Positions 1 through 25,401 of a DNA stretch of 25,401 nucleotides are shown here, one piece after another (the stretch's first letter is position 1; each line of letters opens with the position of its first letter). The notes under the pieces were generated by a model, which saw nothing but the letters and a program-made list of their open reading frames with translations, made no database searches and had not been told where the DNA came from. This DNA comes from a virus (lineage: Duplodnaviria; Heunggongvirae; Uroviricota; Caudoviricetes), in IMG/VR virus record IMGVR_UViG_3300033485_000006, positions 1-25,401 of that record; one strand, written 5' to 3'. Both the position numbers and the translations under genes were made by a program.

Positions 1-1
1 T

Positions 2-214
2 CAAGGTTATAATAAGAAGCCTAAACTATACATTAATAAAAATCTTACGGAATTACGAAGACAAGTCCAATCTGTTACGTATAAAGAAAATAGTAATGGG
101 ACCGACCCATTCAATAAAGACCCAGAAGGAAGCCACTGGGACTTACTAGCTGCGTTACGATATGCTGTATACACACATTTTAGAAGAAACCTAGCTGGTA
201 TAACTATTATATAA
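2..214 (+). CDS. terL: Terminase large subunit, C-terminal end (partial, runs off the left edge)
   Basis: Frame from nt 2 reads QGYNKKPKLYINKNLTELRRQVQSVTYKENSNGTDPFNKDPEGSHWDLLAALRYAVYTHFRRNLAGITII* (TAA 212-214). It resembles the C-terminal nuclease end of TerL (...KD...H.D...ALRYA) and lies upstream of the portal. Not in the supplied ORF track. Confidence 0.75.
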   Translation, partial: QGYNKKPKLYINKNLTELRRQVQSVTYKENSNGTDPFNKDPEGSHWDLLAALRYAVYTHFRRNLAGITII

Positions 215-224
215 AGGAGACCTA

Positions 225-563
225 TTGTTAATTGATGAGTTTTTCAACAAGTCTAGATTTAGTGTCTCTAAATTATCCGACCAAGTTGAAGTAAAGCCTA
301 ATACATTATTTTCATTACCAGTGTACATTATTGATATGCTACAATTTACAGCCCCAACAACAGTATCAGCTAAACTTATTAAATCTACTGGTAGAGATGT
401 GATTGAACTAGCAACTGTAGTTACAACTACTGGTACTGGAAAAAGTTATACTATGAGTGCTACTCCAGCTACCCTGGATTGGGATGGTACAACGACTTTA
501 TCATTAAAGGTTTTAATTAATAGTGTAGAAATAGTAGTTGTACCATTAGTGGTTAAAGGATAA
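225..563 (+). CDS. Hypothetical 112-aa beta-strand-rich protein (possible Ig-like virion protein)
   Basis: AAGGAG at 214-219 precedes the TTG start. Thr/Val-rich alternating pattern suggests a beta-sandwich. No family recognised. Confidence 0.6.
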   Translation: MLIDEFFNKSRFSVSKLSDQVEVKPNTLFSLPVYIIDMLQFTAPTTVSAKLIKSTGRDVIELATVVTTTGTGKSYTMSATPATLDWDGTTTLSLKVLINSVEIVVVPLVVKG

Positions 564-565
564 TT

Positions 566-1915
566 ATGAGCATACTTAATTTATTTAAAAAAGCCCCAGA
601 AGTATATACTAAAGTACCAACAGTAAAACAAGATGCTATAGCCTATGCTAATGGTGGTAAGAAAACATACACGTCTACGTATAATACTTATGTTGAATCT
701 GTAGAGGCTTTAGATAAAGCTATTAGGATCATTGCTAATATTGCTGCTACTGCAAAACTTGAAATTTTTAAAGATAGTAATGGTGTATTAAAACCACTCA
801 AAGTAAAGAATGTAGATTTTCTATATAATACTAATGACCAAGACTCAAGTAGTGACTTATTCTCTATGATATTTGGTAGTATATTTACACAGGGTGCTGC
901 TATAATCCTTACTGAGGATAATAAAAAGACTAAATTTAAGAATTTCTTTTCCTATGATGTGAGTAAATTTAGGGTAGAAACTACTGAACAACGATTAGTT
1001 GATAAGTTTGTGTATGTTGCTGAAGGTGGTTCAGAGGTTATTTATAAACCAGAGGACTTGATTTATATCGCACCAAGGGTTTTATCAAGTAATTTAATAT
1101 ATGCTACTAGTAGACTTAAAGCACTAAATGATATGTTAACATTGCAGTCAAACTTAATGTTACAAACAAATGCTTATTACTCATCTGGTGGTAAGAATTC
1201 AGCTATTATCTCACCTAAAGAACCTATGGGTTCAGATAAGGCTTCACAACTTAAAGCTGCATTTGACCAATTCTTACAAACTCCAGCTACTAAGACACTC
1301 TTCATTAATACTGAAGTAGACGTGGCTACTGTAACAAATGCACAGAGTCCTTCACAGATTATGGATGCATTAGTAACTATTAATAATCTAGTAATCGAAC
1401 AGTTTGGTATTCCAGCTTACCTGTATGGTAATTATAAGGGGTACGTATCAGATGCTGCAGTTGTTACAGCATCTCGTTTATTTTTTCAAATACAACTAAA
1501 ACCAGTATTTCAGTCTATCGAATACCAATTTACTCGGTACTTTAGAAATACTTTAGGCATTAAAGATTGTGTATTAAAATTTAACTTTAATGATATTGAG
1601 ATACTTGAGGATAGCTTACAAGTTAAAGTAGAAGATGCATCTAAGATGTGGAAGTTAGGGTTAATAAGCCTAAACGAGGCTAGAGAGATGTGCGAACTAC
1701 CAATACTACCAGATGACGCAGCAGATTATAGGTTTCTACCAGCATATCTACTTGGGCAACGACCAGTTACTATTGAGAACTACGAAGAAGATATGACTAA
1801 CCTATTTATAAATGGTATAATACCTAATACTACGACTAGTGGTGCTACTGGTGGTGGGGATAACGCGAATCTAATAACTGGTTCTACTGGTGGGCCTGGT
1901 AATGTGGGAGAGTAA
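566..1915 (+). CDS. Portal protein, HK97 family
   Basis: 449 aa between terminase and protease. Portal-like segments: EALDKAIRIIANIAA, NAYYSSGGKNSAII, FGIPAYLYG, LKPVFQSIEYQF, KLGLISLNEAREMCELP. Confidence 0.92.
   Translation: MSILNLFKKAPEVYTKVPTVKQDAIAYANGGKKTYTSTYNTYVESVEALDKAIRIIANIAATAKLEIFKDSNGVLKPLKVKNVDFLYNTNDQDSSSDLFSMIFGSIFTQGAAIILTEDNKKTKFKNFFSYDVSKFRVETTEQRLVDKFVYVAEGGSEVIYKPEDLIYIAPRVLSSNLIYATSRLKALNDMLTLQSNLMLQTNAYYSSGGKNSAIISPKEPMGSDKASQLKAAFDQFLQTPATKTLFINTEVDVATVTNAQSPSQIMDALVTINNLVIEQFGIPAYLYGNYKGYVSDAAVVTASRLFFQIQLKPVFQSIEYQFTRYFRNTLGIKDCVLKFNFNDIEILEDSLQVKVEDASKMWKLGLISLNEAREMCELPILPDDAADYRFLPAYLLGQRPVTIENYEEDMTNLFINGIIPNTTTSGATGGGDNANLITGSTGGPGNVGE
1793..1821 (+). promoter_or_regulatory. 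Candidate sigma70-type promoter inside the portal 3' end, upstream of the HNH gene
   Basis: ATGACT (1793-1798), 17-nt spacer, TATAAT (1816-1821), with extended -10 TGn at 1813-1815. Confidence 0.4.
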
Positions 1916-2429
1916 AAAATGCTCACATTGTGTAATTATTAAATATAGTGATGGATTTCATAAAGATAATCGTAGTAAAAGTGGTTTACAGGCTAAGTGT
2001 AAAATATGTCGGAGTATTTTAGAGACTGGTACTAGGACTGAGTACCTAAGAGAATACCATGAAAATACAAAACATCTACAAAAAGTAAGTAGAAAAGCTT
2101 ACCAACAATCTCTATCTGGTAAAGCATGTACTAAAAATACAAAATATAGAAGAAAACTTAAACTATCTGAGGGTGGTGCTAGCACAGAAGAGATTAAGAA
2201 TTTATTAATAAAAGAGTCTATCTGCTATTGGTGTAACCTGCCTTTAGATGGTAAAGTAGTTCATCTAGATCACTTCTACCCATTATCGACTGGTGGGATG
2301 CACGAAATATATAATCTTGTAGTCTCATGTGCATCATGTAATATGCGCAAGTCTAATAAGGACCCATTCGTATTTGCTGATGAGATTAGTAAGATTATTA
2401 TACTACCAGAAGAAATTGATGAATGGTAA
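1902..2429 (+). CDS. Free-standing HNH endonuclease
   Basis: N-terminal CxxC...CxxC (CSHC, CKIC). C-terminal CYWC...HLDHFYPLSTGG.HEIYNLVVSCASCNMRK is a canonical HNH with Zn ligands. ATG 1902 overlaps the portal end and is preferred over the GTG at 1890. Confidence 0.9.
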   Translation: MWESKKCSHCVIIKYSDGFHKDNRSKSGLQAKCKICRSILETGTRTEYLREYHENTKHLQKVSRKAYQQSLSGKACTKNTKYRRKLKLSEGGASTEEIKNLLIKESICYWCNLPLDGKVVHLDHFYPLSTGGMHEIYNLVVSCASCNMRKSNKDPFVFADEISKIIILPEEIDEW

Positions 2430-2436
2430 CTTAAGG

Positions 2437-2463
2437 TTGCTTTAAAGAAGTTTATGGTATAAT
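2437..2463 (+). promoter_or_regulatory. Candidate promoter for the protease-capsid operon
   Basis: Perfect extended -10 TGGTATAAT (2455-2463) in an intergenic gap. TTGCTT at 2437-2442 gives a short 15-nt spacer. Confidence 0.65.
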
Positions 2464-2473
2464 ACGGCCAATA

Positions 2474-2488
2474 AGAGGCGGAGCCTCT
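2474..2488 (+). promoter_or_regulatory. GC-rich mini-hairpin at the predicted 5' end of the protease/capsid transcript
   Basis: AGAGGC-GGA-GCCTCT: 6-bp perfect stem with a 3-nt loop, about 10 nt after the -10 box. Confidence 0.55.
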
Positions 2489-2515
2489 ATAGTATTAATT
2501 TAATAAAGGAGTACA

Positions 2516-3625
2516 ATGTATTCATTAGATAAACCTACTAGAATAGATAAATCATTTAATATAACTAGTGTAGTAGAAAAAGGATTAATACAGAATGATA
2601 TGGCTCAGGGTGATGAGAGGTATATCGAGGTATCTGGTTATGCATCTAGAGCATACAGTGCTGATGGTAAACTAGTAATTGATGCTGACCAAGAACATGT
2701 AGATACCTTTGGATTTGACCTTAAGCGTCTAAAGAATGGTACACTACCAATTCTGTTTAATCATGACCAAAAGAAAGCTGTTGGTAAAGTCTTAGAAGCC
2801 ACATATGATAAAGATGGGCTATTAATTACAGCTAAGATTTATAAGTTGCCTGGTGATGCTTTAACTAACTATGTGTACGAAGCAGTTAAAGCTGGAATTA
2901 TCTCAGCGTTTTCTGTTGGTATGTTAGTCAAAGCATTTGATGTTGTCTCTCAGGATGGTGAAGATTACCTTCAGTTATCAGAGAGTGAACTTATTGAAGT
3001 ATCATTAGTAGCTGTTCCATCTAATCCAGAAGCACTCTTTAGAGTTACAAATCTAAAGTCTATTACTGGAGAAGATAAAACAGTTACTCTATTAGCTAAA
3101 TCAGCAATCAAGCCAGAGAATGCAGACGCATGTAATGGTTTCGAGTGTGCGATTAAAAGTTTACAAAATGTAGAACCTGTGGTTCAAAAGGAAATTGAAG
3201 TGGAAATTAAGAATACTGACGAGGTTATTGTGGTTGATGAGAAGGAAACAGTACTAGGGGTAACACCTGAAGCACTAGACCAACTTGAAGTAATACAAAC
3301 CCCACCTGAACCTACGCCCGAAGCTGAAGATGCAAAACCAGTAGAGGGCGAGAAGGTTGTAGTTGATACATTGGAAAATGTGGATACAACTAATGATAAA
3401 CCACAGGATGCTCCTAAGGATGAACTAACTCAAACTCCTGAGGAAGCCCTACATAGTAATTTAGTATCTCTTGGAGAAATTGATATTTCCAAGCTTTCTG
3501 AAAGTGAATTGGAGCAGGTTTATGAAACTCTCGCCCCCATTATTGAGCAGATTGAATCTCGTGTTGTTTCACAAGTTGTTGAAGCTATGCAAGAATCTTT
3601 AGTCGTTACAGCACCTACTGCGTAA
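2516..3625 (+). CDS. Prohead (maturation) protease, HK97/T5 family, with acidic C-terminal extension
   Basis: Motifs VSGYAS, PILFNHD (His), SAFSVG (Ser) and EVSLVAVPSNP in the first ~180 aa. The rest is E/D/P/T-rich low complexity ending in an amphipathic helix. SD AAGGAG. Confidence 0.93.
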   Translation: MYSLDKPTRIDKSFNITSVVEKGLIQNDMAQGDERYIEVSGYASRAYSADGKLVIDADQEHVDTFGFDLKRLKNGTLPILFNHDQKKAVGKVLEATYDKDGLLITAKIYKLPGDALTNYVYEAVKAGIISAFSVGMLVKAFDVVSQDGEDYLQLSESELIEVSLVAVPSNPEALFRVTNLKSITGEDKTVTLLAKSAIKPENADACNGFECAIKSLQNVEPVVQKEIEVEIKNTDEVIVVDEKETVLGVTPEALDQLEVIQTPPEPTPEAEDAKPVEGEKVVVDTLENVDTTNDKPQDAPKDELTQTPEEALHSNLVSLGEIDISKLSESELEQVYETLAPIIEQIESRVVSQVVEAMQESLVVTAPTA

Positions 3626-3632
3626 CTAGTTC

Positions 3633-3663
3633 CTGGGTAAAGGTCCCAGACAAAACCTAACCT
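3633..3663 (+). promoter_or_regulatory. Candidate small H-type pseudoknot in the capsid gene leader
   Basis: Stem CTGGG (3633-37)/CCCAG (3645-49). Loop AGGT (3641-44) can pair with ACCT at 3655-58 or 3660-63, with an A-rich linker. Confidence 0.3.
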
Positions 3664-3690
3664 ATTTTAATCTAAAACTTAAGGATCTAT

Positions 3691-4962
3691 ATGTCTAAAT
3701 TAAAAGCTCTAATTGCTGAAGCCGTAAAAGGAATGCAATCTGAAATTGATGCTGTTGCTTCTAAAGCTATTGAAGTAAGTGCTAAAGCAACTTCTGTTGA
3801 AGTACCTAAGGCTGTCGTAGCTAATACTGTTACTGCACTAAAAGCTGCTGGTCATAATGCTGAAACTCTTGGTGAACTTGGCTTTATTGCTAAAGCTGTT
3901 CGTGGTGGTGCTCTTGCTGATGCTGATATGGTTGACCTTGATGGTCGTTTTAAAGCTATTGGTGTAACTACTGATATTGCTTCTTTGTTGCCTACTGGCT
4001 TTACTGGTGCGTTGCTTCGTGATATCCAAGCTCGTCTTGTTGTTACTGCTTTGTTCCCATATAAAGAGACTACTCCTGGTCAATATGATTCAATTGCATT
4101 AAATGGTATCGCTGGTTACATGGTTTCTGAGGCAGTTGCTGGAACAGAAAGTGCTGAAGCGTATACAACTATGATTTATCTTGTTAAGAAATGTATGGCT
4201 ACTGTTAAGAAGTCTTATGAAGCTCTTGATGATTCTTTGATTCCATTGGCTGAAGAAGTGCGTATGGGAATTATTGATGCACTTGCTCGTTCTATCGAGA
4301 CTGCTGTTGTTAATGGTGATGATACTGCAACTCACATGGATGATGCTACTATCGCTGCTATTGGTGCTAATGACTATCGACGTGCATTTAAAGGTATTCG
4401 TAAACTAGCTCTTGCTAAGCAAACTGTTGATGCAGGTGGTGCAGCTATGACTGAAGCTACATGGTTGACTAAAATCTCTGCTGCTCAAGAAGTTGGTGGT
4501 TTATATCTTGATGATATGCAAGCATCTCAAGGTAAAGTTGTACTTTTGGTCTCTCAGAATGTTTATAACCAACTTCGTATGCTTCCATCTTTCTTGACTA
4601 AAGATAAGGCTGCTGGTAATGCGACATTGTTTGGTGCTGCTGTTGATTCTATCTTCGGTATCCCTGTTGTTATGACCCCTTACATCCCTGTAAGTGTTAA
4701 TGCTACTGGTGTTGTTGATGCAATTGCTGGTAATAACACTAAAGCAATGTGTGTATTGGTTAACCGTGATACATTCAAATTCTATACTACTGGTGCTCCA
4801 ATGATGGAATCTTTCAAAGATATCTTCACTCAGTACGTAGGATTCACTGGTTCAGTTCGTGCTGGATTCAACTCAATCTTCGACCGTACTTCTGCAAACC
4901 CTGCAGCTGTTGACGCAACTCGTAAGAATGCTGTTGCAATTATCAATATCGCAAAAATCTAA
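3691..4962 (+). CDS. Major capsid protein, HK97 fold (T5 pb8-like), with N-terminal delta domain
   Basis: 423 aa after the protease with strongly biased codons (GCT/GGT/ACT). FTGALLRDIQARLVVTALF and ARSIETAVVNGD match HK97-fold patterns and, from memory, T5 pb8. Putative cleavage GRFK88/A89. Confidence 0.93.
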   Translation: MSKLKALIAEAVKGMQSEIDAVASKAIEVSAKATSVEVPKAVVANTVTALKAAGHNAETLGELGFIAKAVRGGALADADMVDLDGRFKAIGVTTDIASLLPTGFTGALLRDIQARLVVTALFPYKETTPGQYDSIALNGIAGYMVSEAVAGTESAEAYTTMIYLVKKCMATVKKSYEALDDSLIPLAEEVRMGIIDALARSIETAVVNGDDTATHMDDATIAAIGANDYRRAFKGIRKLALAKQTVDAGGAAMTEATWLTKISAAQEVGGLYLDDMQASQGKVVLLVSQNVYNQLRMLPSFLTKDKAAGNATLFGAAVDSIFGIPVVMTPYIPVSVNATGVVDAIAGNNTKAMCVLVNRDTFKFYTTGAPMMESFKDIFTQYVGFTGSVRAGFNSIFDRTSANPAAVDATRKNAVAIINIAKI

Positions 4963-4994
4963 CTAACTGAGTAGGCTTCGGCTTACTCTTAGTT
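4961..4994 (+). terminator. UUCG stem-loop after the capsid gene (terminator or mRNA 3' stabiliser)
   Basis: AACTAA-CT-GAGTAGGC-TTCG-GCTTACTC-TTAGTT: C(UUCG)G tetraloop directly after the stop codon. The U-tract is weak, so termination is probably partial. Confidence 0.75.
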
Positions 4995-4999
4995 AAATA

Positions 5000-5059
5000 T
5001 GTAGGCACCCTATAGTACTCTAAGAGTCTTCTACGGTGCCTACAATATACTATAGGAAG
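5000..5059 (+). promoter_or_regulatory. Structured leader (pseudoknot) overlapping the RBS of the 5064 gene
   Basis: TGTAGGCACC (5000-09)/GGTGCCTACA (5035-44) is a perfect 10-bp stem. CCTATAGTA (5009-17)/TACTATAGG (5048-56) is a perfect 9-bp crossing stem that includes the start of the SD AGGAAG (5054-59). Confidence 0.55.
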
Positions 5060-5063
5060 TGTT

Positions 5064-5468
5064 ATGATTTCTACACAAGAGAATATTGATAATAGAGAAC
5101 AAGTAGTTCAGAATTGGAGATTAGGCCCTCAGAAAGCTTCTGTTATCCCAACAGATAATCAAGAATACTGGGATACGATGGCTAAGGTATGGAGTGTACC
5201 TAGTATTACTGCTAGAGGTATGCTATGTGCTAACTGTGAATACTTTGATAATACACTGGCTATGCAATTAGAAATGAATAGTATACCACTAGACTCATTT
5301 GACCTAGATGGTGGTGGCAGAGGTTTTTGTGAGAGATTTGATTTTATATGTCATAATCTTAGAACATGCCAAGCTTGGGAAGATAAAAGTGTTATGGATG
5401 AATTGGGTGATGAAGCATTCAAGAGTATTCTACCAACACTCATAAAAAATTTAGATACTAAGGAATAA
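5064..5468 (+). CDS. Cys-rich protein with HiPIP-like (putative 4Fe-4S or Zn) motif
   Basis: C55ANC58EYF ... GFC89ERFDFICHNLRTC102QAW follows the HiPIP pattern CxxCxxF...C-x12-C-x2-W. No signal peptide. Confidence 0.55.
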   Translation: MISTQENIDNREQVVQNWRLGPQKASVIPTDNQEYWDTMAKVWSVPSITARGMLCANCEYFDNTLAMQLEMNSIPLDSFDLDGGGRGFCERFDFICHNLRTCQAWEDKSVMDELGDEAFKSILPTLIKNLDTKE

Positions 5469-5470
5469 TA

Positions 5471-5779
5471 ATGGCATTTACTAGAATGGCAAAAGCAATT
5501 GCAACAGCTAATACTCTAACTACACTATATACAGTACCAACGGCTAACTCAGCTTCCACAACTCTTACTATTTGTAATGGTAGTGATGTAGCTGTAGAAG
5601 TAGATGTTGCTGTATCAGCATTAGCTACTCCAACAGCTGCTGAATATACACATAAAGGTCTCCCACTAGCTGCTGGAGAAACTAAAGATGTAACTCTTAT
5701 AGTTGTGGGCGATGAATTAGTAGTAGTTAAAACTACTGCATCTGGGGTGTCTTTCCGTTTAGCTGGAACATTAATCTAA
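5471..5779 (+). CDS. Small beta-rich virion protein (probable head decoration/cement or head fibre)
   Basis: 102 aa, Ala/Thr/Val-rich, TTLYTVP...TLTICN...V.V pattern typical of small all-beta phage structural proteins. Located just after the capsid gene. Confidence 0.55.
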   Translation: MAFTRMAKAIATANTLTTLYTVPTANSASTTLTICNGSDVAVEVDVAVSALATPTAAEYTHKGLPLAAGETKDVTLIVVGDELVVVKTTASGVSFRLAGTLI

Positions 5780-5826
5780 TGGCTTGCGGTGAAAAACCAA
5801 AGAAAAAACCAAAACCTAGAAAATAA
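5779..5826 (+). CDS. 15-aa Lys/Pro-rich micropeptide MACGEKPKKKPKPRK
   Basis: ATG overlaps the upstream stop (TAATG 5777-81). Its own stop overlaps the next SD (TAAGGA). It fills the gap exactly. Not in the ORF track. Confidence 0.55.
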   Translation: MACGEKPKKKPKPRK

Positions 5827-5834
5827 GGATTAAA

Positions 5835-6044
5835 ATGAAAGTTAAATTTATTGGTTCAGCAGATATGTTATCGAATGGTGTAACATTTACTAATGGTGGT
5901 ATTTATGATGTCACTGATGAAGTAGCAAAATATCTACAAGATAATTTCAAGAATATCGAAGTACTAGAAGAGACTAAAGTTATTAAAACAGAAGTTAAAG
6001 CTAAGCCTGCGGTTGATACTAAAGTAGCCCCAGAGCAAAAATAA
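5835..6044 (+). CDS. Small head-associated protein (possibly lambda gpFI-like/packaging accessory)
   Basis: 69 aa with SD AAGGA. MKVKF...F..G..YDV.DE.A.YL compact domain plus a charged tail, as often found between capsid and connector genes. Confidence 0.5.
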   Translation: MKVKFIGSADMLSNGVTFTNGGIYDVTDEVAKYLQDNFKNIEVLEETKVIKTEVKAKPAVDTKVAPEQK

Positions 6045-6053
6045 AGGTAGACT

Positions 6054-6608
6054 ATGACCGTCGGTACAAAGCAGTTTAATTTTACAACTTTTAAGGCGGT
6101 TATGGATATCCCAGAGATTGAAGAGGCCGCATATGGTTTTATCCTTAGGTCAATATTTAGTTACTTAAAGAAAGTATTTAGTATTGATATTGATAATTCT
6201 AAGGTTATTAAAGCTCTAAGTGGTTGTACTACTACATCACTTATTACATTACTTGATACTGAACTTCTTGTTAATCAGATAGTTCGGGTCGGTCTTGATG
6301 AGGCAGTTATTACAGCTGTTACTTCTGATGTTACATTGAATACAACTACTATTACAATTAGCCCAGCTTTAAGTGTAGCTCCTGTATTAAATACTGATAT
6401 TACAGTTTTACTCACAGTTGTAGACTATGATTTACAATATGCAATCTTCCAGCATGCTAAATTCATCTATGAGGGTCAGAAAAAACAGACTAGTATTATT
6501 GATAGTGTTACTGATGCCAATGGTAATAAAGCGTCATATAAAGTAGTACCACCTGTAAGTGTAATATCAGCTTATAGAGAATACTCAGATAACCCACCTG
6601 CGTTCTAA
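6054..6608 (+). CDS. Head-tail connector/adaptor (HK97 gp6, SPP1 gp15 or T5 p144-like) with inserted beta domain
   Basis: Position, N-terminal helices (FKAVMDI...ILRSIFSYLKK) and C-terminal DLQYAIFQHAKFIYE...SYK...P pattern. Confidence 0.7.
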   Translation: MTVGTKQFNFTTFKAVMDIPEIEEAAYGFILRSIFSYLKKVFSIDIDNSKVIKALSGCTTTSLITLLDTELLVNQIVRVGLDEAVITAVTSDVTLNTTTITISPALSVAPVLNTDITVLLTVVDYDLQYAIFQHAKFIYEGQKKQTSIIDSVTDANGNKASYKVVPPVSVISAYREYSDNPPAF

Positions 6609-7030
6609 TGAAGTTAAATATAAATACTCTTAGTCAACGGCTATCTATTCAATTGGATAAAATTAGTGAAAACTATTTGACTAAGAAAATTAATTTATTA
6701 AAAACTAGATTTTCGCAAGTTAGTGAGCAGTGGTTAAATGAAGTTAGAGCAGACTTAAGTGGTAAACGTAGCGGAAAGCCTAATTATACTTTAAATCCAT
6801 ATGAGCGTACAGGTAATTTACTTAGAAGTCTTTACTATCGTATTACAGTTACTCGTAAAACACGTACTGCTACTATTAGTATAACTCGTAGTTTCGATAG
6901 GCGTAAGACTAGAGGAAGAGGATTACGTGTAAGTTATGGTGACATTTTGAATGAATCAGATTTATCTATAGCTGGATTTAAAGAAAGAGCCTATGCTAAA
7001 TTAGATAAACGAATTAAGGAACTTCTATGA
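6608..7030 (+). CDS. Neck/tail-completion protein (HK97 gp10 or T5 p143-like)
   Basis: Very basic 140 aa with the RTGNLLRSL motif. Coupled to the upstream gene (TAATG). Confidence 0.6.
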   Translation: MKLNINTLSQRLSIQLDKISENYLTKKINLLKTRFSQVSEQWLNEVRADLSGKRSGKPNYTLNPYERTGNLLRSLYYRITVTRKTRTATISITRSFDRRKTRGRGLRVSYGDILNESDLSIAGFKERAYAKLDKRIKELL

Positions 7031-7446
7031 TTACACGCTCTGCTGAGATTTTAATAGAACTTGAGGCTATATTAAAAGCAAACCCAATACTCTCATTTGT
7101 AGGAGTTGGTAAAGTAATACCAATAGCCCAAGAGACTAATAACTCAGCAGCTTATATATTGCTTAATAATAGTATCCCTAGGTCAAAAGGTACATCACCA
7201 GAAATAGATAACTATGATTTTAGCGGTTTTATTTTAATTTCTGTAAATGTAGACTGTACGAATAATAAATATTTAATACATGATGTAGTTGATAGTATTC
7301 AAAGAAGTATTCTAAATGACCAAACTGTATGGTTAAAAATAGTGGACCGCGATATTCTTTCGGTAGAATATGATAACGCTGAGTTCTCCCCAAAGCGTTC
7401 AGCTATAGTTGCCCTAGAGGTTACCTATAGATTGAATTGTAATTAA
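7027..7446 (+). CDS. Tail terminator protein
   Basis: 139 aa, acidic, alpha/beta pattern, immediately before the tube gene. ATGA overlap with the previous gene. Confidence 0.65.
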   Translation: MITRSAEILIELEAILKANPILSFVGVGKVIPIAQETNNSAAYILLNNSIPRSKGTSPEIDNYDFSGFILISVNVDCTNNKYLIHDVVDSIQRSILNDQTVWLKIVDRDILSVEYDNAEFSPKRSAIVALEVTYRLNCN

Positions 7447-7460
7447 AATAAAGGATTTAT

Positions 7461-8618
7461 ATGGCTTTCTTAAATAAAGGTCGAAGTGCCGCTGTAGTTG
7501 AAGAGGTTTCATACGGTGCTGCTGCTCCTACGTTTCTAGATGCAAATTATGTTGACTTTACTGGTTGTGACTTATCAACCGCTATTGAACAACTTGAACG
7601 TGCTGTTATGCGTGACTCTATGGTAGACCTTGAGCCTTTGCTTGGTCAAGAAACTTCTAGTGGTTCTATCACAGTTGAAGTTAGTGGTGATAATGCTATT
7701 ACTGGTGTTAATGGTCACTTACTATATAAGAATGCTATTGGTAAATCATTGACTAAAACTGTAGCTACTACTGTTGGTGCTGGTATATATACTACAACTG
7801 TATTTGATGTAGTATCTGCTGCTGGCCTTGCTGTTGGTCAAGTTATTAAAGTTAATCTTGCTGTTGGTGTTGATGAGTACGTTACTATTAAAACTATTGC
7901 AACTAATACGTTAACTGTCGAACCAGCATTTAGTGCTATTCCAGATGCTGGTGATGCAGTTATTGGTCTTCAGACTTATATTCTACCAAAACCATCTGAT
8001 ACTGTCCCATCATTAGCTGTACGTGAGCACTTGAAACCACAAACAGGTACTACTATTGATTATGACTATCTTGGTGTTGTTGCTAGTGATGTTGCTCTAG
8101 CATATCCTGTTGCTAATATCGCAACTGCTGCATTTACATTGGCTGGTGCTGGATTTGTAGTTACTTCTCCTGGTTCAACTGTAACGTTACCATGTACTAT
8201 TGCTACACCTATTGTAGGTAAGAACGCAGTATTAAAAGTTATGGGTAATGCTTATACAGCTCAAGATCTTTCTATTAATGTTACATCTGACATCTCAGAT
8301 ATTAATAGTATTACTACTGATGGTATTAGTAATAAGCTAGGTACTAAGAAAACTGTAACTGGTACATTTAAAACTGAGTATGTTGGTTCAAGTAACTTTG
8401 CAACATTTAAAGCTGGGACTTCTGGTTCATTGATGCTTCAAGTACGTGATGGTGGAAAAACTTCACCTATGCTTCAAGTTGTCTATATGCCAGACGTTAA
8501 GTTCACTGAAGTAACTCGTAGTGAAGATGGTGGTATTCTTTATGATAATATCACATTCCAAGCTATGAGTCCTGACTGTCTAGCAAATGAACGTGCTCTA
8601 TCTATTGCATTCGCTTAA
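7461..8618 (+). CDS. Major tail tube protein with inserted beta domain
   Basis: 385 aa with highly expressed codon bias. N-terminal AVVEEVSYG..P, G.ITVE, VTGTFKTEY, VYMPDVKFTEV.RSEDGG are tube-protein patterns. Followed by a UUCG hairpin. Confidence 0.88.
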   Translation: MAFLNKGRSAAVVEEVSYGAAAPTFLDANYVDFTGCDLSTAIEQLERAVMRDSMVDLEPLLGQETSSGSITVEVSGDNAITGVNGHLLYKNAIGKSLTKTVATTVGAGIYTTTVFDVVSAAGLAVGQVIKVNLAVGVDEYVTIKTIATNTLTVEPAFSAIPDAGDAVIGLQTYILPKPSDTVPSLAVREHLKPQTGTTIDYDYLGVVASDVALAYPVANIATAAFTLAGAGFVVTSPGSTVTLPCTIATPIVGKNAVLKVMGNAYTAQDLSINVTSDISDINSITTDGISNKLGTKKTVTGTFKTEYVGSSNFATFKAGTSGSLMLQVRDGGKTSPMLQVVYMPDVKFTEVTRSEDGGILYDNITFQAMSPDCLANERALSIAFA

Positions 8619-8626
8619 TCTTTAAG

Positions 8627-8646
8627 ATTAGCCTTCGGGCTAATTT
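8627..8646 (+). terminator. UUCG stem-loop after the tail tube gene
   Basis: ATTAGCC-TTCG-GGCTAAT followed by TT; perfect 7-bp stem. Confidence 0.75.
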
Positions 8647-8689
8647 ATAAAGGCTAAGCCTCAATTAAAAGTAAATAAAAGGAAGTTAA

Positions 8690-9085
8690 ATGGCAATCGT
8701 CATAACAAAAAGTAAAGAGAACCTAAAGTATATCCCAGTTTCAGAACTAGAAGTTGAAAACCCATTCTGTGTTTATGTGAAACCCTTAACAACTAAAGAG
8801 TTACTATTATTGGAGGACCGTGTAGTATCTCGTGTAGATGATGCTATTAGTTTTTCTATGGGAGCGTTTGCATTTAACGTATGTAAAGCCTCTATTGTAG
8901 GTTGGGAAAATATTAATGATGTGGAAGGTAATCTATTAGATTTTAAAAAGTCTGCTGATGGTTTACCACTTGATAGTACTATTAGTGCTATTGGTGCTGA
9001 GTTTATTCAAGAAGTTTCAAATGTTATTGCGGCTATCTCTCGTGATAGTTCTAAAATTAGCGTCTTCTTCCCAGAAGAAAAGTAA
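8690..9085 (+). CDS. Tail assembly chaperone (gpG-like)
   Basis: 131 aa after the tube gene. VKPLT.KE...LED and CKASIVGWENI.D..G patterns. Confidence 0.8.
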   Translation: MAIVITKSKENLKYIPVSELEVENPFCVYVKPLTTKELLLLEDRVVSRVDDAISFSMGAFAFNVCKASIVGWENINDVEGNLLDFKKSADGLPLDSTISAIGAEFIQEVSNVIAAISRDSSKISVFFPEEK

Positions 9086-9096
9086 AAAGGAAACGT

Positions 9097-9768
9097 ATGC
9101 TATACAGTAATTATTATAGGGCTGTATGGTATATCCCCCAATCTGAACGTGAGAGTGTTAAACCAGCATCGTTCCTCATTCAATCTCCCCCATATAAATT
9201 ATATTTACAAATAGGTAATCCACTCAATATTCCAGGAGTTATTCCAGAGAATATTGATGAGTTGTTACTAACTACTTGTATTAAATCTTCATACAATGTC
9301 AAGAATCTATCAGACTATTCTGAATTAACAGAAGAAGTAAGACAGGATATTATACAAAGTATTATTGGATTATTTTATCCTGATAGTGAATTTATGGAAA
9401 GCTTAGAATTTTCTTTAGACTCATCACTTGATGAACGATTCTCTAATGAAACTTGGAATTGTGCTAAGTGTCAGGAAAAAGGTCTTGATAAGCAAAGGAA
9501 TTGTCCAATGCGAGATAAGGCTGAGTACCATGATGATAGTTATAGTATTACTATAGGTGATGTTGAGTACAGTGAGTGTCCTATGCCAAAGAAAGACATG
9601 GAGTTACTCCATCAGGCATTTGATGCATACCGTATATATGATTCTGGATTTTTACCTGAGGTTGGCGCCTATGGTGACCAACCATTATTATTTTGTATTC
9701 TTGCTCAGAGAGTAAAAGATAAGCTTAAAAGTTATGAGCAAAAAGCATTAGATAAAGCTAAGTCGTAA
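9097..9768 (+). CDS. Second tail assembly chaperone: diverged G-like N-domain plus Cys4 gpT-like C-domain
   Basis: Own SD (AAGGA 9087-91). CAKC...NCP...ECP and GFLPEVGAYGDQP resemble gpT-type chaperones. The N-terminus echoes the upstream gene (YIP.SE.E...P). Confidence 0.65.
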   Translation: MLYSNYYRAVWYIPQSERESVKPASFLIQSPPYKLYLQIGNPLNIPGVIPENIDELLLTTCIKSSYNVKNLSDYSELTEEVRQDIIQSIIGLFYPDSEFMESLEFSLDSSLDERFSNETWNCAKCQEKGLDKQRNCPMRDKAEYHDDSYSITIGDVEYSECPMPKKDMELLHQAFDAYRIYDSGFLPEVGAYGDQPLLFCILAQRVKDKLKSYEQKALDKAKS

Positions 9769-9811
9769 GGTTAGCAAAAGGTAAATCAGCAGATTAACTA
9801 AAGGAATCCTT

Positions 9812-12800
9812 ATGGCAATTGGGGTAAATACTGAGAACTTAGACGTTTTAATTACAGCTAAACTTAGCATCGACGAGTATAATAAAAACTTAAAGTCACT
9901 ACAACAAAAAGTAGAAGCTACTACTAAAGACCTTAATACTGCTAACGAAAAAATTGAGTATATTAATAAGAAGAATGTTAAGGTATTAACTGAAGGTGCT
10001 AAAGAATCTTTAGATAGGCAGAAGTCTCTTATATTAGCAGCTCAAAAGAGTCTCAAATTATATGAGTCACAAACATATGAATTAGAAAAACAATTAGTTT
10101 TTGTTAAAAGACTAGCTGCTGCTAAACAAGCTGAAAAGGTTGATAGAGTAGTTGGACCTAGAGTAACCGATTGGACTAATGAATCCGATATGGTAGCTCA
10201 GAATAAGGCTGCGTTAAAACAAATAGCCTCTGATAATCAAGCTGCTAGGGCAAAAGAATTAGCTAACCTAAAGCGTGATATTATTGAAAGAGCAGCAGTA
10301 CAGGCTAAACAAACTTCACAGGGTTATGGTTCTTTTGGAGCTAGCACTATTAATACAGCGACTAGAAATACTGGAAGTTTTACTAGTGTTAGCATGGGTA
10401 GTGGTAAGGCAATTGCTGATGAACGTATAGCTCAGAATAAGCGTCTTGAAGAATCAATGAAGCAACTAGATAATACTAGTAAAAATACATTCCCGCATAA
10501 AGTTAGTACTACAGCACAATATATGGCTGCTGGGGCTATAATTAGTGGTATAGCTACTAGTATCTATGGTACAGTTACAGCTATTATGGAATCAGATAAA
10601 GCCTTTAATATGTTTCAAGGTATTCTTGAAATGTCTGCAAAAGAGGCTAAGGGTTTACAAAAAGATATTTTTGCTATCGGTACTGCTTATGGTGGTTCGA
10701 TATCTGACCTTAATGAATCTGCATTGGCACTTGGACGTGCTGGTTTAAAAAGTAATGAATTAGCTAGTGCTTTGAAAATAGTATCACAAGCTTCCTTAGT
10801 ATCTGGTGATTCTCTAGCTAGTGTTACCGAATTACTTGTTTCTTGGAAAACAGTACATCCAGAAGAAACTATTGCACACCTTGGTGATATGATGGTTAAA
10901 GTTGCGAATGACTCATTAGCGTCATTTGATGACTTTAAAACTATGACTAACTATTTATTAACCTCAACAGAAACTATGGGAATGAGTGCTAAGTCTACTA
11001 TCGCACTTGCTGGTGCTTGGAGAAATCTTGGTAAAGGTGCTAGTACAACTGGTACTGAAATTCGTAGATTTATGGACCAAGTTAGTAATGGTTCTGATGA
11101 AGTAAATAAAGCTTATGGTGCTATGGGTATAAATCTAGATAAAGTACAAAAAGGTTTAGCTCAAGGTGGGAAAGTAGCAGAAGCTACTATGATTCAAATA
11201 TATAGAAATCTAGCAGAAGCTACTAAATTACACCCAGCAGCAGCTGCTGAGGCTTCTGCTAAACTACAAACACTTGATAAAGCTACTTTTAATTCTAATA
11301 TTGCTCTTTCTAAACAAGTAGAAATTAGCCAAGGTGTTATGGGTACAGCCTATGAAAAAATGGTTACATCTGCTGAGAATTCATCTGGTGCGTTAGAGGC
11401 GGCTAATAAGAAAATTATTGTATCTTATTCAGTACTTGCTGAAAGAATTAAGAATACTCTTGTTGCGGGAGTATCGACATTTGCTGATAGTTTTAAAGAT
11501 GGATTTATAGGTGCTGGTACAACTGTCGGTGATTTAGACGCAAAGATTGAAGAATTCAATGTTACATTTAGTAATGCTATGAAATCTATGGGTGAAGCTG
11601 CTGGTTGGGCTGCAAGTAAATTAGCACCAATTGTTTCACATATTGATGACATTATATTAGCCTATGGATTATGGAAAGGATTAGTTTTAAGTGGTTCTAT
11701 AGTACAGGCACTCGGACTAATTACAACTTCTATTCTTGAAGCTAAAGCAGCACAAGTAGCATTTAATCTTGCAGCGTATAAGAACCCTTATATTATTGCT
11801 GGTGCAGCTATAGTAGCTGGTGTCGTGTATATGCGAGACCAATTAAATAGTGCTGAGGATGATGCTAAACGTATTTATGATAGGCAAGAAAAAGCCGCTA
11901 AGGAACAATCTGACTATTATAAAACTACTGATGGCCAAGCTGTAAAATTAGGTAATAATTTAATATCACTTAATAAGACATTAATAGCATTAGAGGCACA
12001 GAAACTTAAAGTTGGTAAAGAGCAGAATGCACAACTAGATAAACGAATAGCTAGTACTAAGACTATTATAACTAATAATGAAAAAGCTCTCGCAGCATTA
12101 TCTGGGGTTAAAACTACTGGGACTAAGAAGATTGGAACAGTAGATTTATCAGGGACCGCTGCTAGTAAAAAAGAACCTAAGGGTCTTGATAAACAAGCTA
12201 GAGAATTATTTAATGTTTCTCAAGGTGCAGCAAAATTAGCTGAGGAAACTTACTTTGTAAATAGTAATATTACCTCACAATTAGAACAACAACGTTATCA
12301 TGTAACTAATACAATTCCACAAATGCAAAAAGGGTTATCCCTTATTCGTGATAAAGAGTTACGTGAAATAGAAGCTAATAAGCTACAACTAGATAGACAG
12401 AAGACTCTAAATGACTCACAGGCTATTGAGAAAGCAATACTACTAGAAAATAGTAAACGTATAGATGCTCTTAGTATTGAACTAGAACTTGCTGGTAATA
12501 TTTCTGATTTACGAAGAATTGAATTGGCAGACCAACAGAGACTGCAAACTGCTAGTGAAAACTATATGAAGACTATTAGTTCAATCGGTAGTGATGAGAA
12601 ATTATCAACTGAACAAAGAGCTAAGAATAAAGAACTTAGAGATAGTGCGTTAGTAGTTTTAGAAAAAGAAGTTGTAGTATCTACTAAGCTTACAGGTATA
12701 CAAAAAGAACAACTTAAGATTAAAGAAGACGCGTATAAATTTGCATTAGATACTGCTGCTTTAGGGCTACAAATTCTACAGGCTACTACGGGTGAACAGC

Positions 12801-13624
12801 AGATTAAACTTGAGCAATTAAAAATTGAACGGGATATGCAGGCTGAGATTCTTAAGATTCAACAAGAAGCCAAAAAGAATAATACTAGTGGTTCTATTGA
12901 AGAAAAGAAAGCAGTACAAAATGCTAAAGATAAGGCTGCGTATGAGAAAGCACATGTAAGTGGCGCTGAGACATATAACCAATTACTTACTGAATCTAAT
13001 GTCGCTTTTGAGCGTAATAATACAACTGCCAAACAATTTATGCGTATTACTGATGATGGAATTCAAGCTATGACTTCTGGCCTTACCACCTTCTTTGACA
13101 GAAATGCTGAGGGTTATGGTAAATGGGCTACTCTTAGAGATACAATGACTAAGCAGATAATAGAGAGTTTGATGAGAGAATTAGTAATTAATCAAATGAT
13201 TGCTGCTGTAAAAATGGGTATGTCTGCTGCATCTGGTGGGTTATCTAGTCTATTCATGGCTAAGGGTGGTATAACTAATTATGAAGCTAAAGGTGATGTT
13301 AACTATCTTGCTAAAGGTGGTTATGCTAATAGCATAGTTAAGAAACCAACCTATGTTGCTAAAGGTACAATTGCTGGTGAGGCTGGTGCTGAGGCTGTGC
13401 TACCACTACAAAGAGACTCCCAAGGTAGACTAGGAGTTAACGCTGGAAGCGGTGGTTCAGGTACTTCTCAAAATATAACTATTAGTATCAAAAATGAGGC
13501 GGGAGAAGAACTTAAAGTTACCCAATCAGAAGCCAGAACAGATATGTCTGGAATGGTAATTGATATTGTACTAGATGCTATTAATCGTAACAAAAGGGGA
13601 ATGAGAGATGCTGTACGTGGATAA
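9812..13624 (+). CDS. Tape measure protein
   Basis: 1270 aa, Ala-rich and helical, with a TP901-type core (aa ~250-480), hydrophobic mid segments and a lambda-like C-terminus (AKGG...GEAGAEAVLPLQRDSQGRLGV). Confidence 0.95.
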   Translation: MAIGVNTENLDVLITAKLSIDEYNKNLKSLQQKVEATTKDLNTANEKIEYINKKNVKVLTEGAKESLDRQKSLILAAQKSLKLYESQTYELEKQLVFVKRLAAAKQAEKVDRVVGPRVTDWTNESDMVAQNKAALKQIASDNQAARAKELANLKRDIIERAAVQAKQTSQGYGSFGASTINTATRNTGSFTSVSMGSGKAIADERIAQNKRLEESMKQLDNTSKNTFPHKVSTTAQYMAAGAIISGIATSIYGTVTAIMESDKAFNMFQGILEMSAKEAKGLQKDIFAIGTAYGGSISDLNESALALGRAGLKSNELASALKIVSQASLVSGDSLASVTELLVSWKTVHPEETIAHLGDMMVKVANDSLASFDDFKTMTNYLLTSTETMGMSAKSTIALAGAWRNLGKGASTTGTEIRRFMDQVSNGSDEVNKAYGAMGINLDKVQKGLAQGGKVAEATMIQIYRNLAEATKLHPAAAAEASAKLQTLDKATFNSNIALSKQVEISQGVMGTAYEKMVTSAENSSGALEAANKKIIVSYSVLAERIKNTLVAGVSTFADSFKDGFIGAGTTVGDLDAKIEEFNVTFSNAMKSMGEAAGWAASKLAPIVSHIDDIILAYGLWKGLVLSGSIVQALGLITTSILEAKAAQVAFNLAAYKNPYIIAGAAIVAGVVYMRDQLNSAEDDAKRIYDRQEKAAKEQSDYYKTTDGQAVKLGNNLISLNKTLIALEAQKLKVGKEQNAQLDKRIASTKTIITNNEKALAALSGVKTTGTKKIGTVDLSGTAASKKEPKGLDKQARELFNVSQGAAKLAEETYFVNSNITSQLEQQRYHVTNTIPQMQKGLSLIRDKELREIEANKLQLDRQKTLNDSQAIEKAILLENSKRIDALSIELELAGNISDLRRIELADQQRLQTASENYMKTISSIGSDEKLSTEQRAKNKELRDSALVVLEKEVVVSTKLTGIQKEQLKIKEDAYKFALDTAALGLQILQATTGEQQIKLEQLKIERDMQAEILKIQQEAKKNNTSGSIEEKKAVQNAKDKAAYEKAHVSGAETYNQLLTESNVAFERNNTTAKQFMRITDDGIQAMTSGLTTFFDRNAEGYGKWATLRDTMTKQIIESLMRELVINQMIAAVKMGMSAASGGLSSLFMAKGGITNYEAKGDVNYLAKGGYANSIVKKPTYVAKGTIAGEAGAEAVLPLQRDSQGRLGVNAGSGGSGTSQNITISIKNEAGEELKVTQSEARTDMSGMVIDIVLDAINRNKRGMRDAVRG

Positions 13625-13644
13625 TAAAATATTAGGAGAAACAT

Positions 13645-13998
13645 ATGGCAGCTTTTCCATTACCAAGTAATAATCCACTAGCTCCTGAGCCTCGTCTTGG
13701 GTCTAGTGATAAGAAATCAATAGGTATAACTAAGAGTGCATTTGAAGCAAACTATCTACAGGTTCGTAGAACATCTACTAGAAGTCGTAAGGCTTTTCAA
13801 CTAGAATATCCAACACTAACATTAGCTGAATTTGCAATATTAGAGACATTCTTTGATGCTAATATTGGTACAGTATTTAGTTTTACACATCCAGTAGAAT
13901 TAGTAACCTATCAAGTAACTTTCGCCTCTGGTGATTTAGAAAAAACATATAAAAGTTATGGTATTGTAGATACTAAGATTATGTTAGAATCAATTTAA
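13645..13998 (+). CDS. Distal tail protein, lambda gpM-like
   Basis: 117 aa after the tape measure. FE.NY.QVRR...R....L.Y..LT..E...LETFFD...G..F.FT.P pattern. Confidence 0.8.
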   Translation: MAAFPLPSNNPLAPEPRLGSSDKKSIGITKSAFEANYLQVRRTSTRSRKAFQLEYPTLTLAEFAILETFFDANIGTVFSFTHPVELVTYQVTFASGDLEKTYKSYGIVDTKIMLESI

Positions 13999-14017
13999 TT
14001 TAACAAAAGGAAATACT

Positions 14018-14647
14018 ATGGCTTTATCACTTACTGCAATTGAAGAGAAAAATAAGTTAGGTACTGATAGTGTATTTCATATATTACTAGAAATATTAAT
14101 TCCTGGGGTTGCCCCAGTTACTATAACTAATAATGGGAGTAATGTTACATGGAACTCTAAGGAATGGTTAGCTTTTCCATTTGAAATATCCGAATTAAAT
14201 GAAGAGGCCTCTGGTGAAGTTCCACAATGGACTCTTTCAATTGATAACAGACAAAGAGTTATTGAGAAATACCTATCTGATTACGACCAGTATTTGAAAG
14301 TTAATGGTATTGATGGAAACCAAATTAAATGTAACTGCTATATCGTTAATAGTAAGGATTTACTTAATACTAGTCCAATTAAAGAAGTATACTTTGAGTT
14401 ATCACAACCATCCACAACTTTTGAAACAGCAACTTTTATATTAACTGCTGATAGCCCATTTAATATTATTGTACCTAAACGTAGATTTATTAAACAATAT
14501 TGTTATTGGAAATTTAAGGGTATTGAATGTGGATATGCTGGTACAGCTACTACATGTAATAAATCATTATTGCAGTGTAAGTCATATAATAATTCTAGTA
14601 GATTTGGTGGATTTCCAGGTGTTGGTATTGGTGGTATACGTCTATGA
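14018..14647 (+). CDS. Tail tip protein, lambda gpL-like, with C-terminal 4-Cys (4Fe-4S) motif
   Basis: WLAFPFEI, then C-YWKFKGIE-C-GYAGTATT-C-NKSLLQ-C...RFGGFPG, which is the gpL signature. Confidence 0.88.
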   Translation: MALSLTAIEEKNKLGTDSVFHILLEILIPGVAPVTITNNGSNVTWNSKEWLAFPFEISELNEEASGEVPQWTLSIDNRQRVIEKYLSDYDQYLKVNGIDGNQIKCNCYIVNSKDLLNTSPIKEVYFELSQPSTTFETATFILTADSPFNIIVPKRRFIKQYCYWKFKGIECGYAGTATTCNKSLLQCKSYNNSSRFGGFPGVGIGGIRL

Positions 14648-15045
14648 TACAGTTTGAAAAGTATATAGGTATTCCATTTGAAGACCGTGGACAATCTATG
14701 GAATCTTCAGATTGTTACGGATTAGTACGCCTAGTTTATAAACAGGAATTAGGATTAGTTATACCAGAATTTAATAGTTCTTGTGCAGATACACGTAGAA
14801 TATTCTCTGACTATTTAAAACAGATATCTGAGCATTGGGATTTAGTTACAGAAGAGACAAAACCATTTGATGTAATTGCTATGGCATATGACCATGACCA
14901 CCCAAAAATTGTGCAACATTTTGGTATTTATATCGGTAATGGTATGATGTTACAAACACTTAAAGGTATTGGTGCTTTTACTATTAAAGTATCTGAGTAC
15001 CAACATTATGTAAAAGGAATTTATAGATGGAGAGCATCCACTTAG
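14644..15045 (+). CDS. NlpC/P60 tail tip protein (gpK C-domain-like, no JAB domain)
   Basis: YIGIPF..RG....DCYGLVRLVY (catalytic Cys) and QHFGIYIGNG (His). The usual third His is Gln (MLQT). Confidence 0.88.
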   Translation: MIQFEKYIGIPFEDRGQSMESSDCYGLVRLVYKQELGLVIPEFNSSCADTRRIFSDYLKQISEHWDLVTEETKPFDVIAMAYDHDHPKIVQHFGIYIGNGMMLQTLKGIGAFTIKVSEYQHYVKGIYRWRAST

Positions 15046-18000
15046 AAGGTAATCAAGTATTAATTCCTGAAGTTATTACTACAGAATTAGTTACGCATAA
15101 TGACCCATTTAACCCATCGGATATTTCTGTACTTATAGTTAATCCTGGCATATCTTGTTATTCATTACTAGAGAATTATAAATATGATATAGAGTACTAC
15201 GATATAGTTATATCTAGGAATCAAGAGATTATTGATGTTGATTTTATTGTAGAAAAAGGTGATATTGTTAGTTTACTTCTAGTACCTAAAGGTGGGGGTG
15301 GTGGAGCTAAAACTATGATACTTGGTGCTATCATCACTATTATTGGTGCTGTACTTTTTTATACTGGAGTAGCGGCACCATTAGGGGTAATGATGATGAA
15401 AGTAGGTGTAGGTATGATGCTTTCAGGGGCATTAATGAGCCTATTCCCACCTACTGTTCCTACAACAATGCCAGGACTTAGTAGTTATGACCAATCAACA
15501 ACTTATGGTTGGAATGTACAAGGTAACTCTATCGCACAAGGTAATTCGGTACCAATTCTATATGGCACTATGAAAATAACACCGCAATATATCGGTAAAT
15601 ACCTAGAGGTATCAAATAATAATCAAATATTAAAAATTTTATTAGGACTAGGTGAAGGACCATTTGATAATATCACAGAAATAACTGTGAATGATACTCC
15701 TATTAGTTCATTTAGTGATACCTATCATGAATATCGTTTAGGTACCAATAACCAAACAGTTATATCTGATTTTAATGATACTTGGTCTGACCAAGGAATT
15801 AGTAAAAAACTTACTAATACTAGTACATGGTCATATGCATTAACATCAGGTGACGCAGTCACTTCTTTAGGTGTTGGTATATCTTGTCCACAAGGACTAT
15901 ATTATGCGAATGATACTGGTGGTATGGATAGTTACTCAGTATATATAGATGTTGAATATAGACCAGTTGGTGGTGTATGGGCTAATCTATTAGATAGCGG
16001 TTACGTAGTAGATACAATGTTTTATTATGTAGACCAAAATCCAACTGTAGGTGTTAATTATGGTACTTTCTGGTATAACCCAGGAGTTTATGCTGATGCT
16101 ACTGGACCATATGATGTATATGCACAACAGATAGTTGGTAAGTATAGTAGTCAACCATCAACAACTCCAATATTTATGGGTACAGTCACTACACTACCAG
16201 CTGATGTGACTGGTAGAGCACTTTTTATGGGGCAAAATGCTTGGGCTGTTACTAGACGTTATAGTGCTTCAAGTTATTTTACTATTACTGGAAATCAACC
16301 ATCTGCTATTCGTAGAACATTTAAGGCTACTGGTTTACCACCAGCACAGTATGAGGTACGTGTAAGATTTTATCAAAACCCTGCTACTAGTAGCAGATAC
16401 GGTTCAGCCACATATTTTGAAGCGCTACAAGAAGCTATTTCTGATGATTTTACTTATCCAAATACAGCTTTACTTGCTCTAAGTATGAAGGCAACTGACC
16501 AGTTAAGTGGGGGTTTTCCTAAAGTTACGTGTATAGCATCTAGAACTACTGGAACTTATGGTAGATTAGATAATCCAGCTTGGGCTGCTATGGATTTACT
16601 TATGAATAGTAGATATGGTGCTGGGATTCCTTTAAGTCGTATTGATTTTCAAGTATTCAGCGACTGGGCGACATATTGTAATACTGAGGGTTTTACAATT
16701 AATATGTATATTGACCAGTCATTATCTTTAGTACAGAATCTACAACTCATAGGGCAACTAGGCCGTGGTAGAATTATACAATATGGTTCTACATTTTCTG
16801 TAATTGTTGATAAACCAAATATTATACCAACTCAGGGTTTCTTATTTTCAATGGGAAATATTATCCAGAATTCATTTTCTGAAGTATTTTTGCCACTTAA
16901 AGATAGAGCTAATGCAGTAGAAGTCACCTATTATGATGCGAATAATGACTATGAAAGAACAACTATAGAAGTTACTCAAGGTAACTATGACTTAGTTAAT
17001 ATCGTTAATAAAGTACAATTAAACCTTCTTGGGTGTACATCTAAAGAACAAGCTCTTAGACAAGCTAAATATCATCTTAACCAAAATCGTTATCTAACTA
17101 TTACCTCAACTTGGGAAGCATCAATTGATTCTATCCATTGTAAAGTTGGGGATATTGTTAATGTGGCCCATGATGTACCACAATGGGGTTACTCAGGGCG
17201 TATTACTAATAATACTACAAATACTATAACTGTCGATAGAAATGACTTAGTAATGGAGGTTGGTAAGACTTATTATATTCAAGTATCTAATAGTAATACT
17301 GATGAGCAAGTATATGTTCCAATTACTAGTGTACTAGGTGATGTATTAACAACTTCTAGTACATTAGGTGTACTTGGAGCTTACTCTGTATATTCTTTTG
17401 GTGAAGTTGATAGGCATGCAAAGAAAATGCGTGTACTTTCTATTAGTACTGCTGGGGATTTAAAACGTAAAATTACAGCTGTAGAATATAATGAGAACGT
17501 CTATAATGATGCTGTGGCTATTCCAGCACCACTACAGGTTCAAGACCTAAGAACTAAAGACTTGGTTGCTAGTGAATATATGAGAATAATTACTGGTGGT
17601 GCAATTGATACAGTCGTACAACTATCATGGAAAGGCGCTGCTCTTAATTATAACGTTAGTTATAGATTATTAACTGAAACGTCATTTACCTCTGCTGGGA
17701 TAGCTCGAACCACCTCTACGGAAATCTATGGACTTATTGAGGGTGAATTATACGAGTTTATGGTTGATGGTATTACCACTCAATATAGAGTTCTTGGTAA
17801 AACTACTCCACCAGATCCAGTGATTAACCTAGTTGGTTCAGAATTTTCTAATACATTTAAACTATCATGGGATTATCCATATATTCCTGTAGACTTTAAT
17901 CATTTTGAGATTTATGCTGATGGTGTACTTCTAGGAAGTAGTATTACTACTAGTTTTTCTGAGTATATTCCAACTATTAAATCTGTATCATTTACAGTAG

Positions 18001-19076
18001 TAGCTGTGGATTCTTCTGGTAACCATAGCACTCCAGTTGGTGTTATAGTTACACCACAAGGATTACAACCAGTTACTGGACTAAAAGCATATTACATAAA
18101 TGAACAAACTAGAATTACGTGGGATATCTTATCTGATACTAGGTCACCAATAGATTATGAAATTCGTATGGGAACAATATGGGATGATGGATTAATTCTT
18201 GGTAGAGTTATCACACCAGAGTACACTGTATCTGCTAATGGTACTTATATGGTTAAAGCACATTATCAGTATCCTAATGGTACTAATATTTATAGTGTTT
18301 CAGAATCCCAAATTACTATAGTAGGTGCTATGATACCTAAAAATATTGTGGCCTCATTTAATGAGAAAACTACTGGTTGGTTAGGTACAAAAACTAATGT
18401 TTATGTGAATGCAGATGGGAATCTAGAATTAATGTCAGACCCTCTTGATACTATACCAGTAATAGACTCAGAACTAGTTTTTGACTATGCTGGTGGTATA
18501 CAAGCTATGGGTATTTATGAAATACCAGCTGCACATATAGTTGATATAGGTACGGCTCAAGTATGTAGATTATGGGTCGATTATAAAGCAGAAGGTAGGA
18601 TTGTAACAGACCGTGTAGATAATATTTTCAATTTTGACTCTTGGGTTAGTGTAGATGGTAGAAGTTCTGACTATAATCTAATACCTCAGATTGCTATTGC
18701 ACAAGATGATGGTGTATTTGGCCCTTGGGAAGATTTTGTAGTTGGTGATTATATAGGACGTAAGTTTAAATTTAGGGGTATATTTATATCCCTTAGTGCA
18801 GATACTACCTGTATATTATCTGAGGCTACATTCTATATAGATATGCCAGATAAATTACAATCAGCTAATAATATTATTATCCCAAATACTGGGACAACTA
18901 TTACATACCAAATACCATTTCAGGTGCCACCTAATGTACAAATAACAATAGTTAGTGCTCAGGATAACGATGATGTAATACTTACAAGCCAAACAATAAA
19001 TGGTTTTGGTATAACAATTAGTAACGGTGGCGTTGCCGTACAACGTAATATTAACTGGCTCGCTAAGGGCTACTAG
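15027..19076 (+). CDS. Central tail tip/host-specificity protein, gpJ-like, with fused gpI-like N-terminus and FnIII repeats
   Basis: 1349 aa. PKGGGGG plus hydrophobic helices (gpI-like), then VPILYG, GLGEGP, YPNTALLAL, NPAWAAMDLL..SRYGAG, ANAVEVTYYDA, VGDIVNVAHD (Phage-tail_3-like), FnIII-like repeats and a C-terminal beta domain. Confidence 0.92.
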   Translation: MESIHLEGNQVLIPEVITTELVTHNDPFNPSDISVLIVNPGISCYSLLENYKYDIEYYDIVISRNQEIIDVDFIVEKGDIVSLLLVPKGGGGGAKTMILGAIITIIGAVLFYTGVAAPLGVMMMKVGVGMMLSGALMSLFPPTVPTTMPGLSSYDQSTTYGWNVQGNSIAQGNSVPILYGTMKITPQYIGKYLEVSNNNQILKILLGLGEGPFDNITEITVNDTPISSFSDTYHEYRLGTNNQTVISDFNDTWSDQGISKKLTNTSTWSYALTSGDAVTSLGVGISCPQGLYYANDTGGMDSYSVYIDVEYRPVGGVWANLLDSGYVVDTMFYYVDQNPTVGVNYGTFWYNPGVYADATGPYDVYAQQIVGKYSSQPSTTPIFMGTVTTLPADVTGRALFMGQNAWAVTRRYSASSYFTITGNQPSAIRRTFKATGLPPAQYEVRVRFYQNPATSSRYGSATYFEALQEAISDDFTYPNTALLALSMKATDQLSGGFPKVTCIASRTTGTYGRLDNPAWAAMDLLMNSRYGAGIPLSRIDFQVFSDWATYCNTEGFTINMYIDQSLSLVQNLQLIGQLGRGRIIQYGSTFSVIVDKPNIIPTQGFLFSMGNIIQNSFSEVFLPLKDRANAVEVTYYDANNDYERTTIEVTQGNYDLVNIVNKVQLNLLGCTSKEQALRQAKYHLNQNRYLTITSTWEASIDSIHCKVGDIVNVAHDVPQWGYSGRITNNTTNTITVDRNDLVMEVGKTYYIQVSNSNTDEQVYVPITSVLGDVLTTSSTLGVLGAYSVYSFGEVDRHAKKMRVLSISTAGDLKRKITAVEYNENVYNDAVAIPAPLQVQDLRTKDLVASEYMRIITGGAIDTVVQLSWKGAALNYNVSYRLLTETSFTSAGIARTTSTEIYGLIEGELYEFMVDGITTQYRVLGKTTPPDPVINLVGSEFSNTFKLSWDYPYIPVDFNHFEIYADGVLLGSSITTSFSEYIPTIKSVSFTVVAVDSSGNHSTPVGVIVTPQGLQPVTGLKAYYINEQTRITWDILSDTRSPIDYEIRMGTIWDDGLILGRVITPEYTVSANGTYMVKAHYQYPNGTNIYSVSESQITIVGAMIPKNIVASFNEKTTGWLGTKTNVYVNADGNLELMSDPLDTIPVIDSELVFDYAGGIQAMGIYEIPAAHIVDIGTAQVCRLWVDYKAEGRIVTDRVDNIFNFDSWVSVDGRSSDYNLIPQIAIAQDDGVFGPWEDFVVGDYIGRKFKFRGIFISLSADTTCILSEATFYIDMPDKLQSANNIIIPNTGTTITYQIPFQVPPNVQITIVSAQDNDDVILTSQTINGFGITISNGGVAVQRNINWLAKGY

Positions 19077-19085
19077 GAGAAATAA

Positions 19086-20234
19086 GTGGCGCAACATGAC
19101 TATGATATAAATAGCTCGGATGCTATTAGTGGACTACAATTTAGACAAGACCTTAACGCATGTTTATCAGCTATTAAATCTGGGAATGCTGGTGCTACTG
19201 AACCAGCTACTCCTACTGCTGGTATGGTATGGTTTGATACCTCGGTATCACCTGCAGTATTTAGACAACGTAATTCTGGTAATACTGCTTGGGTATTAGT
19301 TGGTAGTGATGGTACTATGGGCGTATCTTTAGCTGCCGCGGCTACTACAACTATTGGTGGTCAAATGTATGGGGATACTATTGTTATCTCTGGAAATACT
19401 GCTATTACTAGTTTTGGTGTTTCATCTACTGGTACAAAAAGAACTTTGATTCTTAGTGGTACACCCACAATTACACATAACGGTACATCTTTAATTTGTC
19501 CTGGTGGTGCATCAATCGTTTGTATAGCTAATACAATAATTGACTTAGTATGTATAGATGGTACCCTAAGTTATTGGGAGGTTACTTCGGTACAACACCC
19601 AGATGTTTCATTTACTGAACTTGGGTATTTGGATGGTGTAACTTCTGCTATCCAGACACAGTTAAATGCGAAAGCAGCTTCCGCTACTACAGTGGCTAAA
19701 GATTCTGCTACTGGTGTAGCATACTATCCAGCAGGGACTACCGCAGAACGCCCAGTTCTTGCAGATACAGTTGTTGGTGTACGTTATAATACAACTCTAG
19801 GTGCTGAGGAAATTGGTATAGGTACAACAGGAGCTACTACATGGAAAGTGCTATCTGATACTTCTCATACGCATGCTACATACTTAGCCTTAGCTGGTGG
19901 CACAATGACTGGTGCTATCACAGCGCTGCGAGAAACAAAAGTAGCTATGGGCGCTAATGATATTAATCTAGCCGCTGGTAATCTATTCACAAAGACTATT
20001 GCTGGAATTACCACACTTACAGTATCAAACTGGTTGGCAAGTGGAAACGCAAATAGCTTTATCCTTGAATTAACTAATGGTGGTGCTTTTGCTGTAACAT
20101 GGTTTGCTGGTGTAAAGTGGGCAAGTGGGGTAGCCCCAACTCTAACAGCTGCTGGGATAGATATTTTAGGATTCTACTCACATGATGGTGGGACTACTGT
20201 GCGAGGAATACTTCTTGCGAAAGACAGTAAGTAA
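19086..20234 (+). CDS. Tail fibre/adaptor with N-terminal collar-like domain
   Basis: GTG start with SD AGGAG. N-terminal MAQHDY...FRQDLNACLSAI.S.NAG.TEP..P.AGMVWFDT attachment motif, fibre spacer YLALAGGTMTG and a C-terminal beta-sandwich (VKWASGVAPTLT..G.DILGF). Confidence 0.8.
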   Translation: MAQHDYDINSSDAISGLQFRQDLNACLSAIKSGNAGATEPATPTAGMVWFDTSVSPAVFRQRNSGNTAWVLVGSDGTMGVSLAAAATTTIGGQMYGDTIVISGNTAITSFGVSSTGTKRTLILSGTPTITHNGTSLICPGGASIVCIANTIIDLVCIDGTLSYWEVTSVQHPDVSFTELGYLDGVTSAIQTQLNAKAASATTVAKDSATGVAYYPAGTTAERPVLADTVVGVRYNTTLGAEEIGIGTTGATTWKVLSDTSHTHATYLALAGGTMTGAITALRETKVAMGANDINLAAGNLFTKTIAGITTLTVSNWLASGNANSFILELTNGGAFAVTWFAGVKWASGVAPTLTAAGIDILGFYSHDGGTTVRGILLAKDSK

Positions 20235-22117
20235 TGCTTAGGAATATGTTTGGAGGCACTAAATGCCGTACTATTGATAAGGTAGACATCTTCGGTGATT
20301 CATCAGGTGTAGTACTCTATCGTTTAGATGGTAATGCTAATGATACTGGTGGAAACTATCATGGTACTGAAACTAACATAACGTATGGTGGCGGAGTGTA
20401 TGAGAGAGGCGCTATTATTACAGCTACTAACTCAAGGGTAGCCTCAGCTGTACCAGTAAGAGCCATTAGTATGTGGATTAATAGATATACATCTAGCACA
20501 AATATTAATGCTAGACTATTCTATACTACTTCAAATCATGGGGCTTATTTAGATGCTAACACTAATAACATATTAGAACAGACTGGCGGTACAATCACCA
20601 AAATAAAAGTTAATAATGTTCTTACTAATATAATTACAAGAGATTCATTAATCCATGTGTATATCGAATTAAATCTTACTACAAGCGGAACAACATATAT
20701 TGGGAACCACTCTACAGATACTTTCCAAATAGGAGGAATAGTAGACCAAGTGAGAGTTTTCAATAGAGCATTGACTGACATAGAAGTAGCTACACTCTAT
20801 GCTGAATGTGCTCCTACATCAATAGTAGATAATGCTAATCCATTTGAAGATAATAGTCTAAAAGCTATGTATCAGTTCAATGGTAATGCTAATGACTTAA
20901 CTGGCGTATATAACGGTACAGCTACGAATGTAACATATGCAGCTGGTAAGTTTGGACAATGTGCTGTTGGTGATGGCAGTCTTTCTAAGATAAAAGCTGA
21001 TTTTCCTTATACAAATTCAATGGCTATTTCTTGTTGGGGGTATATTACTACTTTAGGACAAGCTCAATTTATATTTGGTGAAGCAGATACATTAGGTACA
21101 AATGCAAGTATAAGAATAGCTTTGGGACTAACCGCAACAAATAACTATCAGATTTACCTAGGGAATGGAACATTAGGATTAAACAGTAATACTATTGTAT
21201 CAGGGTTACTGGCTAATACTTGGTATCATTTTACATTAGTAATTAACAATCTTAATGTTATGCTATATAGAGATGGGGCATTGGTAGCAAACCTAACAAG
21301 CACCACACCTATTGGAACACATACAGCAGGAAACTTTGCATTTTTAGATTTAGGGAATTACGCTACAGCAGGGGTATTTAGCTGGAATGGCTCAATAGAC
21401 CAACTAAGAATCTTCAACAAAGCTCTAACACCAATGGAAGTAGCTTCACTCTATACAGAAACCACCCCAATGGAAGAACCTCTAGCAACGCTAGTTGACC
21501 CATTCAAAGATGGTAGCGGTAAAGCACTATACAGACTAGAAGGTAACGCACTAGATGAGAGTGGTAACTATAATGGTACTCCTACAAGTGTGACTTACGG
21601 GAATGGGATTAGTGGAAGGTCTCCTACATTTAACAATACTTCTGCATACATATCAAACACATTCACGGGAGTTGGGTTTGATGATTTTACAATATCTGTT
21701 TGGGTCAATCCAACAAGTGTTGCACTCGGTACATGGCAACAAATTATTGGTGGTGTAAATATTACTAATTATTATTCATATTTTATAGACCAAGATACAT
21801 TAGGAAGAATATCTATTAGTGATAGTCATGGGGGAACAGCCGCATCTACGGCTAATAATGCATTACCAATTGCAAATGTATGGTATCATCTATGTTTTAC
21901 CAAAGTTGGCACTGCTAGAAAATTATACATTAATGGAGTTCTATCTATAAATGATTCTCTTGGTACAGTAACTGTTGCAAAACCAACTGGGTTAATGATA
22001 GGTAAGTATTTCAATTCAACAACCCAATCTTGGAATGGCTCAATAGATCAGTTAAGAATATTCAATAGATCAGTAACCCAAGCAGAAGTGACTCAACTAT
22101 ATACAAACTTGAGCTAG
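20234..22117 (+). CDS. Receptor-binding protein with three tandem LamG/concanavalin A-like lectin domains
   Basis: Three repeats begin Y(R/Q)(L/F).GNA.D..G.Y.GT and end IDQ.R.FNRALT..EV..LY, with central SIS.W and WYH.... motifs. Coupled to the fibre gene (TAATG). Confidence 0.88.
   Translation: MLRNMFGGTKCRTIDKVDIFGDSSGVVLYRLDGNANDTGGNYHGTETNITYGGGVYERGAIITATNSRVASAVPVRAISMWINRYTSSTNINARLFYTTSNHGAYLDANTNNILEQTGGTITKIKVNNVLTNIITRDSLIHVYIELNLTTSGTTYIGNHSTDTFQIGGIVDQVRVFNRALTDIEVATLYAECAPTSIVDNANPFEDNSLKAMYQFNGNANDLTGVYNGTATNVTYAAGKFGQCAVGDGSLSKIKADFPYTNSMAISCWGYITTLGQAQFIFGEADTLGTNASIRIALGLTATNNYQIYLGNGTLGLNSNTIVSGLLANTWYHFTLVINNLNVMLYRDGALVANLTSTTPIGTHTAGNFAFLDLGNYATAGVFSWNGSIDQLRIFNKALTPMEVASLYTETTPMEEPLATLVDPFKDGSGKALYRLEGNALDESGNYNGTPTSVTYGNGISGRSPTFNNTSAYISNTFTGVGFDDFTISVWVNPTSVALGTWQQIIGGVNITNYYSYFIDQDTLGRISISDSHGGTAASTANNALPIANVWYHLCFTKVGTARKLYINGVLSINDSLGTVTVAKPTGLMIGKYFNSTTQSWNGSIDQLRIFNRSVTQAEVTQLYTNLS
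20328..22047 (+). repeat. Exact short DNA repeats at LamG domain borders
   Basis: ATGGTAATGCTAATGA at 20328-20343 and 20880-20895; TGGAATGGCTCAATAGA at 21383-21399 and 22031-22047. Confidence 0.85.
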
Positions 22118-22123
22118 GATACT

Positions 22124-22855
22124 ATGAATTACTCTAAAATATATAATCAACTTATAGCCAATCGTAAGTTAAATGTCCATAGTGACGATATATTTACTGA
22201 AAAACACCATATCATACCAAAGTCCCATGGGGGTTCAGACAGTATAGATAACATAGTTGCCCTATCCGCTAGAGAGCATTTCATAGCCCATTGGTTGCTG
22301 TGGAGGATTCATAGGGATAAAGCTATGGCATTTGCCTTTAATGTAATGTGTTGGAATACATATGGCAATAGGTATAAAAATAGTTATGCATTTGCTGAGG
22401 CTAGAAAAGCAAATAGAGATAATTTAGTAGGCAGAACTATATCAACTGAAACTAGAGATAAACTATCTAAATCAATGAAAGGAAGGCCTTCTCCTTTAAA
22501 AGGCAAAAAGGCTTCAGATGCTACTAAAGAAAAATTAAGAGTTAAAGCTAAAGTAACTGGGTTAATGCATATTGGCAACACTTATGTACTAGGTAGAAAA
22601 CATACAGAAGATGCTAAAGCAAAAATGTCTTCCAAGGCAAAAGGAAGGATTGTGTCAGAAGAGACTAAAGCAAAAATAAAAGAATCAAAAAGAGGTATAG
22701 TGCATAGTGTAGAAACTAAACTTAAAATGTCAGAGTCTGCCAAATGCACAGTTAGATTAAAAGTGGTTTGTCCACATTGCCTTAAAGAAGGCGATAATAA
22801 TCTTATGAAAAGATACCACTTTGATAACTGTAAATTAAACACACAAGGAGCATAA
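22124..22855 (+). CDS. Free-standing HNH homing endonuclease with NUMOD3 repeats
   Basis: EKHHIIPKSHGGSD...NIVALSAREHFIAHWLL (HNH), several (H/S).ET(K/R).K(M/L)S..KG repeats (NUMOD3) and a terminal CPHC...RYHFDNC. Confidence 0.92.
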   Translation: MNYSKIYNQLIANRKLNVHSDDIFTEKHHIIPKSHGGSDSIDNIVALSAREHFIAHWLLWRIHRDKAMAFAFNVMCWNTYGNRYKNSYAFAEARKANRDNLVGRTISTETRDKLSKSMKGRPSPLKGKKASDATKEKLRVKAKVTGLMHIGNTYVLGRKHTEDAKAKMSSKAKGRIVSEETKAKIKESKRGIVHSVETKLKMSESAKCTVRLKVVCPHCLKEGDNNLMKRYHFDNCKLNTQGA

Positions 22856-22856
22856 C

Positions 22857-23399
22857 ATGGAACAATGGTATAAAGATGGTGAGGTATTCAATTCACTAAT
22901 AGCAATAAGAAACAAGATGAAAGAAGTATCACTACCAATGCTATTAACTGATAGTATAGTAGCTGAACTAGGATTCGTCAAAGTAGCAGATGTAAAGCCT
23001 GCAATCGCTGCAAGTCAGTATACTGTTGAAGGTGCAATCGAATTGGTTCTAGGTGTGCCTACAAAACAATACACAGTAGTAGATAAGTCAGTTGAACAGA
23101 TAGCATCTGAGACAGCAGAGTATATGAAGGGTATTGTGGATAACTTCACCAATATAACCACAGAATATATTGAAGCTAAAGTACAAGCATATAATGCTGC
23201 AAATGGTCTAGCGTTTAAAGATATTGATGCGTTTACTAAGTACGCTATTAATGCTGGATCGCAGCATCATGCTATTGCTAATCAGTTCATAACCTATGCT
23301 GATAATGTGTGGGCTGCTATAAGAGCATACCAAGCAACTGCAACAGTGATACCTACTGAGGTCGAGTTCAAAGCAGTCCTAGACACTGTGGTATTCTGA
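22857..23399 (+). CDS. Tail fibre assembly chaperone-like protein
   Basis: KPAI...Q...EG.IELV.G...KQY.V.D motif and helical C-terminus (F..I....YA...S.....A..F....D.VW......PT..EF...L), typical of fibre-associated chaperones. Located after the receptor-binding gene. Confidence 0.6.
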   Translation: MEQWYKDGEVFNSLIAIRNKMKEVSLPMLLTDSIVAELGFVKVADVKPAIAASQYTVEGAIELVLGVPTKQYTVVDKSVEQIASETAEYMKGIVDNFTNITTEYIEAKVQAYNAANGLAFKDIDAFTKYAINAGSQHHAIANQFITYADNVWAAIRAYQATATVIPTEVEFKAVLDTVVF

Positions 23400-23662
23400 T
23401 GGCTTGCTGTACATTATTCCCAGAGCGTTGGCGTGGAGATGAAATAAGTGCAGCATGTTGTAATCATGATTACGATGTAACCCATAACTATAATTTGGTT
23501 ACACCAGCTAAAAATTTCTGGTATAACTTAAAAAATTGTGGTGTCCACTGGCAATGGAGATTAATGATTGTTTTTGGTGGCACCATTGGTCATATTATAA
23601 AATACCCTTGGTTGGCTATACAGACCTATAAAAATAGGAGAAAATTATGTTCGGGTACTTAA
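23399..23662 (+). CDS. Small PLA2-like (CxxHD) protein with hydrophobic C-terminal segment
   Basis: CT.FP...CCNHD resembles the phospholipase A2 His-Asp motif, followed by WQWRLMIVFGGTIGHII. Coupled by TGATG. Confidence 0.45.
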   Translation: MACCTLFPERWRGDEISAACCNHDYDVTHNYNLVTPAKNFWYNLKNCGVHWQWRLMIVFGGTIGHIIKYPWLAIQTYKNRRKLCSGT

Positions 23663-24324
23663 AATATTTATGGCAAATATATAGTCCATTTGACATAAAT
23701 AGAATTATTCGTGAAATGGCCGAACCTCTTAAAGAGGTTAGAGTTACATTAGATGAAATACGCCATAGTAATAATGTGACTATCGCATTACTCGAAAATG
23801 AACTAGCAGAGAAAGAATTTATACTACAGCAATTCGCTAATGCTATACCAGATATGGTGTGGTTCAAACAATATGATATTGATGGTAATGGGGGGCAGTA
23901 TATCTATGCTAATCAGGCAATACGTGATCAACTTCTATTATGCCCTAATCCAATTGGGTATACAGATATAGAATTAGCAATTAGGGCTAAAGAGATATAC
24001 GGGATAGAAAATCATACGTTTGGTGAAAAGTGTGCCAATAGTGACCCTATTACTATAGAGAATTGGAAAAATGGTATTACTTCTAGTAGATTTTTAGAGA
24101 GTGGTAAAGTTAAGGGTAAGATGGTGTATCTTGAGGTACATAAATCTGTTGTAGTCACAGAGCATGGGAAAGTTCTAGGGGTATGTGGTTCTGGTCGCGA
24201 TATTACAGAATATATTGAAGCTGTTAAAGAATTATCTTTAATAGATAATAACGATATTGAGTGTTGTCTATCAATACGAAAATTAGTTAGTGTGTTTAAA
24301 AAATATGAATTTGGGGAGGAGTAA
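23647..24324 (+). CDS. Stand-alone PAS (PAS_4-like) domain protein with N-terminal amphipathic helix and coiled coil
   Basis: LQQFANAIPDMVWFK...YIYANQA...IGYTDIEL...D......F.E...G..VYLEVHKSVV....GKVLGVCGSGRDITE is a complete PAS/PAC pattern. SD AGGAG. No kinase, GGDEF or HTH output domain. Confidence 0.88.
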   Translation: MFGYLKYLWQIYSPFDINRIIREMAEPLKEVRVTLDEIRHSNNVTIALLENELAEKEFILQQFANAIPDMVWFKQYDIDGNGGQYIYANQAIRDQLLLCPNPIGYTDIELAIRAKEIYGIENHTFGEKCANSDPITIENWKNGITSSRFLESGKVKGKMVYLEVHKSVVVTEHGKVLGVCGSGRDITEYIEAVKELSLIDNNDIECCLSIRKLVSVFKKYEFGEE

Positions 24325-24326
24325 GT

Positions 24327-24551
24327 ATGGCAGCCGAAACGTGGGAGGAAGTAAGGTATCATGTTCTCGGGCAACTACCACTATTGAACCAAAAGATAGA
24401 TAATGTCGCTACTCAGTTAACATCAGTGGATAAGAAATTTGAAACTAGTATGTCAGTTCTAACAACTAAAATGATGATGATTATGGCTATTGGTTCTGGA
24501 GTTATTGGGTTAACCATCCAGTTAATTACCCATGCTTTTGGTATAAAATAA
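24327..24551 (+). CDS. XhlA-like/holin-like single-pass membrane protein
   Basis: 74 aa: coiled coil (LNQKIDNVATQLTSVDKKF) plus C-terminal hydrophobic helix (MMMIMAIGSGVIGLTIQLI). Strong SD GGAGG. Confidence 0.65.
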   Translation: MAAETWEEVRYHVLGQLPLLNQKIDNVATQLTSVDKKFETSMSVLTTKMMMIMAIGSGVIGLTIQLITHAFGIK

Positions 24552-24727
24552 TGAAAACAATAGAGCATGATTCCACATGTGAAATATTATACAAGTTGAG
24601 AGATGCGGTAGCTGCTGATGAATTAATTTTTGCTATGTATTTAGTTGGTCAACTACAAGAAAAATTAACTAGGTTAATTAATAGTCAGGAACACAAGGGT
24701 TGTATCCTTAATTGTGGTAGTAAATAA
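24551..24727 (+). CDS. 58-aa helical microprotein
   Basis: MKTIEHDSTCEILYKLRDAVAADELIFAMYLVGQLQEKLTRLINSQEHKGCILNCGSK*. TAATG overlaps at both ends. Not in the ORF track. Confidence 0.7.
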   Translation: MKTIEHDSTCEILYKLRDAVAADELIFAMYLVGQLQEKLTRLINSQEHKGCILNCGSK

Positions 24728-24852
24728 TGTATAAAATACAAGTATTATCAAAACTATTGGCTAAATTAATAGCTAACTCTGAGTTCACCGAAGCATTTAA
24801 AGTATATGAAGAACTAGGTAAGGTTCTTGATACATATAAAATATCATGTTAA
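24727..24852 (+). CDS. 41-aa helical microprotein
   Basis: MYKIQVLSKLLAKLIANSEFTEAFKVYEELGKVLDTYKISC*. TAATG-coupled; its stop abuts the endolysin SD. Not in the ORF track. Confidence 0.65.
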   Translation: MYKIQVLSKLLAKLIANSEFTEAFKVYEELGKVLDTYKISC

Positions 24853-24861
24853 AGGGATTAC

Positions 24862-25314
24862 ATGCAATTAACAACACATTTTAGTATAAGTGAATTTGTG
24901 AACTCCACTAATTTTCCAAGTTTAGTTCCTCGGAATACACTAGAAGCACAACCCTATATTAATTATATGACTAGAGTAGCAGAACAATTAGAGATTATTA
25001 GAGCGTACTATAAGATGTCTATAATTGTTACTAGTGGGTTTAGAGGCCCTTCATTAAATTTAGCTGTAGGTTCTAGAGCTAAAAGTAGCCAGCATCTAAC
25101 TGGGCAAGCAGCTGATTTTATCATTCCTGGTGTAACTGTGGATAGAATTTTTAGTGATATTAAATCTGGTAAAATTAAACTTACAGATTGTAATAAATTA
25201 ATTCTTGAGAATGTTAGGGGTAAATCTTGGATTCACCTAGGTATCGCTAATAAAAAGACTACAAAGATAACATACCTTAAAACTATTGATGGGGCAAACT
25301 ATGAATTGGTTTAA
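24862..25314 (+). CDS. Endolysin, Zn-peptidase M15 family (Peptidase_M15_3-like)
   Basis: HFSISEF, TSGFR...N.AVG....SQH..GQAADF and WIHLG supply the His-x6-Asp...His zinc ligands. No signal anchor. Confidence 0.9.
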   Translation: MQLTTHFSISEFVNSTNFPSLVPRNTLEAQPYINYMTRVAEQLEIIRAYYKMSIIVTSGFRGPSLNLAVGSRAKSSQHLTGQAADFIIPGVTVDRIFSDIKSGKIKLTDCNKLILENVRGKSWIHLGIANKKTTKITYLKTIDGANYELV

Positions 25315-25401
25315 TAGCCTAATCTCTGATGGTTCTGCTATAAGTTCTGCAAGGTTCCTAAATATCTTTGGCGCTATTGTATTATCTGGTGTGTATATTG
25401 C
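25301..25401 (+). CDS. Probable holin, N-terminal part (runs off the right edge)
   Basis: MNWFNSLISDGSAISSARFLNIFGAIVLSGVYI.. : SS.R motif then the start of a transmembrane helix. Overlaps the endolysin stop by 14 nt. Confidence 0.6.
   Translation, partial: MNWFNSLISDGSAISSARFLNIFGAIVLSGVYI

Follow-up and report, generated by a model that had tools for sequence, protein, structure and literature searches.

The timing of lysis sets the fitness of a phage, and the known timers, such as lambda S105/S107 and T4 RI/RIII, answer to holin concentration, membrane potential or superinfection. We know of no lysis timer with a classical small-molecule or redox sensor domain. T4-type antiholins are small accessory proteins, one of them cytoplasmic, which are encoded beside or close to the lysis genes and set the moment of holin firing (PMC8385771, PMC11413866). 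The T4 holin T with its antiholins RI (periplasmic) and RIII (cytoplasmic), lambda S107 and P1 LydB share their concept with the locus described here, and are related to it neither in sequence nor in fold. The antiholins known so far each bind a single cognate holin and respond to superinfection or to the membrane potential, whereas our locus presents a ligand-type sensor domain in a module that appears indifferent to holin type.

XhlA of Bacillus subtilis PBSX (lysis genes xhlA-xhlB-xlyA) is needed together with the holin XhlB and the endolysin XlyA for PBSX lysis (PMC5589764). The tail-anchored protein of our locus, hereafter TA, has the same size and architecture, with a cytoplasmic coiled coil and one C-terminal transmembrane (TM) helix, and the genes of both proteins stand at the front of the lysis genes, ahead of endolysin and holin, although the order differs. 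XhlA, however, has no known PAS partner, and the phages described here have Gram-negative hosts.

Among PAS sensors, the VqmA proteins of vibriophage VP882 (VqmA_Phage, phage-encoded) and of Vibrio cholerae (PDB 7dwm, 6ugl, 6ide) link a small-molecule signal to host killing, and on that plan our PAS protein may be likened to them. VqmA carries a LuxR-type HTH DNA-binding domain and acts on antirepressor transcription, whereas our PAS protein has no DNA-binding domain and is encoded in a late lysis operon beside a membrane protein. The short LOV proteins (PpSB1-LOV, SBW25-LOV, W619_1; PDB 7yx0, 7a6p, 5j3w, 5luv) have the same plan of a PAS core with an N-cap helix, a C-terminal helix and no effector, and presumably signal through protein-protein contacts; unlike our protein, whose N-terminal helix spans about 50 residues, they are bacterial and not known to be linked to lysis.

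Here we analyze a lysis locus in the first 25,401 nucleotides (the window) of the Caudoviricetes record IMGVR_UViG_3300033485_000006. A preliminary description of this DNA had proposed that a PAS sensor gates lysis and knew of no characterized PAS-controlled lysis system; our literature searches on PAS proteins with a holin, an endolysin or a lysis cassette, and on cytoplasmic sensor antiholins, likewise found nothing relevant. We interpret PAS, TA and a 41-aa microprotein (micro41), which lie at the front of the lysis cassette, as a module that couples a sensor to the timing of lysis, a reading that we regard as an even call.

Organization of the lysis cassette

Positions 23399-25401 hold seven tightly coupled genes, all on the + strand (Table 1), in the abutting and overlapping arrangement first described. 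The 87-aa gene begins in a TGATG overlap at 23399 and overlaps the PAS start by 16 nt, and a gap of 2 nt separates PAS from TA, with a Shine-Dalgarno sequence (GGAGGAG) within the final PAS codons. The conserved acidic C-terminus of the PAS protein may partly reflect the ribosome-binding site of TA and not protein function. TAATG overlaps at 24551 and 24727 stand on both sides of the 58-aa ORF, and the endolysin overlaps the holin ATG at 25301 by 14 nt. No terminator-like sites were found on the + strand inside the block, and its count of promoter-like sites did not rise above the shuffle expectation. A megablast search of the block against 50,697 phage records gave no match.

Table 1 Features of the lysis locus; positions are those of the window unless given as G000 positions.
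Feature	Position	Strand	Basis or remark
87-aa Cys/Trp-rich protein	23399-23662	+	ORF
PAS protein, 225 aa	23647-24324	+	ORF, Pfam, AF2, Foldseek
TA, 74-aa tail-anchored helix	24327-24551	+	ORF, TM call, AF2, family HMM
58-aa ORF	24551-24727	+	ORF
micro41, 41-aa microprotein	24727-24852	+	ORF, family HMM
M15 endolysin, 150 aa	24862-25314	+	Pfam PF08291, phrog_894
Holin-like gene, 5' part, 3'-open	25286/25301-25401 (window end)	+	ORF, TM call, phrog_1322
i-spanin	G000 25533-25916		just beyond window
o-spanin lipoprotein	G000 25894-26118		lipobox FSGC; phrog_2291

The assignment of an M15 endolysin is confirmed by matches to Peptidase_M15_3 (1.4e-11) and to the phrog_894 endolysin family (2.7e-26). 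The holin-like gene, which runs past the window edge to G000 position 25552, is of class II type, with 83-88 aa, two TM helices and a highly charged C-terminus, and belongs with the membrane proteins of phrog_1322. The block is thus a lysis cassette of the Gram-negative type, comprising M15 endolysin, two-TM holin, i-spanin and o-spanin, and the presence of spanins indicates Gram-negative hosts for these phages. The spanins, located just past the window edge, had been overlooked in the preliminary description. Homologous sets of holin and spanins are found in two other loci, L003 and L007. The cluster-2 membrane protein, a holin candidate, matches phrog_1544, a family of no annotated function, and has no Pfam family.

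The PAS protein and its invariant loop

The Pfam match of the PAS protein to PF08448 (PAS_4) is marginal, at 23.6 bits against a cutoff of 23.1, and covers the C-terminal half only. The AF2 model (pLDDT 85.9) shows a short N-terminal helix (residues 2-11), a long helix (14-66), a five-stranded core (70-185) and, in the about 38 residues after the core, two short helices (187-199 and 207-219). The core strands (70-76, 82-88, 146-155, 158-170 and 176-185), with helices between them, form a PAS/PAC fold; Foldseek assigns a probability of 1.0 to many PAS structures, including short-LOV, VqmA and NifL, and VIA-align against PAS structures gives Z values of 10-12. The intact PAS/PAC fold claimed for this protein is therefore upheld, as is the claim that it carries no output domain: neither an output domain nor a TM segment was detected by Pfam and TM calling, and no HTH family by Pfam or NCBIfam. 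The N-terminal helix of this cytoplasmic protein is aromatic and amphipathic, and the C-terminal tail, which contains Cys, ends in FKKYEFGEE.

An alignment of 28 family members reveals an invariant loop, N122-H123-x-F125-G126-xx-C129-xxx-D133 (NHTFGxxCxxSD), which holds the sole invariant Cys of the family and lies ahead of the Fα helix. The surrounding segment, residues 119-133, is the part of the core modeled with lowest confidence (block pLDDT 65), which would fit a site organized by a ligand absent from the model.

Stand-alone PAS proteins of this family form at least 186 clusters at 90% identity. Their size of about 200-250 aa and their family-specific N- and C-terminal extensions indicate that they are not fragments of host kinases; had they been such fragments, the original proposal would have been undermined. 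Many homologues carry precomputed matches to PF08448 or PF00989, and the core aligns with bacterial PAS_4 domains at E values of 1e-18 to 1e-25, being 35-50% identical to those of histidine kinases, GGDEF/EAL and LuxR-type proteins. Phage and bacterial proteins have the motif PDMxWxKD...HTFGExCxxSD in common, and the same residues are invariant in the phage family and in the host sensor subfamily (the W72/K74 strand, Y85, N89, N122-H123, C129, D133 and R184). Judged by sequence, the core belongs to a PAS_4 subfamily found in the histidine kinases and c-di-GMP enzymes of bacteria. A scan of bacterial genomes returned host multi-domain PAS proteins in Desulfopila, Aliarcobacter and Desulfobacteraceae, as well as three MAG contigs resembling phage DNA. 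No cultured phage was found to carry the gene, as tblastn of the PAS protein against the 50,697 phage records gave no match, and PHROGs contains no family for PAS, micro41, the 58-aa ORF or the 87-aa ORF. When all PDB sequences were searched with a profile of the family alignment, the search gave only a spurious latrotoxin match and no relative at E <=0.01.

Comparison with characterized PAS sensors

VqmA is the best structural neighbor of the PAS model in VIA-align (Z 12.2, rmsd 2.9 over 118 residues, 25% identity; phage VqmA, Z 10.8), with Z values within about 2 units of those of many unrelated PAS domains, so that no specific kinship emerges. Since the protein has no HTH domain, a role as a DNA-binding one-component regulator like VqmA was rejected. 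The top Foldseek matches are the short LOV proteins (E 6e-7), at a sequence identity of 13-16%. The flavin-adduct motif of LOV domains is GXNCRFLQ, with its photoactive Cys; inspection of the 28-sequence alignment by eye did not show it, the conserved loop there being NHTFGxxCxxSD, and LOV photochemistry was set aside on this ground.

The best-named similarity in NCBIfam is to ArcB, the quinone/redox-sensing kinase of E. coli (NF008302, E 3.7e-5, residues 48-192), with 22 bits against a cutoff of 838. The local plan, from membrane anchor through leucine zipper to PAS, is alike, but ArcB has no HTFGxxC loop, and a disulfide mechanism of the ArcB type was rejected because ArcB Cys180 and Cys241 fall opposite Ala and Tyr positions in a mapping made from the profile consensus line. 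As to heme-PAS sensors (FixL, DosP and FG214 type), in which a proximal His on or beside Fα ligates the heme, the family has an invariant His123 with Cys129 six residues on, just before Fα, and DosP appears only at Foldseek rank 49. The heme-PAS protein FG214 uses His156/His175/Met172 (bioRxiv 10.64898/2026.03.15.711900), a spacing not seen in our PAS protein.

TA, micro41 and the neighboring small proteins

TA consists of an N-terminal cytoplasmic coiled-coil helix and a single C-terminal TM segment at about residues 44-66, modeled by AF2 as one continuous helix (3-70). The early label 'XhlA-like' fits this architecture and the placement of so small a protein beside holin and endolysin genes; it finds little echo in family searches, where none of the 15 TA members matches Pfam XhlA (PF10779) at E up to 1 and the PHROG 'hemolysin' matches are weak (phrog_1193 in 4/15, best E 0.0033; phrog_937 in 1/15). 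The TA-family alignment is poorly conserved. A complex prediction for PAS and TA from family alignments (score 0.02, mark 0.32) counts neither for nor against binding.

Many PAS domains serve only for dimerization, and it is conceivable that TA is an XhlA-type holin accessory or a second holin while PAS acts as a constitutive scaffold or chaperone that senses nothing, so that lysis is not signal-gated. The XhlA-like architecture of TA with its weak 'hemolysin' matches, the requirement for XhlA alongside XhlB and XlyA (PMC5589764) and a PAS match barely above the Pfam threshold all lend this some weight. We nevertheless consider it distinctly unlikely, as the residues kept invariant in the phage family are those invariant in the host sensor subfamily, and they sit in the E-F loop and the Fα region, the usual cofactor site of PAS domains, which a pure scaffold is not expected to keep.

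The microprotein micro41 is helical, and its sequence always ends in T-Y/F-x-x-S/A/C-Cys-COOH. It occurs directly after TA in at least 13 loci, with HMM matches in L002, L003, L005, L006, L007, L009, L012/13, L017, L028/29 and L043 and a weak one in L042 (E 2.9e-4); a look-alike recognized by alignment only directly follows PAS in L038. By homology and position, micro41 is the third member of the conserved module with PAS and TA. The 58-aa and 87-aa genes were rejected as conserved parts of this module, as neither has a homologue in any other locus. The 58-aa ORF, unique to the window phage, may be a diverged paralogue of micro41, to whose family it aligns loosely.

The 87-aa protein contains a CCNHD motif and one hydrophobic helix. 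It had been called PLA2-like, and that label survives as a lead only: the motif, to be compared with the CCxxHDxC catalytic motif and conserved disulfide pattern of PLA2, is present, and the language-model (Atlas feature) similarity to clusters partly annotated as PLA2 is 0.86-0.89, under the 0.9 level that marks more than a lead, but the protein matches nothing in Pfam, PHROG or NCBIfam, with no PLA2 family at E up to 1 in Pfam. The same measure gives 0.93 to viral hypothetical clusters and 0.81 to a DUF1353 cluster. DUF1353 proteins are encoded at -1/-2 in L004 and L008.

Conservation of the module across loci

The synteny sample comprises 36 loci with a stand-alone PAS homologue, 28 of them annotated gene by gene and 24 remaining after dereplication, all found through one protein family and hence not independent samples. 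A TA-family gene lies immediately downstream of PAS in 34 of the 36, and a gene with that architecture in one more. The TA-family HMM matches only at +1 after PAS and in none of the five loci whose PAS proteins are host multi-domain ones; the searched loci, about 380 kb in all, contain no TA apart from PAS. Of the 28 annotated loci, 25 encode a cell-wall hydrolase no more than six genes downstream, and together these counts bear out the expected synteny of PAS homologues with lysis genes. The hydrolases belong to six families (M15_3, M15_4, GH108, GH24, SLT and DUF5675), of which DUF5675 has been classed as a C82-like lysin domain (bioRxiv 10.64898/2026.04.11.717860). In L021-L024 and L026 the PAS-TA pair lies between a holin-like two-TM protein and the endolysin. 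PAS, TA and micro41 are co-oriented, translationally coupled and co-inherited across phages whose PAS proteins are 30-40% identical, and the module accompanies the lysis genes even as endolysins and holin-like proteins give way to those of other families and the structural genes nearby change.

At least four unrelated holin-like families accompany the module, and the holin-like gene switches side relative to PAS. The variety of families argues against specific holin binding and sits poorly with a classical antiholin dedicated to one holin. Of the signal-gated lysis first proposed, the linkage to lysis genes survives, whereas the proposed contact between the PAS coiled coil and TA or the holin is left unsupported.

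The gene order could simply have been inherited within one phage lineage, with no functional meaning. The way the loci were sampled is compatible with such inertia, and an SU10-type portal lies close by in 11 of the 24 dereplicated loci, next to the cassette in most relatives. The window phage, by contrast, has a tape measure and a J-type tail, a siphovirus-type structural module, and the genes at positions -4 to -2 fall into 20-21 clusters among 21-23 loci, nearly all unrelated between loci. Given, in addition, six changes of endolysin family, at least four of holin-like family, a holin-like gene that changes side and a TA that keeps to PAS throughout the searched loci, we find it very improbable that inertia alone accounts for the association.

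A further explanation, which we think rather unlikely but of more weight, is that PAS, TA and micro41 form a membrane-associated accessory module that serves a late function other than lysis timing and occupies a permissive slot between tail-fiber and lysis genes. This junction is a classic accessory-gene ('moron') site and hotspot, exemplified by lambda lom and bor, so that position alone does not reveal function. Superinfection exclusion, keeping the membrane energized and interference with host kinase or c-di-GMP signaling are candidate functions; for interference, PAS would heterodimerize with host PAS_4 domains, which is conceivable at the 35-50% identity of the cores. Some loci point the same way: no hydrolase was recognized near PAS in L011, L018 and L019 (3 of the 28), nor in L042 by the weaker screen of precomputed Pfam annotation and BLAST against the hydrolases of other loci, and P0122, a PAS homologue fused to a histidine-kinase ATPase on a myovirus contig, lies away from recognizable lysis genes. 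Accessory genes of this kind are sporadic, however, while the PAS-TA pair persists at 30% identity across differing structural modules, always accompanies the lysis genes, lies in several loci flanked by the holin-like gene on one side and the endolysin gene on the other, and is translationally coupled into the cassette.

Proposed mechanism

Under the reading of a lysis-timing module, PAS would dimerize through its long N-terminal helix and be brought to the inner face of the membrane by its aromatic amphipathic N-terminus together with TA. The homologue P0132 favors this reading, as PAS itself has N-terminal TM segments there and is directly followed by a micro41-like gene, with no TA between. 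A cytoplasmic ligand, cofactor or redox state acting at the His123/Cys129 loop would change the PAS-TA assembly, and TA, as an XhlA-like single-pass helix, would then promote or delay the firing of the holin; the simplest route would be an effect on the membrane or its potential and not on one particular holin. Micro41 could be a small cofactor or inhibitor of this switch. The time of lysis would thereby track the physiological state of the infected cell.

More tentatively, we put forward as a possibility that the three proteins represent the first ligand- or redox-gated lysis clock, in which a PAS domain of host derivation reads a metabolite, cofactor or redox state via His123/Cys129 and TA sets off or holds back whichever holin is present, for instance by way of the membrane potential. 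With such a clock, uncultured aquatic phages of a large group would tune their latent period and burst to the energy state of the host.

Significance

The PAS_4 subfamily with the invariant HTFGExCxxSD loop occurs widely among kinases and c-di-GMP enzymes of bacteria and has no solved structure, and the identity of its ligand would inform host signaling as well. The module would be compact and portable and seems not to depend on the type of holin, and it is on these grounds a candidate for ligand-controlled lysis in synthetic biology. If our reading is true, TA and micro41 would be two new small-protein families, and a conserved PAS sensor in the lysis cassette would provide a direct read-out of host physiology at the lysis decision.

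Conservation of a three-gene module around PAS

Thirty-six loci with a stand-alone homologue of the 225-residue PAS protein, which has no output domain, were collected and genes were called in them. Directly 3' of PAS there is almost always a gene for a small protein, here called TA for its tail anchor, which has a coiled-coil helix at its N-terminus and a single transmembrane segment (TM). The spacing of the two genes usually falls between -4 and +2 nt, with extremes of -32 and +11. Two TA HMMs, built separately for the short form and for the long one, which has an extra periplasmic helix, recognise overlapping sets of genes; in six-frame ORFs covering about 380 kb, their matches are confined to the position right after PAS and occur in 34 of the 36 loci. 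In the locus L025 the gene after PAS resembles TA in architecture only, and none of five host multi-domain PAS genes has a TA HMM match beside it. AF2 models the TA of the window as a single continuous helix spanning residues 3-70. In at least 13 loci TA is followed by a further microprotein, micro41 (41 aa), whose sequence invariably ends in TY-x-x-(S/A/C)-Cys.

Neither the 87-aa gene nor the 58-aa ORF of the window has a counterpart in the other loci. The 58-aa ORF, found in this phage alone among the 36 loci, aligns loosely with the micro41 family, with a helix-turn-helix-like pattern and a Cys near its end; this alignment suggests a local duplication.

Exchange of lysis genes around PAS and TA

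The preliminary description had proposed that PAS gates lysis timing, and the synteny with lysis genes expected for its homologues is borne out: of the 28 loci with gene-by-gene annotation, 25 have a peptidoglycan hydrolase at most six genes downstream, its type differing between loci (see table), while no recognisable hydrolase is found nearby in L011, L018 and L019. Among these hydrolases, DUF5675 has been classed as a C82-like lysin domain in a recent preprint (bioRxiv 10.64898/2026.04.11.717860). The later locus L043 carries a GH108-like gene by BLAST, and a weaker screen of L042 detected no hydrolase of any kind.

The holin-like genes vary as well. A membrane protein of 164-187 aa with two C-terminal TMs (cluster 2, phrog_1544) occupies position -1 or +2 of PAS in 10 of 24 dereplicated loci, and the order in L021-L024 is holin-like gene, PAS, TA, endolysin. 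Different small two-TM proteins are present in other loci, of the phrog_1322 type in the window, L003 and L007, and phrog_9646 in L017. Genes at positions -4 to -2 of PAS are almost all unrelated from locus to locus, and the structural module also varies, being siphovirus-type in the window phage and having an SU10-type portal or adaptor in many other loci.

That the PAS-TA pair stays constant while the endolysins and holins around it are exchanged is the chief argument against two alternative readings. That the linkage to lysis is plain inherited gene order is very improbable; that the module serves a late membrane-associated accessory function unrelated to lysis is unlikely. The observations show that PAS, TA and micro41 form a three-gene module, passed on together and set within lysis cassettes whatever the type of endolysin and holin.

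Proteins of the phrog_1544 family, whose function is not annotated, begin with a hydrophobic stretch, continue with a long helical region that contains an EDNRH motif, and close with two TMs ending in FFGSS. Their genes occur on either side of the PAS-TA pair, adjoining endolysins, and they may constitute a holin family not yet described.

Features of the window and of related loci. G000 is the longer record containing the window, and L002 is the locus of the window phage.
Feature	Location	Remarks
LamG-type fibre protein	window 20234-22117	
HNH-NUMOD3 homing endonuclease	window 22124-22855	phrog_655, 3e-51
87-aa CCNHD protein	window 23399-23662	
PAS	window 23647-24324	225 aa
TA	window 24327-24551	74 aa
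58-aa ORF	window 24551-24727	
micro41	window 24727-24852	41 aa
i-spanin-like protein	G000 25533-26118 with o-spanin (L002 3534-4119)	127 aa, N-terminal TM; after holin
o-spanin lipoprotein	within G000 25533-26118	74 aa, lipobox FSGC, phrog_2291; overlaps i-spanin gene
DUF1353 proteins	L004 5488-5904; L008 1941-2348	
phrog_1544 family members	L010 6768-7286; L016 6860-7381; L020 2422-2985; L021 5389-5889; L041 6176-6721; others	
M15_3	window, L003, L007, L009, L022/23	
DUF5675	L004, L006, L008	
SLT	L005	
GH108 with PG_binding_3	L010, L016, L017, L028/29, probably L025	
M15_4	L012/13, L014, L015, L020, L021/26, L027	L015 by homology to L014
GH24	L024	

The lysis block of the window phage

The window covers the first 25.4 kb of an uncultured-virus record of 89.4 kb, with a completeness estimate of 69%. 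Its genes for a portal, protease, major head protein, tape measure, J-type central fibre and LamG-type fibre proteins mark it as the late operon of a siphovirus-like phage, whose nearest cultured relatives, Vibrio phages, are very distant (24% identity in the head protein). A homing endonuclease is interposed between a LamG-type fibre protein and the 180-aa gene preceding the lysis block.

All seven ORFs of the block described previously were found again on the + strand, and no terminator-like site is present on that strand within it. As read from the sequence, there is a TGATG overlap at 23399, the 87-aa gene overlaps the PAS start by 16 nt, TAATG overlaps lie at 24551 and 24727, and the endolysin overlaps the holin ATG at 25301 by 14 nt. 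PAS and TA are separated by 2 nt, with a Shine-Dalgarno sequence, GGAGGAG, within the last PAS codons. The acidic conserved C-terminus of PAS (ending FGEE) is encoded by GGGGAGGAG (window 24310-24329), and the same bases form the ribosome-binding site of TA, so part of this apparent protein conservation may reflect a constraint at the RNA level.

Read past the window edge, the holin-like gene encodes a protein of two TM helices with a charged tail, and the spanin genes lie just outside the window end. Endolysin, two-TM holin, i-spanin and o-spanin thus make up a complete Gram-negative lysis set.

The 87-aa protein at the head of the block matches no profile; its feature similarity is 0.86-0.89 to prokaryotic PLA2 clusters and 0.81 to a DUF1353 cluster. 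In two other loci the corresponding position shortly upstream of PAS is taken by DUF1353 proteins, and a lipid-acting or membrane protein may recur in this position at the start of the cassettes.

Fold and origin of the PAS protein

The Pfam match of PAS is marginal (PAS_4, 23.6 bits against a cutoff of 23.1). The stand-alone family comprises at least 186 clusters, mostly of 200-250 aa, and none bears a functional name. An alignment of 28 members (A1) contains 22 invariant positions, among them M70, W72, K74, Y85, N89 and those of the block N122-H123-x-F125-G126-xx-C129-xxx-D133. In the AF2 model (pLDDT 85.9), residues 2-11 form a short N-terminal helix, 14-66 a long one and 70-185 a canonical PAS core, followed by two short helices at the C-terminus; the lowest-confidence stretch of the core is the invariant loop 119-133. 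Structural neighbours found with Foldseek are short LOV proteins, Rv1364c, NifL and VqmA. VIA-align places VqmA at the top with a Z of 12.2 and the VP882 phage VqmA at 10.8, with many PAS domains within about two Z units, and none of the solved structures is a sequence relative.

By exhaustive profile-free search, the core is 35-50% identical to PAS_4 domains of bacterial histidine kinases, GGDEF/EAL proteins and LuxR-type regulators, with which it shares motifs including HTFGExCxxSD. Hence the phage protein has been captured from an uncharacterised bacterial sensor subfamily, whose conserved pocket-region residues it retains. Parts peculiar to the phage family are its aromatic N-terminus, its long helix and a tail that contains Cys (CC, CxxC or similar) and closes with a conserved YEF/YKF. 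PAS could alternatively be a non-sensing scaffold for an XhlA-type lysis protein, a reading made distinctly unlikely mainly by its retention of the invariant residues of the host subfamily.

Natural variants

In two family members, N-terminal TM segments replace the amphipathic helix. The protein P0132 has about three TMs and is followed by a micro41-like 44-aa ORF, with no TA between (978-nt contig), while in P0153, with one TM, TA is still present. The single case of P0132 suggests that the role of TA includes holding PAS at the membrane.

A further homologue, P0122, joins a kinase ATPase to PAS; it is encoded on a myovirus contig (Logan SRR31980948, 32 kb) which carries a tail sheath and ribonucleotide reductase, with no recognisable lysis genes adjacent. 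Its 552 residues begin with TMs, continue with a histidine-kinase ATPase domain and end in a complete phage-type PAS that has the family C-terminal tail (51% identity), coupling the same sensor to a kinase instead of TA. In P0210 (294 aa) the family sequence extends over its N-terminal half, as far as the second β-strand region, and then gives way to a Thr/Ser-rich C-terminus resembling a tail fibre; the protein is either a recombination product at a tail-fibre/PAS junction or an assembly chimera. Three MAG contigs labelled Shapirobacteria, Falkowbacteria and Caldisericales (L030-L032) carry stand-alone PAS followed by TA, as in the phage loci. These contigs probably represent DNA of phages or prophages that was binned into MAGs, and their labels are unsafe for host assignment unless checked.

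Discussion

The PAS module is linked to lysis genes, and from this arrangement we infer a mechanism of binding and gating. A PAS dimer would sit at the cytoplasmic face of the membrane, where a ligand or redox state read at its conserved His/Cys loop would alter TA; TA, an XhlA-like helix, could then shift the moment of holin firing. In PBSX, XhlA is required together with the holin XhlB and the endolysin XlyA (PMC5589764). Because the module accompanies several unrelated holin-like families, an effect on the membrane or its potential seems to us more likely than binding to a specific holin. The lambda and T4 holins are triggered by depolarisation.

To our knowledge, the only characterised phage PAS sensor tied to host killing is VqmA_Phage of VP882, which acts as a transcription factor and has the HTH domain that the protein described here lacks. 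Short LOV proteins have the same output-less plan, but the LOV cofactor motif is not seen in the PAS alignment. ArcB is the closest named profile, although its redox cysteines do not align with the phage protein. There is no basis for claiming a heme-PAS of the FG214 type, which has no sequence relation to the phage protein and a different ligand spacing. In the paper library searched, nothing on PAS domains in lysis cassettes was found. What is described here is a lysis cassette with a sensor-domain accessory module.
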